The notes under the pieces are model-generated. The model was not told where the DNA came from and searched no databases. It saw nothing but the letters and a program-made list of their open reading frames with translations. A DNA stretch of 64,000 bases from Hyalangium minutum. GTDB taxonomy: Bacteria > Myxococcota > Myxococcia > Myxococcales > Myxococcaceae. A program made the position numbers and the translations under genes. Positions 1-64,000 of the stretch are shown here, one piece after another (position 1 is the first letter of the stretch; every line of letters begins with the position of its first letter). The DNA lies in contig NZ_JMCB01000023.1 of assembly GCF_000737315.1 (NCBI RefSeq), positions 62,001-126,000 on the forward strand, in the 5' to 3' direction.

Positions 1-957
1 CAGGTGGGTGGCCACCACGCGCTCCCAGCCGGCGATGCGGAAGTGGGTCGGCGTGTTGACGAGCTGGACGCGCCCGTCCGCCTCCTGCCGCACGAGGGTG
101 GCCGAGCCGCCGCCGTCGAGCTGGATGCCGGTGTGAGCCCCCTGCTCCAACAGAAGGTCCGCGGCCTCCTCCAGCGTGAGGCCCTCGCTGTATCCGGGCT
201 GCTTGCCCTCCACCGTGAGCAGCAACAGGTAGCGGCCTGTGGCATCTGCGCCCGCGAGCATGCGCGCGTACGGAATCCGGGTGAAGCCATCGTCCGCGAA
301 GTGCTCCTGGACCGTCGCGCCGTCCCGTACGACGTAGCCCAGCCCCGAGATGGCGTGCCACACCTCGCCCAGCGGGTGCACGAAGCTGACGCGGTTCTCC
401 CGGGACAGGTACAGGGTGACCATGCGCTTCTCCGGGCTGCCATAGACGCGCCCCTGAGAGGCCGCCATGCCAACGATGTGCACCGGCTGCCCCACGTGGG
501 GCTCGTAGTTCAGGGGGTGGGTGTTGTGAAACGGATAGAAGTAGTTCGCGTTGATCGCGAGCTGCACGCCGTGCCGCGCCGCGAAGCCGGTCGTCTTGTC
601 CGCGAATACCTCCCCCTCCGCGGAGGGCTGAGGGGGTGTCACTACGAACTCGACGCCAGGGGCCTGCAGATCCACCCAGACGAGGTGCGCCACCACGGGC
701 CGAGGCTGTTGGAACACCCTCCGCTCGTAGCGCACGCCCTCGAACCACTCCTCGCGGACCGGCGGAGGCTGGCTCCGGTGGGTGAACCAGAACCCGTAGC
801 CCCCCACGAGCCCCCCTGCGAGCCCCGGCAGCACGAGCGCAAGCCCTCCCAGGATCCGGATCCCCATGCGCACCCGCCACCGAATCAGCACACCCACGCC
901 CACGGCCAGCACGAGCGCGGAGAGGACCCACAGGGGAGCACCCAGCAGAGGCTTCAT
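1..957 (-). CDS. Phosphodiester glycosidase (NAGPA/DUF2233-like) membrane protein, 3'-partial (runs off window edge)
   Basis: Absent from the ORF track because it has no stop in the window. Manual translation from ATG at 957 gives MKPLLGAPLWVLSALVLAVGVG (TM), then QLAINANYFY, VEGKQPGYSEGLTLEEAA, IQLDGGGSATL and ERVVATHL, the typical motifs of this family. Confidence 0.8.
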   Translation of the reverse strand, partial: MKPLLGAPLWVLSALVLAVGVGVLIRWRVRMGIRILGGLALVLPGLAGGLVGGYGFWFTHRSQPPPVREEWFEGVRYERRVFQQPRPVVAHLVWVDLQAPGVEFVVTPPQPSAEGEVFADKTTGFAARHGVQLAINANYFYPFHNTHPLNYEPHVGQPVHIVGMAASQGRVYGSPEKRMVTLYLSRENRVSFVHPLGEVWHAISGLGYVVRDGATVQEHFADDGFTRIPYARMLAGADATGRYLLLLTVEGKQPGYSEGLTLEEAADLLLEQGAHTGIQLDGGGSATLVRQEADGRVQLVNTPTHFRIAGWERVVATHL

Positions 958-1064
958 GAGGTCTCATCCTATGAGAGAGCGCGGCACCCGAGCGGCATGA
1001 CGCTCACGCGTGATCGCGTTACACTGAGTCCACGGCGCCGTGAGCACGGGGCCGGACAGGAGGG

Positions 1065-1409
1065 ATGACGGTGTCTCAACAGGACCGGCGCAAACACCCA
1101 CGCTACCTCCTGCATCTGCCCGTCAAGCTCCACCGCGGAGAGCAGGAGCTGAACGCCCAGGTGATCAACGCCTCGGCGGGAGGCTGTCTGCTCCAGATGG
1201 CGGAGGCGCTCGCCCCAGGCGAGGTGCTCGAGGCCAGCCTCCCCCAGCTGAAGCTGCCGAGGACGCGGCTGATCGTGGTGCGGTGCTCGTCCACCCCCAC
1301 CGGCTACATGGTGGCCATGTACTTCGAGGCGACGCTGGCCGACGACGCCGCCATCCGTCATCTCTCGGGTGATCAGCTGGCCTTCGACAAGCCTCCGGTG
1401 GTGCACTAG
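1065..1409 (+). CDS. Single-domain PilZ protein
   Basis: RRKHPRY (RxxxR) and NASAGG ([D/N]xSxxG) c-di-GMP-binding motifs; RBS GGAGG upstream. Confidence 0.85.
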   Translation: MTVSQQDRRKHPRYLLHLPVKLHRGEQELNAQVINASAGGCLLQMAEALAPGEVLEASLPQLKLPRTRLIVVRCSSTPTGYMVAMYFEATLADDAAIRHLSGDQLAFDKPPVVH

Positions 1410-1456
1410 ATTCGGATCAGCGGATCCCCCACCGCGCAGCCTAGGAGAGAGCACAC

Positions 1457-1813
1457 GTGTCCCAGCACGAGCGGCGCCGGCACCAACGCTACCCGTTGCG
1501 GCTGGCCATCAAGGTTCATTGCCGTGGCGAGCAGATGGACGCAGACATCATCAACGCCTCGGCCAGCGGATGCCTGCTGCAGATGTCCATACCGCTCGAT
1601 CCGGGCGAGGCGCTCGACGTGAGCATCCCCCAGCTGAACATGCCCAAGGCCCGGCTGATCGTCGTGCGCTCCGAGTCCACCACCCTGGGCTACACCGTGG
1701 CCACGCGCTTCGATGTGGGCCTGGCCGATGAGCCCACCCTCAGCCGGCTCGCCTCGGAGACGCCGGGAAAGCCGCCCGAGGGCTCCGGCTCCGCGCCTCC
1801 CGTGACGCACTGA
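1457..1813 (+). CDS. Single-domain PilZ protein (tandem paralog)
   Basis: RRRHQRY and NASASG motifs; clearly similar to 1065-1409 (INAS.GCLLQM, E.L..S.PQL..P..RLIVVR). Confidence 0.85.
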   Translation: MSQHERRRHQRYPLRLAIKVHCRGEQMDADIINASASGCLLQMSIPLDPGEALDVSIPQLNMPKARLIVVRSESTTLGYTVATRFDVGLADEPTLSRLASETPGKPPEGSGSAPPVTH

Positions 1814-2025
1814 TCCGCGCCGCACCGCGTCTTTCCCGAGCGAACCGAGGCCCGGTTTTCTCAATTCTTGTGCTTTGACCCTAATAGAAAAGTGCGCTAT
1901 TCAAAGAACCGATCGATGGCTCGTTGCGGGTTGAAACGTCCGCAGGGACGCCCTGGAACGGTGGGGGGGAGCGATCCGAGAGCACCCACACACGATTCGG
2001 GCCCGGAAAGTCCGGAGGGAGCGCG

Positions 2026-3852
2026 ATGAAGAAGGTCATGAAGCACTTGGGGGAGCAGCAGCAGGGCTTCGCCGTTTCTCCGTTCGTGACCTTCCTGCTC
2101 GATCCGTCGTTCGCGCCGCAGGATCGGCTCCGGTTCCTGCCGTGCCTGGCGCCGCTGGTGATGGGCTCCGCCGAGCTGGCCAACAGCCTCACCGGTGAGG
2201 ACAGCCCTGAGCAGAACGGCCAGACTCCCGAGAGCCCGCACTGGGCGCCGTTCTTGAAGGATCTGCAGCTGCTGGATCTGCACTCCGTCGAGGACTTCAA
2301 CGCGATGCTGCAGTTGCTGTGGGGCGAGAACTGCGGCCCGGTGCGCGAAGTGCTCTACGACTTCATCTCGCTGGCGCGCTCGACCACCCCGCTGCGGCGG
2401 CAGATCATGCTGGCGGCGCTGCAGTCGGTGGGCCAGGTGAGCTTGATCGCGATGGAGCAGGTGGCGCGCGAGCTGGAGGCCAGCACCCGCAAGCACCTGG
2501 GCACCATGGACTCGCTGCGCACCCAGGTTCAGCTGGGCGAGTGGAGCGCCACCGTCTTCGAGCTGACGCTGACGGACGAGGAGGAAGAGCAGGCCATCCG
2601 CGACATCAACCAGGTGTTCTCGCTGATGGATGAGCTGACCGACTACCTGCTGGAGCACGTGCAGGAGTGGTTCGCCGGCCAGGAGAAGCCCTCGCGGCAG
2701 GCCATCATGGCCGAGCAGATCGCCAAGATGAACTTCCGGGACTTCGGCAACACGCGCATCGCCTCGCTGTGCAAGTCGGCCGGCTTCACCTCGGTGGATA
2801 CGCAGAAGGTGCAGCAGTTCTTCACCTTCATGACGGACTCGTGGAACTCGCGCCTGGTGGGCGAGGCGTCGCCCTGGAAGTCCGACATCTCGGATGACCA
2901 CACCCCCTTCGAGCTCTCCATCGCGCTGGAGGGCAGCCGCCCCGAGATCCGCTTCCTCATCGAGGCGCAGAACCACCCCACCACCCTGCAGACCAGCTGG
3001 GATGACGGGCTGGCGCTCAACGAGCGGCTCAACAAGGAGTTCGGCCTCTCGCTGGAGCACTTCAACCGGGTGAAGGACCTGTTCGAGCCGCACAATCCCC
3101 AGGCGCGCTTCTCCCTGTGGCATGCCTTCTGCCTCAAGCCGGACCGAGGCGCGGAGGTCAAGGTCTACCTCAACCCGCAGGCGCGCGGCCCCGAGCACGC
3201 CAACGCGATTGTGGAGGAGGCGCTGTCTCGGCTGGGCTTCGCCCATGCGTGGCGCTTCCTGTCCCAGGTGGTGATGAAGCGCGGAGCCCAAGACCAGGTG
3301 CTCTACTTCTCCCTGGACATGGGCGGGCAGGCGGTCTCCCGCGTGAAGATTTACGTGGCGCACCGGGATGCGGCCCCCGAGGACATCGAGGCGGCCATGT
3401 CCCAGGCCCGGGAGTACTCGGCCGGTGAGGCGCGGGCCTTCTGCGAGGCCATCCAGGGTGACGACAACAAGTTCTCTGCGCCGCGCTCGACACTGACGTG
3501 CTGGGCGTTCACCTCGGACGACGACGACAAGCCCTACAGCGCCACGCTGCACTGCCCCATCCGCTGCTATGCGGACAACGACCGGGATGCGCTGCGGCGC
3601 GTCCGCGCGGTGCTCGACCCCAAGAGCCACGCGGTGCTGGACCGGTGCGTGTGGGCGCTGGCCAACCGGCCGCTGGAGGCCGGCGTGGGGTTGATTCAGT
3701 GGGCCTCCATGCGTCGCGAAGGCGGCCGGGTGCGCACCACCTTCTACCTGGCCACCGAGGCCTACGGCACGGTGGCGCCTCGAAAGTCGACCTCACACCG
3801 CGTCCACGTGCCGGACCTGATGAACGCCGAGGTCTTCCAGCTCAGCGCCTGA
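2026..3852 (+). CDS. Fusion: N-terminal heme-oxygenase-like (AetD-like) domain + C-terminal tryptophan dimethylallyltransferase (ABBA/DMATS)
   Basis: ATG 2026 after RBS GGAGGGA, 608 aa. C-terminal part has SDISDDHTPFELS, FSLWHAF, VKVYLNP, YFSLD..SRVKIY (bacterial Trp-DMATS motifs). N-terminal ~215 aa (MKKVMKHL..PF..FL.D..AP.DRL.F.PC, HW..FL.DL.LL, LW, EE.A...N.VF) follows the pattern I recall for AetD-type HO-like proteins. Confidence 0.75.
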   Translation: MKKVMKHLGEQQQGFAVSPFVTFLLDPSFAPQDRLRFLPCLAPLVMGSAELANSLTGEDSPEQNGQTPESPHWAPFLKDLQLLDLHSVEDFNAMLQLLWGENCGPVREVLYDFISLARSTTPLRRQIMLAALQSVGQVSLIAMEQVARELEASTRKHLGTMDSLRTQVQLGEWSATVFELTLTDEEEEQAIRDINQVFSLMDELTDYLLEHVQEWFAGQEKPSRQAIMAEQIAKMNFRDFGNTRIASLCKSAGFTSVDTQKVQQFFTFMTDSWNSRLVGEASPWKSDISDDHTPFELSIALEGSRPEIRFLIEAQNHPTTLQTSWDDGLALNERLNKEFGLSLEHFNRVKDLFEPHNPQARFSLWHAFCLKPDRGAEVKVYLNPQARGPEHANAIVEEALSRLGFAHAWRFLSQVVMKRGAQDQVLYFSLDMGGQAVSRVKIYVAHRDAAPEDIEAAMSQAREYSAGEARAFCEAIQGDDNKFSAPRSTLTCWAFTSDDDDKPYSATLHCPIRCYADNDRDALRRVRAVLDPKSHAVLDRCVWALANRPLEAGVGLIQWASMRREGGRVRTTFYLATEAYGTVAPRKSTSHRVHVPDLMNAEVFQLSA

Positions 3853-3879
3853 GGCGCTCGGCGGAGCACTCCCTGCAGA

Positions 3880-5448
3880 CTATGGGTCTTCTGAAGTAGG
3901 CCCGCGTTGACCGCTGATGAAGATGGGCATGTAGCAGAGCCCTTCCCATTCATAAGTCCCTTCGGAGCAAGGAGGTCTCACGCGAGCGGGGGCCTCGTAC
4001 CAACACCCGCCAAGAATCTCGATTTGCCCTGACTTGCACGGGGCACGACGCTGCCCAGCCAAAGGAGTTTTGGGCACGTCGGCAGAAAATCCTCCGGGCC
4101 CATACGGCGGTATCTCTTCCTTGGGGGCCACGGAGGCAAAGCCGTCACCCAATCCTGAGGGTCCCCCATCCACTCCTTCAGGTTGCTGGCCCGGTTGAAT
4201 CTGTGTCAGGGCTGCGAGTTCCTGCTGTCGAGTCGCCCCCGGGTGCCAATCCAGCGCTATGAACAACAGCAGGGCCAGCGCTGTCACTGCGCCGAAGAGT
4301 CTCTGAACTGGGAAACGGCCCCCCGGCTTCTCCGTGGGCGCTAGCGCCCTCCTTTGATCCTGCTCCTGCTGCCGCTCCCGCTCTGCCTTGGCACCCGCAT
4401 CGCGCTCCTTCGCGCGCCGCACCACCTCCACGTCCCGCATCCGCAGGCGATGCCCCAGACGCTGGCCGACTGGGCCCTCCCCTGATCTTCGTTCAGCGGC
4501 AGGCTGCGCCTCCCACGCAAACAGCGGCTCGTCCGCTTTCGGCCCGGCCTCTCGCGCCGCCCGCTCCGCAGCCTCGGCGGCCTTGCGCGGGTCCCCATTG
4601 AAGCGCTTGGAGGGGCTCACTGCCAACAGCTGCAAGATGAGCGCGTCCAACGCATCGCACACCTGTGGATTGAGCGCGCTCGGAGGACGCGGCCCCTTCC
4701 CGTCCCACCGCCAGACCTCGGCTCCCTCCTCCTCCGGCTGCGTCGGAGGCGGATACTCATCCGTCACCAGCCGGTAGGCCGTCACTCCCAGCGCGAACAG
4801 GTCATCACTGGCGCGGGCCTCGTAGTGTGCCCGAAGCTGGAAGACGTTGAACCGATGGTAGGCCCACGCCTCTGGGCTCCGGTACGCCTCCGTGCCCGGT
4901 GGCAGGATCTCCCGCGTCAGCACCTCGGCCCCCTCCACGGCCCCCGAGCCGAAGTCCATGAGGAACGGCCGCCCATCCGCCAGCCGCACCAGCACGTTGT
5001 CTCCCTTCACGTCCCGGTGCACCCCACCCGCCTCCTGCATCGCCGCCAGCGCCCCCGCCAGCTGAGCCATCAACTCCAGCGCCTGACGAGAGGTGATGTT
5101 GCGCTGGCTGGACCAGTCGTACAGCGCCACGCCCTCCACCCACTCCATCACCACGTACGGAAATACCCCCAGCGCACACTCCCACTCGCCATGGCCGCAC
5201 AGGCGCGGCACGTTCGGGTGCTGTATTCGCGAGAGCAATTCCACCTCTCGCTCGAACCGCCGGTCCCGAGCGTGCAGCGCCATCTTCAAGGCGAACGGAA
5301 GGGCCTGCACGTCCCCCTCGCGCACCACGCGGTACACAGTGCCGTAGGTGCCCTGTCCCCTCCACGCCACCACCCGCCACGGTCCTATCCGAGTGCCCAC
5401 CCTCAACGAAGCCGGGTTCTGATCCCACGCTCGCAGCCTCGTCCCCAT
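3880..5448 (-). CDS. Ser/Thr protein kinase (myxobacterial type with TM and Cys-rich C-terminus)
   Basis: GQGTYGTVY, ALKMA, HRDVKGDN, DFG, GTEAYRSPE, DLFALG; hydrophobic segment LFGAVTALALLLFIAL; C-terminal RAPC..GGCW..PPC..GLCYMP. Confidence 0.92.
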   Translation of the reverse strand: MGTRLRAWDQNPASLRVGTRIGPWRVVAWRGQGTYGTVYRVVREGDVQALPFALKMALHARDRRFEREVELLSRIQHPNVPRLCGHGEWECALGVFPYVVMEWVEGVALYDWSSQRNITSRQALELMAQLAGALAAMQEAGGVHRDVKGDNVLVRLADGRPFLMDFGSGAVEGAEVLTREILPPGTEAYRSPEAWAYHRFNVFQLRAHYEARASDDLFALGVTAYRLVTDEYPPPTQPEEEGAEVWRWDGKGPRPPSALNPQVCDALDALILQLLAVSPSKRFNGDPRKAAEAAERAAREAGPKADEPLFAWEAQPAAERRSGEGPVGQRLGHRLRMRDVEVVRRAKERDAGAKAERERQQEQDQRRALAPTEKPGGRFPVQRLFGAVTALALLLFIALDWHPGATRQQELAALTQIQPGQQPEGVDGGPSGLGDGFASVAPKEEIPPYGPGGFSADVPKTPLAGQRRAPCKSGQIEILGGCWYEAPARVRPPCSEGTYEWEGLCYMPIFISGQRGPTSEDP

Positions 5449-5720
5449 GTGTCCTCCTGGCGATCGGAGCCACCCACTCCGCTCCTCGCCACCACCCTAC
5501 CTCATGGGTTACACGGAAACCATCCTCCGTGTCAGGTATGATTCCCGCCGCACTGGGTGCAGAGCTGCCTGGGAGTGTTCACGGTTCCGGTGACCTGGAG
5601 ATTGATGCCAAAAAAGGCCTGTGGAGGTGATTTTCCGCATGATTTCCTCGCTCACCGGCTCTCGATCGGGGACGGCTCCATGACGGGCCCGGGAAACGGC
5701 ATTTCGAACAGGAGCGACCG

Positions 5721-7235
5721 ATGGGACTTCAGCAGCAGTTCATGCCGCGCTTTGGGAAGTGGGTGCTCGCCGCCATCGCCGTGCTCGTGGCGGTCCCGGC
5801 GCACGCGGCGCACGCTGCTCAGGCGCAGCCACAAGCCACGCTGCCGGGCACGCCCGCGGGCCGGCAGGCCGCAGCGCTGCTCCAGGTGTTCAACGAGGGC
5901 AATGGGCCCAAGATGCGCGCCTTCATCCAGGACCACTACGCGAAGGCGGCCCTGGCCCAGCACCCCGCCCAACACCACCTCGGCACTTTCGGGGAGCTCT
6001 GGGATAACACGAACGGGCTGACCCTCCAGAAGGTGGAATCGTCGAGCGAGCGCACGATCGTCCTGATGGCGCAGGACAAGCTGGCCGGCGAATCCGTGCG
6101 GCTGCAAGTCGACGTCGAGGCGAAGAAGCCGCATGGCATTCTGGGAGTGAAGGTCCTGCCACTCGGGCCGCCCTCGAGTAACAGCGGCCCGCCGCTGACC
6201 GACGAGGAGGTGTCCCAGGCGGTCCAGGCCTACGTCGAGAAGCTGGCCGCGGCCGACGCTTTCTCAGGGACGGTGCTGATCGCGCGCGGGGACAAGCCCA
6301 TCTATCGGGGCGCGTTCGGCCTGGCGAGCCGTGCCTTTCAGGTGCCCAATCGGCTGGACACGAAGTTCAACCTCGGCTCGATGAACAAGATGTTCACCGC
6401 GGTCGCGATCGCGCAGCTCGTCGAGGCCGGGAAGCTCTCGTTCGAGGACACGGTGGGGAAGATCCTGCCGGATTACCCGAACAAGGCCGTCGCCGAGAAG
6501 GTGACCGTCCATCAACTCCTCACTCACACCTCGGGCCTCGGCAGCTTCTTCAATGACAAGTACTTCGAGGCGGACAAGAGCCGCTTCCGCGAGATCAAGG
6601 ACTTCCTCCCGCTGTTCGTGGACGAGCCGCCCGCATTCGAGCCAGGGACGCGCTGGAGCTACAGCAACTCCGGCTTCCTCCTGCTCGGGGCGATCATCGA
6701 GAAGGCCTCCGGGCAGAACTACTTCGATTATGTGCGCGAGCACATCTACAAGCCCGCCGGCATGACGAACTCGGACTCATACGAGATCGATCGCGATCCG
6801 CCGAACCTCGCCGTCGGCTACACGTCGCAGGGCCCGGGCAATCAGCAGAGCCCCCGGAGAGACTGGAACAACCTCTTCCTTCACGTGGTCAAGGGTGGGC
6901 CGGCGGGCGGCGGGTTCTCGACCGTCGAGGACCTGTGGCGGTTCTCCCTGGCGCTCCAGGGGCACAAGCTGCTCGCCGCCAAGTACACGGAGCTCGTGAC
7001 CACGGGCAAGGTGCAGCCCCATCCCGAGAGCAAGGAGGAGAAGTACGCCTACGGCTTCTTCGATGAGCAGGTCCCGGGAGCCCACATCATTGGCCACGGC
7101 GGCGGATTCCCAGGCATCAACAGCCAGCTCGATATCTATCTGGGCAAGGGCTACACCGTCGCGGTGATGTCCAACTACGATCCCCCGACGGCGGGACGCG
7201 TCGCCCGGAGGATCCGCACGCTGCTCCTTCGGTGA
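5721..7235 (+). CDS. Secreted serine hydrolase, beta-lactamase/class C (PBP-like) family
   Basis: Signal peptide; SMNK (SxxK), YSN, HGGG motifs; LLTHTSG. Confidence 0.9.
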   Translation: MGLQQQFMPRFGKWVLAAIAVLVAVPAHAAHAAQAQPQATLPGTPAGRQAAALLQVFNEGNGPKMRAFIQDHYAKAALAQHPAQHHLGTFGELWDNTNGLTLQKVESSSERTIVLMAQDKLAGESVRLQVDVEAKKPHGILGVKVLPLGPPSSNSGPPLTDEEVSQAVQAYVEKLAAADAFSGTVLIARGDKPIYRGAFGLASRAFQVPNRLDTKFNLGSMNKMFTAVAIAQLVEAGKLSFEDTVGKILPDYPNKAVAEKVTVHQLLTHTSGLGSFFNDKYFEADKSRFREIKDFLPLFVDEPPAFEPGTRWSYSNSGFLLLGAIIEKASGQNYFDYVREHIYKPAGMTNSDSYEIDRDPPNLAVGYTSQGPGNQQSPRRDWNNLFLHVVKGGPAGGGFSTVEDLWRFSLALQGHKLLAAKYTELVTTGKVQPHPESKEEKYAYGFFDEQVPGAHIIGHGGGFPGINSQLDIYLGKGYTVAVMSNYDPPTAGRVARRIRTLLLR

Positions 7236-7448
7236 CATCCAGCAAGAGCGGGCCCAGAAAACCTGCCGCCTGCCTCCACACGAAGAGGGGGGGCGGGCTA
7301 CAGGCTCAACAATGACCAGCCCCCTGTGACTGTCCTGGCCTCCACAGGTGGATATCTTTTTGAAGTAGCGTGCTCGACGTGATCCAGGAATGCGTCAAGG
7401 AGCGCAAGCCGCTGCAGGCGGCCCCCCGCTGATCCCCTGCCCCGCCCA

Positions 7449-8612
7449 TCACCCCGCGGGCGCTGTGAGCCGGCGCTGCCAGAAGTCCTCGCCGGCCCAG
7501 CGTTGCTCCAGGGTGTAGTGGGCATGACGCGCGGACAGGTAGCGGGTGAATTCCTCTGCCTCCCGCCGCGCGTAGTCCTCCAGCGCTCCGCTGCTTCCTC
7601 CCAGCGCAGAACATAGGGCCCGCGCCGCCGTGCGCCCGGTGCGCAGCCCCTTGAGGATCCCGCTCGACGAGAGCGGATCCCACATCGCCGCGGCGTCCCC
7701 CACCGCCACCCAGCCTGCCCCCGCCGCGTGCTCCAGGCGGCTCGTCTCGCAGCGGCGCACCTGCAGCCGTGACACCGCCTCGAGCTCCCCTACCCGCTCG
7801 CGCAGGTACCGGGTCGTGGAGAAGAGCGCGCTCCACCCCGCCGGCTGCAAGGCACCGTAGCGCTGGAGCACATCCACATCGCTCAGCAGCGTGAGGATGA
7901 GACGGCCCTCGGGCAGCGGCGCGGCGTACCACCAGCCCTGGGGCGTGGCCTCCACCACCAGGTGTTGCTGCTGGAACCCGGCCGGCCTGTCGATGACCCC
8001 GGACACGCTGCACAGCGCGTCCCAGTTGCGCCGCCGCATGCCGCTCTGCCGCGCCACCTGGGCCGAGCGCCCGGTCGCATCCACCAGGGCCTCGCAGCGC
8101 AGCTCCGCTGGGCCCCGGGGCGTGCGGACCTTCACCCTCCACCCGTGTCCCTCGCGCTCCAGGTGGGTGACGCAGGTGCTCCGCCACAGCGGCACCTGGA
8201 GCGACCGGGCATGGCTGGCCAGCAGCCCGTCCAGGTGCCGGCGCTCCACGTGCCAGCCGCTCCCGTAGGGATTGGTGAGGAACGAGTGGTGCTGGGGCTG
8301 CTCCGAGCCCCAGGTGGCTTCCAGGCCATGCGACTCCAGGAAGCCGTCGGTCTCCAACGGCTCGGGTGCCAGCAACTGCCGCAGCTCGGCGAAGGCCACC
8401 GGGGAGAGCGTCTCCCCGGGACGCCAGGGAGAGTAGTCCGTGCGCTCCAGGACGCAGACGGAGACGCCCGCCCTCACCAGGGTGAGCGCGGCGCTCAGGC
8501 CGGCCACGCCGCCTCCCACCACCACGACGTCATAGGAGGATCGCAAATCTGGTGCTTCAAAGGCCATGGACTCCATCGGGTCCTCCAGGCTGGAGATGGG
8601 AGCGGTGCTCAT
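7449..8612 (-). CDS. LodB/GoxB-like FAD-dependent oxidoreductase (CTQ cofactor maturation)
   Basis: VVGGGVAG Rossmann motif, RPGETL, GWHVERRHLD, VDATGR, GWWYAAPLP, AVGDAA..DPLSSSGI, E.RW...FW.RR; starts 8 bp downstream of the lodA-like stop. Confidence 0.85.
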   Translation of the reverse strand: MSTAPISSLEDPMESMAFEAPDLRSSYDVVVVGGGVAGLSAALTLVRAGVSVCVLERTDYSPWRPGETLSPVAFAELRQLLAPEPLETDGFLESHGLEATWGSEQPQHHSFLTNPYGSGWHVERRHLDGLLASHARSLQVPLWRSTCVTHLEREGHGWRVKVRTPRGPAELRCEALVDATGRSAQVARQSGMRRRNWDALCSVSGVIDRPAGFQQQHLVVEATPQGWWYAAPLPEGRLILTLLSDVDVLQRYGALQPAGWSALFSTTRYLRERVGELEAVSRLQVRRCETSRLEHAAGAGWVAVGDAAAMWDPLSSSGILKGLRTGRTAARALCSALGGSSGALEDYARREAEEFTRYLSARHAHYTLEQRWAGEDFWQRRLTAPAG

Positions 8613-8620
8613 GAGGGCGG

Positions 8621-10504
8621 CTAGGAGGCCTTGGCCGCTGGCGTCGCTGCGGAGGCGACGGCTGTCGGGGCGCTCTTCTCCTGGGTCTCGAAGAAGGCCT
8701 CGCCCTCGTTGATGACGAAGCCGAGCTTCCACCAGTTCGCCTGCATCTGGATGTACATGGCCATCTCGACGGCGCTGGTGCCCTCAGGCGCGCTGTTCTT
8801 GATCTCCGGCTTCTTCGCCTCGACCTCGGCGACCGCATCCAGGGCCCGAGTCCAGGAGACCATCTGGATGTCTCCCTTCTTCGCGTAGACATCATCCGGA
8901 CGGTGGGCGGCCCACCACATGTGGTACATGCCGTCGCCCTGGAAGGCGTTCTTCTTGAAAGACTTGGGGTCGAAGAACTGCTTCTTGCACTGGTAGAAGT
9001 CCGCCTGCCAGGGCAGCGCCATCTGCTGCGAGAAGAACCCCGGGCCAATGGCGAGATTCGCCGTGGTGGGGAACACCGTGCCCGAGTGCTTGATGCGGAA
9101 GGGAGCCGCGTACAGCTCCGGCAGGCGCACCAGCCAGCTGCAGTCGATGCCAGGGAAGAAGGGGCCGCCCACGCTGTTCTCCAGCGCGGCCCGATCGAGC
9201 CCCCCGGCGAAGATCTCCGTGTCGATGGCGTGGGCCTTCGTCGCGTCCCAGTCCTCCTCGAACTGTCCCTCGGCCCAGCGCTTGAGCACCGCGTACTGCA
9301 CCCGCGTGAGCGTCATGAAGTAGCCCTTCTTCATCCCCTCGTTAGGCGCTTCGTCCGTGTAGAAATCCCCGAATCCCTTGGGCATCAGCAGGGGCTCCTG
9401 GGTGGCGCTGAAGGGATCCCTCAGGTAGCCGAAGATCGTCTTGCGCAGGCGCTGGCCCTTGACCGAGGCCACCGTGCCGAGATCCTGCTCCACGCCCGCC
9501 AGGGAGGCATGGAAGGACTTGGAGGCCTCGGGGTTGTGGACATTGCGGTGCCCGAGGGCCCGATCGAGGATGGGGAACACTTCCTGCCTGAAGGAGGGCT
9601 TGTAGTTCTGGAAGGAATGGGTCGTCGTGTTCCAATCTGCGCGCTGCTTCTCGAGCCGGGCAAACAGGCCCTTGTCGAGCAAGCCGTCAGTGGTGGAGAT
9701 CGGCACATCCTTGGAGCGCACCGCCAGGTCCCACATGGTGTCGAACAGGCGCACCACGTTGCCCACCGCGGGTCCGAAATCCGGCGGTCCCACCAGCAGC
9801 CACGCGCCGTTGTTGCCCTCCAGCTTCGCCGTCTGGGTCTTGCCTCCCTCCGTGTAGGTGATCTCCGCGCTCACGGGCCCGTCCGACATGTCGTCGAACC
9901 AGTGATCATTGTTCACGTAGTCGTCGATGAGCTTGCCCTGGTCTGTCTTGCTGGACTGGCCAAGCCCGCCCAGCACGAGCAGGCGGCCCTGCTCATCCGT
10001 GCGCAGTTCGCCCAGCGTGGTGATGGGGATGTTGCGATTGGGATTGGTGAGGGACACGCGCGGCTGGCTCTTGCCCGAGATGGACTTGAGCCCGGGGTCG
10101 ATGACGAGCAACCGCTCGCGATCGGCCGCGGCCTGGACATGCGCATTGCGCTTCGCTTTCCAGGCGCCGTTGTCCGCCCCCTCCTGCCCATTGAACTTGA
10201 AAAAGGCGGCCTTGCGGTTGGCCAGGTGGACATTCCATTTGATGCCGGTGATGTCAAAGCTGCCCTGGGTGATTTCCCGCAGGGGGCTCAGCACACCGCT
10301 CTGCATCGTGTATTCAAAGACACGGAAGCGAGCCGCCTGCCGCTTGACGCGGCCCTGGCTGTCCTTGAAGGGCTGGAACTTCTTCTGGGCGATGTCGAAG
10401 TTGGGAGGCTGGTTGGGATGCTCGGGGCCGATGTAGAACTCGTCTGGGGAGTTGCCAACGCGGGCGACGCCAACGGCAGGATGGATGCGAAAGAATCGGG
10501 CCAT
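8621..10504 (-). CDS. LodA/GoxA family CTQ-dependent amino acid oxidase
   Basis: FRIHPAVGVARVGNS, VKRQAARFRVF, WNVHLANRKA, LGELRTD..GRLLVLGG, NND.WFDD.SDGPV, GGPFFPGID, MALPWQADFYQC (Asp and CTQ Cys), WWAAHRPD (candidate CTQ Trp), WWKLGFV. Confidence 0.92.
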   Translation of the reverse strand: MARFFRIHPAVGVARVGNSPDEFYIGPEHPNQPPNFDIAQKKFQPFKDSQGRVKRQAARFRVFEYTMQSGVLSPLREITQGSFDITGIKWNVHLANRKAAFFKFNGQEGADNGAWKAKRNAHVQAAADRERLLVIDPGLKSISGKSQPRVSLTNPNRNIPITTLGELRTDEQGRLLVLGGLGQSSKTDQGKLIDDYVNNDHWFDDMSDGPVSAEITYTEGGKTQTAKLEGNNGAWLLVGPPDFGPAVGNVVRLFDTMWDLAVRSKDVPISTTDGLLDKGLFARLEKQRADWNTTTHSFQNYKPSFRQEVFPILDRALGHRNVHNPEASKSFHASLAGVEQDLGTVASVKGQRLRKTIFGYLRDPFSATQEPLLMPKGFGDFYTDEAPNEGMKKGYFMTLTRVQYAVLKRWAEGQFEEDWDATKAHAIDTEIFAGGLDRAALENSVGGPFFPGIDCSWLVRLPELYAAPFRIKHSGTVFPTTANLAIGPGFFSQQMALPWQADFYQCKKQFFDPKSFKKNAFQGDGMYHMWWAAHRPDDVYAKKGDIQMVSWTRALDAVAEVEAKKPEIKNSAPEGTSAVEMAMYIQMQANWWKLGFVINEGEAFFETQEKSAPTAVASAATPAAKAS

Positions 10505-10520
10505 GGTGTGTTCCTCTGAA

Positions 10521-12437
10521 TCAGTGGGTTTGGGAGTACAGCTTCTCGAGGAGTTCGATCAGGCGCTTCTTGTCCGTCTCACCCAGCTCCCGATCCACGG
10601 GCATCTTGAAGCCAACGATCTTCGCCTGCGTGGGATTGGGATCGAGCCGGTCGAGGATGGGGCTGCTCTGGTCCGCGACCATGTCCTTGCTGAAGATGTC
10701 GTAGCGAATGGCGCCGTGGCAGCGGTAGCAATACCTGTTCATCAGGCCGAGCAGCTCCTTGTCCTCGGCGTTCGACGTCCAGTTCAGGGGGGCCGAGGTG
10801 GGCTTGCGGTCCTTCTTGAGCGGATGGCCCACGTTGGAGAAGGAGAATGCGCGCTTGATGAGGTCGGGCTCCGGCGCCACCGAAGTCTTGTGGATCTCCA
10901 GCCACTTGTTGGTCGCGGCGAGGGGGAAGCCCTTGGGGTTCACGCGCTTCTGCATGACCGCCACCTCCTGGTTGAGCTGGCGCATCACGTCGAAGGCCGC
11001 GGCATATCGGGCCGCCTTGACGTCCTTGCCCGCGTCGAAGAGCGCGGCGGGCGCATCGGCCTTGTTCAGGGCGGGGAAGTCCCCATCCGTGAGGCGGTCT
11101 AGCCAGTGGTCGGTGTCGAGGTAGTTGAGCACCGCCTGACCGCGCAGCGAGCCATGGCAGGTGTCACACCCGTTGGGGACGAAGTAGGGAGCGCTGCCAT
11201 GAAGCGTGCCGGCATCGAAGGAGGCGTCGAGCGCGTAGGACAGCTTGTAGCCCTTGTCCGAAGGGCCGAAGTCCATCCAGTAGATGCTGTTGAGCTCCGC
11301 GTTCTGGCATGCGGTCTGGCCCGCCTTGCACTGGGTGAGCAGGGCCACCTGCGTGTTGACGGAGCCATTCTTCACCAACAGGGGCACGTTGGTGCCGCCA
11401 AAGGGGCTATGGGTGGGGGGCGAGGTGAAGTGGTTGAAGAGGATCCAGGCGCTCTCCACGAAGTGGTTCTGCGCCTGGGAGCCCGGGCGGGCCTTCATGC
11501 GCACCAGCCGACGCCAACCGACCTTGCGCTGCGCGGGAGCGACGCTGAAGTCGACGATCTTGGGCGCGAAGAAACGGGAGACGAGAATGTCTTTGCTGTC
11601 TCCGCTGCCTCCGCTCGCGGTGCCATTCTGCACGACGACGGTCCACTGGGCCACGGCCTGTTTCCGAGGGTCGGTGGCATGGATCGTGACCGTGTCAGGA
11701 ACGCTGGAGGAGGGTGAGCATTTGCTGCACCGGGCCAGGTAGTTGCCTGTGCTCGCCTTGAAGGCGACCTTCCCGTTGGGAAGGAGCTCCGGGGTGAAGC
11801 GCGCGACAGCAGGCGGAGTGGCGCCGAGCGCGCTGACGGTCGCGAAGTCCTTGATGGTGGCTCTATCGATGCATCCAGTGCACCGTGCCACGTAAAAGCC
11901 GGTGTCCGCCTTGAGCGCGATCGTGCCATCGCCCGCGTCCACCACCTCGAAGAGGGTGGAGGGCTCGGAGTTCGCACTGGCGTGGACGGTCACGGTGTCC
12001 ACCACCTCGAGCGTAGTGCCTTGCTGGCAACCTCTGCAGCGGGCGAAGAACAGACCCGTGTCCGCCTTGAGCGAGACCTTGCTGCCCACGGGCAGCACCT
12101 GCGCGACGGTCGCCCTCCCCTCCATCAACGACTCGGGCGTCGCGAACTCAATGTCCTCGGGGGTGAACTCCTTGAACCCGAGGTAGCTCAACAGGTCCTT
12201 GAAGGTCGCCTGCGCCTCAATCGTGGCGGGCGTGAGAACTCCGAGCTTCTTGGAGAGCGCCTTGTAGTACTTGGACGCCTCCTCCGGGCTGCCATTGTTG
12301 AGGGCGCTCTCCTGTGGCTCGGAGGCGCTGGCGGCCTGGGCAAAGCCGGGCACGGCGTGCAGTGCCCCCCACAAGGCGCAGAAGGCGAGGAGTGAGCTTC
12401 GACGGGGATGCGATGAAGTGAGCGCGAACATGCTCAC
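10521..12437 (-). CDS. Secreted protein with inserted fascin-like beta-trefoil domain and two c-type heme motifs
   Basis: Signal peptide (RRSSLLAFCALWGALHAVPGFAQA); three repeats [VI][SA][LF]KA[DS]TG.[FY].ARC..C; CxxCH motifs CDTCH (11154-11168) and CYRCH (10716-10730); 16 bp from the lodA-like start. Confidence 0.75.
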   Translation of the reverse strand: MSMFALTSSHPRRSSLLAFCALWGALHAVPGFAQAASASEPQESALNNGSPEEASKYYKALSKKLGVLTPATIEAQATFKDLLSYLGFKEFTPEDIEFATPESLMEGRATVAQVLPVGSKVSLKADTGLFFARCRGCQQGTTLEVVDTVTVHASANSEPSTLFEVVDAGDGTIALKADTGFYVARCTGCIDRATIKDFATVSALGATPPAVARFTPELLPNGKVAFKASTGNYLARCSKCSPSSSVPDTVTIHATDPRKQAVAQWTVVVQNGTASGGSGDSKDILVSRFFAPKIVDFSVAPAQRKVGWRRLVRMKARPGSQAQNHFVESAWILFNHFTSPPTHSPFGGTNVPLLVKNGSVNTQVALLTQCKAGQTACQNAELNSIYWMDFGPSDKGYKLSYALDASFDAGTLHGSAPYFVPNGCDTCHGSLRGQAVLNYLDTDHWLDRLTDGDFPALNKADAPAALFDAGKDVKAARYAAAFDVMRQLNQEVAVMQKRVNPKGFPLAATNKWLEIHKTSVAPEPDLIKRAFSFSNVGHPLKKDRKPTSAPLNWTSNAEDKELLGLMNRYCYRCHGAIRYDIFSKDMVADQSSPILDRLDPNPTQAKIVGFKMPVDRELGETDKKRLIELLEKLYSQTH

Positions 12438-12479
12438 GCGGCTTCAGCAACAAGCATGCCTTCCATTGGCAGGGGCGCT

Positions 12480-12900
12480 TACCGCTCGGGGCCAGACGGA
12501 GAGACCTGTTCGGGCCAGGGTCTCCATGAAGGGCTTTGGTGTGTCAGCAAGCCCTTTGACACGACTACCGACATGTCAATGAGTGTCAGCCGGAGCGCAA
12601 AGGCGTTAGCTGGTAACAGCACAGCGGACTGCGGGAACCGATGAAGGGCTGAAGGAGGCGGTGCTGGAATAGGCGTGGGTCCAGGTGCCCGGGCAGGAGG
12701 AGGCCCATTGGTAGGAGAGCGCATCGCCATCCACGTCGGAGGCCAGGGTGGAAACGGAGGTGGACTCTCCCGCGTCGAGGAGGTTGAGGGTGTCACCCGG
12801 GTTGGGATCGTGAACGATGGCAGTGAGGGAGAGAGAGCCGCCCGTCAGGACAGAAGTGGAGGAGACAACCAGGCAGAGACAATGGGGAATGCGGTATCGG
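12480..12900 (-). pseudogene. Remnant of an Ig-like/PKD-repeat surface protein
   Basis: Fragment reads SLTAIVHDPNPGDTL..STLASDVDGDALSYQWASSCPGTWTHAYSSTASFSPSSVP, like myxobacterial Ig-like repeat proteins; it has no credible start and hits a stop/frameshift. Confidence 0.55.
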
Positions 12901-12973
12901 CGGGTGCTTGCTTGAGGAGACTGCCGGGCGCCGGACGGTGGGCAGGACGGCGCTCGACGGTGTCGGCCGCAGC

Positions 12974-14149
12974 GTGACACACCGCTACGCCTTGACAAAA
13001 ATCATTGGCATTCCGGTTCTCGTGCTCGCACTGGCGAGCTGCGGTTCATCGCAGGCGCATGCGAATCCAGACTCGCGCCCTGCCCCCACGAACTCGCTGG
13101 AAGAGCAGGTCGACAGGTTGATGGCTCCGTGGAGCCAGGGCGACACGCCGGGCGCGGCCATCCTCATCATCCAAGAGGGCCAAGTCGTCTTGAAGAAGGG
13201 CTATGGCCTCGCCAACCTCGAGAGCCAGAAGCCCGTCACGCCGGACACCGCCTTCCTGCTCGCCTCCGTCACCAAGCAGTTCACGGCCATGGCGGTCATG
13301 ATGCTCGCCGAGCGCGGCAAGCTGAAGTACGACGATCCGCTGTCAAAGTTCTTTCCCCAGTTCCCGCCCTACGCAAATCAGATCACCGTCCGCCACTTGC
13401 TTCACCACACGGCCGGCCTCCCGGAATACGAAGACCTCTTTCTCGAGACCGGCAAGCTCGACCCGGACTATCCACGGTCGGCGAAGGCCCCGCAGAGCCC
13501 ATTCGAGCCGACCTCCCAGGACACCCTCGCCCTGCTCGCCCAGGTGATGGCGCCCCGCTTTGCCCCCGGAGAGCAGTATGAGTACAGCAACTCCGGCTAT
13601 GTCCTCCTGGCGCAGATCGTCGAGAAGGTGTCGGGGCAGCCCTTCGCGCAGTTCCTCCGGCAGAACATCTTCCAGCCGCTCGGCATGAACCGGTCGCTCC
13701 TCTATGACGAGACGCGGCCCCCCGTTCCCAACGTGGCCACCAGCTACCTGCTCAAGAATGGCGTCTACCGCGATATCGACTACACTCCGCTGAACGCCAT
13801 CTATGGCGAGGACAACATCTACTCGACCATCGAAGACCTCTATCAATGGGACCAGGCGCTCTACACCGAGAAGCTCGTGAAGGCCGCGACGCTCCAGGAG
13901 GCCTTCACCCCGGGGACGCTGCGTGATGGCGAGGCCACCGAGTACGGGTTCGGCTGGTGGGTGCACACGTTCCTCGGCATGAACGCGGTGGGACATGACG
14001 GCTCGTGGCTCGGCTTCAAGACCGTCATCCTGCGCTTCCCGGACCAGCGTCTCACGGTCGTCATGCTGGCCAACCTGCACGACATCGACGTGGGAGACCT
14101 AGCTTTCAAGATCAGCAAGCTCCAGCTGACCGGGAACAAAGCCCAGTGA
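12974..14149 (+). CDS. Serine hydrolase lipoprotein, beta-lactamase family
   Basis: Likely GTG start at 12974, lipobox LASC; SVTK (SxxK), YSN, LLHHTAG, HDGS. Confidence 0.88.
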   Translation: MTHRYALTKIIGIPVLVLALASCGSSQAHANPDSRPAPTNSLEEQVDRLMAPWSQGDTPGAAILIIQEGQVVLKKGYGLANLESQKPVTPDTAFLLASVTKQFTAMAVMMLAERGKLKYDDPLSKFFPQFPPYANQITVRHLLHHTAGLPEYEDLFLETGKLDPDYPRSAKAPQSPFEPTSQDTLALLAQVMAPRFAPGEQYEYSNSGYVLLAQIVEKVSGQPFAQFLRQNIFQPLGMNRSLLYDETRPPVPNVATSYLLKNGVYRDIDYTPLNAIYGEDNIYSTIEDLYQWDQALYTEKLVKAATLQEAFTPGTLRDGEATEYGFGWWVHTFLGMNAVGHDGSWLGFKTVILRFPDQRLTVVMLANLHDIDVGDLAFKISKLQLTGNKAQ

Positions 14150-14268
14150 GCGGTGTGCACAGGCGGGCTGTGTTGGCGTGAGCGCAGTCCGCCCACCCCG
14201 CCGTGGCATGGAGCGAACACGAGGCATCCGCTTCCATCCGGGCCCGGACCCGTACAGAGAGGTGGGCG

Positions 14269-16167
14269 ATGCCCCAGGCGATTCGACGTTGGCGGTGGTC
14301 ATGGCTGCTGCCGCAGCTTGCGGTCATCATGGCGTGTGGAGGAACGCAGCCAGCGCTCGCGCCCTCCTCCCGCACCCCGGCCGGCCTCCCAGCGTCCGGG
14401 GTGTTGCTCAGCCCGGCCTCGAACGCCGACATCCCTCCCGGCGTGACTGGCTCCGCAGCATTCATGTTGTTCACGCGACTGTCCGCCGAGAGTCACTGCC
14501 GCGGGCCTGCCCTGTTGTGCTTCTCCCCGATGGAGAACGACACGGCCTATTTCCGTGACGTCGCAACCGGCGGGCGCGTCTTTGCCCTCGGAGAGCGGGA
14601 GGGACAGTCCTGGCACTCGACGGCGGAGGACCCCGCCGGAACGCAGAGGATCCACGCGAAAGTGGTGTTCCATCCCTCCTACCTGGGCAGGGAGAACTGC
14701 TTCGTCGATACCGGCACAGAAACCGCCCTCTGCGGCTCGAACACCATCTTCATCGACTTCTTCTCCGTCTCACAGTGCATCAAGCCAGGGCTTTGGACCT
14801 GGCGGTTCTTCGAGGATGACAAGGAGTTCTCGTCCGGAAAATACACGGTCCACCCCACCCTTCCCCCCGGCACCACGCCCGCAATCAATCAGGGCGTGTT
14901 CGGGCAGGAATATGACAAAACGGGAGAGCCCATCCGCAGGAAGGGCTGCATGCTCGTGTCCCTGACCGAGATGCTTCAATACCACGGCGTCCAGCCTGGC
15001 CCCGATGTGTCGAACCCCGTGCTCGACCTCAATCGCTGGCTCATCCTGAACGGTGGTTTCGTGGGCGGAGACATCGACCCGCACAAAATCGAGGACTACG
15101 CCATGTGCAAGGGCCGTGTGGCTGGGTGCCGGCCCGTCTACGTCCACTACCAGGGGCCTTCGGTCGGCTCGGAACTCAAGATGGACATCTGCCGCTTCGG
15201 TGCGCAGCCCATCCGCATCCTGGGTCCTCGGATTGTCAGCGGCCGTCCCCTCCCCACCCATTGGGCGCCGGCGACCGGCTTCACCTCCGACGCGCTCACC
15301 GACGTGTTTCTGGCGGACCCGAACGGGGGAGAGGTGGACAAACTCTACTCCAGTTACAAAGACAGAGCCAATTACGAGCCCATCCCCAACGGCCAGACGC
15401 GTGTCTTCAACGGCGAGGAATTCATCATCACGGATAAAGGCCGCAATGGGCTTTTCATCGTCCTACACTCCCCCGTCCACCTAATGGTCACGGACCCCGC
15501 AGGGAGGAGGACGGGGCTGGACGTGAGCTCAGGCCAGCCCCTCTCCGAAATACCGCATGCCGCGTATGACCCCGGTGGGTACGGCGATGTCATGGACGAG
15601 GACCGCGGTGACCCCAACCCGCCCAGGTCTTTCGTGATGACCCAGTCCTCCGCTGGCAACTACACACTGGACGTGACCGGAACGGCCGCTGGCAACTACA
15701 CACTGGACATTCGCTCGTACGATCGGGCTGGGACCGACACCACCAGCACCTTCGCGGACCTGCCCATCCAGGCCGGAGAGCGCCACGGCTATGCGCTGTC
15801 CTATTCCCCCGAGCCAGGAGCGCCACCTGCCGTCGTGGGAGGCTTCGATGGCGGCGGCCAGCGCCCGCGGGACGTCAACCAATTCCTCACCTACATCAGG
15901 CCGTTGGACAGCCGAACCTCGCTGCCAGCGGGCACGACGAGTTCCTCTGTCATCTTGAAATACGGACCGACGACGCTCCCAGAGACGTTCTCCGCCAGCC
16001 TGAATGGCGTGGACGTGAGCGCGTTGTTCCACCCGGCCCCTGGCAGCTTCGAAGCGGTGACGCTCAACCTCCAAGCTGGCAGCAACGTCCTGATCCTCTC
16101 CATCGATGGACGGATTGGGAGACGTACGGCGACGGACTCCGACCGCCTCGTGCTGGTGGTCAACTAG
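14269..16167 (+). CDS. Lipoprotein with C39-like (papain-fold) peptidase domain and C-terminal Ig-like domains
   Basis: ATG 14269 with RBS; lipobox-like IMAC; INQG..IRRKGCMLVSL..ML.YHG, DLNRWL..NGGF, THWAPATG, FLADPN give a candidate Cys-His-Asp triad; HSPVHLMVTDP.GRRTG and AGNYTLD x2 beta-sandwich segments. Confidence 0.6.
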   Translation: MPQAIRRWRWSWLLPQLAVIMACGGTQPALAPSSRTPAGLPASGVLLSPASNADIPPGVTGSAAFMLFTRLSAESHCRGPALLCFSPMENDTAYFRDVATGGRVFALGEREGQSWHSTAEDPAGTQRIHAKVVFHPSYLGRENCFVDTGTETALCGSNTIFIDFFSVSQCIKPGLWTWRFFEDDKEFSSGKYTVHPTLPPGTTPAINQGVFGQEYDKTGEPIRRKGCMLVSLTEMLQYHGVQPGPDVSNPVLDLNRWLILNGGFVGGDIDPHKIEDYAMCKGRVAGCRPVYVHYQGPSVGSELKMDICRFGAQPIRILGPRIVSGRPLPTHWAPATGFTSDALTDVFLADPNGGEVDKLYSSYKDRANYEPIPNGQTRVFNGEEFIITDKGRNGLFIVLHSPVHLMVTDPAGRRTGLDVSSGQPLSEIPHAAYDPGGYGDVMDEDRGDPNPPRSFVMTQSSAGNYTLDVTGTAAGNYTLDIRSYDRAGTDTTSTFADLPIQAGERHGYALSYSPEPGAPPAVVGGFDGGGQRPRDVNQFLTYIRPLDSRTSLPAGTTSSSVILKYGPTTLPETFSASLNGVDVSALFHPAPGSFEAVTLNLQAGSNVLILSIDGRIGRRTATDSDRLVLVVN

Positions 16168-16387
16168 CGGCGCCGCGAACCGGAGGTGAACGTATAGAGA
16201 GGACAGGAGCCCTATTAGGGGGGGTAGCGGGCGGCAGCAGAACGAGAGGTGAGAGCCGCTGACGGCTACCCCATGAGCCACAGTCCGGGTCGGCGCAGAT
16301 GCGATTCATCTCCAGCAGACACACGCCTGCCCAGCCCAGGATGCCTTCCCAGGCGGGGCGAGGTACGGGATGAGGCCTACTGCGGCG

Positions 16388-16412
16388 GCGGGTTCGATTC
16401 CCGCCGCCTCCA
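16388..16412 (+). repeat. att-like direct repeat 1, matching the tmRNA (ssrA) T-arm/acceptor 3' end
   Basis: GCGGGTTCGATTCCCGCCGCCTCCA, identical to 19022-19046; TTCGA T-loop and ..CCGCCTCCA end typical of ssrA; no 5' half of the RNA upstream. Confidence 0.8.
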
Positions 16413-16438
16413 CTGTTTCACGCTGTAATCACGGGTGG

Positions 16439-16745
16439 TTAGCAGCGTCCACCAACCGTGTCGCGTGTTATGTCGCATCCCGGAGCAAGAGGACGGTCCA
16501 GCACGTTGACCGCCTCCCTCCGGATGTCGGGGCTCAAGTGGGCGTAGCGCTTGGTCATGTCGATCGTCGCGTGCCCCATCAGCTCCTTAACCACCGTCAG
16601 CGGGCCCCCCTTCATCACGTGGTCAACAAGGATCTGATCCTTGCTGATAACTGTGGAGTGCTTGTTGTTGTTTTCGCTGTCGGTCAAGAAACGCTTCGTG
16701 AACTCAGAAAGCGTCACCCGTTCCTTGCTCTTCTCCCTTCCGATT
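16439..16745 (-). pseudogene. Tyrosine integrase remnant with large in-frame internal deletion
   Basis: EKSKERVTLSEFTKRFLTDSENNNKHSTVISKDQILVDH (N-terminal core-binding-like) joined directly to VMKGGPLTVVKELMGHATIDMTKRYAHLSP (C-terminal box II with His and Tyr). Confidence 0.8.
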
Positions 16746-16789
16746 GGACCAGCTCTTCCTTAGGAATGAACATAATCCTTTTTTTTACA

Positions 16790-16811
16790 ACGCGAGTTGA
16801 CAACTCCGCGT
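16790..16811. promoter_or_regulatory. Palindromic operator-like site containing TTGACA
   Basis: ACGCGAGTTGACAACTCCGCGT; core GAGTTG-A-CAACTC is a perfect inverted repeat in an AT-rich intergenic region upstream of the EF-hand gene. Confidence 0.4.
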
Positions 16812-17095
16812 CACATTGTTCGTTTCAAAGTGATGCCGCAAGGGCTTTGTTGAGGCCATCGACTGCCGGTCGCGGAACCGGAGGTCTTAATTCGCCCCTG
16901 CCGAAAAATGCTCATAATCAACCAATCGACTTTGGAGTAACCCTCGCATACCTGGGCGCGCCCACTTGACCTGCGGAGCCCCTATTCTCCTTGCTGCGGA
17001 GTCAGGAGCTGTTTACGCTCCAACCGCCGTGACCTGCCTGCCCGATACGGGGCAATAGCGGCTCCAAGAACATACCACTCCAGCGAGGTATCTTC

Positions 17096-17650
17096 GTGAC
17101 AACGGATTTGCAGGTCAAGAAGTTCAATTATGTGTTCAAATGGTTCGACCAGAATGGCGATGGATGGATCACCCAGGACGACATCGAGAAAATGGTCAAG
17201 CTGTTCACCGCGCTAGCGGACAACGCTGATCATAAGAACAAGAGTGCGATGAGTAAGGGTTTCATGAACTGGTGGAACCTCCTGCTGGAAGCCCGTGAGA
17301 ACAAGGCGAGCGAGAAGATCGGGAATCAGGAATTCATCCGCATCATGGATGCTGTCGTGATCGCTCCTAAGAATTTCGAGATTGCCGTGGGCTACATCGT
17401 CGACGGGTTGCTGGGCGCTCTTGACCGCGACGGCAATGGCAGCCTTTCACAGGGAGAGTACGTAGGGATGTATAACGCGCTTGGAATCCCTCCGACCACC
17501 TCCGCCGAGGCCTTCAGGCGGCTCGATCGGGACAGCAACGGCGAGATCAGCCGTGCGGAGTTCCATCAGGCTCTCTTCGAGTACTATCTGAGTGCGGACC
17601 CGAACGCTCCCGGCAACTGGCTGCTGGGGCCCATGGATGTACTCAAATAA
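17096..17650 (+). CDS. EF-hand calcium-binding protein (calerythrin/SCP-like)
   Basis: EF loops DQNGDGWITQDD, DRDGNGSLSQGE, DRDSNGEISRAE; C-terminal D.N.PGNWL.GP; GTG start with RBS GAGG. Confidence 0.9.
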   Translation: MTTDLQVKKFNYVFKWFDQNGDGWITQDDIEKMVKLFTALADNADHKNKSAMSKGFMNWWNLLLEARENKASEKIGNQEFIRIMDAVVIAPKNFEIAVGYIVDGLLGALDRDGNGSLSQGEYVGMYNALGIPPTTSAEAFRRLDRDSNGEISRAEFHQALFEYYLSADPNAPGNWLLGPMDVLK

Positions 17651-17688
17651 GTGCGAAACTCGATCGCGACCGCCTAACCCCATAAGCC

Positions 17689-18198
17689 TCCGAAGTCGTT
17701 GCGAGTGCTCCTCTGGCGCATGGTGCCGAGTTGGCGAGAGGTTTCCGCCCTCCGCTGCGCAGTCCTGGCACCAGCCGTGACTGGAGGCGTGCAGGCCTTC
17801 GAGGCGATGCCCGTCCCCAGATGACGTTTCACTTCCGCTATCGCTACGGTTTCCTCCCGGCTTTCCCTCGGCTTGAAGGCACGCTGCGCAAGCATCACCT
17901 GTTTCCTCAGGCCAACGAGTTCCGCGAATGGTTCCGCGCCCATGGCATCAACGTTCATGATTGGACGATGGTCATCCCAGCCCGGGCCCACCAGCGCATC
18001 CATGGTGGCGACGGACGTGGCGGGCCCTGGAACGAGGCCTGGCGAGAATTCATGCGGGCCAATCTTCACCGGCGACTGAATCAGGAGGAACTGATACGCA
18101 AAGCCTTTGAGCTGACGTACCGCTTCGACATCGTCGGGCCCATCATCCCGTATGGACATGCGCTTGTCCCACAGGGCCCTCAGCTCCACGCCCCGTAG
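17689..18198 (+). pseudogene. 5'-truncated SitA6-type (TIGR02269-like) polymorphic toxin lipoprotein
   Basis: EVVASAPLAHGAELARGFRPP..MTFHFRYR..KHHLFPQA..W....INVHDWT..HQRIH..GGPWNEAW..F matches my recollection of this family; in-frame TAA at 17683-17685 and no signal peptide or lipobox. Confidence 0.7.
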
Positions 18199-18960
<762 letters not shown>

Positions 18961-19021
18961 GCACTCGCCGATGTCCAGAACCCGGATCCGCGACGCGTCG
19001 ACCGTTTGCTTCCACCTCGCT

Positions 19022-19046
19022 GCGGGTTCGATTCCCGCCGCCTCCA
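19022..19046 (+). repeat. att-like direct repeat 2 (tmRNA 3' end copy)
   Basis: Identical to 16388-16412; sits 45 bp from the first core gene (alkB-like). Confidence 0.8.
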
Positions 19047-19091
19047 TCCCGAGAAGCCCAACAATCTTAAAGGGAGGGCCCACGCTTCAGC

Positions 19092-19997
19092 TCAGCGCGC
19101 CGGTGTCTGAGGAGACGAGGGATTGCTCTCAGACTGCTCGCGGGCCAACTCCGCGCGGAAGAACGCGCTGCTCTCAGCCAGGGTGCGCATGTACGGCCGT
19201 ACGTCCTCGCGGGCCTCGGGAGATAGCTTCGCGAAGGGAATCACGTGCTCGTCCGGCACATAGCGGAAGGTGAAGTTCACGCGCCGGGTCTGGAAGTCGG
19301 GCAGCTCGGGCGGCAGCACATGCCCCTCGCGCGTGTCCACCCGCTGCACCCGGTGGAAGGTCTGCTCCTTCCACTGCACCCCACCGAACAGCTCCAAGGA
19401 CCCGTCATCGAGCCACTGCTCGAGCACCACCGCGTCGCGCTCGCCCGGGCGGGTGGACGTCACGAACTGGATGAGCGCCCGCTCGCCCAGTGACAGCGAG
19501 GCCACGGGCCCAGGCTCGAAGTCCTTGTGCTCGCCCACGCGCGCGGTGTCCACCCAGCGCCCGTCCTCCAAGCGGCTGCCGTAGAAGTTCACCAAGCACG
19601 TGTTGAGGTGCCAGCGCGGAGGCATGTCCGGCCCCCGGAACATCCGCCGCGCCAGGGCCTCGATCTTCTCCACCTGCCGCTGGAGCACCGGAGGGAACGG
19701 CTCGGCCCGCACGCACCGATCCTTCACCCCCTTCGGAGGCCGGTAGTAGTCGAGGCACGCGAACTGCCAGTTGCCCAGCCAGTACACCGGCCGCAACAAC
19801 CGGCGCTGCGTCTGCCCCGGCGGCGGCGGGAAGTGCTTCGAGTAGCGCTCCTCCCACAGTGGCTTCAGCGTTGCCAGCCATGTGAGGATCTCCGCTCGAT
19901 CCGCGGCCGGAAGGAAGCTCCCATTGTAATGGTGCCCAGGCGTGCGCTGACGCACCTTCGGACCGGGCCCACGCCCATAGCGGCTCGGAGGCGGCAT
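19092..19997 (-). CDS. AlkB-like 2OG-Fe(II) dioxygenase
   Basis: LVNFY, VGEHKD (HxD), VASLSLG, HRV, R.NFTFR; starts 3 bp after the xerC stop. Confidence 0.85.
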   Translation of the reverse strand: MPPPSRYGRGPGPKVRQRTPGHHYNGSFLPAADRAEILTWLATLKPLWEERYSKHFPPPPGQTQRRLLRPVYWLGNWQFACLDYYRPPKGVKDRCVRAEPFPPVLQRQVEKIEALARRMFRGPDMPPRWHLNTCLVNFYGSRLEDGRWVDTARVGEHKDFEPGPVASLSLGERALIQFVTSTRPGERDAVVLEQWLDDGSLELFGGVQWKEQTFHRVQRVDTREGHVLPPELPDFQTRRVNFTFRYVPDEHVIPFAKLSPEAREDVRPYMRTLAESSAFFRAELAREQSESNPSSPQTPAR

Positions 19998-20000
19998 GGC

Positions 20001-20903
20001 TCAGGCCCGCGGGTGCGCCGCGTCGTACACCTGCTGCAGCTGCTCCACGGTGACGTGCGTGTAGCGCTGCGTCGTGGACAGGCTCGCGTGCCCCAGCAGC
20101 TCCTGAATGCTGCGCACGTCCGCTCCGCCGCCCAGCAGGTGCGTCGCAAACGAGTGGCGCAGCGCGTGCGGGCTCACCTTGCGCGCCAGCGCGCACTGCA
20201 CCACGTACGTGTCCAGGTGCCGCGCGATGCTGCGCGGAGTCAACCGCCCCCCCTTGTAGTTGAGGAAGAGCGCATCCGGATCCTGTCCCGGCCGAGGCGT
20301 CGCCAGCAGCTCACCTCGCCGCGCCAGGTACGCCTCCAGCGCCCGGATGGACTGCGCGTTCACCGGGCACAGGCGCTCCTTGCTCCCCTTGCCCATCACC
20401 CGGACGATCCGCCCGCTCCGATCCACATCCAGCAGGCTCAGCCCACACAGCTCGCTGATACGCAGGCCGCCTCCATAGAGGATCTCCAGGATGGCCTTGT
20501 CCCGCAGCCCCAGCACCGTCTTCAGCGAGGGCATGTCCAGGATGGCGAACACCTCGTCCACCGGGAGCACCTTCGGCAGGCTCTTGGGCAGCTTCGGGCT
20601 CTTCACCAGCTTCGCCGGGCTGGCCGACAGCAGCTTCTGCCGCACCAGGTACCGGTAGAACGACTTGATGCTCGCCAGCCTCCGCGCGCGGCTCGCCGGC
20701 GCATGGTCCACCGCCAGCGTGCCCAGGTAGCCGCGGATCGCCGCGTGCGAGCCCGCCAGCAGCGACAGCTTCATCCGCTCGACGAGGTAGCGCTCGTAGT
20801 CCACGAGATCGATGAGGTAGTTCCGCACCGTGTGCGGCGACGCCCCCTTCTCGTGCTCGAGGTAAGCCCGGAACTGCTCCAGCAAGGGTGACAGCGACTC
20901 CAT
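20001..20903 (-). CDS. xerC: Tyrosine recombinase XerC
   Basis: SPHTVRNYLIDL, LYGGGLRISEL, GKGSKER, PHALRHSFATHLL, QELLGHASLSTTQRYT; near trmFO/topA/dprA. Confidence 0.92.
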   Translation of the reverse strand: MESLSPLLEQFRAYLEHEKGASPHTVRNYLIDLVDYERYLVERMKLSLLAGSHAAIRGYLGTLAVDHAPASRARRLASIKSFYRYLVRQKLLSASPAKLVKSPKLPKSLPKVLPVDEVFAILDMPSLKTVLGLRDKAILEILYGGGLRISELCGLSLLDVDRSGRIVRVMGKGSKERLCPVNAQSIRALEAYLARRGELLATPRPGQDPDALFLNYKGGRLTPRSIARHLDTYVVQCALARKVSPHALRHSFATHLLGGGADVRSIQELLGHASLSTTQRYTHVTVEQLQQVYDAAHPRA

Positions 20904-20970
20904 GTCCGAAGCGTAGACGGCTCCGGGCCTGCCGCAAACTTTGGAAGCTCCGCAGCCCGCCCCGCCCTGT

Positions 20971-21489
20971 TCACGCCGCGATGATGCGCAGGTGGCGCGG
21001 CTCGATGTACTGAGGACGGGAGCGCGTGGAGGGAGGCAGCGAGGAGGGCTTGGCCTCGGCCGGGGCGCTCAGCGTCGCCGACGCGAACAGCTTCTCCGCC
21101 GTCGCCCGGCTCGCCTGCAGGCGCTCGGCCCGCTGCGTGAACGTGAAGATGTGCACCACCCCGCCGCGCGCCACGTAGAAGTGCAGCTGCGCCAGCTTCA
21201 TCCCGTGCGCCACGTACGTCATCTCGCGCAGGAACCCGCCCAGCGTCCCGAACGTCGCCGGCTTCTCGGCCACCAGCTGCACGCCCTCCAGCTTCTCCCG
21301 CATCTGCGCCAGCATCCGCGTCGCGAACTGGGGCGGCGTCTCGCGAGGCCGGATCGCCTCCGTCGTGTACCCCAGCGAGCTCCGGAACCCGTCCTCCACC
21401 GGCCCCGAGGCCACGATCTGCGTCGCATCCGACCAACCCTCGGGCAGGGACATCTGCAGGCTGCCGTACTGCATGGTGCGCGAGCTCAT
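20971..21489 (-). CDS. DcrB/DUF1795-like (PsbP/Mog1 fold) protein
   Basis: LPEGWSDAT, QLHFYV, FTFT pattern; 172 aa with good codon bias. Confidence 0.6.
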   Translation of the reverse strand: MSSRTMQYGSLQMSLPEGWSDATQIVASGPVEDGFRSSLGYTTEAIRPRETPPQFATRMLAQMREKLEGVQLVAEKPATFGTLGGFLREMTYVAHGMKLAQLHFYVARGGVVHIFTFTQRAERLQASRATAEKLFASATLSAPAEAKPSSLPPSTRSRPQYIEPRHLRIIAA

Positions 21490-21652
21490 GGTGGGACTCC
21501 GAGATGAGGGTGGCGCCCGCCAGTGACGCGGCGGGCTACATACACATTATCGCACCATGTACGCCTTGGTTTCCCATGTGCGCACATTGGAGGATAACAC
21601 CCCTCATTCCGCTGGGTTAGCGGGCCCCCGCCGCAAAATTCCAGCCCAGTGC

Positions 21653-21713
21653 CGTGATTTTCAAATCAATCCGGCCTGATTTTCGAGTCAATTTCCCCTG
21701 ATTTTCGAGTCAA
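21653..21713. promoter_or_regulatory. Three phased 17-bp direct repeats (22-bp period)
   Basis: CGTGATTTTCAAATCAA (21653), CCTGATTTTCGAGTCAA (21675), CCTGATTTTCGAGTCAA (21697). Confidence 0.7.
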
Positions 21714-21734
21714 CCAACGCAGTGCGTCGAAGGC

Positions 21735-23348
21735 TCAGAGGGTGGCAGGGGCCACGTAGACGCCGGGCTTCTGGCCCTGCGTCACGAGGTACACGGCGTG
21801 GGAGTCCCCCGGCCCGGCGAAGTAGGCGGGGATCTGCACCTTCTGGTCGAGCGTCTTCCGGGCCTTGCTCTTCATGTCGTAGACGCCCACGTCGTAGGTG
21901 TCCGAGTCCATGCGGGCATAGGACAGGAGCACGCGCTTGCCGTCGCTGGAGAGCTTGTAGCTGTACATGCCCTGGATCCAGGTGGCGGGCTCGGCGCGCG
22001 TCTGCTGCGTCAAATCCAGCGCCTTGAAGTCACAGGCGCGGCCCTCGCGGATGCAGTTGGTGCGGAAGATGACCTCGGAGTTGCCCGGGGTGAAGCCATA
22101 GCCGAACACACCGGCCTGGACCTTCTCGGCCTTCTCGGCGCCGAACGTGTAGAGCATCAGGTCCACCGAGTACACGGGCTTGAGGAAGCGCGAGAGGAAC
22201 GCCACGTGCCGGCCATCCGAGCCCCAGGTGTAGTTGGGCACGCGATCGCCCACGCGCTGGGTGGCGCCGTCCGGCAGCTTCACCACGGACATCAAGCCCG
22301 CACGAGCGGTGGGATCGTACCGCTCCAGGAAGCCCAGGGCCTGCGAGTCCGGGGAGAAGGAGAACTCCTCCACCCGCTCGCCCACCTTGCGCCCGGGGCT
22401 GCCGTCCGAGGGCCCCAGGTACAAGTCCCCGAGCACCTCGGGCTTGCCGTTCTCCGTGCGCGCCAGCCACTTGCCGTCCTTGGAGAAGCCGAAGGCCTTC
22501 GTCCCGGTGGCCACCTTGCGCGGCTTGAGGTCCGCCACGTCCGCGAGGAAGAGATCGTACATGCCGCGCTCGGCCTCGCTGCGCGCCTGCCACGCCACGT
22601 GCGCCCCGTCCGCGGACACCTCGTAGTCGCCCACGTAGTCACCCAGCTTGCGCGGGGCCTCGGGCTTCTCCACGGACACAGCAGCCAGCCCGCCCGCGGC
22701 CACCAGCCGCCGCTTGAAGAAGAGCGTCTTGCCGTCCTGGGTGAACTGCGCGGTGGAGACCTCGCCGCCTACGTCCTTGAAGGGGCCAGCGGGCAGCGGC
22801 CCCAGCTTCAGCACGCCGTTGTCCACGAAGGCCAGCAGCTTCCCGTCCGGGCTCGGCAGCATGTACGTCACCTGCTCGCCCAGCTTCGCCGGCTCCGCGG
22901 TGGGCTCGGTGAGCGCCAACACGTGCAGCGCCCCGGCCTGGACTGCCGGGTTGTAGCCCGTGAGGAAGAACAGGTAGCGCGAGTCCTTGGAGAACAGCTG
23001 GCCGCCCGGCACGTTCGTCACGGAGTCGCCCAGCTTGCGCGGCGATCCACCCGGAACCGGAACTCCGTGCAGTTCGCCCAGCAGCATCTGCGGAGGAATG
23101 CCGTCCAGCCGAGGCTTCTTGGCCTCGAGCAGGAACGTGACGAACTGGCCATCCGGAGCCACGCGCAGGTCCGACGCCAGGCCTGGGGCGATCAGCGTCC
23201 CCATGCCGCCCACCACCGCGCCCTTGCCGCTCCCGGAGCTCCCGCCGGTGCCGCCGCCGCCGCTGCCACCGCCGGAGTCCCCGCGCTTGCATCCCACCAC
23301 CGAGAGCGCCATGAGCGCTCCCACCACGACGAGTCGCCGAAGCTGCAT
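21735..23348 (-). CDS. aglU: Beta-propeller (WD40/TolB-like) lipoprotein, probable gliding motility protein AglU
   Basis: Lipobox VVGC plus Gly/Ser linker; repeated SPDG/SKDG/SSDG blades; start overlaps the trmFO stop (TAATG). The gene symbol rests on recalled synteny. Confidence 0.6.
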   Translation of the reverse strand: MQLRRLVVVGALMALSVVGCKRGDSGGGSGGGGTGGSSGSGKGAVVGGMGTLIAPGLASDLRVAPDGQFVTFLLEAKKPRLDGIPPQMLLGELHGVPVPGGSPRKLGDSVTNVPGGQLFSKDSRYLFFLTGYNPAVQAGALHVLALTEPTAEPAKLGEQVTYMLPSPDGKLLAFVDNGVLKLGPLPAGPFKDVGGEVSTAQFTQDGKTLFFKRRLVAAGGLAAVSVEKPEAPRKLGDYVGDYEVSADGAHVAWQARSEAERGMYDLFLADVADLKPRKVATGTKAFGFSKDGKWLARTENGKPEVLGDLYLGPSDGSPGRKVGERVEEFSFSPDSQALGFLERYDPTARAGLMSVVKLPDGATQRVGDRVPNYTWGSDGRHVAFLSRFLKPVYSVDLMLYTFGAEKAEKVQAGVFGYGFTPGNSEVIFRTNCIREGRACDFKALDLTQQTRAEPATWIQGMYSYKLSSDGKRVLLSYARMDSDTYDVGVYDMKSKARKTLDQKVQIPAYFAGPGDSHAVYLVTQGQKPGVYVAPATL

Positions 23349-24700
23349 TACGCGCTCCTCTGAAGGGTCTGCGAGACGGCCACCGAGGGCAGCCACGTGG
23401 CCAGATCCTCTTGGGCCCGCGCCGAGTACCGCGCCCGCTTGTCCTGCTTCTTCACCCGCCCAGGCAGCGGCGGGAACAGCCCGAAGATGACGTTGGACGG
23501 CTGGTGCGGGTGGTCCGGCGGATGCGCCTCGCCCGTCACGTGCCGGTACAGCGAGCCCAGCGCCGTGGTCGCCGGCGGCGGGACGAACTCACGCCCCTCG
23601 ATCCGAGCGCTCAGCGCCAGCGCCACCAGGGCGCCGCACGCGGTGGACTCCACGTATCCCTCCACTCCCGTGATCTGCCCCGCGAAGAACAGGCGCCGCT
23701 CGGACTTCAAGGACAGGTCCTTGTCCAGCAGGCGCGGCGAGTCGATGAACGTGTTGCGATGGATCTGCCCCATCCGCAGGAACTCCGCTTCCTTCAGCCC
23801 GGGGATGCAGGTGGTGAAGATGCGCTTCTGCTCGCCCCAGGTGAGCCGGGTCTGGAAGCCCACCATGTTCCACGAGGTGCCCGCGCGATCCTCCATGCGC
23901 AACTGCACCACCGCGTACGCCTGCTGCCCGGTCCGAGGGTCCATCAATCCCACCGGCTTCATGGGCCCATACGCCAACGTGTCGTCTCCGCGCTCTGCCA
24001 TCACCTCAATCGGCAGACAGCCTTCGAAGTATTTAGGTTCCTCGAAAGCGTGCGGTGTCAGCTTCTGGCCCGCCTTCACCTCGGCGATGAAGCGGTAGTA
24101 CTCCTCCTTCGACATCGGCAGGTTCAGGTAATCGTCCCCATCGCCCTTGCCGTAGCGGCTCTGGCGGAAGGCGATGTTCATGTCGATGGAGTCGCCCGAG
24201 AGGATGGGGGCGATGGAGTCATAGAAGTAGAGCTTCTGCCCCACGTGCCGCTCCAGCTCCTGCGTCAGGGCATCCGAGGTCAGCGGCCCCGTGGCCACCA
24301 CGACCAAGCCCTCGGGCAAGTGCTCCACCTCTCCGTTCACCACCTCAACCAGCGGGTGCTCGCGCACGGCCTGGGTGATCTCTCCGGAGAACTTCTCGCG
24401 CTCCACCGCCAGGGCGTCCCCGGCGGGCACCCGATGCGTGTCCGCGCTGCGCAGCACGAGCGAGCCCAGCGCGCGCAGCTCCGCGTGCAGCAGGCCAATG
24501 GCGCTCTCCGGGTTGTCCGAGCGCAGCGAGTTGGAGCACACCAGCTCCGCGAACATGTCCGACTTGTGCGCGGGCGAGCGCTTGTGCGGCTTCATCTCCC
24601 GCAGCGTCACCGGGATGCCTCGTCGCACGAGCTGCCAGGCACACTCGCTGCCCGCCAACCCGCCCCCAATCACCGTCACTCGCGGCTTCGCTTCCGACAT
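23348..24700 (-). CDS. trmFO: tRNA (uracil-54)-methyltransferase TrmFO (Gid)
   Basis: [64 protein letters not shown]. Confidence 0.96.
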
Positions 24701-24979
24701 CACTCGCTCCTGAACCCTCGCCCTCGGGCTTGTACATCGGGGCTGTCCGAAAACAGTTAGCAGGACTCCCCTCCCCTTTCCCACGACGAAAAAGCGCCCG
24801 GGTGTCAGCCCGTTGGCTGTTGGAAGACGCCTGCTCGCCTGCCCTCCAGCCCGGCCCCGTGCCTTAAACGGGGCTCCGGTTTCCCTACCTCCTGGGGACC
24901 CCTAGGTTTCACCCGTTCAACGCTCGGGAAGAACGGTCCGAGCGAGCGCAGTCACCTTTGGAATGGAGCCACACGGGCC

Positions 24980-25366
24980 ATGACGCGAGCCAATGACCTC
25001 ATCAAGATCCGCGAGCTGCTCCAGCGCCGCCGCCGGGAGATCCTTCACGCGAACGAGGGGGCCCACCGGGAGCTGACCGCCCTGAAGGACCAGGAACGCG
25101 ATCCCGAATACGAGGAGAACGCCCAGTCCGAGCTCGCCGACTACACGCTCTCCAGCCTGATGGAGGCCCAGCGCCGGGAGATCATGCTGATCGACGCCGC
25201 GCTGCGTCGCATGGACACGGGCGTGTTCGGCGAGTGCGTGGACTGTGGCTACGAGATCCCCCTCGATCGCCTGGAGGCCCTGCCCTTCGCCATCCGGTGC
25301 GAGGAGGACGCCACCCGGCACGAGCTGGAGACGCGCGGAGGCCACGCCGCCGCGCCGTCCCTGTAG
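24980..25366 (+). CDS. DksA/TraR family protein
   Basis: Coiled coil then IDAALRRM..G.FGECVDCGYEIPLDRLEALPFAIRC. Confidence 0.88.
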   Translation: MTRANDLIKIRELLQRRRREILHANEGAHRELTALKDQERDPEYEENAQSELADYTLSSLMEAQRREIMLIDAALRRMDTGVFGECVDCGYEIPLDRLEALPFAIRCEEDATRHELETRGGHAAAPSL

Positions 25367-25378
25367 CCTCGGAGCCGC

Positions 25379-25978
25379 CTACTGCCCGCCCTCTTCCTTC
25401 TGGAGCACCACGAAGCGGTAGTTCTCCAGCTCGTTCTGGCCCGCAGTGTAGAGGACGGTGAGGAGCAGATCATAGGGGACCCGCTTGTCCCCGATCACCG
25501 ACAACTCCCGGTTGAACGGCGCCGCCGGGTTGCGGTCGGCGATGTACTTCAGCTTCTCCACTTCCTTCTTCAGCGCGGCGTCCAGCGGCGCCACGAGCCG
25601 GCCCTGAAGCTGCTCGGCGGGCACCTGGCCGTTGGTCAGCCTCAGCACTTCCTTCTCACCCACCAGGATGTTCTTGGGGGTGATGGTGACGGCCACCGTG
25701 TCCTTGGGCGTGGCGCGGGTGGAGGACACCGGCGGCTTCACGTCATCCGACGCGGTGATGGACGCCGACGACGAGGCGAAGGACTTCAGGAGGAACACCA
25801 GGAGGATGGTCATCATGTCCATCATCGCGGTGATGTTGAGCTCCTTGATCTCGCCGGCCGCCTCGCGCTCCTTGCGCTTCTTGCGCGCCAGGGCCTTGCG
25901 GAAGCGCATCCGCTGAAGGCGCTCCTCTTCCTCGGGAGCCAGCGGGCCGGCGACTTCGGCGTCAGTTGTCGCGCTCAC
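25379..25978 (-). CDS. ExbD/TolR family protein (AglS-like)
   Basis: ELNITAMMDMMTILLVFLLKSF TM with conserved Asp; GTGA overlap with the upstream gene. Confidence 0.88.
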   Translation of the reverse strand: MSATTDAEVAGPLAPEEEERLQRMRFRKALARKKRKEREAAGEIKELNITAMMDMMTILLVFLLKSFASSSASITASDDVKPPVSSTRATPKDTVAVTITPKNILVGEKEVLRLTNGQVPAEQLQGRLVAPLDAALKKEVEKLKYIADRNPAAPFNRELSVIGDKRVPYDLLLTVLYTAGQNELENYRFVVLQKEEGGQ

Positions 25979-26496
25979 AGGGCCCCCAGGGTGACGTCGG
26001 GGAACAGCAGGTGGCGATCCTTGCCCATCGTCTCGCGGCACGCGTCCATCGTGCCAATCAGCGTCTCGTACTGGACCTCGGCGTCCGCGGCGATGATGAC
26101 CTTGCTCTCGCCGGGGAAGGCCTGCTTGATCTCCACCATCTTCGCGTTGAGGGCTTCGTAGTCGTAGCTGCCGTCGGCCTTCACGGGGATGGTGGGTGTG
26201 TTGCCGCCCGCGCCGAGGATGGCGTTCTCGCTGTTGATGAAGTGGCCCTGCTTGGAGATCAGCACGCTCAAGGTGAGCTTGGGCTGATCCGAGTTCTCCT
26301 GCTGCACGCCCGCGGAGGGCCCGCCGTAGTTGGGGGCGCTCACGTTGAGGATGCCGAACGAGGCCAGCCCCGTGATCGACAGCAGCATGAATAGGATGAG
26401 GTTCATGAGGATGTCGAGGTAGGGAACGATGTTCAGTTCCCCAGACTCCTCTTCCTCACGAGGCTTCAGCTTGCGGCGAGAGAAGTAGAACGCCAT
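25975..26496 (-). CDS. ExbD/TolR family protein (AglQ-like)
   Basis: ELNIVPYLDILMNLILFML; IIAAD..VQYETLIGTMDACR. Confidence 0.88.
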   Translation of the reverse strand: MAFYFSRRKLKPREEEESGELNIVPYLDILMNLILFMLLSITGLASFGILNVSAPNYGGPSAGVQQENSDQPKLTLSVLISKQGHFINSENAILGAGGNTPTIPVKADGSYDYEALNAKMVEIKQAFPGESKVIIAADAEVQYETLIGTMDACRETMGKDRHLLFPDVTLGAL

Positions 26497-26529
26497 GCGC
26501 GGCGGCCCTCTGGCTCAGCGTGGCGCCGC

Positions 26530-27261
26530 TCAGGCGGCCCGGGACTCGCCATCCACCTGGGTGTCCCCAGCGTGGCGGCGCGACAGCAGGTTCTCCAGCT
26601 TGAGCGCGTTGAGCTCCACGCTCTCCACCATGGCCTTGGCGTACGAAGTGAGGATCAGGTGGAACACGATGCAGAGCACCGCGATCGACAGAGCGAACGC
26701 GGTGTTGTTCATGGCCTTGGAGATACCGTCGGAGAGCAGCGTCTGCTTCTGCTCGGCGGGCACGTTACCGAGCGCCTGGAACGTGCCGATGAGGCCGAAG
26801 ATGGTACCGACCAGTCCCACGAGGGTGGCGATGTTCGCCAGCGACCACAACCAGGGGATGCGCGCGGAGACGTGCGGGGTGGCCTCGACCATGGCCTCCT
26901 CCACCGCCTTGGCCACTTCAATCTCGCCGCGGTTGGCGCGGGTGAGGCCGGCGCGGATCACCTTGGCCAGCGGAGAGTTCGGAGCGGCGCTGCACAGCTT
27001 CACCGCGCGATCCACGTTGCCCGTCATCACCAGCTTGGAGATCTGCTCCATGAAGGGCGGGGCATTGAGGTTGTAGCGGAACATCAGCGTGTAGATGCGC
27101 TCGAAGGCCACCGCGAGCGAGGCCGCGAACCAGAACAGGTTCACGAACATGAAGGGGCCACCGTCCTTGAAGAACTTCACGACGGAGTCCACGACGCCCA
27201 GCTTCTCAGGGCCTGCGGCCAGGATCACCCCGTCCAGCAGTCCGCTCACAATGGGGATCAT
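26530..27261 (-). CDS. MotA/TolQ/ExbB proton channel protein (AglR-like)
   Basis: LANIATLVGLVGTIFGLI, GISKAMNNTAF; three TM segments. Confidence 0.92.
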   Translation of the reverse strand: MIPIVSGLLDGVILAAGPEKLGVVDSVVKFFKDGGPFMFVNLFWFAASLAVAFERIYTLMFRYNLNAPPFMEQISKLVMTGNVDRAVKLCSAAPNSPLAKVIRAGLTRANRGEIEVAKAVEEAMVEATPHVSARIPWLWSLANIATLVGLVGTIFGLIGTFQALGNVPAEQKQTLLSDGISKAMNNTAFALSIAVLCIVFHLILTSYAKAMVESVELNALKLENLLSRRHAGDTQVDGESRAA

Positions 27262-27417
27262 CGCGCTGCGATTCCTTTCAACGCCCGCGGTCCGGCACAC
27301 CCGTGCAAGGCACGGGCGGCGGTCTCCCAGGCAGGGAGCGGGCTGTACCTTCTTAGAAGGTGCCCGCCGAGCGTGTCAAGGCGCCGACGGGCTACCCTCC
27401 CGGAACCATTGGGACTT

Positions 27418-29973
<2,556 letters not shown>

Positions 29974-29985
29974 GACCTCTCCTGC

Positions 29986-31113
29986 TCAAACCTTCTCGTA
30001 CAGCTTGCCCGGGTACTGGATGACCAGCCCGGACAGCTCCAATTCCACCAACGCGCCTGTGAGCGCGGCGGGCGAGAGCTGGCACCCCGCCAGCACCTCA
30101 TCAAATGTGCGAGGGACCCGCTCCAACAGCCGGTAGGCGCCCCTCGCTTCCTCCGAGAGCGCTTCCCAACCTCCCCCCGACCCTGGAGGCACCGCCAACA
30201 CCGGCCGGGCCCCCACCCACTTCCACACGTCCTCTACGTGCAGGCAGGCGTACGCCTTGCCGTCGCGGATCAGCTGGTTGCAGCCGAGCGCGGCCTCGTT
30301 GCGCACATCCCCCGGCAGGGCGAGCACCGGGCGCCCCAGCGCCAGCCCATCCTCCGCCGTGTAGAGCGCTCCGGAGTCCTTGCCGGCCCGGAGCACCAAC
30401 ACTGCATCCGACGCGCCAGCGATGAGTCGGTTTCGCCGAGGGAAGGTCTGGCGGCTCGCCCGGACACCCGGCGGAAGCTCGCTGAAGTACACCCCACCTC
30501 GGTCTAGAAACTCAGGAAGCATGCGGGCTTGCGGCTCATCCAGCTCGTCCAGCGCGGAGCCCAGAAAGGCCCACGTCTCGCCGCCCGCATCCAGGGCACC
30601 ATAGTGGCAGGCCCGATCCACGCCCATGGCCGCGCCAGACACCACACCCACGCCGCCGTCGGCCACCTCGCGCGCGAACTTGCGCGCAAACGGGAGGAAG
30701 CCCTGATCCGGGTGGCGGCTGCCCACCATGCCCAAGCGGCGCCGGGGGGGCCCGATATGGCCCTTATAGAAGAGCACGGGGGGCGCGTCGGGCGCGGCGG
30801 CCAACAGCTCGGGGAACGCACGCTCCCCCGCGAAGGCCAGCTCCATGCCCACGGCGGCGCACCGCTCCAGCACCCGATCCGCTACGGGGCCCAGTGCCTC
30901 CACCTGCCCGAGCCGACGGCGAACCTGCGAGGTCACCGGTACATCGGCCAACCACTCGCTCACCGGACTGCCCAGCAGGCGAGCCAACGAGCCCCCCGCG
31001 AATGCACGCACCGCCTCCAGGGTCTTCGGTCCCAGGCCTGGGACCGCCCACAAGGCCAGCGTGGCGCGCTGCTCAGGTGTCTGCGAGTGTGTGAATGTAT
31101 CCGCCATACCCAT
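29986..31113 (-). CDS. dprA: DNA processing protein DprA
   Basis: PPVLFYKG, VGSR, VSGAAMGVD, FPRRNRLIAG, SGALYTA, LPG, GCNQLIRDG, C-terminal winged helix. Confidence 0.93.
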   Translation of the reverse strand: MGMADTFTHSQTPEQRATLALWAVPGLGPKTLEAVRAFAGGSLARLLGSPVSEWLADVPVTSQVRRRLGQVEALGPVADRVLERCAAVGMELAFAGERAFPELLAAAPDAPPVLFYKGHIGPPRRRLGMVGSRHPDQGFLPFARKFAREVADGGVGVVSGAAMGVDRACHYGALDAGGETWAFLGSALDELDEPQARMLPEFLDRGGVYFSELPPGVRASRQTFPRRNRLIAGASDAVLVLRAGKDSGALYTAEDGLALGRPVLALPGDVRNEAALGCNQLIRDGKAYACLHVEDVWKWVGARPVLAVPPGSGGGWEALSEEARGAYRLLERVPRTFDEVLAGCQLSPAALTGALVELELSGLVIQYPGKLYEKV

Positions 31114-31246
31114 CCCCCCCGTCCGGTTCCCACCTATATAGATGATGGGGCCGACGGAAGGGGGCGCGACACATAAACACCGGACTGGCAGCGGTCAAGC
31201 AGCCAATCCCTCCGCCCTCGGGCGAACTGCGTGTTTCCCACCGCGC

Positions 31247-32473
31247 TCAGCGGCTGGCGGTAGGACCATTCCCCACACGCATCTCGACGCGATCGCCGGG
31301 GAACACCTCGCGCAGGGTCTGGATGAGGATGCAGTTGGCGGTGCGCTCCTTCACCTCGGACACGAGGCAGGTGCCAATTACCTCGTCCGGCAGGTTCTGA
31401 GCCTTGGCTTTGCTGGCGGTCTCATCCAGCAGCCGCTTGTTCGGATTGTCCCGGCGCATCACGGAGAAGGTGTTGCCCACCTCCACGCCGTCGCTGCTGC
31501 CCTTGTCGACGATCAGGAATTGGTGCTCGGCGGTGATGGTGAGGAACGGCTGCATGGCCGTGACGATGTTGCCCTTCACCGCCTTGCTGTTGGGCTTGAT
31601 GGCGACGCGGTCCATCAGGCGCTCACCGTAAGGGCCCACCAGGTCCCCGCGGTGGATGTCATCCCACGTCTCCGAAATCTGGGCGGTGACGTACTTGTCG
31701 CCCACGCTCAGCACGCGCACGGTGCCCAGCAGGTTGGTGAGGTAGCCCACCTTCCGCTGGGTGAGGGGGTGCTTGATCTCCTGATCGGTGCGGAAGACCA
31801 GGTAGCGGTCACCCACCTTCGCGTCGATCTTCCGCTTGAAGCGCAGGTACACCGTCTCCGGGTAGCTGAGCATGTCCGCGTCGGAGAACGAGCTGTCGAT
31901 CTTCCCGGCCTCGTCCACCTCCTTGGCGGTGACGAAGCCACGCGTGGCCACCAGCGTGTTGCCGTTGAGGTCGATGCCGATCTTCCCGCTCGTGGACACC
32001 AGGGACTCGCCGCTGACCGGCCCCAGCTCCGTGGCGGCCTCGAGGTCACCCTCCACCGCCACCATCTCCGTGGGAGCCGGCCCCACGCCCGCCTCCACGC
32101 GCGAAGGCACCTCCTCGCCCGCAGGGAAGAAGCGCACCTTGTTGCCCGGGTAGATCCAGTGCGGGTTGGCGATCTCCGGGTTGTAGGACCAGACCTTGGG
32201 CCAGTACCACGGCGTGCCCAGGTACTGGCTGGACAGATCCCAGAGCGTGTCGCCCTTGACGACGGTGTGCACCTCGCCGGGCGCCTTCTCGCGGGCGTTC
32301 TCCGAGCCGGGCACCTTCGCGCCACCGGACCGGGGCTCGTCGGCGACGTCCGCGCCCTCTGTTTCACCGCCCTCGGCCTCCTCCTCCTGCTCCTGCTCCT
32401 GCTGGGCACGCGCCGACCAAGCCGGCGCGAGCGAGACGGCCACGAGGAATGCTGTGAGGATCCGGGAGCGCAT
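31247..32473 (-). CDS. tsaP: LysM peptidoglycan-binding protein, TsaP-like (type IV pilus secretin-associated)
   Basis: Signal peptide; HTVVKGDTLWDLS..YL..PWYWPKVWSYNPEIANPHWIYPG; directly upstream of dprA, the usual tsaP context. Confidence 0.75.
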   Translation of the reverse strand: MRSRILTAFLVAVSLAPAWSARAQQEQEQEEEAEGGETEGADVADEPRSGGAKVPGSENAREKAPGEVHTVVKGDTLWDLSSQYLGTPWYWPKVWSYNPEIANPHWIYPGNKVRFFPAGEEVPSRVEAGVGPAPTEMVAVEGDLEAATELGPVSGESLVSTSGKIGIDLNGNTLVATRGFVTAKEVDEAGKIDSSFSDADMLSYPETVYLRFKRKIDAKVGDRYLVFRTDQEIKHPLTQRKVGYLTNLLGTVRVLSVGDKYVTAQISETWDDIHRGDLVGPYGERLMDRVAIKPNSKAVKGNIVTAMQPFLTITAEHQFLIVDKGSSDGVEVGNTFSVMRRDNPNKRLLDETASKAKAQNLPDEVIGTCLVSEVKERTANCILIQTLREVFPGDRVEMRVGNGPTASR

Positions 32474-32495
32474 CAGGTGACTTCCTTTCGGGCTT

Positions 32496-33401
32496 CTAGT
32501 GCGACAGGGACGCCAGCCGCTGCTCCGCCTGGGTTGCGGCGGCCGTCCCTGGGAACTGGGTAATGACACGGGTGTAGAGCGCGCGGGCATCTTCCCGCTG
32601 GTTGAGCTTCAACCGGCACTCCGCGAGCCGGAGCATGCCGTCCAACACGGCATCCCCGGCGGGATACGTCTCAATGAGGCGCACGAACACCTGCGCGGCG
32701 CCTTCGTGATTGTTCATGCCGATCATCCCCAGCCCGGCGAAGTACAGCGCGTTGTCCGCGCGCGGGTGCCGGGGGTTCAGCTCGGCGAAGGACTGCAGCT
32801 TGGCCACGCCCGGCTCCACATTGCCGGTGCGCAGCGCGGCCACCGCCTGCTCGAACTCCGCGTCGAGCGCGGCCGTCACGGCCGGATTGGGCGCGGGGGC
32901 GCTGGCGGGCGCAGCCGGCTCGGAGGGTTCGGGCGAGGAGCTGACGAACAACTCCACGTCCTCCGCATCTGGCTCTACCACGGCCACCTTCGTCGGCAGC
33001 GCCGGCGCGGGCTCGGACTTGGGCTTGAGCTTCACCACCGTCAGATCCGGCACCGCGACGTTCGAGGAGGGCTGCGGGGCCGGGGCGGTCGAGGAGGCCT
33101 TGGCCGGAGCCTGCGGAGAAGGAGAAGGAGCGGCGGCGGGGGCCTGCGAAGAAGACCGGGCGCGGAGCACGGCGTTGCTGCGCTCCAGACGCTCGAGCCG
33201 ATCGTTGAGGCGCGTCTGCTGATCCCGCATGGCCCGCAGCTCTGCCGTCAGCGCGGCCATGTCCGCCTGCGAGGCGGAGTCATGGGCGCACGCGGCCAGC
33301 GCGCACAGCGGAACGACGGCAAGAAGCCGCCGGATGATGAGAAGACGCTCCAACACGGGTATCCACCCCCGAGGATAAAGAGCGGCTTCCGACACGGTCA
33401 A
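32496..33401 (-). CDS. TPR lipoprotein, CpoB/YbgF-like
   Basis: Lipobox LAAC, coiled coil, Pro/Ala linker, TPRs (ADNALYFAG, DGMLRLAEC, FPGTAAA). True start probably 15-20 codons downstream. Confidence 0.75.
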   Translation of the reverse strand: MTVSEAALYPRGWIPVLERLLIIRRLLAVVPLCALAACAHDSASQADMAALTAELRAMRDQQTRLNDRLERLERSNAVLRARSSSQAPAAAPSPSPQAPAKASSTAPAPQPSSNVAVPDLTVVKLKPKSEPAPALPTKVAVVEPDAEDVELFVSSSPEPSEPAAPASAPAPNPAVTAALDAEFEQAVAALRTGNVEPGVAKLQSFAELNPRHPRADNALYFAGLGMIGMNNHEGAAQVFVRLIETYPAGDAVLDGMLRLAECRLKLNQREDARALYTRVITQFPGTAAATQAEQRLASLSH

Positions 33402-33416
33402 GAAAACGGCCCCAGC

Positions 33417-34178
33417 CTAAAAGCGGTGAACCACGAAATTGATGTGACGCCCGGTCTTGCCCGAATCCCGCCTGTGCGAAAAGAAACGCCCAGAGTCACA
33501 GGAGGTACAGTCCTGTAGAACGTCCATCTGGGCCACCTTGACGCCCGCGCTGCGCAGCGTCCGTACCACCGCACGGGAGAGATCCAGGCGGAACTCGTCT
33601 CCCCGGGCCACCACCACGTCCGAGCCGAACTTCGCGGCGAAGTTCTTGGCCAACTCCGAAGAGACGACGTAGCAGCACTGCTGGATGGCGGGGCCCACGG
33701 CTGCCAGCAAGCTCTCGGGCCGAGAGCCGCGCGCCACCAGCGCCTCCACCGCGCGCGCGGCGATCGTCGCATCCGTGCCGCGCCAGCCCGAGTGCACGGC
33801 CGCTACGCGCTTTCCTTCCGGATCCACGATCAGCACCGGCACGCAGTCCGCGGTGGACACGCCCACCCAGTCTCCTGCCTGCTCGGTGAAGAGAGCGTCC
33901 GCGTCGCCCGCCTGGGGCCTCAACGAGTCCGTGGACTGACCTCCCGAGACTTGCAGCACCTTGTCCCCGTGCACCTGCTTCACCGTGTGCAGCGCGCCGA
34001 GCGGCGCCCCCACTGCTGCTGAGAGCCGGCGGTAGTTCTCCTCGACGCGCTCGCGCACGTCTCCGACGGTGAAACCCAGGTTGAGCGAGGCCAAGCGGCC
34101 CTCGGAGACACCACCCGCGCGGGTGGCGAAGCCATGAGGGACAGGAAGCAGTGCCGAGGTGATGAACAACGAGGCCAT
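33417..34178 (-). CDS. pgeF: Purine nucleoside phosphorylase/polyphenol oxidase PgeF (YfiH)
   Basis: HGFATRAGG, QVHGD, ADCVPVL, AAVHSGWRG, GPAIQQCCY, CTSC..FFSHRR. Confidence 0.92.
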   Translation of the reverse strand: MASLFITSALLPVPHGFATRAGGVSEGRLASLNLGFTVGDVRERVEENYRRLSAAVGAPLGALHTVKQVHGDKVLQVSGGQSTDSLRPQAGDADALFTEQAGDWVGVSTADCVPVLIVDPEGKRVAAVHSGWRGTDATIAARAVEALVARGSRPESLLAAVGPAIQQCCYVVSSELAKNFAAKFGSDVVVARGDEFRLDLSRAVVRTLRSAGVKVAQMDVLQDCTSCDSGRFFSHRRDSGKTGRHINFVVHRF

Positions 34179-34349
34179 AACGCGTACACGGTACCCCACC
34201 CTTCCCACGTCGGCACGGGTCTCTCTGCGAACCCCACCCGGGTGGGAAATTTCTTCTTTCACCGTTTGACAGCCCTCAGTCGTCCGCCGGACAATTCCAA
34301 CCCTGTAGGTCCCGCTGGAGTTGGTGCCAGCGCCCCACCTCCCGAGATC

Positions 34350-36275
34350 ATGGCTCTGGGTCCCCACACCGTCGGCAGGAAGCTCCTTTGGAGCATTGCC
34401 TTGCCTGGCCTCGTCGTCGCGCTCCTGGGCGCCGGCTACTTCTGGCGAGAGACACGGCGCGCCGTCCAGGACGCGGCTCACCGCGAGGCACTGGCCCTGG
34501 CGGAGTTCATCGACTCCACCTTCACTCTTCCCCAGGCGGATCGCACACATCCACACAGCGCGGTAGCCGAGGTGATCGGCTCGGATACACGCCTGTTACG
34601 TTCGGTGGCGGAGTTGCACGTGCTGACGCCGGATGGACGGATCCGCTGGTCCCGGCAGCGCAGTGAAGAGGGCACCCTTCACCCGGAGGCCGCACGGCTG
34701 ACGGCCCTCACTCCGGAGACGGCGCGCTCGGCGCGGGAGGGCACGGAGGTGGTGCGTCCGCTGGGCGGATCTGACTGTGTGGGTTGCCACACGGGGGACA
34801 CCGCGCAGCGCCTGGGCGTGCTCCAGGTGCGCCTGTCCGAGCCGTTGCTGAGCCGCCAGCTCTCCGCGGTGTTTCAAGGGGCCATGGGTGCGACGCTGGT
34901 GTTCGGCGTCGTGCTAGCGCTGGCCATGGGTCTGGCCCTGCACTTCTTCTTCGGGCGGCCGCTGCGCCGGCTGACCGCCATCATGCGGCGCGCCGAGGAG
35001 GGCGACTTCCTGGTGCGCGCGGAGACGCGGGGAACGGACGAGATCTCCCGGCTGGGCGCGGCGTTCAACCAGATGCTGGCGCGGCTGACGTCGATGAAGG
35101 CGGAGGAGATCGACACGCACCGGGATCTGGCGCTGGCCAACGAGAAGCTGGCGCTGAAGGAGAAGCTGGAGGAGCGCATCACGGAGCTGTCACTGCTCTT
35201 CGATGTAGCGCACTCACTCAACTCAACGCTGGAGCTGAGCGAGCTGCTGGAGCGGATCACCCGGCTCGTGGTGGAGCGGCTGAAGATCCCCAACTTCTCG
35301 ATCATGCTGCGCAACGCGGACGGGCTGCTGGAGATCCGGAGTGCGTGGCCTCAGCACCGGGGCAGCGAGGGGCTCACCTTCGGCATCGGCGAGGGCGCAT
35401 GCGGCCGGGCCGCGGAGACGCTCCGGGCGGTGTACCTGCCGGACGTGGGAGATCGCTCCAGCATCTTCGCCAAGCGCAACCTGGTGGGCGGCACGGATCA
35501 CGGCTCGCTGCTGGCGGTGCCCATGGTGCACATGGATCAGCTGCTGGGGGTGATGAACTTCCAGCGTCCAGAGGTGGCTGGCTTCTCTCCGGAGGAGCTG
35601 GAGCTGCTGATGGCGGTGGCGGATCAGGCCGCCACGGCGGTGAAGAACGCGCGGCTGCACTCGGAGGCAGTGCTGCTCACGATGACGGATCCGCTCACGG
35701 GTCTGCCCAATCGGCGGCACCTGTTCGGGCGGCTCGATGCCGAGCTGGCGCGGGCCGAGCGCTACGGCACCCCGCTGTCGGTCCTGATGATCGACGTGGA
35801 CCACTTCAAGTGGCTCAATGATGCGGCGGGACACCGCACGGGCGACGAGATTCTGCGCAAGGTGTGCGACGTGCTCCGGCCCTGCGTGCGGAAGGTGGAC
35901 ACGCTCGCGCGCTACGGCGGCGAGGAGTTCATGGTGTTGCTGCCGCAGACGGCCAAGGAGGGCGCGGTGGCGGTGGGCGAGAAGCTCCGGCGCGCGGTGC
36001 TGGACTCGGCGGGCTTGGCCGTGCCGACCCAGCCCACGGGGCACGTCACCATCTCCATCGGCGTGGCGAGCTACCCGCTGGATGCCAGCGATCAGGAGAC
36101 GCTGGTGGACTGCGTGGATGCGGCGCTCTACGCCAGCAAGCGAGGGGGCCGTAACAAGGTGTCCGCGTACGAGCCCGGCATGGAGATCCACCCGGGCCGC
36201 GAGCGCGGGCCTCATGCAGGCCGTAGCACGGACAACTCGCGTCCCCTGCCCCCTGCCGGTGTCGCCAAGGCTTGA
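34350..36275 (+). CDS. Membrane diguanylate cyclase (periplasmic CxxCH sensor-HAMP-GAF-GGDEF)
   Basis: Two TMs, CVGCH at 34776-34790, HAMP (DEISRLGAAFNQM), GAF, TDPLTGLPNRR, IDVDHFK, RKVD I-site, RYGGEEF. Confidence 0.92.
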   Translation: MALGPHTVGRKLLWSIALPGLVVALLGAGYFWRETRRAVQDAAHREALALAEFIDSTFTLPQADRTHPHSAVAEVIGSDTRLLRSVAELHVLTPDGRIRWSRQRSEEGTLHPEAARLTALTPETARSAREGTEVVRPLGGSDCVGCHTGDTAQRLGVLQVRLSEPLLSRQLSAVFQGAMGATLVFGVVLALAMGLALHFFFGRPLRRLTAIMRRAEEGDFLVRAETRGTDEISRLGAAFNQMLARLTSMKAEEIDTHRDLALANEKLALKEKLEERITELSLLFDVAHSLNSTLELSELLERITRLVVERLKIPNFSIMLRNADGLLEIRSAWPQHRGSEGLTFGIGEGACGRAAETLRAVYLPDVGDRSSIFAKRNLVGGTDHGSLLAVPMVHMDQLLGVMNFQRPEVAGFSPEELELLMAVADQAATAVKNARLHSEAVLLTMTDPLTGLPNRRHLFGRLDAELARAERYGTPLSVLMIDVDHFKWLNDAAGHRTGDEILRKVCDVLRPCVRKVDTLARYGGEEFMVLLPQTAKEGAVAVGEKLRRAVLDSAGLAVPTQPTGHVTISIGVASYPLDASDQETLVDCVDAALYASKRGGRNKVSAYEPGMEIHPGRERGPHAGRSTDNSRPLPPAGVAKA

Positions 36276-36302
36276 GCGGCGGCTGCGAAGAGGCGCGGGT
36301 GC

Positions 36303-36899
36303 TCAGCGCCGCTCCACCAGCGGCTGCACCGTGGGCAGCATGAGATCCGCCCACTGCTCGTAGCCGCTGTCCGAGGGGTGGAACCCGTCGAAGGAGAAGA
36401 AGTCGGGCCGCTGCGGGAGGAACTCCCGGCTGGCCGAGTAGAGATCCACCACGTGCATGCCGTGTGTGCGCGCTGTAGCCGCGATGGCCTCGTTGAAGGG
36501 CTCGATGCGGCCCTCGTAGAGGTGGCTGGGGACCATGCGTGCCACCGGCGCCAGCGCCATGTCCGGCACGTTGACGATCACCAGCGAGGCCCCCGTTGGC
36601 TTCAACCTCCGCGCGATCCGATCGAGATCGTCACGGAAGTCCTCCAACGAGGTGCTCCGCCACAAGTCGTTGGTGCCGATGCCAAGCGTCACCAGCGTGG
36701 GCTGCGTGGCCACAGCCCGCTTGATCTGCGAGGTGAACACATCGCGGATGACCGCGCCGCTCATCCCCAGGTTGGTGAGCCCGACCGACAGGCCCTGCTT
36801 CCGCAGGCGGGAGGCGAGGCGCTCGGGATAACCCCCACCCTTGCTCGCCCCCACCCCCACCGCGGAGCTATCCCCCAGCGCCACATACGTCACGCTCAA
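36303..36899 (-). CDS. SGNH/GDSL hydrolase
   Basis: YVALGDS, NLGMSG, IGTND, DGFHPS; TTG start after GGAGG. Confidence 0.9.
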   Translation of the reverse strand: MSVTYVALGDSSAVGVGASKGGGYPERLASRLRKQGLSVGLTNLGMSGAVIRDVFTSQIKRAVATQPTLVTLGIGTNDLWRSTSLEDFRDDLDRIARRLKPTGASLVIVNVPDMALAPVARMVPSHLYEGRIEPFNEAIAATARTHGMHVVDLYSASREFLPQRPDFFSFDGFHPSDSGYEQWADLMLPTVQPLVERR

Positions 36900-36918
36900 C
36901 GCGTCCTCCCGCCTCGGC

Positions 36919-38367
36919 TCACGGCACCTTGAGGGCGCGCAGGAACCGGCTGTTGGCACCCGGCGCCAGCACGCGCAGCAGCAGCGTGCCGCCCGATGGC
37001 GTCGCCTTGATGGCCGCAGCCAGCTCCTCGGCGCTGCGGATCGGCTTCCGGTTGGCCTCCACCACCAACATGCCCGGCGCCAGATCCGCACGCTCGGCGG
37101 GCGAGCCCGGCACCACATCGGTGATCAGCGCCCCGCCCTCGTTCCGCGTGAAGCCCGCTTGCTGGGCCGTGCGCGCATCCAGATCGCTCAGAGACACACC
37201 CACGCGAGCCTTGGAGCTCTCCTCCGTCTCGCGCGGCGTGCGCTTGCCGATACCCTCGATGTCAGGCCGCGTGCCGAGCGTCACCTTCAAGTCCTGCTTG
37301 TTGCCATTGCGGTAGAGCGTCAGCGTGGACACCGTGCCGGGCCGCTTCAGCGCCACCACTCGGGTGAGCGCGTTGGCCGAGCCGACCTTCTGCCCATCGA
37401 TGGCGACAACCACGTCATCCAACTTCAGCCCCGCCTTGGCCGACGGACTGCCCGAGGTGACATCGTTGATGATGGCGCCCTCGGTAACGGGCAGGTTGAG
37501 CGCCTTGCCGAGGTCCGCCGTCAGATCCTGGATCTGGATGCCGAGGTAGCCGCGAGTCACGGCGCCCTCCTTCTCGAGCATGGGCACCAGCGCCTTGACC
37601 AGGTTGCTCGGCACCGAGAAACCGATGCCCGTGCCCCCGCCCACGATGGCGGTGTTGATGCCGATCACCTCGCCCTTCATGTTGAAGAGCGGCCCCCCCG
37701 AGTTGCCCGGGTTGATCGCCGCATCCGTCTGCAGGAAGTCGTCATAAGGACCAGCCTCGATGTTGCGCGCCTTGGCCGACAGGATGCCCAGGCTGACGCT
37801 GGAGGCCAGACCGAAGGGGTTGCCAATCGCCAGCACCCAGTCGCCCACCTTCACCGCGTCCGAGTCGCCCAGCCCCACCACGGGCAGTCCTTCCACCTTG
37901 CCCTTGAGCTTGATCACCGCCACATCCGTCAGCGGATCCCGCCCGAGGATCTCAGCCGGGAACGAGCGCCCGTCATCGAGCTTCACGCTGATGGACACCG
38001 CGTCCTCGACGACGTGGTTGTTCGTGAGCACCAGTCCCTTGGGATCGACGATGAAGCCCGAGCCCGCGCCCTGGCGCACATTCTCCCGGCTACCACCCCG
38101 GCCGCCGCCGAAGAAGCGATCCAGCGGGCTGTCGCCCATACCGCCCCGGGAGCTGGACACCTTGGCGACCACCTCCACATTGACGACGGCGGACTTCACC
38201 GACTCCACCAGCGGAGCCAGCGAGGGCAACGCCTGGGCCGCCCGGGTCTCGGGCTGCAGGTTCCCGGTGGCCGGTAGAGGCGCCGCAGGCTGGGCCAGGG
38301 CCACCGTCGAGAACACCATCACTGCCGCTACGACCGTGCTCCGAACACGAAAGTTTCGCTGTCTCAT
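36919..38367 (-). CDS. DegP/HtrA (Do) serine endoprotease
   Basis: Signal peptide, LTNNHVV, DVAVIK, INPGNSGGPL, two PDZ domains. Confidence 0.95.
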   Translation of the reverse strand: MRQRNFRVRSTVVAAVMVFSTVALAQPAAPLPATGNLQPETRAAQALPSLAPLVESVKSAVVNVEVVAKVSSSRGGMGDSPLDRFFGGGRGGSRENVRQGAGSGFIVDPKGLVLTNNHVVEDAVSISVKLDDGRSFPAEILGRDPLTDVAVIKLKGKVEGLPVVGLGDSDAVKVGDWVLAIGNPFGLASSVSLGILSAKARNIEAGPYDDFLQTDAAINPGNSGGPLFNMKGEVIGINTAIVGGGTGIGFSVPSNLVKALVPMLEKEGAVTRGYLGIQIQDLTADLGKALNLPVTEGAIINDVTSGSPSAKAGLKLDDVVVAIDGQKVGSANALTRVVALKRPGTVSTLTLYRNGNKQDLKVTLGTRPDIEGIGKRTPRETEESSKARVGVSLSDLDARTAQQAGFTRNEGGALITDVVPGSPAERADLAPGMLVVEANRKPIRSAEELAAAIKATPSGGTLLLRVLAPGANSRFLRALKVP

Positions 38368-38546
38368 ATCCACCTCAAGCTAAAGCGCCATCCGAGCCCC
38401 GCAAGCAAAAGCGCGTCTCGAATACCTGAGGAGAACAGTGCACCGCCCTGCCTCTTCCCGAGGAAGCGCGGGGGGCCTTGCCCGCATGTGTCCACACCTG
38501 GACGGACAGCCGCCACCCGCCAGCACCGGGGCCCTCCAGGGCCCGC

Positions 38547-40136
38547 TCAGAGCGGCCGGTACATCCGGTAGTCGATCTCCGGGAAGATGTTGTTCCGCGA
38601 CTCGACCAGAGACAGCCAGCTCTCGTCGATATTCCCGCCACGCACCTGATCGTGCAGGCGCAGGAAGCGCAAGACGTGCTCCTTCGTCCGGCGCACGGCG
38701 TAGTCCACCATCGTCCCGGTCTTCATGATGAAGGCCCAATCGGAGGACTGAGCGAGCAGCAGCTCGCGCGCCGCCTGGTTCAGGGCCCGGCGCTGCAGCG
38801 AGGAGGTCTCGGGGAAGTCCCGGGCCAGCCCCACCATCTGCCGGGCGCAGTGGTGCAGGTGCCGGTAGATCCAGTCGTTGGACTCGTCCAGCCACATGTT
38901 GGCGTAGCCGCCCGAGCCCCATGAGGACGCCGGCGGCGTGGCCACCTGGTTGCGCGGGTGCTCGCGCAGATCATCCGACGGCGTCACCAGCTGGAACGTG
39001 CGCTGCTCGGAGGCCACCTTGCGGATGAGGAAGTCGAGGAACTGGGGGCCCTCGAACCACCAATGCCCGTAGAGCTCCGCGTCGTACGGAGCCACCACCA
39101 CCGGCTTGCGATCGCCCATCCGCGAGGACAGGTACTCCATCTGCTTCTCGCGGTTGAACATGAAGTTGCCCGCGTGGGTGGCGGCCCGAGCGCGTGCCTC
39201 CATCGGATCGTACGGCAGCTTGTCCTGCGTCTTGCCGGTGATGCGGTAGTACTTGTAGCCGGTGTTCTTCCGATCCCCCGTGGGCTGGATGTAGGGCCGG
39301 ATGTAGTCCAGCTCCAGGTCCCAGCCGATGTCCCGATAGAACTCGCGGTAGATGGGATCGCCCGGGTAGCCACTCTCCGAGCTCCACACCTGCTGCGAGC
39401 TCTCGGGGTCGCGCGCGTACGCGGCCACCCCCGCCTCCGTGTAGATGGGCGCGAAGGGGCCATACAGCGGGCGCGGCGTGGAGTCCGTCAGCCCGTGGGT
39501 GTCCACGAAGAAGTAGCGGATGCGCTCGGCCGCCAGGAAGCGCTCGACGCCCGGGTAGTAGCCGCACTCGGCCAGCCAGATGCCCGGCGCGTCCCGGCCG
39601 AACGTCAGCCGGTAGTGATTCGCGGCCACGGAGATCTGCGCGCGCACCGCCTCGGGCGTCTCCTGCAGCAGCGGCAGGAAGCCGTGCGTGGCGCAGCAGG
39701 TGATGATCTCCAGGTGACCCGCGTCCTGCAGCCGGCGAAACGCGCTCACCAGATCCCGGTGGTAGCGCCCGTCCCAGGCCACGCGCAGCGACTCGAAGTG
39801 ATCGCGGTAGTAGCGCGCCAGCGGACCGAAGGTGGGATCGTTCTGCGTGCGGTGCACCTCGCGCGCGCCCAGCTCGCACAGCCGATCCAGCTTGCGCGTG
39901 TAGCGCTCCGTGAGGAGGCCATCGCGCAGCATGCTCACGAGCGTGGGGGTGAGCGACATCGTCACCCGGAACGGCACCCCATCCTCGGCCAGCCGGTCGA
40001 ACACCATGAGCAGCGGCAGGTACGTCTCGGAGATGGCCTCGTAGAGCCAGTCTTCCTCGAGAAAGTCCTCGTGCTCGGGATGGCGGACGAACGGAAGGTG
40101 CGCGTGGAGCACCAGTGCCAAGGAGCCCTGACTCAT
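38547..40136 (-). CDS. GH57 alpha-glucan branching enzyme (DUF1957)
   Basis: LHAHLPFVRHPE, ETYLPL, CATHGFLP, GIWLAECGY, PYDAELYGHWWFEG, QSSDWAF. Confidence 0.92.
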   Translation of the reverse strand: MSQGSLALVLHAHLPFVRHPEHEDFLEEDWLYEAISETYLPLLMVFDRLAEDGVPFRVTMSLTPTLVSMLRDGLLTERYTRKLDRLCELGAREVHRTQNDPTFGPLARYYRDHFESLRVAWDGRYHRDLVSAFRRLQDAGHLEIITCCATHGFLPLLQETPEAVRAQISVAANHYRLTFGRDAPGIWLAECGYYPGVERFLAAERIRYFFVDTHGLTDSTPRPLYGPFAPIYTEAGVAAYARDPESSQQVWSSESGYPGDPIYREFYRDIGWDLELDYIRPYIQPTGDRKNTGYKYYRITGKTQDKLPYDPMEARARAATHAGNFMFNREKQMEYLSSRMGDRKPVVVAPYDAELYGHWWFEGPQFLDFLIRKVASEQRTFQLVTPSDDLREHPRNQVATPPASSWGSGGYANMWLDESNDWIYRHLHHCARQMVGLARDFPETSSLQRRALNQAARELLLAQSSDWAFIMKTGTMVDYAVRRTKEHVLRFLRLHDQVRGGNIDESWLSLVESRNNIFPEIDYRMYRPL

Positions 40137-40148
40137 GGGTGGGTGGCC

Positions 40149-41594
40149 CTATCGTCCCCGCCTCGACGGAGGCGGCGTCCAGTGGGTCTGCTCGGAGGCA
40201 CCCCCACGAACGGGGCCCCCGCGGCCGGCCGTCTGCTCCGAGGAGCCGGGTGGGCGCGCGGAGACCTCCAGGTGCTCGGGCAGGGGCGACGGTGGAGGAG
40301 GCGGAGGCGGACGAGCCCCCTCTCCTCTCCGGCCCACGCGCTCACGCCAGTCCACCGGCAGCTCCGACAGATCCGCGCTGCCCGGCAGCGGGACGCGGTG
40401 CCAGGTGATGTACTGGCGCTCCTGGCCCTGCTCCTCACGAGTCAGGGCCGTGGCCACCACCGGAGCAGGCGCCACGCTCTGCACCGGCACGATCGGCGGT
40501 GGGGGTAGCTGCATGAAGCGCACGGCCTTGTCCGGGGAGGGGCCCGTGTGCGGCAGCGTGAGCGGGTGCGTCGAGGAGCCAATCCGCCGCGAGCGTCCTC
40601 CCCGGTCCACGAAGTGGGCCTCCACGCGGTACGGGCGGCCGGGCGGCAGCCCGTGGATGTAGAAGCTGCGGGACTCGAGGACGACCTCCAGCTCGCGGAC
40701 CAGCCGCTCCCCATCGAACACGCGCAGCATCGCCCGAGGCTCGTTGAGCCCCTCCATCGCCCGGGCCCGCGTGGCGGGACTGAAGTCCCAGGTGATGAAG
40801 AGCGTGTGCGGATCGCGAGCCAGGGCCAGGGCCAGATCGTTGCCGTAGTCCAGCGGCAGCTCGCCCAGGTTCTCCTCGAGGCCCACAGCGCCGTTCTCGA
40901 ACTTGGAGCGAGGGGCCTGCTCCTCGGTGAGGTGGTGACGGCGCAGCTCGCGCTCGCCCATCATCCGGGCCACGAAGAAGCCCTCCACCAGCGGCTCGGC
41001 GGCGTGTTGGAACACCGCCTCCAGCTCGGGGGACGCGACCACCATCTCCGCGGTCTCCTCCTGCCAGGCCTCCTCGGCCGAGCGGGGCAAACGGACGCGC
41101 GGTGGGAAGTTCACCACCTGTGCGGGCCGCCGGGACGCGGAGGCATCCTCTTCCTGGGACGCAGCCGAGCGCGAGGCCTGCCCCTTCCGGCCCTGTGGCG
41201 CCGCGGCCTTCTTCTCCGGCTCCTTCTTGGGCTCGGGAGCCTTTTTCTCCGCTTCCTTCCTGGGAGCCGCAACCTTCTTCTCCGGCTCCTTCTTGGCCGC
41301 CGGGGCCTTCTTCTCCGGCCCCTTCTTCTTATCCTTCTTGTCCACGGCGCGGGTCTCCTTGGCCCGGGTTGGCTCCCGGGACTGCTTCGTGGCGGAAGCG
41401 CCCACCTTGGCAGCGGGCTTCAAACGAGCGGGTAGCTTGACCCCAGCCAACTGGGCCAGCTTCTTCAGTGCGGGGACGACCTCGGCGAGCGCGGCAATCA
41501 GCTCTTTCTTGGTGAGCTTGCTGTAACCCGAGCCCAGGTGCTTTCGCGCCAGGTTCCTCAGGTAGCTCATGGTGACGCTCTTCAGGTCGTCCAT
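40149..41594 (-). CDS. DUF4912 protein with Rho-N-like N-terminus and Lys-rich repeats
   Basis: LRNLARKHLGSGYSKLTKKELIAAL; ELPLDYG..LALARDPHTLFITWD; upstream of GH57. Confidence 0.78.
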   Translation of the reverse strand: MDDLKSVTMSYLRNLARKHLGSGYSKLTKKELIAALAEVVPALKKLAQLAGVKLPARLKPAAKVGASATKQSREPTRAKETRAVDKKDKKKGPEKKAPAAKKEPEKKVAAPRKEAEKKAPEPKKEPEKKAAAPQGRKGQASRSAASQEEDASASRRPAQVVNFPPRVRLPRSAEEAWQEETAEMVVASPELEAVFQHAAEPLVEGFFVARMMGERELRRHHLTEEQAPRSKFENGAVGLEENLGELPLDYGNDLALALARDPHTLFITWDFSPATRARAMEGLNEPRAMLRVFDGERLVRELEVVLESRSFYIHGLPPGRPYRVEAHFVDRGGRSRRIGSSTHPLTLPHTGPSPDKAVRFMQLPPPPIVPVQSVAPAPVVATALTREEQGQERQYITWHRVPLPGSADLSELPVDWRERVGRRGEGARPPPPPPPSPLPEHLEVSARPPGSSEQTAGRGGPVRGGASEQTHWTPPPSRRGR

Positions 41595-41726
41595 AGACAA
41601 GGTCGCCTTTAGGTCGATGCGCCCGAGGGGTCAACGAGCCTGTGGAATTTTCTGTTCGTCGCATGACCGGAGACCCAGTCACGGCCGATGACACCTTGGA
41701 AAAGGACCGAGTATCCTGCAGTCCGC

Positions 41727-44549
41727 TTGAGCGACCTGCCCAGACTGCTGCTGTGCAGCTTCGACGTCATCCCTGGCCCGTCGGGTTCGTCGCGCCGATT
41801 GACCGAGTACCTCAAGGCGTTGCCTGATCGCTTCTCCGTGGTGGTGCTGTCCGCGAAGACGCCCGACCACTCCCATATCGAGAAGTATCAGGGCGCACGC
41901 CTGCTGCGCGTGCCCGTGGGCTCGGGAGATCTCGCCTCGCGCATCCAGGCCTTTGAACGCGCAGTGAAGCGCCAGCTCGACAGCGAAGAGTACGCCCTCG
42001 CGCACTTCACGGACCCCTTCGGCGGCTACGTGCTGTGCGAGATGAAGGCGGACTACGGCTACCGCCTCATCTATGAGGCCCAGACGTTCCCCTCGCAGGA
42101 ACTGCGCTACACGCATCCGCAGACCGAGGGCGACCGGCGCTTCCTCGCCAAGGTCCGCCGTCAGGAGCTGTTCTGCCTGATGAACGCCGATCTGGTCATG
42201 ACCGGCTCGGAGACCACTCGAACCTACATCCGTTCACTTGGGGCGAGCACCGAGCAGACGCGGGTGATTCGAGCGCCGGTGGACCTGGGGCCGTACACGC
42301 CGGATGTGGTCGGCGCCCCGGACAACCAGCCGATGCGCCTGATGTACCTGGGCAGCCAGGCCGGGTGGCAGGGTGTGCCCACGCTGCTGCGCGCGTTGGC
42401 GCTGGCGCTGGAGCAAGGCGGCGAGGTGAAGCTCACCCTGGTGGGCCCTCGCCACCCCGACTGGCAGCCCCACCTGGAGGATCTGGCCAAGGAGCTGGGC
42501 CTCCAGGAACACGTGGAGTTCCAGCCGCCCGTCCTCCACGACGATCTGGTGAAGGTGCTGGCGCTGGCGGACGTGGGCGTCCTCCCGCTGGAGGACCTGG
42601 ATCGCAACCGGCTCCAAGGTGGGCCGCTGGCCAAGACGGCCGAGTACCTTGCCGCAGGCCGGCCGGTGATCGCCGCGGACCTGCCGGTGACGCGCGAGCT
42701 GCTCCCCTCCTCCGCCACCGTCTTCCACCCGCCGGGCGATGCGAAGGCGCTGGCCGAGTGCATCCTCGAGCTGGCTCGCGATGTCCCGCGCCGGGTGGAG
42801 ATGGGGCGCGAGGCCCGCTCCTTTGCCGAGCATGAACTGGATGCGGGACTCATCCGCGGCAAGCTCCTGGACATCTATGACGAGTTGCTGGGGAAGCAGC
42901 AGGCGGCAGTGGCCCGGAGCGAGATGGTTCCCGAGCCGACCATGACGGGCACGCCGACCAACCGGCTCACCAACCTCAAGCCTCCCGAGAGTGGCAAGCG
43001 CCCGCCTCGCGCCAACAAGCCCTCGAACAAGGGCTCCCGGAAGGCGTCTCCCCGTGACGAACTGCCGCTGGTGGTCGGCCAGGTCCTGCCCGACGACGGG
43101 CTCGACACGCGCTTGGTGAAGACCGAGCCGGAGGCGAATCCCTCCGAGCCTCCCGTGGTGATGGGCCTGCCCCTGCGAGACTCGAAGCCCGCTTCCTCCT
43201 CTAATAGAGGATCCCGCCGCAGCGAGCCCGAGGAGCCTCCGACTTCCATCGTCAGCGCGAGCCCGCCCACGAAGGACGACTCGTCCCACACGCCCATCGT
43301 GCGCTCGCCGCTGGGAGTCTCCCGGGAGGCCCCTGCTTCGGCTTCAGCCTCGGCTCGCCCTTCCGCGCCCGCGTTTGTCGAGGAGCCGCCCTCTCCCACG
43401 CCGATCGTCCAGATGAGGCAGCTCGAAGGCCGCTCGGCGGCGACCTCCAAATCGGAGCCCGAGACGCGCCGTCCTCCCGCCCCTGCGGCCCCGCCGCCGC
43501 CGAGCCCCAAGAGCGCTCCCCAGGAACCGCCTCTCGTGGCTGTGGCCAGCGCGTCGACGAGCCCCAAGAGGCCTTCCCAGGAGCTCCCGCCCCTGGCGCC
43601 GGCCCCGAGTACGCGCCCGGCGCTGCAGGACGCTCCGTTCACCGCTGCGGCCCCGGCGTCCAGTACCCGCCCTGCCCTTCAGGAGCCTCCTGCGGCTCCC
43701 TCAACGAGCTCCCGTCCGGCCGTGGACGAAGCTCCGCCCCCCCTTCCTGCACCGAGCCCCCGTGCGGCCCCTCAGGAGCCTGCGCGCGGGCAGGAGATCA
43801 CCGACAAGGCGAGACCTGTCCTCCCTCCTCTGAACCGGAGCCCGCCTCCTCTCGAGACCAAGGGTCCTCCGCCGCGCCTGACACCTGTGGAGCCTCCTCC
43901 GCTCCGAACGCCTCCGCCCCTGCCGATCTCCTCCAAGAAGCAGCAGCCCGTGGAGGAAGAGCCCGAGGAACTCTCCGAGGAAGCCGCCCAGGAGATCTCG
44001 GACGAAGCGGAGCCTACCCCTCCTCACCCTCAGCCTCGGGTGGAGGAACCGGAAGAGCTCAGCGACGACGAGGTCCACGAAGCCGACGCCGCCGAAGCGC
44101 TGGATGCCGAAGACGAGGTGCATGAGGCGGACGACGCGGTCGAGCCCGTCGACGAGGAAGACGCGATCGAGGACGCCGACGGCGCCGTCGAAGCGGTCGA
44201 TGACATGGTGGAGCCCGTGGACGAGGTGCACGAGCCCCCCGAGGCCGTGCTCCCAGCCGCCGCCAAGTCCACCCCCGTCCCCCTCCCCGATGACGAGCCC
44301 GAGGAGGCCGTCGCGGAGGCCGTGGAAGAGGCTCCAGAGCCAGAGCTCCCCCAGGCCGAGCCGCCGTCCTCAGCCCTTGATCCCTGGTTTGCCCAGTTGG
44401 CGCACGGCTACTGCCCTCCAGAAGGAGCTCAGTTCGCCCGGCATACCCCTCCCACCAACTTCCCTGGGAGGGACGAGGGGCCTTCTGATCCGCCCCGAGT
44501 GCCCACTCCCACCCCGATCCAGGGAGCGTTGCGAGGTAAACGCTCGTAG
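41727..44549 (+). CDS. GT4 glycosyltransferase with long Pro/Glu-rich disordered C-terminal tail
   Basis: MYLGSQAGWQGV, KTAEYLAAGRPVIAAD, PPGDAKALA; then ~540 aa low complexity. Start approximate (TTG 41727). Confidence 0.82.
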   Translation: MSDLPRLLLCSFDVIPGPSGSSRRLTEYLKALPDRFSVVVLSAKTPDHSHIEKYQGARLLRVPVGSGDLASRIQAFERAVKRQLDSEEYALAHFTDPFGGYVLCEMKADYGYRLIYEAQTFPSQELRYTHPQTEGDRRFLAKVRRQELFCLMNADLVMTGSETTRTYIRSLGASTEQTRVIRAPVDLGPYTPDVVGAPDNQPMRLMYLGSQAGWQGVPTLLRALALALEQGGEVKLTLVGPRHPDWQPHLEDLAKELGLQEHVEFQPPVLHDDLVKVLALADVGVLPLEDLDRNRLQGGPLAKTAEYLAAGRPVIAADLPVTRELLPSSATVFHPPGDAKALAECILELARDVPRRVEMGREARSFAEHELDAGLIRGKLLDIYDELLGKQQAAVARSEMVPEPTMTGTPTNRLTNLKPPESGKRPPRANKPSNKGSRKASPRDELPLVVGQVLPDDGLDTRLVKTEPEANPSEPPVVMGLPLRDSKPASSSNRGSRRSEPEEPPTSIVSASPPTKDDSSHTPIVRSPLGVSREAPASASASARPSAPAFVEEPPSPTPIVQMRQLEGRSAATSKSEPETRRPPAPAAPPPPSPKSAPQEPPLVAVASASTSPKRPSQELPPLAPAPSTRPALQDAPFTAAAPASSTRPALQEPPAAPSTSSRPAVDEAPPPLPAPSPRAAPQEPARGQEITDKARPVLPPLNRSPPPLETKGPPPRLTPVEPPPLRTPPPLPISSKKQQPVEEEPEELSEEAAQEISDEAEPTPPHPQPRVEEPEELSDDEVHEADAAEALDAEDEVHEADDAVEPVDEEDAIEDADGAVEAVDDMVEPVDEVHEPPEAVLPAAAKSTPVPLPDDEPEEAVAEAVEEAPEPELPQAEPPSSALDPWFAQLAHGYCPPEGAQFARHTPPTNFPGRDEGPSDPPRVPTPTPIQGALRGKRS

Positions 44550-44657
44550 CCCGGCCAGCCGAGCCCGCCTCGGAAACTTCCCTGCTCCTTGGCTGCTGGG
44601 TAGGATGCGCCGGATTTCACTGCACTTTTCGCGATCCATCGCGAATTGAAGGACTTC

Positions 44658-47600
44658 ATGGAGCGTCGGGTCCTCATCGTCGAAGCCCAGAATGAATTTG
44701 CCCTCAGCATGGCCACGGTTCTCCGCAGCGCGGGGTATCAGACGGCCATGGCGAACACCGCCGCCGAGGCCCAGCGCGAGATGGAAAAGCGCCGGCCCGA
44801 TCTGGTGGTGCTGCGCGCCGAGCTGCCGGACCAGTCCGGCTTCACCCTTTGCGGCCAGATCAAAAAGGGGAAGTGGGGCCAGAACCTCAAGGTGCTGCTG
44901 CTCTCGTCGGACACCGGCGAGGAGGCGCTGAAGAAGCACCGCGAGACGCCCGCTGCCGCGGACGGCTACCTCGTCATCCCCTTCGAGATGGGAGAGCTGG
45001 CGTCCATCAGCTCCAACATCATCCCGCCGGGGAACCCCGAGGACGCGGCGGATGATGCGTCGTTGGACTCCGCGCTGGCCGGAAACCCGCGCGAGGCCCC
45101 GCCGCCCATGCCGCCGCCCCTGCGCGGCCCGCCCCCAGGTGGCCCGCCGAAGCTGCCCAAGCGCGAGCGCCGCAGCGCCATCACGGACGAGGACCGCACG
45201 TTCCTCGACCGCGCGTTCCAGTCCATCGCGGACCGCAAGGCGGAGCTGCTGGCCGAGTCGCGCAACACCAAGCGCACCCCGCCCAAGCGCGAGCTGATGG
45301 GCACGCCCGAGGGCAAGCTCCAGGTCCTGCGCGACGAGCTCAAGGCCCGCGAGGCCCAGGTGGCCCGCATCTCCGAGATCTGGAGCGTGCGCGAGCGCGA
45401 GCTGGTCTCCGTCGAGGACCGGCTCCACGAGAAGGACGTGGAGCTGCAGGGCCTGAAGATGCAGGTGGACGACCTGCTGCGCCGCTTCAACGAGGCGCAG
45501 ACGGCCATGCTCCAGAAGGAGCGTGAGCACGGCGCCACCGTGGACGATCTCCTCCTCCAGAAGTTCTCCTCCGAGAAGGACCTCATCGAGGTCGTCGCGG
45601 CCAAGGAGAAGGACATCAATGTCCTGCGGAAGGAGGTCAGCAACCGCGACGACGAGCTGTCCCGCCGCGCCTCCGAGCTGGATCGCGCCCGCACCGAGTA
45701 CGAGAGCCTGGAGAAGCAGTTCAACACCTCCACGCTCGAGTCCGAGGTCCGCGAGCAGAAGCTCAACGACACCCTGCGCGACCGCGAGAACGACATCCTC
45801 CAGCTGCGCCGCCGCGGCGAGGAGCTGGATGCCACCCTCGCCCAGACGATCAGCGAGCGCGACCTGCGCTACGCCGCGATGGAAGGCGACATCCAGGGCC
45901 TCACCGAGCGGCTGCGCCAGACCGAGCAGGAGCGCGACACCACCGTCCGCTCCCTGGAGCAGCGCGCCACCGCCGCCGAGGAGCACGGCGCCCAGTCGGA
46001 CGCGGAGATCGAGCGGCTCAAGACCACCGCCGCCGCGCTCGAGTCCCGCCTCAACGAGCAGATCGCCGATCTGGAAGCGGATCTGGCTCGCACCACCGGC
46101 GAGCGCGATCAGCTCAAGCTGGACAAGGACGCGCAAGAGCAGGACCTCACCCAGCGCATCGAGGAGCGGGACAGCAAGATCTCCGGCCTCGAGACGGATC
46201 TGGCCGACACCATCTCTCGCAACGAGCAGCGCGAGGCGGAGCTCAACTCCACCATCCAGCAGCACCTGGAGCGCATTGGTGAGCTGGAGGGCGAAGTCGA
46301 GGCGGTCAAGACGCACCTGGCCGACCGCGAGGCCGAGCTCAGCGGCGAGCTGCAGGCCCTCCAGCAGGCCAAGGACGCGCTGGAGACCGATCTCACCGGC
46401 AGACTCGAGGCGCTCCAGGCCGCCAAGGACGCACTGGAGACCGACCTCACCGGCCAGCTGAAGGCGCTGAACGAGGCCAAGGACGCGCTGGAGGCCAAGC
46501 TCACCGGCGAGATCCAGTCGCTGCGGGCCCACATCGCCTCGCTGGAGCAGACCATCGCCCAGCGCGACGACAGCATCGAGGGTCTGCGCACGGACGTGGC
46601 CGACCGCGACGGCCGGATCGCCAGCCTCACGGGCGAGCTGGAGGCCACCAGCCAGACGCTCACCGAGACCCAGGGCACCCTGGCTCGGACCGAGGAAACC
46701 CTCTCCACCACGCGCGGGGAGCTGGAGGCCACCACCCAGACGCTCACCGAGACTCAGGGCACGCTGGCCCAGACCCAGCAGACCCTGGCCTCCACCGAGA
46801 AGACGCTCGCGGACACCCAGGGCACCCTGGCCCAAACCGAGGAGACCCTCTCCAGCACCCGCGGCGAGCTCGAGGCCACCACCCAGACGCTCACCGAGAC
46901 CCAGGGCACGCTGGCCCAGACCCAGCAGACCCTGGCCGACACCCAGGGCACCCTGGCTCGGACCGAGGAGACCCTCTCCACCACGCGCGGGGAGCTGGAA
47001 GCCACCACCCAGACGCTCACCGAGACCCAGGGCACGCTGGACCAGACTCAGCAGACGCTCGCCTCCACCGAGGCCATCCGCGACGAGCTGGACAGCGAGC
47101 TGACCGAGACCAAGGGCACGCTCGAGAAGACCCAGGCCACCCTGTCGCAGACCCAGCAGACGCTGGCCACGCGCGAAGGCGAGTTGGAGGCCTCCCGCGA
47201 GGAGATCGAGCGGCTCAGCGGCGTCCTCCGCGACACCGAGGAGGCCAAGGCCGCCCAGGAGGCGGACCTCACCGGCCAGATCGGCCAGCTGCGCGCCGAG
47301 CTGTCCGAGACGCAGGGCAACTACGAGGCCGAGCGCGCCGCGCACCAGAAGCTGGCCCAGGAGACCACCGAGCAGATCACCTCGCTCATCGAGGAGCGGG
47401 ACAACCTGCGCGGCGAGCTGGATGCCACCATCCAGGAGCTGGCCTCCACCCAGGGCACCCTGGCCCAGACGCGCGACGCGCTGGCCAAGGAGCAGGCCGC
47501 GCACGCGGGCAGCAAGCAGGAAGCGGCCCAGACGAAGGCCGAGCTGGAGGCCCAACTCACCGACGCGCGCGAGCACGGACAGGAGCTGGCCGAGCAGCTG

Positions 47601-48977
47601 GCCCACACCAAGCAGGAGCTGGGCGAGCGCGTGGCCGAGGTGACACAGCTCACCTCGCAGCTGGCCCACACCGAGGACGCCCGGCACCGCTTCGAGGACC
47701 AGTTCAACACGCTCACCGAGGAGTCCCAGCGCCGCGAGGAGCTGCTCCAGAACGATCTGGCGGCCAAGAGCAAGGAGCTGTCCGACACGCTCCGCAAGCT
47801 CACCACCGTCACCCAGGAGAAGCAGCGCCAGGCCGAGGCCCTCACCCGCGACGTCACCGCGAAGACGGAGCAGCTCAAGCAGCTCGAGGCCAAGCTCACC
47901 CAGCAGACCGAGAACTCCCGCCGCCAGGCAGAGGCCCTGCAGCAGCAGGTGAACAACCTCACCGGCGATCTGGACGGGGCTCGCAAGGACATCGCCGCCC
48001 GCGACGAGCAGCTGCGTCAGGCCGGCAACGCCCAGGCGAAGCTCACCTCCGAGCGTGACAGCCTCAGCGGCCAGCTCCAGCAGGCGGAGAACCGCTTCCA
48101 GCAGCAGGCCCAGGCCATGGCCGCCGAGCGCTCCGAGGCCAAGCGCGTCGCCGAGGACTTCACCAAGAAGCTGGCGGCCGCGGAGGCTCGCATCACCCAG
48201 CTCACCCAGGAGAACCAGCAGCGCTCCGCCGACGCCGAGACCAAGGCCAAGGAGCTCCAGGGACAGCTCACCACCCGCGCCCGGAAGATCCAGGAGCTCG
48301 AGCTGGCGCTGGAGAACGCCGTCAGCGCCAAGGGCCGCGCGGAGAAGGACCTCAACGCCAAGGTCTCCGCCGCCGAGACCAAGCTCGCCGAGGCCGCCGC
48401 CAAGCTCGCGGGCTCGCAGAAGGAGCGCAAGGACCTCGACGCCAAGCACCTCAAGGACATCGAGGACCTCAACGCCAAGCAGAAGGCGGAGCTCGAGCGC
48501 CGCGACGCCATCAAGGCCCAGGAAGTTGCCCGCCTCCAGCAGTCCGTCCAGGAGAAGAGCAAGGCGCTCAAGGTCGCCGAGCTGGAGCTGGCCCGCTACA
48601 AGAGCAAGGGCCCCGCTGCGGCTCCCGCCGCCGCTGCCAAGCCCGCCGCCGCTGCGAAACCGGCCGCTTCGGACGACGAAGACGTGGCCGTGAAGACTCA
48701 GCTCAACACCGCGGCCGCTCCGGCCCCCGCGCCCGCTCCTGCGGCTCCGGCCCGTCCAGCTCCGGGACGCGCGTCATCCACCGGCACCCGTCCAGCGGTA
48801 GGCGCCCAGCCCGCGGCTGCGAAGAAGGCCCCTCCTGCTCCAGCGCAGCCCGCTCCGGCCGCGGCTCAGGAGTCAGAGGATCCGGTGGAGCGCACCGTGA
48901 TGGTGCCGCTCAACAGCATCAAGAAGCCCGAGGAGGATGACTGGACCTCCCTCGTGGACGAGCTCGACAAGCCGTAA
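44658..48977 (+). CDS. aglZ: Adventurous gliding motility protein AglZ (pseudo-receiver + long coiled coil)
   Basis: MERRVLIVE..FALSMATVL..AGYQTA..KRRPDLVVLRAEL.DQSGF.LCG.IKKGKWGQNLKVLLLSS matches the remembered AglZ N-terminus; >1000 aa of heptad coiled coil. Confidence 0.93.
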   Translation: MERRVLIVEAQNEFALSMATVLRSAGYQTAMANTAAEAQREMEKRRPDLVVLRAELPDQSGFTLCGQIKKGKWGQNLKVLLLSSDTGEEALKKHRETPAAADGYLVIPFEMGELASISSNIIPPGNPEDAADDASLDSALAGNPREAPPPMPPPLRGPPPGGPPKLPKRERRSAITDEDRTFLDRAFQSIADRKAELLAESRNTKRTPPKRELMGTPEGKLQVLRDELKAREAQVARISEIWSVRERELVSVEDRLHEKDVELQGLKMQVDDLLRRFNEAQTAMLQKEREHGATVDDLLLQKFSSEKDLIEVVAAKEKDINVLRKEVSNRDDELSRRASELDRARTEYESLEKQFNTSTLESEVREQKLNDTLRDRENDILQLRRRGEELDATLAQTISERDLRYAAMEGDIQGLTERLRQTEQERDTTVRSLEQRATAAEEHGAQSDAEIERLKTTAAALESRLNEQIADLEADLARTTGERDQLKLDKDAQEQDLTQRIEERDSKISGLETDLADTISRNEQREAELNSTIQQHLERIGELEGEVEAVKTHLADREAELSGELQALQQAKDALETDLTGRLEALQAAKDALETDLTGQLKALNEAKDALEAKLTGEIQSLRAHIASLEQTIAQRDDSIEGLRTDVADRDGRIASLTGELEATSQTLTETQGTLARTEETLSTTRGELEATTQTLTETQGTLAQTQQTLASTEKTLADTQGTLAQTEETLSSTRGELEATTQTLTETQGTLAQTQQTLADTQGTLARTEETLSTTRGELEATTQTLTETQGTLDQTQQTLASTEAIRDELDSELTETKGTLEKTQATLSQTQQTLATREGELEASREEIERLSGVLRDTEEAKAAQEADLTGQIGQLRAELSETQGNYEAERAAHQKLAQETTEQITSLIEERDNLRGELDATIQELASTQGTLAQTRDALAKEQAAHAGSKQEAAQTKAELEAQLTDAREHGQELAEQLAHTKQELGERVAEVTQLTSQLAHTEDARHRFEDQFNTLTEESQRREELLQNDLAAKSKELSDTLRKLTTVTQEKQRQAEALTRDVTAKTEQLKQLEAKLTQQTENSRRQAEALQQQVNNLTGDLDGARKDIAARDEQLRQAGNAQAKLTSERDSLSGQLQQAENRFQQQAQAMAAERSEAKRVAEDFTKKLAAAEARITQLTQENQQRSADAETKAKELQGQLTTRARKIQELELALENAVSAKGRAEKDLNAKVSAAETKLAEAAAKLAGSQKERKDLDAKHLKDIEDLNAKQKAELERRDAIKAQEVARLQQSVQEKSKALKVAELELARYKSKGPAAAPAAAAKPAAAAKPAASDDEDVAVKTQLNTAAAPAPAPAPAAPARPAPGRASSTGTRPAVGAQPAAAKKAPPAPAQPAPAAAQESEDPVERTVMVPLNSIKKPEEDDWTSLVDELDKP
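46347..47160 (+). repeat. Intragenic tandem repeats in aglZ (54-nt x3, then 21-nt-module repeats)
   Basis: xLxALxxAKDALExxLTG x3 (46347-46508); GELEAT[ST]QTLTETQGTL blocks of 28, 49 and 42 aa starting at 46632. Confidence 0.9.
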
Positions 48978-48993
48978 CGGGAAGTCCCCAAGA

Positions 48994-49022
48994 CGCGCGG
49001 CCCGGAACCCGAGGGCCGCGCG
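48994..49022. terminator. GC-rich hairpin between convergent genes
   Basis: CGCGCGGCCC-ggaacccga-GGGCCGCGCG, 10-bp stem just after the aglZ stop; no U-tract. Confidence 0.55.
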
Positions 49023-49035
49023 GAACAACCGAGAA

Positions 49036-49296
49036 TCACAGGGCGGCGCGCGCCTCGCGCACCAGCTCCCGGAACTGCAGCGACGCCACCACGTCCTTCA
49101 GCGACGGCTCACGCCCGCTCAACTGCGACTGCGCCCGCGCCGCCCGCCACCGCGCCAGCAGCGTCCGGGTGGCCACATAGCCCAGCACCAGCGGGAACCC
49201 GCCCGGCATCACCGCCACCACCATCGCCAGTATGACCCGCAACCACACCCACATGGCCGCCCACCTCGTGAATCGGAACACGCCCTTCTGATGCAC
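49036..49296 (-). CDS. Small membrane hypothetical protein
   Basis: Hydrophobic N-terminal helix pair plus amphipathic C-terminus; fills the gap between aglZ and MoxR. Confidence 0.55.
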   Translation of the reverse strand: MHQKGVFRFTRWAAMWVWLRVILAMVVAVMPGGFPLVLGYVATRTLLARWRAARAQSQLSGREPSLKDVVASLQFRELVREARAAL

Positions 49297-49442
49297 ACCG
49301 CGTGCCTGGGTTGCGTAAAGTATTTCCCTTCGTGCTTCCTGGGGGTTACACGCGAGGCGGCCTGCCTGCAGGGGCGCAGGACGTGCGGAACTCTGGCATT
49401 TTTGCCGCAGTGTCTCGGATCGCCTCGGTTAAGTTTCAGGGT

Positions 49443-50384
49443 GTGAGCCCCCCTTCGACGACGCCCGAGACCCGTCCCTTCGCCAGCGTGGAGGACGCGG
49501 AGACCCGTCTGGAGCAGGTGGGATACCTGCCCTCCCCGGAGATCGCCACGGCCTGCTTCCTGGCAGACCGCATGGACAAGCCCATCCTGGTGGAGGGCCC
49601 CGCTGGCGTGGGCAAGACAGAGCTGTCCAAGGCCCTGGCCCAGGCGCTGGGCCGCGGGTTCATCCGCCTGCAGTGCTACGAGGGCCTGGACGAGGCCAAG
49701 GCGCTGTACGAGTGGGAGTACGCCAAGCAGCTGCTCTACACCCAGCTGCTCAAGGACAAGATCGGCGAGATGGTGGCGGGCACCGGCTCGCTGACCGAGG
49801 CCGCGGACCGGCTGGCCACGGGCGACGCCGTCTTCTTCTCCGAGCGCTTCCTGCTGCCGCGCCCCATCCTCCAAGCGCTGGTCTCCGAGCGCCCGGCCGT
49901 CCTGTTGGTAGACGAGATCGACAAGGCGGACCCCGAGTTCGAGGCCTTCCTGCTGGAGGTGCTCTCGGACAACGCGGTGACGATTCCGGAGCTCGGCACG
50001 TTCAAGGCGAAGCACCTGCCCCGGGTGATCCTCACGTCGAACAACGCGCGCGAGCTGTCGGACGCGCTCAAGCGCCGCTGCCTGCACCTGCACATCGACT
50101 TCCCGGATCGCGAGCGCGAGCTGCGCATCGTCCGGGCCCGCCTGCCCCAGGTCGCCCAGACCCTGGCCGAGCAGGTCATCGAGGCCGTGGCCGCCATCCG
50201 GAAGCTGGACCTCAAGAAGGCTCCCTCGATCAGCGAGACGCTCGACTGGGCGCAGAGCCTGGCGCTCCTCAACGCGGACGCCCTCACGGCCGATCTGGTG
50301 GCCTCCACCCTGAACCTCGTCCTCAAGTACGAGGGCGATATCGAAAAGGCCAAGGCGAACCTGTCGCAGATCGCGCAGGCCTGA
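49443..50384 (+). CDS. MoxR family AAA+ ATPase (CoxD-like)
   Basis: EGPAGVGKT, RLQCYEGLDE..ALYEW.Y.KQLL, LLVDEIDKAD.EFEAFLLE, TSN..RELSDALKRRC. Start approximate. Confidence 0.92.
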   Translation: MSPPSTTPETRPFASVEDAETRLEQVGYLPSPEIATACFLADRMDKPILVEGPAGVGKTELSKALAQALGRGFIRLQCYEGLDEAKALYEWEYAKQLLYTQLLKDKIGEMVAGTGSLTEAADRLATGDAVFFSERFLLPRPILQALVSERPAVLLVDEIDKADPEFEAFLLEVLSDNAVTIPELGTFKAKHLPRVILTSNNARELSDALKRRCLHLHIDFPDRERELRIVRARLPQVAQTLAEQVIEAVAAIRKLDLKKAPSISETLDWAQSLALLNADALTADLVASTLNLVLKYEGDIEKAKANLSQIAQA

Positions 50385-50470
50385 CCGCATTCCCGCTTTG
50401 ACGGGACCCACGGCATGTGAAAAAAGGCGCCCCCCAAGCATCGTCCGCCCCTGTCTATTAAGGAATCCCC

Positions 50471-51418
50471 ATGAGCTCCACTTCGTCCTCCGTCCTGCGC
50501 GCAGACCAGATCTGGATCGACGGCAAGTTCGTGAAATGGGACGAGGGCCACATGCACGTGATGACCCACGCCCTGCACTACGGCCTGGGCGTCTTCGAGG
50601 GCATCCGCGCCTACCGCACGCATGACGGCCGCCTGGCCGTGTTCCGGCTGAAGGAGCACATCCAGCGGCTGATGGACTCGGCCCACATCTGCCTGATGAA
50701 GATGCCGTACACGGCCGAGCAGCTGGAGGAGGCCTGCCTGGAGCTGCTGCGCAAGCAGCGCGACCTGTTCTCCAACGGCGCGTACCTGCGCCCCATCGCC
50801 TTCATGGGCGACGGCGCCATGGGCCTGGGCGCGGTGAACCCCATCCGCGCCGTCATCACCGCCTGGGACTGGGGCGCCTACCTGGGCGAGAAGGGCATCC
50901 GCGAGGGCATCCGCGCCAAGGTCAGCTCCTTCACCCGCATGCACGTGAACGTGAACATGGTGCGCGGGAAGATCTCCGGCCAGTACGTGAACTCCATCCT
51001 CGCCAAGCGCGAGGCGGTGCTGGGCGGCTACGACGAGGCCATCCTGCTGGACATCAGCGGCTTCGTGGCCGAGGCCTCCGGCGAGAACATCTTCATGGTG
51101 AACAAGAAGGGCGTGATCAAGACGCCGCCCCTCTCCTCCCCCATCCTCGACGGCATCACCCGCGACACGGTGCTGAAGCTCCTCAAGGACAGCGGCCGCT
51201 ACGTGGAGGAAGTCACCTTCACCCGTGACGCGCTCTACATCGGCAACGAGATCTTCTTCACCGGCACCGCCGCGGAGATCACCCCCGTGCGCGAGGTGGA
51301 CAACCGCCAGGTAGGCGAGGGCAAGCCCGGCCCGGTGACGAAGTTCGTGCAAGACACCTACTTCCGCGTCGTCCGGGGCCAAGAGCCCCGCTACGCCGAG
51401 TGGCTCACCTACGTCTGA
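50471..51418 (+). CDS. ilvE: Branched-chain amino acid aminotransferase
   Basis: HALHYGLGVFEGIRAY, AYLRP, KISGQYVNS, EASGENIF, ILDGITR, TGTAAEITP. Confidence 0.96.
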   Translation: MSSTSSSVLRADQIWIDGKFVKWDEGHMHVMTHALHYGLGVFEGIRAYRTHDGRLAVFRLKEHIQRLMDSAHICLMKMPYTAEQLEEACLELLRKQRDLFSNGAYLRPIAFMGDGAMGLGAVNPIRAVITAWDWGAYLGEKGIREGIRAKVSSFTRMHVNVNMVRGKISGQYVNSILAKREAVLGGYDEAILLDISGFVAEASGENIFMVNKKGVIKTPPLSSPILDGITRDTVLKLLKDSGRYVEEVTFTRDALYIGNEIFFTGTAAEITPVREVDNRQVGEGKPGPVTKFVQDTYFRVVRGQEPRYAEWLTYV

Positions 51419-51452
51419 GCAGTTCCTGGAACGGATGAGGTAAAACGACGCG

Positions 51453-52787
51453 ATGCCTCAGCCCGGCTACCAGGACGACAACCCGTTCAATCTCGAGAAT
51501 CCGGCCATCCTCGACATCGCTCCACCGGAGCCGAAGTCGCTGGAGGAGACCGGGCTCAAGATGGGCCTGCTGTCCGACATCGCCCTGAAGTTCCTGTACT
51601 ACTCGGGCACCGGCACGGGCATGGCGATCGCCGACGAGCTGTGCCTGCCCTGGCCCGGCGTCATCGAGCGGGTCGTGGACTTCGTCGCCAACGAGAAGCT
51701 CGTGGACCTGCGCGGCGGCAAGGGCTTCGGCCGCGCCTCGGTGGAGTTCGTCCTCACCGAGAAGGGCCGCGAGTACGCGCGCGACGCGCTCACCCGGACC
51801 ACCTACGTAGGCCCCGCCCCCGTGCCCCTCGAGCAGTACAACGCGCTCATCAGCCAGCAGACCGAGGAGAACCCCGTCGTCAGCCGGGACGATCTGCTGA
51901 TGGGCCTGTCCCACCTCACCGTCACCGAGGATCTGCTCGACAAGCTGGGGCCCGCCGTCAACTCGAGCCGCTCGCTGTTCCTCTACGGCCCTCCGGGCAA
52001 CGGGAAGACGAGCCTCGCCGAGGCCATCTCGCGCATGTTCGGCGGCGAGGCCTTCATCCCCTACTGCATCGAGATCGACAACCAGATCATCAAGGTCTTC
52101 GACAACCTGAACCACACCGCCGTCCCGCTGGAGCTGGGCCGCGACAACGCGGGGCGCCGGCAAACCTTCGAGATGGACAACCGGTGGCAGCTCTGCCGCA
52201 GGCCCGCCGTGGTGGTGGGCGGTGAGCTGACGCTGGAGACGCTGGATCTCATCTACTCGGAGACCGCCCGCTTCTACGAGGCCCCGTTCCAGGTGAAGGC
52301 CAACGGCGGCATGCTCCTGATCGACGACTTCGGCCGCCAGAAGGTCCACCCCACGGACCTGCTGAACCGGTGGATCGTCCCCCTGGAGAAGCGCATCGAC
52401 TTCCTCACCCTCCACACCGGTAAAAAGTTCGAGATCCCTTTCGAACAGCTCCTGGTGTTCTCCACGAACCTGGATCCCAAGGAACTCGTGGACGAGGCGT
52501 TCCTGCGCCGCATCAAGTACAAGATCGAGGTGAAGAACCCGGACGAGCGCACCTTCCGGGAGATCTTCGAGCGTGTGTGCGAGGCGGCAGGCATCCCCTA
52601 CGTGGATCAGGCCGTCACCTACCTCTTCGAGGCGTACTACAAGCCGCGGAGCATGCAGCTGCGCGCGTGCCACCCGAGAGACCTGGTGGCGCTCATCAAG
52701 GACGCCGCGCGCTACCGCCAACAGCCCCCCGCCCTGTCCAAGGAACTGCTCGACCAGGCATGCGAGGTCTTCCTCGTCGACCTGTGA
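51453..52787 (+). CDS. Uncharacterised AAA+ ATPase with N-terminal winged-helix-like region
   Basis: YVGPAPV, GPPGNGKTS (Walker A), LLIDDFGRQ (Walker B), STNL, DEAFLRRI. Confidence 0.85.
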   Translation: MPQPGYQDDNPFNLENPAILDIAPPEPKSLEETGLKMGLLSDIALKFLYYSGTGTGMAIADELCLPWPGVIERVVDFVANEKLVDLRGGKGFGRASVEFVLTEKGREYARDALTRTTYVGPAPVPLEQYNALISQQTEENPVVSRDDLLMGLSHLTVTEDLLDKLGPAVNSSRSLFLYGPPGNGKTSLAEAISRMFGGEAFIPYCIEIDNQIIKVFDNLNHTAVPLELGRDNAGRRQTFEMDNRWQLCRRPAVVVGGELTLETLDLIYSETARFYEAPFQVKANGGMLLIDDFGRQKVHPTDLLNRWIVPLEKRIDFLTLHTGKKFEIPFEQLLVFSTNLDPKELVDEAFLRRIKYKIEVKNPDERTFREIFERVCEAAGIPYVDQAVTYLFEAYYKPRSMQLRACHPRDLVALIKDAARYRQQPPALSKELLDQACEVFLVDL

Positions 52788-52909
52788 AGCAGGGTTTTGT
52801 TGTCCCAACCGCACGGAATTTCTAGAATCCCGCCCCGGTTTCAATTGACGGCCGGACGCCAGATCCCCAGAGACGTGATGGGGAACGGGCACGAAGGAGC
52901 CGCAGGTCC

Positions 52910-53743
52910 GTGAAGGAACGCTACCAAGAGATCGACGAGAAGAACGAAGCGCTGCGCGACTACCTGGGCATCTTCAAGGAGAAGGCCCGGGAGTTCATCG
53001 ACCGCTTCGAGATGTCGTGGATCTACCACGATGCGGCGCTTGAGGGCGTCGTGTACACGCAGCAGGAGCTGACCGCGGCGCTGTATCCGGGCCGCTTGGC
53101 GGCCGAAGCGTCCATGATGCCGGTGGTGCTGGAGGTCCGGAACCACAAGGCAGTCTGCGACTACATCCGAGAGGAAGCGGCCACCAGCAAGAAGACCGCG
53201 CAGATCACGCTGACGCAGATCAAGCGGATGCACGATCTCTTCATCGGCAACACGCCCGAGGCCCAGGCGGCCCGCGCGGCCACCGAGCGTCGCGAGCGCA
53301 CCGAGAAGGAGCTGGCCAAGGAGCGCGATCGGGCAGGCTTCCGCAAGGACATGCCGCTGCACCGCACGTACTTCCACGACATCGCCCAGCCCGCGAAGAT
53401 CCAGCCCGCGCTGGAGAAGCTGGTGGACTACACCGCGAGCGCCGAGTTCCGCGAGTTCCACCCGATCAAGCAGGCGGCGACGGTGCAGCACATGTTCCTG
53501 CAGATCTTCCCCTTCACCGAGCACAGCGGGAAGGTGGGCCGGATGTGCACGAACCTGATCCTGCTGCGCAACAACTACATGCCGGCGGTGATCCACTCGA
53601 TCGATCGGCAGAAGTACTACGAGTCCTTCCGCGGCCCCGTGGCGGGCTTCCGCACGCTGCTGATGGACGCGATCGAGAACTCGCTGGACAACGGCGTCAA
53701 GTACTTCAGGGACTTGAACCGCCGGTACAAGGCCATCAACTAG
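52910..53743 (+). CDS. Fic/Fido family protein with degenerate active site
   Basis: HP...AA..H..F..IFPFTEHSGKVGR in place of HPFxDGNGRxxR; typical Fido helices (IKRMH, GFRK). Confidence 0.75.
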   Translation: MKERYQEIDEKNEALRDYLGIFKEKAREFIDRFEMSWIYHDAALEGVVYTQQELTAALYPGRLAAEASMMPVVLEVRNHKAVCDYIREEAATSKKTAQITLTQIKRMHDLFIGNTPEAQAARAATERRERTEKELAKERDRAGFRKDMPLHRTYFHDIAQPAKIQPALEKLVDYTASAEFREFHPIKQAATVQHMFLQIFPFTEHSGKVGRMCTNLILLRNNYMPAVIHSIDRQKYYESFRGPVAGFRTLLMDAIENSLDNGVKYFRDLNRRYKAIN

Positions 53744-53894
53744 CGTGGCCACGGCTACCCACCTCTCATGCAAGGGTGGGTAGGGGATCAATCGGGCGAG
53801 TGGCCTCCTTGTTCCCCATGAAGGCGCTCCGGTCCATTCGCATGATTGGACGAAGGAGACGCCTTTCGCCGGAGGCGGTAAAAGAAGAGCGACC

Positions 53895-55010
53895 ATGCCA
53901 GGTACAACGTCCGTCCACCCCCGCCGAGCCCCACCTCCAGGGGAAGGTGCGGAACCTGCGTCACCCCGGCTCGCGGAGTTGCCTGCCCGGGGCAAGCTGG
54001 AACGGCTGATGCGCGTGGCGAAGGGCAAGAAGCGGGCACTCATCCTCACCCACGACAACCCGGACCCGGACTCCATGGCGGCCGCAGTGGCCCTCGCCCA
54101 CATCCTGGAGAAGCGTGCGGGCATCGAGGCCCGGGTAGGTTACGGCGGCATTATCGGGCGCGCGGAGAACATCGCCTTCGTGAAGGTGCTGCACCTGCCT
54201 GTGTCGCACGTGTCGCAGCTGGATCTGGACTCGTTCGATCTGTTCGGCCTGGTGGACACGCAGCCGCCGGTGGGCAACCACTCGTTGCCGTCGCGGATCC
54301 GGGTGGACATCGTGGTGGATCACCACCCGCTGCGCGAGGAGAGCCTGCAGGCACCGTTCGCGGACGTGGGCGGAGACTTTGGTGCCACCTCGACGATGGT
54401 GGTGGAGTACATGCGCGCGGCGAAGCTGGAGCCCTCGGTGGAGGTGGCGACCGCGCTGTTCTACGGAATCAAAGCGGACACGCGGGATCTGGGCCGCGAG
54501 ACGACCCAGACGGACGTGGACAGCTACCTGTGGCTCTTCCCGCGCTGCGACAAGCAGCTGCTGGGGCAGATCGAGCATCCGGTGCTGCCGGCCCGCTACT
54601 TCCAGCTGTACCACACGGCCTTCGAGCGGGCGAAGGTGTACAGCTCGGCCATCGTCACCGATCTGGAGGAGGTCTACTCCCCGGACATGGTGGCCGAGGT
54701 CGCCGAGCGGATGATGTTCCTCGAGGGCATGAAGTGGTCGCTGGCCTATGCGACGTACCGCAACCAGCTCTACGTCTCCCTGCGAGTGAAGGATCGGCGG
54801 ATGAACGCGGGCCGGCTGATCCGGGAGATCTGCGAGGACTACGGCGGTTCCTCGGGCGGCCATGGGAGCATGGCGGGCGCACGGCTGCCGCTGTCTGGGC
54901 GCGCCAACCAGCGCAAGGCACTCAAGCGCGAGCTGGTGAACCGGTTCCTGGAGGCGTTTGGCGTCGCGGATGAGCGGCCGGTCTCGCTGCTCGCCGCGCA
55001 GGACGCGTGA
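53895..55010 (+). CDS. DHH family phosphoesterase
   Basis: HDNPDPDS, LVDTQP, VVDHHP, GIKADT, GGHGSMAG (DHHA1). Confidence 0.92.
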   Translation: MPGTTSVHPRRAPPPGEGAEPASPRLAELPARGKLERLMRVAKGKKRALILTHDNPDPDSMAAAVALAHILEKRAGIEARVGYGGIIGRAENIAFVKVLHLPVSHVSQLDLDSFDLFGLVDTQPPVGNHSLPSRIRVDIVVDHHPLREESLQAPFADVGGDFGATSTMVVEYMRAAKLEPSVEVATALFYGIKADTRDLGRETTQTDVDSYLWLFPRCDKQLLGQIEHPVLPARYFQLYHTAFERAKVYSSAIVTDLEEVYSPDMVAEVAERMMFLEGMKWSLAYATYRNQLYVSLRVKDRRMNAGRLIREICEDYGGSSGGHGSMAGARLPLSGRANQRKALKRELVNRFLEAFGVADERPVSLLAAQDA

Positions 55011-56164
55011 TCTACTGGGATCACAACGCGGCCGCTCCGCTGCGGCCGGAAGTGGCCCGGGCACTCGCGCGGGCCTTCACCGAGGGCGGCTTCGGCAATC
55101 CCTCGAGCGTGCACCAGGCGGGCCGTGAGGCTCGGGGCCGGTTGGACTCGGCGCGGGCCCGGGTGGCGCGGGTGCTCGGCTGCGAGCCCAAGGAGATCTG
55201 CTTCACGGGCTCCGGCTCCGAGGCGGATGCACTGGCGCTCAAGGGCGCCTTCCTCGCGCGGCCAGATGCGAACCGGCGCCGCATCGTGTCCTCGGCCATC
55301 GAACACCCGGCCGTGCTCGCTGCGCTGACGCAGCTGGAGAAGCAGGGCGCGGAGGTGGTGCGGCTGAAGCCAGGCACGGACGGCCGCGTGCGAGCGGAGG
55401 CAGTGCTGGAAGCGCTCACTCCAGCAACGGCGCTCTGCTCGCTGATGTGGGCCAACAACGAGACGGGCGTGGTGCAGCCGGTGGCTGAGGTGGCCCGTGC
55501 GTGCCGCCAGCGCGGAATCCTCTTCCACACGGATGCGGTGCAGGTGGCGGGGAAGCTGCCGCTGAGCCTGCGCGAGGTAGACGCGGATCTGCTTGCCCTG
55601 TCCGCGCACAAGTTCGGAGGCCCCGCTGGCGCGGGCGCATTGGTGGTGCGCAAGGGCGTAGACACACAAGCCCTCACCCCGGGTCACCAGGAGGCGGGAC
55701 GCCGAGGCGGCACTCAGAACGTGCCCTACGCGGAGGCGCTCGCCCTGGCCCTGGAGTTGTCCCAGGAAGACCAGGAGGCCACCGCCGCGCGCGTGGGTGC
55801 ACTGCGAGACACGTTCGAGCGCGAGGTTCTCACGAGCATCTCCGATGTCACCGTGAACGGCGCGGGCGCGCCGCGCGTGCCCAACACCAGCAACCTCTCC
55901 ATCCATGGCGCGGATGGAGAGGCGCTCCTCATCGCGCTGGATCTGGAAGGCATCTGCGTCTCCTCAGGGGCGGCCTGTGCCTCCGGGACGCTGACGCCGT
56001 CGCACGTGCTCACCGCCATGGGCCTTACGCCTGCCCAGGCGCACGCCTCGCTCCGCTTCTCCCTGGGCCCTGGCGCCACCGAGGCCGAGGTGGAGCGCGT
56101 CGTGAAGGCCCTGCGCACGCACGTGCCGCGTGCACGAGCCCTCGCGGCTCAGGACCTCGCCTAG
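55007..56164 (+). CDS. Cysteine desulfurase (IscS/NifS family)
   Basis: YWDHNAAAP, GNPSS.H, FTGSGSEAD, ANNETG, HTDAVQ, SAHKFGGP, SSGAACASG. Confidence 0.94.
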   Translation: MIYWDHNAAAPLRPEVARALARAFTEGGFGNPSSVHQAGREARGRLDSARARVARVLGCEPKEICFTGSGSEADALALKGAFLARPDANRRRIVSSAIEHPAVLAALTQLEKQGAEVVRLKPGTDGRVRAEAVLEALTPATALCSLMWANNETGVVQPVAEVARACRQRGILFHTDAVQVAGKLPLSLREVDADLLALSAHKFGGPAGAGALVVRKGVDTQALTPGHQEAGRRGGTQNVPYAEALALALELSQEDQEATAARVGALRDTFEREVLTSISDVTVNGAGAPRVPNTSNLSIHGADGEALLIALDLEGICVSSGAACASGTLTPSHVLTAMGLTPAQAHASLRFSLGPGATEAEVERVVKALRTHVPRARALAAQDLA

Positions 56165-56165
56165 C

Positions 56166-57101
56166 TCAGTCGCTGGCGCCGAAGAGCCCGCGGACCACGG
56201 CGGCGATGGCCAGCGGAGTGCCCACGAGCTCGTCGTAGTGCGGCGTGAGCGCCTTGGCATAGGTCTCCGCCGTGGGAAACCGGTCCTCGATGCGCGCCGC
56301 GAACCCTCGGGAGACCAGCTCCTCTAGCAGCTCGGGGACCTCCGGGCGGAACACGTGGATGGGCCGGTACCGGCGGTGCCGGATGTTGAAGAACACCTCT
56401 TCCGGCGTGTTGCCCGTGAAGGGACGCTCCAACGTGAGCAGCTCGTAGAGCACCACGGTGGCAGCCCACAGATCCGCCTCGGGGGTGACGACGCCACGCA
56501 GCGACTCGGGAGACAGGTAGTAGGGCTTGCCCAGCACCTCGCCGCCGTCGCGCGAGCCATCCACGAACACGCGCGCCACGCCGAAGTCGCCCAGCTTGAT
56601 CTCCCCCATCCGGGAGATAAACACGTTGGACGGGGACACATCGCAGTGGACGATGCCCAGCGGCGTGCCGTTCGCGTCCACCGCCGTGTGCGCGTACGCC
56701 AGCGCCTCCAGCAGCACCTTGCCCAGGTACACGGCGAAGTCGAGCGGCAGCGGAATCCCCCGCTGCTTGCACCGGCGGAGGATCTGCGCCAGGTCCCGCC
56801 CGTCCACCAGATCCATGACGATGTAGTAGGTGCCCTCGGCGACGCCCACGTCCAACACCTTCACGATGTTGGGGTGATCCAGCTGGGTGGACAGGTCCGC
56901 CTCGCGGATGAAGCTCTCCACCGAGGACGGATCCCCCGTGAGCGAGGGCAGCAGCCGCTTCACCGCCACGCTCCAGCCCTCGTAGCGGCCGGAGAGCACG
57001 CGGGCCCGGAACACCTCGGCCATGCCACCCTTGCCCAGCGGAGCCAGGAGCTCGTAGTTGCCGAAGACCCGGGTCGGGCGCGGCGTCACGGGCGTGCTCA
57101 C
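56166..57101 (-). CDS. Soluble Ser/Thr protein kinase
   Basis: GKGGMAEVF, AVKRL, HCDVSPSN, KLGDFG, GKPYYLSPE, DLW. Confidence 0.92.
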   Translation of the reverse strand: MSTPVTPRPTRVFGNYELLAPLGKGGMAEVFRARVLSGRYEGWSVAVKRLLPSLTGDPSSVESFIREADLSTQLDHPNIVKVLDVGVAEGTYYIVMDLVDGRDLAQILRRCKQRGIPLPLDFAVYLGKVLLEALAYAHTAVDANGTPLGIVHCDVSPSNVFISRMGEIKLGDFGVARVFVDGSRDGGEVLGKPYYLSPESLRGVVTPEADLWAATVVLYELLTLERPFTGNTPEEVFFNIRHRRYRPIHVFRPEVPELLEELVSRGFAARIEDRFPTAETYAKALTPHYDELVGTPLAIAAVVRGLFGASD

Positions 57102-58039
57102 GGGCTCGAGGTTCCGCTGGTCGCCGTTCCGCGCCCCTTCTTGTCGGCGGAACTCTTCACCAGCTCCTTGAACCGGGGCTCAGCGCCCAGCGCCTGGTTC
57201 AGATCCTTGTCATTCTTCGCCGCGGTCTCGAGATCGTACCCCGCCTCCACCGCGCGCCCCAGGTACTCCAGCGCCCTGGCCTTGTCGCGCTTCTGGGCAT
57301 AGGCACAGCCCAGCATGTAGTAGAGGTTCGGATCGCCGCCGCGGAGGGCGGATTTGGCCCGCTCCAGGTTCTTGATGGCCAGCGCCACCTGCCCCTGCAT
57401 GAGCTGGCTGGCGCCCAGCCCCATGTACGCGGGCCAGTTCGTGTCCCCGGAGTCGATCTCCAGGCTGGCCTTGAACTGCTTCACGGCCTCGCCGTACTGC
57501 TTCTTCTCGAAGAACTCCTGGCCCTTGACGCTTGCCTGCTTGGCCAGATCCATGCGCGAGTTGCGCTTGGAGACCAGCTCCGCCGCGGAGCCCGCCGGCG
57601 CGCCACTGGTAGGCGTCTCCTCGGGACTGGCCCGGGTGGCCAACACCAGATTGAAGCGCCCCGAGCGAGGCAGCCCGTCCGACTGGCACCCGGGGCTCAG
57701 CTTCACGTACCCCACCACCGAGTTGTCCGCGGCGTTATAGAAGCCCAGCAGCGAGTAGCTCTGCTCGGCGGGACACAGGTCCCCCTTCAGGCAGACCCGG
57801 AGACGCGCCACCAGCACCGAGCCCTCGAAGTCCCCTTCCAACACCTGGCTCTGGGGAGCAAAGCCGCAGCCGCCACCGCCCACGTAGGTGCCGACAACGT
57901 GAGCGCCCTCCGTCTTCAGCTCCAGCTGGCCGTACGTGTCGGCCCGGAAGGTGCCTAAGAGCGAGGGACCTGCCGCAGCAAGCCCTGGCACCAGGAAAAG
58001 GGCCAACGCGAGGCCTGTTATAAGAGGGGCGGGCGCCAT
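57098..58039 (-). CDS. Secreted TPR-containing protein
   Basis: Signal peptide, Cys-containing beta domain, C-terminal TPRs (YYMLGCAYA..ALEYL.RAV..GY); overlaps the kinase start. Confidence 0.75.
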   Translation of the reverse strand: MAPAPLITGLALALFLVPGLAAAGPSLLGTFRADTYGQLELKTEGAHVVGTYVGGGGCGFAPQSQVLEGDFEGSVLVARLRVCLKGDLCPAEQSYSLLGFYNAADNSVVGYVKLSPGCQSDGLPRSGRFNLVLATRASPEETPTSGAPAGSAAELVSKRNSRMDLAKQASVKGQEFFEKKQYGEAVKQFKASLEIDSGDTNWPAYMGLGASQLMQGQVALAIKNLERAKSALRGGDPNLYYMLGCAYAQKRDKARALEYLGRAVEAGYDLETAAKNDKDLNQALGAEPRFKELVKSSADKKGRGTATSGTSSP

Positions 58040-58102
58040 GGGAGACAGGGCCGGCGCATCATAGGAGGCAGGGGCCCGCGTTGTAAACGCGTGCGAGACA
58101 CC

Positions 58103-58131
58103 TTGACCTGGCCGGTGGGCGTCCTTATCAT
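58103..58131 (+). promoter_or_regulatory. Sigma70-type promoter for 6S RNA-ygfA
   Basis: TTGACC (58103-58108), 17 bp spacer, TATCAT (58126-58131). Confidence 0.65.
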
Positions 58132-58203
58132 TTCATCCGGATATTCCGCAGTTTCTTCAATAACTTCGAGGATTTAGAGACCGGAAACGGTTGTTCAAGG
58201 GCT

Positions 58204-58395
58204 GTCCCCTGCGGGGCGCGTGATGCCCAGCAGAAATTCGAACCGATACGTCCATCACGGGGTCCGTTTCGGGTTCCATGCGCAAGCCCTCCCCCTCGCG
58301 GGGCAGAGGGAAGCCTACGGAGCCATGACTTTGGTCCCCACCTGGCTTTTATAGGGTTCAATGGACGCTAGGCACACGGCCATACGGCGGGGGAC
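58204..58395 (+). ncRNA. ssrS: 6S RNA
   Basis: ~190 nt with complementary ends (GTCCCC..GGGGAC); internal CCGATA, GAAGCCT, CACCT, GGGTTCAA segments reminiscent of 6S; classical position directly upstream of ygfA. Confidence 0.85.
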
Positions 58396-58407
58396 TTTTT
58401 CTGTGGA

Positions 58408-59040
58408 GTGGCGGCGGTGAGCGAGACGGTGGCGACAGACGAGGCGGCGCGAAAGCAGGGCCTGCGCGAGGAGTTAACGGCGCGGCGCAAGGCAATGACG
58501 CCAGACCTTATCGACGGGCGTGGGTTGAAGGTGCAGTCTCGGTTCCTGGCTTCGCCCTACTATCAAAAGGCACGGACGGTGGCGCTGTACGCCCCCATCC
58601 GGGGCGAAGTGCCCACACGGGACATTCTCATCGCGGCGCTGCAAGACGAGAAGATCGTCTGCTACCCGCTGTCCCATGTGCACGGGCGGATCCTCTCGTT
58701 CCGGGCGATCAAGTCCGAGGCCGAGCTGGAGCCGGGGCGGTTGGGGGTGCGCGAGCCCTCCAACTCCTCGGATCTGATTCCGGTGGACCAGATCGACTTG
58801 TTCGTGGTGCCAGGCCTGGGCTTCACCCGGGACGGCAAGCGGCTGGGGCGCGGCGGTGGCTATTACGACGCCACGCTCCGGGCGGCCTCGGCGCGCAGCC
58901 GGCGTGTGGGCCTGGCCTTCAGTGACCAGATCGTCCAGATGATGCCGACCAACGGCGACGATGTGGACATGGACCTGGTGGTCACCGAGATCGAGTCCTA
59001 CCGGGGCCTGTTCCGCGACTGGGACTTCCTGGACACCTGA
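58408..59040 (+). CDS. ygfA: 5-formyltetrahydrofolate cyclo-ligase
   Basis: ALYAPIRGEV, DLFVVPGLGFTRDGKRLGRGGGYYD, DVDMDLVVTE. Confidence 0.95.
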   Translation: MAAVSETVATDEAARKQGLREELTARRKAMTPDLIDGRGLKVQSRFLASPYYQKARTVALYAPIRGEVPTRDILIAALQDEKIVCYPLSHVHGRILSFRAIKSEAELEPGRLGVREPSNSSDLIPVDQIDLFVVPGLGFTRDGKRLGRGGGYYDATLRAASARSRRVGLAFSDQIVQMMPTNGDDVDMDLVVTEIESYRGLFRDWDFLDT

Positions 59041-59052
59041 GCCAGCTTCCCT

Positions 59053-59090
59053 GAAGGCCCGGTGGAGATTGCCACCGGGCCTTTCACTTT
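59053..59090 (+). terminator. Intrinsic terminator-like hairpin after ygfA
   Basis: AAGGCCCGGTGG-agattg-CCACCGGGCCTT followed by TCACTTT. Confidence 0.65.
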
Positions 59091-59154
59091 CAGGTGAACA
59101 GCGCCTCAGAAGCGCCTCGCGGCGCGTGTGGATTCGGGTAAGTTGGCGCGCGCC

Positions 59155-60417
59155 ATGACCCAGGATCTGTTGCGCAAGGCGACGCCCGAGGAGCAGTTCG
59201 AGGAAGTGACTCGCGGCACCGTGGACCTCCAGGTGGCCGAGGAGCTCAAGAAGAAGCTCGAGCGCTCTTATAAGGAGGGCAAGCCGCTCGTCATCAAGGC
59301 GGGCTTCGATCCCACCCGGCCGGACCTGCACCTGGGGCACTCGCTGCTGCTCACGCGCATGCGGCGCTTCCAGGACTTCGGGCACACGGTGGTGTTCCTG
59401 ATTGGTGACTTCACGGCGCTGATCGGCGATCCGTCTGGGAAGAACACGACGCGGCCTCCCCTCTCCCGTGAGGAGGTGCAGGTCAACGCGGAGACGTACA
59501 AGCAGCAAGTGTTCAAGGTGCTGGACGCCGGGCGGACGCAGGTGCGCTTCAACTCCGAGTGGCTGGATGGACTGGGCACCGAGGGGATGATCCGGCTGGC
59601 GTCGAGCTACTCGGTGCAGCGCATGCTGGAGCGCGACGACTTCAAGAAGCGCTTCCGGGACAACCGCACCATCGCCATCCACGAGTTCCTGTACCCGCTG
59701 CTGCAGGGCTACGACTCGGTGGCCCTGAAGTCGGATGTGGAGCTGGGAGCGACCGACCAGCTCTTCAACCTGCTCGTCGGCCGGCAGCTCATGAAGGACA
59801 AGGCGATGGAGCCGCAGGTGATCATGACGGGCCCCATCCTGGAGGGCCTCGACGCCAGGGCGGTGGATGGGAAGATCGTCGGCGACAAGATGTCCAAGAG
59901 CCTGGACAACTACGTGGGCATCAACGAGTCCGCGGATCAGATCTTCGGCAAGCTGATGAGCATCACGGACGATCTGATGTGGCGCTACTACGAGCTGCTC
60001 TCGTCCAGGACGCTGAAAGAGGTGCAGGCCCTGCGCGAGTCGGTGCAGTCCGGGCAGACGCACCCGAAGGCGGCCAAGGTGGCGTTCGCGCAGGAGCTCG
60101 CCTCGCGCTTCCAGGGCGAGGAGGCCGGAAAGAAGGCGGCGGCGGACTTCGAGGCGCGCTTCGCCAACAAGCAGCTGGACACGGAGAGCTTGGCGCTCAC
60201 CACGGTGCCGCTGGCCGGAGCGCCGAAGGCGCTGGTGACCAAGGTGCTGCCGGAGACGAAGCTGGTGGCCTCGTCCACCGAGGCGCGCAAGCTGATGGCC
60301 CAGGGCGGAGTCCGGGTGAACGGTGAGAAGGTGACCGATCCGAAGGCGGAGCTGGGGCCTGGCGAGTACCTCGTGCAGGTGGGCAAGCTGAAGGCGGCGA
60401 AGCTGAAGTTGGAGTAG
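59155..60417 (+). CDS. tyrS: Tyrosine--tRNA ligase
   Basis: [13 protein letters not shown] (HIGH), [21 protein letters not shown]-terminal S4 domain. Confidence 0.97.
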
Positions 60418-62694
60418 ATGCGGCGGGCCTGGCTCGGCATCGCCACGGTGGTGGCGGCAGTGGTGGCCGTGGCCCTGCTCGTGGCCCGGCCCCCTCCCCC
60501 ACGCGCCTCGAATGCGCCTCCCGAGGCGTTCTCCGAGGAGCGGGCCTGGCCGGTGTTCCTCCACCTGACGCGGACGCTCGGCTCTCGAGCCACGGGCACG
60601 GCTCAGTGGCGGCCAGCGGCCGCGTACCTCTTGGAGAAGCTGCGCGAACTGCCCGGCGTCGAGGTGGAGCTCCAAGAGGGCCCCGGCGTGGTGCAGCGCG
60701 GGTGGATCGTGGAGTCCGTGCAGTACTCGGCTCGGAATGTGCTCGCGCGCATCCCCGGGCGCAGTCAGGAGGCCATTCTCCTCACGGCCCACTACGACTC
60801 GGCACTGGAGGGCGCGGGGGCGGGCGATGACGGCCTGGCTGCGGCGGCACTCGTGGAGGTTGCGCGCGCGTTGACGGCGGGCCCGCGGCTCGAGCGCACG
60901 GTGATCCTGAACCTGAGCGGGGCCGAGGAGCTGTGGGTCGCGGGCGCGCCCCGCTTCTTGGAGCACCCGTGGAGCAAGGATGTCACGGCCTTCGTGAACC
61001 TCGACTCCATGGGGACGCGAGGGCGGCTCCTGCTCTTCCGGGTGACCGAAGGTGATTTGGGACTGCTGGAAGCGTACGCGCGGGCGGCTCCGCATCCGCA
61101 CGGCTCCGCGTTCGCGCAGGATCTGTTCAAGACAGGCGTCATCCCCAGCGGCACCGAGTTCGCCATCTACGCCGAGCAAGGAAAGCTGCACGGCTTGGAC
61201 CTGGCCCTGTACGAGGACGGCTACGCGTACCACACGGCGCTGGATACGCCGGAGCGGGTGGAGCGCGGGACGATGCAGGACATCGGAGAGACCGCCCTGG
61301 CCGTGACGCGCGAGCTGGCGAGCGCCCTGCCCAACGAGCGTTCCGCGATCGGCAGCTACTACGACTTCCTGGGGCTCACGTTCTTCACCCACACGCCTCA
61401 GGGAATGGTGGGGCTCATGGCGCTCGCCCTGCTCGCCGCTGCGGGAGCCATGGGCACGGTGCTGCGCCGGGAGCTTCGTGGAGTCCGGTGGATGCTCGCA
61501 GGCCTTCTGTCCTCTGTGCTGGGTGTGGTGGCGAGCCTGCTCGCTGCGGCGCTGGGTGCTGGGCTCCTGGTGTTGCTGGGCCGAACGTTTGGGTGGTTCG
61601 CCACGCCCTGGCTCGCAGTGGTGGGGTTTGGAGGTCTGGCACTCGCGGGCTTCCTGGCGGTGCAGCACCTGTGGGTGAGATGGGCGATGAGGCGCGGAGT
61701 CACGCTGCGCGAGGTCATGCTCGGCACCTGGGCGGGGGCACTCGGGGTGTGGGGACTGCTGGGAGCGGTGGCGGTGACGCAAGGAGCGGGCATCTCCTAC
61801 TTGCCGCTCTGGTGGCTACTGCCGGGAGCGCTCGGGCTCGCGGTGGCGGCTCTGGCTCCTCGCTACACCTGGGCGGGCTGGCTCATCGCCTTCGTCCCGG
61901 GAGCCCTGCTCACCGTGCGGCTGGGCGCAATGCTGTTGGCCGTGTTCATCCCCATGGCGGTGCGCCTGTCCGCCGGCATCCCCTTGGACTTCGTGATTGC
62001 GCTGCTGGCGGCGCTTCCCGTGGCGCTCTGCGCGCTGGTGGCTGTGCCTCGGGCGTTGGAGGCTGGGGCGCCCGGCCGCGTGAGCGCCATGGCTGGCGGT
62101 GTGGCCCTGCTCGCGGTGGTGGCCATGGCCATCGTCCCGCCCTTCAGTGCCGCTCGGCCTCAGCGGCTTCGGGTGGAGCAGCGGGACGAGGCGGGGCGCA
62201 GCACGCTCTTGTTCAGGGGAGGTGGAGGCCAGGACCTGCAGGAGGCGATGAAGGGGTTGGCAGGAGCGCGGCGTGCCGAAGCGGGACAGTGGCGGCTCGA
62301 CCTCGGTGAGGCGCAGTCTCTGGAGCAGGACGCGGAGATCACTCCGCAGGCCGCTCCGTCTGGTGCGGGCTTAAGGAAGGTCACGCTCCGGCTCCAAGCC
62401 CGAGGCGCCCAGGAACTCAAGCTGAAGATCCCTCGTGAATCTCTGGTGGAGTGGTCCCTGGGCCCGCTGCCCGAGCTGCGCGCTGGAGACACCTTCTACC
62501 GCGCGGGCCACGTCGAGCCTCCACCGGAGGGCTGGGAGGTCACCCTCACGCTGCGAGGCGAAGCCCCTGTGCCGGTGGAGTTCACGCAGGTGTTCAACAC
62601 ACCCTCCCCTGAGGCCCAGACGGTGCTCGACCGACTGCCAGAGTGGGTGTCCTCGCATGCCCGGCGATACCGCTCCCGCATGCTCTCGCTCTGA
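60418..62694 (+). CDS. M28 family metallopeptidase with multi-TM domain (ERMP1-like)
   Basis: AHYDS, GAGDDG, GAEE, NLDSMG, YHT.LD; 8-9 TM helices; ATG immediately after the tyrS TAG. Confidence 0.85.
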   Translation: MRRAWLGIATVVAAVVAVALLVARPPPPRASNAPPEAFSEERAWPVFLHLTRTLGSRATGTAQWRPAAAYLLEKLRELPGVEVELQEGPGVVQRGWIVESVQYSARNVLARIPGRSQEAILLTAHYDSALEGAGAGDDGLAAAALVEVARALTAGPRLERTVILNLSGAEELWVAGAPRFLEHPWSKDVTAFVNLDSMGTRGRLLLFRVTEGDLGLLEAYARAAPHPHGSAFAQDLFKTGVIPSGTEFAIYAEQGKLHGLDLALYEDGYAYHTALDTPERVERGTMQDIGETALAVTRELASALPNERSAIGSYYDFLGLTFFTHTPQGMVGLMALALLAAAGAMGTVLRRELRGVRWMLAGLLSSVLGVVASLLAAALGAGLLVLLGRTFGWFATPWLAVVGFGGLALAGFLAVQHLWVRWAMRRGVTLREVMLGTWAGALGVWGLLGAVAVTQGAGISYLPLWWLLPGALGLAVAALAPRYTWAGWLIAFVPGALLTVRLGAMLLAVFIPMAVRLSAGIPLDFVIALLAALPVALCALVAVPRALEAGAPGRVSAMAGGVALLAVVAMAIVPPFSAARPQRLRVEQRDEAGRSTLLFRGGGGQDLQEAMKGLAGARRAEAGQWRLDLGEAQSLEQDAEITPQAAPSGAGLRKVTLRLQARGAQELKLKIPRESLVEWSLGPLPELRAGDTFYRAGHVEPPPEGWEVTLTLRGEAPVPVEFTQVFNTPSPEAQTVLDRLPEWVSSHARRYRSRMLSL

Positions 62695-62767
62695 TGAATA
62701 AGCCCGCCTGGAGGAAGTCCAAGCCAGCGAGGCCCCGCCTCCATGGGGGCTGAGGATCTCTCAAGGT

Positions 62768-63820
62768 ATGCTCCCGGCACCCATGTCGCGTCTCCTTGCT
62801 CTGCTGTCGACGCTGTTCCTCCCCCTGGTTGCGCTCGCGGGTTCTGGGGCTTTCGTCTCCTCCACCCGCGTGGAGGCCGTGGATCAGCCCGAGTCCAAGA
62901 AGGTCGTCTTCACCGTCGAGCCCGACACCTCGTATCCCCTACTCAAGAAGGGCGGGCCTGACCGCAAGTGGTGCAAGCTCCAGGGCCCCAAGGGCGAAGG
63001 CTGGGTGCTCTGCGACGGCGCCGAAGAGACAGCGGTCCAGGCAGCTCCGAGCGCCACGGAGCTCGTGAAGGCGGACAAGCCTCAGAAGGCCGAAGTCATG
63101 CCCGCGGTGGCGAAGATGGCCTCGGGGTGCGCGACGAAGTGCAGCACCCCTCCCCTCTTCTCGAAGGCGCCGGAGCTGTCGGCGGTGGACCGGGAGATCC
63201 TCGCGCTCTGCCCCGCCCGGCCGGATGTATCGGTGAGCGCTGGGGATGTGCAGCGCTTCTTCTCCAACCATTATGATGATGCGCGCATCCAGCGGGCGCT
63301 CGCGGCGGCGGGACGCTCTCGGACAGGAGCGAGCGCGAAGCAGGCCAACATCGAGTGGCTCACCAGTCTCTGGGCGAGCACCGGGCCTCGCAATGCGTTC
63401 ACCCACGTCTTCTGCGGCGACGACTGGCTGAAGGGTCCCATCGGTGGACTGCACTACCAGGCTCGCTATGCGCAGCTCGAGGCCGAGGGGAAGCTCTGCT
63501 ACGACGGCCCGACTCGCGGCAACAAGGCGATCCAGGGCGACCAGTACCTCATCTCCTTCCACGGCGTGGCGCCTTGGTCCTGCGGGGAGAAGAAGGTCGG
63601 CGGGTTCTCGCGCTCGCAGGATGCGGTGAGCATCGCGGCCATCGGGACGCGGGCCTTCGTGCGCTGCTGCGCCCGGGACGGAGCGAAGAAGGAGGGCGGC
63701 GTCTACTCCGCGCCGGATCTCGGCGGCACCTCGTGGCAGATCTTCTGCGGTACCCGGAACGGCACCTACGGCATCGCCACGCTCTACCCCACCACCGATC
63801 GCCCCACCTGCTCCGAGTAG
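62768..63820 (+). CDS. Secreted protein: SH3-like N-domain + EndoU (XendoU-like) ribonuclease domain
   Basis: Signal peptide; KWCKLQGPKGEGWV (SH3b-like); FTHVFCG, GGLHY, KKVGGF give the His-His-Lys set of EndoU. Confidence 0.7.
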   Translation: MLPAPMSRLLALLSTLFLPLVALAGSGAFVSSTRVEAVDQPESKKVVFTVEPDTSYPLLKKGGPDRKWCKLQGPKGEGWVLCDGAEETAVQAAPSATELVKADKPQKAEVMPAVAKMASGCATKCSTPPLFSKAPELSAVDREILALCPARPDVSVSAGDVQRFFSNHYDDARIQRALAAAGRSRTGASAKQANIEWLTSLWASTGPRNAFTHVFCGDDWLKGPIGGLHYQARYAQLEAEGKLCYDGPTRGNKAIQGDQYLISFHGVAPWSCGEKKVGGFSRSQDAVSIAAIGTRAFVRCCARDGAKKEGGVYSAPDLGGTSWQIFCGTRNGTYGIATLYPTTDRPTCSE

Positions 63821-64000
63821 CTCCCAGGCTCCGCAGCCCAGGAGCCCCGCTCCCGGCACACCCGCTGTAGCGCAAAGAACAATTCCTCCGCCTCCCCCGT
63901 GCACCGCCTGACGCGTGCCGCGCCTGTGCCCGCTTGGACGTTGGCGCGGTCAACCCGGGCGGGCAGCCTCCGTGGACATTACCCGCATGCGCCCGCGCTG

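Follow-up and report, generated by a model that had tools for sequence, protein, structure and literature searches.

An AetD-like domain with a degenerate diiron site fused to a DMATS-type prenyltransferase in Hyalangium minutum, a predicted non-catalytic module next to PilZ genes

AetD, the nitrile synthase of Aetokthonos hydrillicola (PDB 8JI2-8JI7, 8TWN/8TWT/8TWW), and its homologue SktA, a skatole synthase, are recent arrivals in diiron enzymology. AetD is a homodimer (PMC10654658, PMC11611611), and its Fe1 binds the amino-acid head group of the substrate (PMC11611611). F44 and I146 form the indole clamp and Y167 contacts the carboxylate (PMC10654658, PMC11611611), and the exchange of any one of the metal ligands for Ala abolishes activity (PMC10654658). 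In the aet and skt loci, the heme-oxygenase-like diiron oxidase (HDO) is paired with an enzyme that decorates the tryptophan ring, i.e. a halogenase. Homologues of the two enzymes AetD and SktA have been described as proteins of unknown function (PMC11869266). The bacterial tryptophan prenyltransferases of the DMATS type have the ABBA barrel and include 6-DMATS of Micromonospora (6ZRX/6ZRY), IptA (7W8U), SCO7467 5-DMATS (6ZRZ), and PriB (5INJ). Actinomycete DMATS clusters contain either a tryptophanase (type A) or an FMO (type B) (PMC3617294). A precedent for an HDO domain within a fusion protein of natural-product biosynthesis is SznF, in which it is joined to a cupin domain (PMC13108848).

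In the myxobacterium H. minutum, the two families are combined in one polypeptide. The gene is located on the forward strand of the window, i.e. the whole 64-kb stretch of DNA that was analysed (Table 1). The original prediction of a single ORF of 608 aa was borne out by its stop-free translation. That this is the coding frame, with translation starting at ATG 2026, is supported by a GC3 value of 0.92, by the ribosome-binding site, and by homologues that begin at the same Met. The protein genuinely joins an N-terminal AetD-homologous, heme-oxygenase (HO)-like domain to a DMATS prenyltransferase. It thus differs from the bacterial tryptophan DMATS by ~235 extra N-terminal residues, which form a separate domain, and by its PilZ neighbours. 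An opposite-strand ORF of 577 aa (1897-3630) was rejected as a shadow ORF of the high-GC fusion gene.

Table 1. Features of the fusion gene and its upstream region (coordinates are window positions)
Feature	Position	Strand	Basis
Distal PilZ gene (114 aa) with intact motifs; found as well in clade-A loci L008, L009, L010	1065..1409	+	PF07238; neighbourhood comparison
Proximal PilZ gene (single domain, 118 aa) with intact c-di-GMP motifs RxxxR and NxSxxG	1457..1813	+	PF07238; neighbourhood comparison
Promoter-like TTGACC-17 nt-TATTCA in the PilZ-fusion spacer	1875..1903	+	Read from the sequence
Ribosome-binding site GGAGGGAG	2014..2021	+	4 nt before ATG 2026
Complete CDS, predicted pseudo-HDO (AetD-like) domain and DMATS prenyltransferase	2026..3852	+	GC3 0.92; one gene in GCA_000737315.1, Pfam Trp_DMAT
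AetD-homologous HO-like helical bundle, aa 1-219, degenerate diiron site	2026..2682	+	phmmer, AF2, Foldseek, ligand census
E69-S-P-H72, the sole kept AetD ligand positions (D76 to E69, H79 to H72)	2230..2241	+	AetD alignment, ligand census
Q133 in place of E140, a ligand of Fe2 in AetD; Q/K/E/H/R/Y in the family	2422..2424	+	AetD alignment, ligand census
aa 159-172 (TMDSLRTQVQLGEW), helix equivalent to AetD core alpha-3; HX3EX2H (H172, E176, H179) replaced by non-ligand residues	2500..2541	+	Alignments
DMATS-type ABBA prenyltransferase domain, aa 236-590	2731..3795	+	Pfam, NCBIfam, PDB sequence matches; AF2; Foldseek
DDHTPFE motif with catalytic Glu296, aa 290-296	2893..2913	+	Alignment to bacterial DMATS

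The C-terminal part of the protein matches the Pfam family Trp_DMAT (PF11991) with 57.5 bits, above the cut-off of 25. The NCBIfam model TIGR03429 was covered nearly completely, and the score of 101.6 bits is below its cut-off of 163.85; the prenyltransferase is a divergent bacterial member of the DMATS family. Residues 236-590 match the solved bacterial tryptophan prenyltransferases with E-values of 8.5e-48 (6-DMATS, 6zry), 1.5e-43 (PriB), and 4.7e-41 (IptA), and the identities to the bacterial enzymes are 29-32%. In the AF2 model, in which the pLDDT of this domain is mostly >90, it folds into the same ABBA barrel. Target-normalised TM values from Foldseek are 0.90-0.92 for 6-DMATS (6zry/6zrx; rmsd 2.1-2.4 Å) and 0.88-0.91 for 5-DMATS, PriB, and IptA.

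In an alignment of 74 relatives, D290, D291, P294, and E296 are invariant, as are R309, R439, K441, Y443, and R513, while K379, Y381, and Y574 are nearly invariant. From the structures of FgaPT2 and bacterial DMATS, we take E296 to be the catalytic residue and the R/K/Y ladder, which is also found in the bacterial tryptophan DMATS, to bind the diphosphate. With all of these residues intact, the domain looks functional, and the assignment as a bacterial tryptophan DMATS with the Glu of DDxTPxE in place stands. The identity of 31% to Trp C5/C6 prenyltransferases points to tryptophan as the probable substrate and DMAPP as the probable donor; at just this identity, the specificity is not assignable from the best solved relatives.

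The assignment of the N-terminal domain to AetD had been based on a motif pattern. A phmmer search matched residues 1-206 with residues 11-229 of AetD, i.e. nearly the entire chain, with ~22% identity and an E-value of 1.3e-16, which indicates a homology far beyond chance. The motifs (MK.., PC, HW..FL.DL.LL, LW, EE.A...N.VF) are visible in the alignment, and PC, HW..FL.DL, LW, and EE...VF are shared with AetD. Scanned by itself, the N-domain had no meaningful match in Pfam or NCBIfam (T6PP_N, E 0.09; GatC, E 0.014), and it was recognised only via AetD structures and profile searches. A profile of the fusion family retrieves 347 AetD-like clusters.

In the AF2 models (pLDDT 88 and pTM 0.75 for the full-length protein), the N-domain is all-helical. 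The best 21 matches of the domain model in the PDB are all AetD structures, with TM values of 0.60-0.70, followed by TenA, PolF, UndA, CADD, HO-1, and PqqC. As predicted, the domain model thus has the seven-helix HO-like bundle fold, which it shares with AetD and SktA. The pLDDT of the N-domain was higher in the full-length model than in a model of the domain alone, a difference that is confounded by alignment depth (74 versus 16 sequences) and was not counted as evidence.

The diiron site of AetD is formed by three His and three carboxylates (D76, H79, E140, H172, E176, and H179). Only the positions of D76 (as Glu) and H79 are kept in the H. minutum protein, and four of the six ligands are absent. 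The H79 column is variable across the fusion family (H/Y/N/S/V/C/I/L/Q), and the HX3EX2H motif is missing from all 46 full-length family members (Hyalangium/Myxococcaceae). None of the alternative ligands on the alpha-2 and alpha-3 helices (H157, D162, E172, and E144) is conserved in the family. In the same alignments, all six ligands are kept in 11 intact relatives, i.e. seven C-terminal domains of reverse fusions, three standalone neighbours, and one overlapping partner, showing that the alignment is able to detect ligands where they exist. Because E69 and H72 are retained, the H. minutum domain could conceivably have a weak mononuclear metal site. AetD has an intact diiron site, stands alone, and is cyanobacterial, whereas the H. 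minutum domain carries the E140Q replacement, lacks HX3EX2H, has an altered clamp, and is fused, in a myxobacterium. It also differs from SznF, in which the HDO is catalytically active and the partner is a cupin, while in H. minutum the ligands are lost and the partner is a prenyltransferase.

The dN/dS values are 0.28-0.76 for the N-domain versus 0.08-0.48 for the C-domain, and in the closest pairs the N-domain evolves ~3-fold faster than the C-domain. The values indicate that the N-domain is under purifying selection and thus constrained, not decaying. About 22 invariant N-domain positions are kept family-wide.

Two PilZ genes precede the fusion gene. Their PF07238 E-values are 2.3e-12 (distal) and 1e-11 (proximal), and their motifs are RKHPR/NASAGG and RRHQR/NASASG. 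In the related loci, the RxxxR and (D/N)xSxxG motifs are kept in 15 of 16 PilZ genes; the match to the 16th ends before RxxxR. Each of the 12 distinct fusion loci with flanking sequence, from both paralogous clades, has an orthologue of the proximal gene immediately upstream in the same orientation. The adjacency persists in paralogs down to ~48% identity, the other neighbours of which differ. A functional link between PilZ and the fusion protein is thus possible, by guilt by association.

Co-transcription of the two genes is not required, because a promoter-like element lies between them. The TTGAC core of this element is kept in 10 of 12 aligned loci from both paralog clades and is degenerate in L002 and L017. 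The element was not called by a consensus promoter scan, as its -10 hexamer ends with an A. In the PilZ-fusion spacer, no terminator was called by a consensus scan. An Rfam scan of positions 900-4100 had no match at E<=1. For the 5' leaders of 12 loci, RNAalifold predicted only a 3-bp helix between a C-run and a G-run, which is unconvincing.

In relatives, DMATS proteins are partnered by intact AetD homologues in three arrangements, i.e. as reverse fusions, as separate genes, and as an overlapping gene pair. In the reverse-order fusions (P0052/P0054 (608 aa), P0099, P0101, P0111, P0115, and P0116), the same two families form one polypeptide, with the HDO at the C-terminus and all six ligands present, whereas the HDO of the H. 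minutum fusion is N-terminal and has lost its ligands. The DMATS domain of P0054 is 54-55% identical to that of H. minutum. As all six ligands are kept, these proteins are plausible candidates for true bifunctional enzymes. Fusions of DMATS with a PF14518 HDO (P0072, P0077, P0094, P0112, and others) also have the HDO at the C-terminus, in contrast to H. minutum. No PilZ gene was found next to P0054, P0099, or P0077. Three loci have a separate intact AetD-like gene, which follows the fusion gene at a distance of 1-2 kb. In the overlapping pair, the AetD-like partner likewise keeps all six ligands. L019/L020 contain a triad of DMATS, intact AetD-like, and PilZ genes in a different order. The loci of the relatives thus resemble aet and skt in pairing an HDO with a ring-decorating enzyme, which is a DMATS instead of a halogenase, and in relatives with intact AetD homologues the pairing of DMATS with AetD-type chemistry is real. 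A six-frame search of the window did not find a second AetD-like gene, and none of the AetD-homologue matches carrying an organism label is from H. minutum. An intact homologue may be encoded elsewhere in the draft genome.

Judged from the sequence and the models, the protein is probably an active prenyltransferase that carries a non-catalytic pseudo-HDO, and probably not a complete route to a nitrile in one gene. The pseudo-HDO would be a scaffold or serve in regulation, possibly in connection with PilZ. The DMATS barrel would be the catalyst and, with the presumed substrate and regiochemistry, prenylate L-tryptophan or a close indole derivative at the benzenoid ring, using DMAPP as the dimethylallyl donor. 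The N-domain would be a descendant of an AetD-type diiron tryptophan oxidase that has lost the metal site and, for this reason, would be incapable of AetD or SktA chemistry. It could bind proteins or ligands as a scaffold and in this way control the prenyltransferase or determine its location, and its most likely partner would be the c-di-GMP-binding PilZ protein of the directly preceding gene. In relatives with a separate, fully liganded AetD homologue, this protein may be a partner as well and process prenyl-tryptophan further. As no active AetD homologue is nearby in H. minutum, the expected product of the locus would be dimethylallyl-tryptophan, or a derivative formed by unlinked enzymes, and no nitrile would arise from the fusion protein alone. 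The fallback of the original prediction, a regulated prenyltransferase, is thus the part that survives; the degenerate diiron site leaves it standing, with the regulatory function as a presumption.

Alternatively, the N-domain could be a metal-free sensor, the remodelled pocket of which binds tryptophan, prenyl-tryptophan, or a product of the pathway. Arg165, close to where Fe1 had been bound, would hold the carboxylate, and the prenyltransferase would be under allosteric feedback or feed-forward control. The substrate head group is held via Fe1 in AetD (PMC11611611), a Leu-Arg pair that includes R165 is nearly invariant in the family at or beside the H172 column, K156 is nearly invariant, and purifying selection acts on the domain. 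However, the pocket residues are poorly conserved between the paralog clades (F44/L; F48/S/L/A at F48), and R165 is placed in different columns by different aligners, so that we regard a sensor as unlikely.

The N-domain could also be a relic of an ancestral partnership of DMATS and AetD-like proteins that contributes only to folding, solubility, or dimerisation, without regulatory input and with an incidental PilZ adjacency. This would agree with its faster evolution, with the dimerisation of AetD (PMC10654658, PMC11611611), and with its closest relatives predicted to be active, which are myxobacterial AetD homologues of 27-31% identity. It appears improbable, because inherited synteny alone hardly explains a PilZ adjacency without exception at loci with otherwise different neighbours, and because of the invariant positions. 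A bifunctional protein, in which the N-domain is an active AetD-like oxidase that forms an indole nitrile or aldehyde from tryptophan or prenyl-tryptophan, next to prenylation by the C-domain, i.e. the one-gene route of the original prediction, is very improbable in spite of the clear AetD homology and fold, the retained E69 and H72, and the ligand-intact relatives fused to or adjoining closely related DMATS domains, because it requires a working diiron site, which is absent here and not conserved in the family: four of six ligands are gone without a conserved substitute His, Asp, or Glu in alpha-2/alpha-3, H72 is replaced in about a quarter of the family members (13 of 46), loss of a single ligand inactivates AetD (PMC10654658), and the substrate contacts are altered (F44 to L44 and I146 to S139 in the indole clamp; Y167 to G159/T).

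For the favoured reading of an active prenyltransferase with a pseudo-HDO module, a further extension is rather doubtful, i.e. a c-di-GMP-gated prenyl-indole module, in which a PilZ adaptor docks on the pseudo-HDO and switches the prenyltransferase on or off. The same family would also comprise single-protein DMATS-AetD enzymes (P0054) and DMATS/AetD-like operons making prenyl-indole nitriles, aldehydes, or prenyl-skatoles. If true, second-messenger signalling would be tied to a prenylated tryptophan or indole signal or volatile in myxobacteria, and the brominated aet and skt pathways would have a counterpart based on prenylation.

In the literature searched (HDO and DMATS; AetD and prenyltransferase), no fusion of this kind is described, in agreement with the original prediction. 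Three aspects are new compared with this literature. The coupling of AetD-like and DMATS proteins recurs, in fusions of both orders, in operons, and in neighbouring genes, which predicts prenyl-tryptophan as a natural class of HDO substrates. A whole fusion lineage is predicted to have turned an oxidase into a conserved metal-free pseudo-enzyme domain, and this lineage is strictly linked to PilZ genes of the c-di-GMP type. For genome mining, nitrile chemistry should not be predicted from an AetD match fused to a DMATS alone, and a ligand check sorts candidates for expression (P0054-type fusions and, in H. rubrum, the separate AetD-like gene at L002 11167-11901) from proteins that are likely to yield prenyl-tryptophan only.

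A tblastn search of the window for homologues of tryptophanase, StyA-like FMO, and hyp208 had no match. The loci of the clade-B paralogs contain a tryptophanase-like gene and a flavin monooxygenase, and thus echo the type A and type B DMATS clusters of actinomycetes.

The fusion gene is an uninterrupted ORF of 608 codons, as originally noted, with a third-position GC content of 0.92, which fits the coding sequence of the window (67% GC). It is preceded by a ribosome-binding site (see table), and its homologues share their start methionine with ATG 2026, so that an upstream TTG at 1924 was ruled out as the start. The opposite strand also has a 577-aa ORF (1897-3630), which was discarded as a shadow ORF of the high-GC fusion gene. 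An identical protein is annotated on contig JMCB01000023.1 of assembly GCA_000737315.1 (H. minutum DSM 14724).

Residues 1-206 match AetD, a nitrile-forming diiron enzyme, with an E-value of 1.3e-16, covering nearly the entire AetD chain. Modelled by itself, this N-domain is an all-helical bundle. The 21 top-ranking PDB hits are AetD structures without exception (E about 4e-7, TM 0.60-0.70), followed by other heme-oxygenase (HO)-like proteins, i.e. TenA, PolF, UndA, HO-1, CADD, and PqqC. The prediction of an AetD-like HO fold, which was to be given up if the domain did not model as such a bundle, therefore stands.

The two irons of AetD are bound by D76, H79, E140, H172, E176, and H179, and alanine at any one of these positions abolishes activity (PMC11611611, PMC10654658). 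We read the ligand columns in a phmmer alignment and in an independent MAFFT alignment. The H. minutum domain retains only E69 (=D76) and H72 (=H79). Q133 occupies the E140 column, the core alpha-3 motif HX3EX2H reads SLRTQVQLGEW, leaving its three ligand columns without a ligand-type residue, and the AetD residues that clamp the indole (F44, I146) or contact the carboxylate (Y167) are altered as well. The alpha-3 ligands are present in 0 of the 46 full-length proteins with an N-terminal AetD-like and a C-terminal DMATS (dimethylallyl tryptophan synthase-type prenyltransferase) domain. Across this family, the E140 column holds Q, K, E, H, R, or Y, the H79 column is substituted by Y, N, S, V, C, I, L, or Q in 13 of 46 members, and no conserved substitute His, Asp, or Glu ligands were found in adjacent helices. 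For comparison, all six ligands are retained by the C-terminal AetD-like domains of seven reverse-order fusions in the MAFFT alignment, by three standalone AetD-like neighbours, and by one overlapping partner; a census across the wider AetD-like family counted the complete (D/E)HEH(E/D)H set in about 90 of 152 domains. The alignments can show diiron ligands wherever these are present. Judged by them, the diiron site is gone from the fusion N-domain, and its loss is a property of the family. An active bifunctional enzyme, the one-gene route of the original prediction, does not fit the lost E140 and the family-wide absence of the alpha-3 ligands, and the H. minutum gene very probably does not encode one.

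The C-terminal domain belongs with the bacterial tryptophan prenyltransferases, as had been proposed. Residues 281-530 match Pfam Trp_DMAT with 57.5 bits (cut-off 25), and residues 236-590 align over the full length with solved bacterial tryptophan prenyltransferases (E-values of 8.5e-48 for 6-DMATS 6zry, 1.5e-43 for PriB, 4.7e-41 for IptA, and 1.3e-35 for 5-DMATS). In an AlphaFold2 model of the fusion (74-sequence alignment; mean pLDDT 88, pTM 0.75), the C-domain superimposes on 6-DMATS with a target-normalised TM of 0.90-0.92 at 2.1-2.4 Å. The motif DDHTPFE is found at residues 290-296; E296, R309, R439, K441, Y443, and R513 are invariant among 74 relatives, and K379, Y381, and Y574 nearly so. 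In DMATS structures generally, E296 corresponds to the catalytic Glu, and the conserved Arg, Lys, and Tyr residues form the ladder that binds the diphosphate. The NCBIfam TIGR03429 score of 101.6 is below the cut-off of 163.85, and the fusion is thus a divergent DMATS member. Motifs and model make it very likely that the domain is active; it would prenylate tryptophan with DMAPP, both the substrate and the regiochemistry being presumed.

Both domains belong to known families. A literature search retrieved no paper on an HDO-DMATS fusion (HDO, HO-like diiron oxidase), on a pseudo-HDO domain (an HDO domain that has lost its diiron site), or on a PilZ link, in agreement with the original statement that no described fusion of this type is known, and source databases label fusion-type proteins only "tryptophan dimethylallyltransferase family protein". 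Full-length relatives with 47-93% identity occur in Hyalangium species, in MAGs of Myxococcaceae, and in metagenomes. Among species-representative genomes, a scan yielded 13 loci, all in the Hyalangium/Myxococcaceae group. They form two paralogous clades, A (query-like) and B (about 50% identity), found together in at least five assemblies (loci L009/L015, L010/L014, L012/L013, L008/L017, and L006/L007/L016). The greatest similarity of the pseudo-HDO domain is to active AetD homologues of myxobacteria (27-31% identity). Outside the family, the nearest DMATS domains are the standalone proteins P0055-P0061 (55-61% identity) and the reverse fusions P0052/P0054 (54-55%), in which DMATS precedes an intact AetD-like domain. 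Remoter DMATS proteins bear C-terminal AetD-like or PF14518 HDO domains. The DMATS/AetD-like partnership is recurrent. Reverse-order fusions include, with AetD-like domains, P0052/P0054, P0099, P0101, P0111, P0115, and P0116 and, with PF14518 domains, P0072, P0077, P0094, P0112, and others; in these four, ligand-like motifs were seen by reading the sequences only. It is plausible that the reverse-order fusions are true bifunctional enzymes. Two FAD_binding_4/cytokinin-dehydrogenase-like genes lie alongside P0099. Tandem AetD-like proteins of about 500-630 aa were also observed (P0194, P0201, P0203, P0208, P0227, P0231, P0251, P0259, and P0260); the first domain has all six ligands in five of nine, and the second has neither D76 nor the E176/H179 pair in any of them (pattern "LHEH..").

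Nei-Gojobori dN/dS values, probably inflated by codon bias, are 0.28-0.76 for the N-domain versus 0.08-0.48 for the C-domain. In 16 diverse members, 22 N-domain positions are invariant and another 19 are at least 90% conserved, including Leu-Arg 164-165. The N-domain is under purifying selection, and the dN/dS values and invariant positions argue that it is a pseudo-enzyme domain that is being conserved, not one in decay. We infer that it would be a non-catalytic scaffold or regulatory module; a metal-free ligand sensor and a purely structural relic are rival explanations.

In each of the 12 distinct loci that have sufficient flanking sequence, the fusion is preceded on its own strand, at a distance of 177-538 bp, by a PilZ gene whose RxxxR and NxSxxG motifs are intact. 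The adjacency is common to both clades, while the remaining neighbours vary. Clade-B PilZ proteins are 72-87% identical among themselves versus 44-65% to those of clade A, and PilZ sequences thus appear to co-diverge with the fusions. PilZ, and hence c-di-GMP, would be a likely input to the N-domain. In the window, L002, L003, and L008-L017, the genes directly upstream are single-domain PilZ genes whose c-di-GMP motifs are intact. The plausibly bifunctional relatives, the pseudo-enzyme lineage, and the c-di-GMP link keep the locus of interest despite a gene that is itself very probably not bifunctional.

The fusion leader (window 1860-2025; 200 nt upstream in L002-L017) is conserved across loci. 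A run of 4-7 G lies about 55 nt upstream of the ATG in 12 of 12 loci (G7 at 1963-1969 in the window), often preceded by a C-rich run. The leader had no Rfam match, and no convincing covarying structure was found across related loci.

Coordinates of the fusion gene, its signals, and neighbouring or related genes
Feature	Location	Strand	Remark
Fusion gene	window 2026-3852	+	608 aa
Ribosome-binding site GGAGGGAG	ends 4 nt 5' of ATG 2026	+	upstream sequence
Promoter-like TTGACC-17-TATTCA	window 1875-1903		read in conserved leader
Single-domain PilZ genes	window 1065-1409, 1457-1813	+	upstream of fusion
LodB-like flavoprotein	window 7449-8732	-	
LodA-like quinoprotein amino-acid oxidase	window 8621-10504	-	
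638-aa protein	window 10521-12437	-	
1039-aa protein, PilZ and HSP70/MreB-like domains	L003 2712-5831	-	near clade-B fusion
Reverse fusion P0054	L004 5032-6858; L005 4355-6181		
Standalone AetD homologues, six ligands	L002 11167-11901 (+); L011 11172-11966 (+); L008 9888-10679 (-); L020 9104-9814 (+)		adjoin DMATS or pseudo-HDO-DMATS
141-aa protein	L002 9897-10322; L011 9927-10349; L004 4480-4905; L005 3803-4228		hydrophobic membrane-like N-terminus
XerC/D-type tyrosine recombinase	L009 9911-10882; L010 9873-10823; L002 6430-7332		

Downstream of the fusion, the window contains a Ser/Thr kinase gene in convergent orientation, then a gene of the beta-lactamase family and the LodA/LodB-like pair, and the surroundings are not a recognisable biosynthetic cluster. 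The LodB-like, LodA-like, and 638-aa protein genes gave no tblastn match in the related loci L001-L018, and the 638-aa protein has no Pfam match. Clade-B loci contain a tryptophanase-like lyase, a 208-aa protein without a Pfam match, a StyA-like flavin monooxygenase (accompanied by a second in L003/L014), and in some cases an O-methyltransferase (L003/L014 and L016). The convergent beta-eliminating lyase, the 208-aa protein, and a StyA-like gene form a conserved set downstream of the fusion in L003/L014, L013, L015, and L016. This gene content suggests a prenyl-indole pathway, and the loci resemble the actinomycete DMATS plus tryptophanase and DMATS plus FMO clusters (PMC3617294).

In clade A, three loci (L002 from H. 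rubrum, L008, and L011) also encode, 1-2 kb downstream and as a gene of its own, an AetD homologue with all six ligands; aligned with AetD, these three show 30-36% identity. None was found in L009, L010, L012, or the window, and a search with the H. rubrum homologue gave no H. minutum among the minority of matches that bear an organism label. L019/L020 have a standalone DMATS whose gene runs into the start of an intact AetD homologue; a longer PilZ protein comes next. Such homologues beside DMATS are candidates for enzymes that use prenyl-tryptophan as substrate, and prenyl-tryptophan would pass to them in loci having one. The 141-aa protein (73-91% identical between loci, no Pfam match) adjoins pseudo-HDO fusions as well as the intact reverse fusion P0054. 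The recombinase gene borders the PilZ-fusion unit on a side that differs by genome. In L002, the fusion is separated from the DcrB/PD40/GidA genes by accessory genes; in L009/L010, the latter lie just past the recombinase gene without accessory genes, which suggests that these were gained or lost next to the PilZ-fusion unit.
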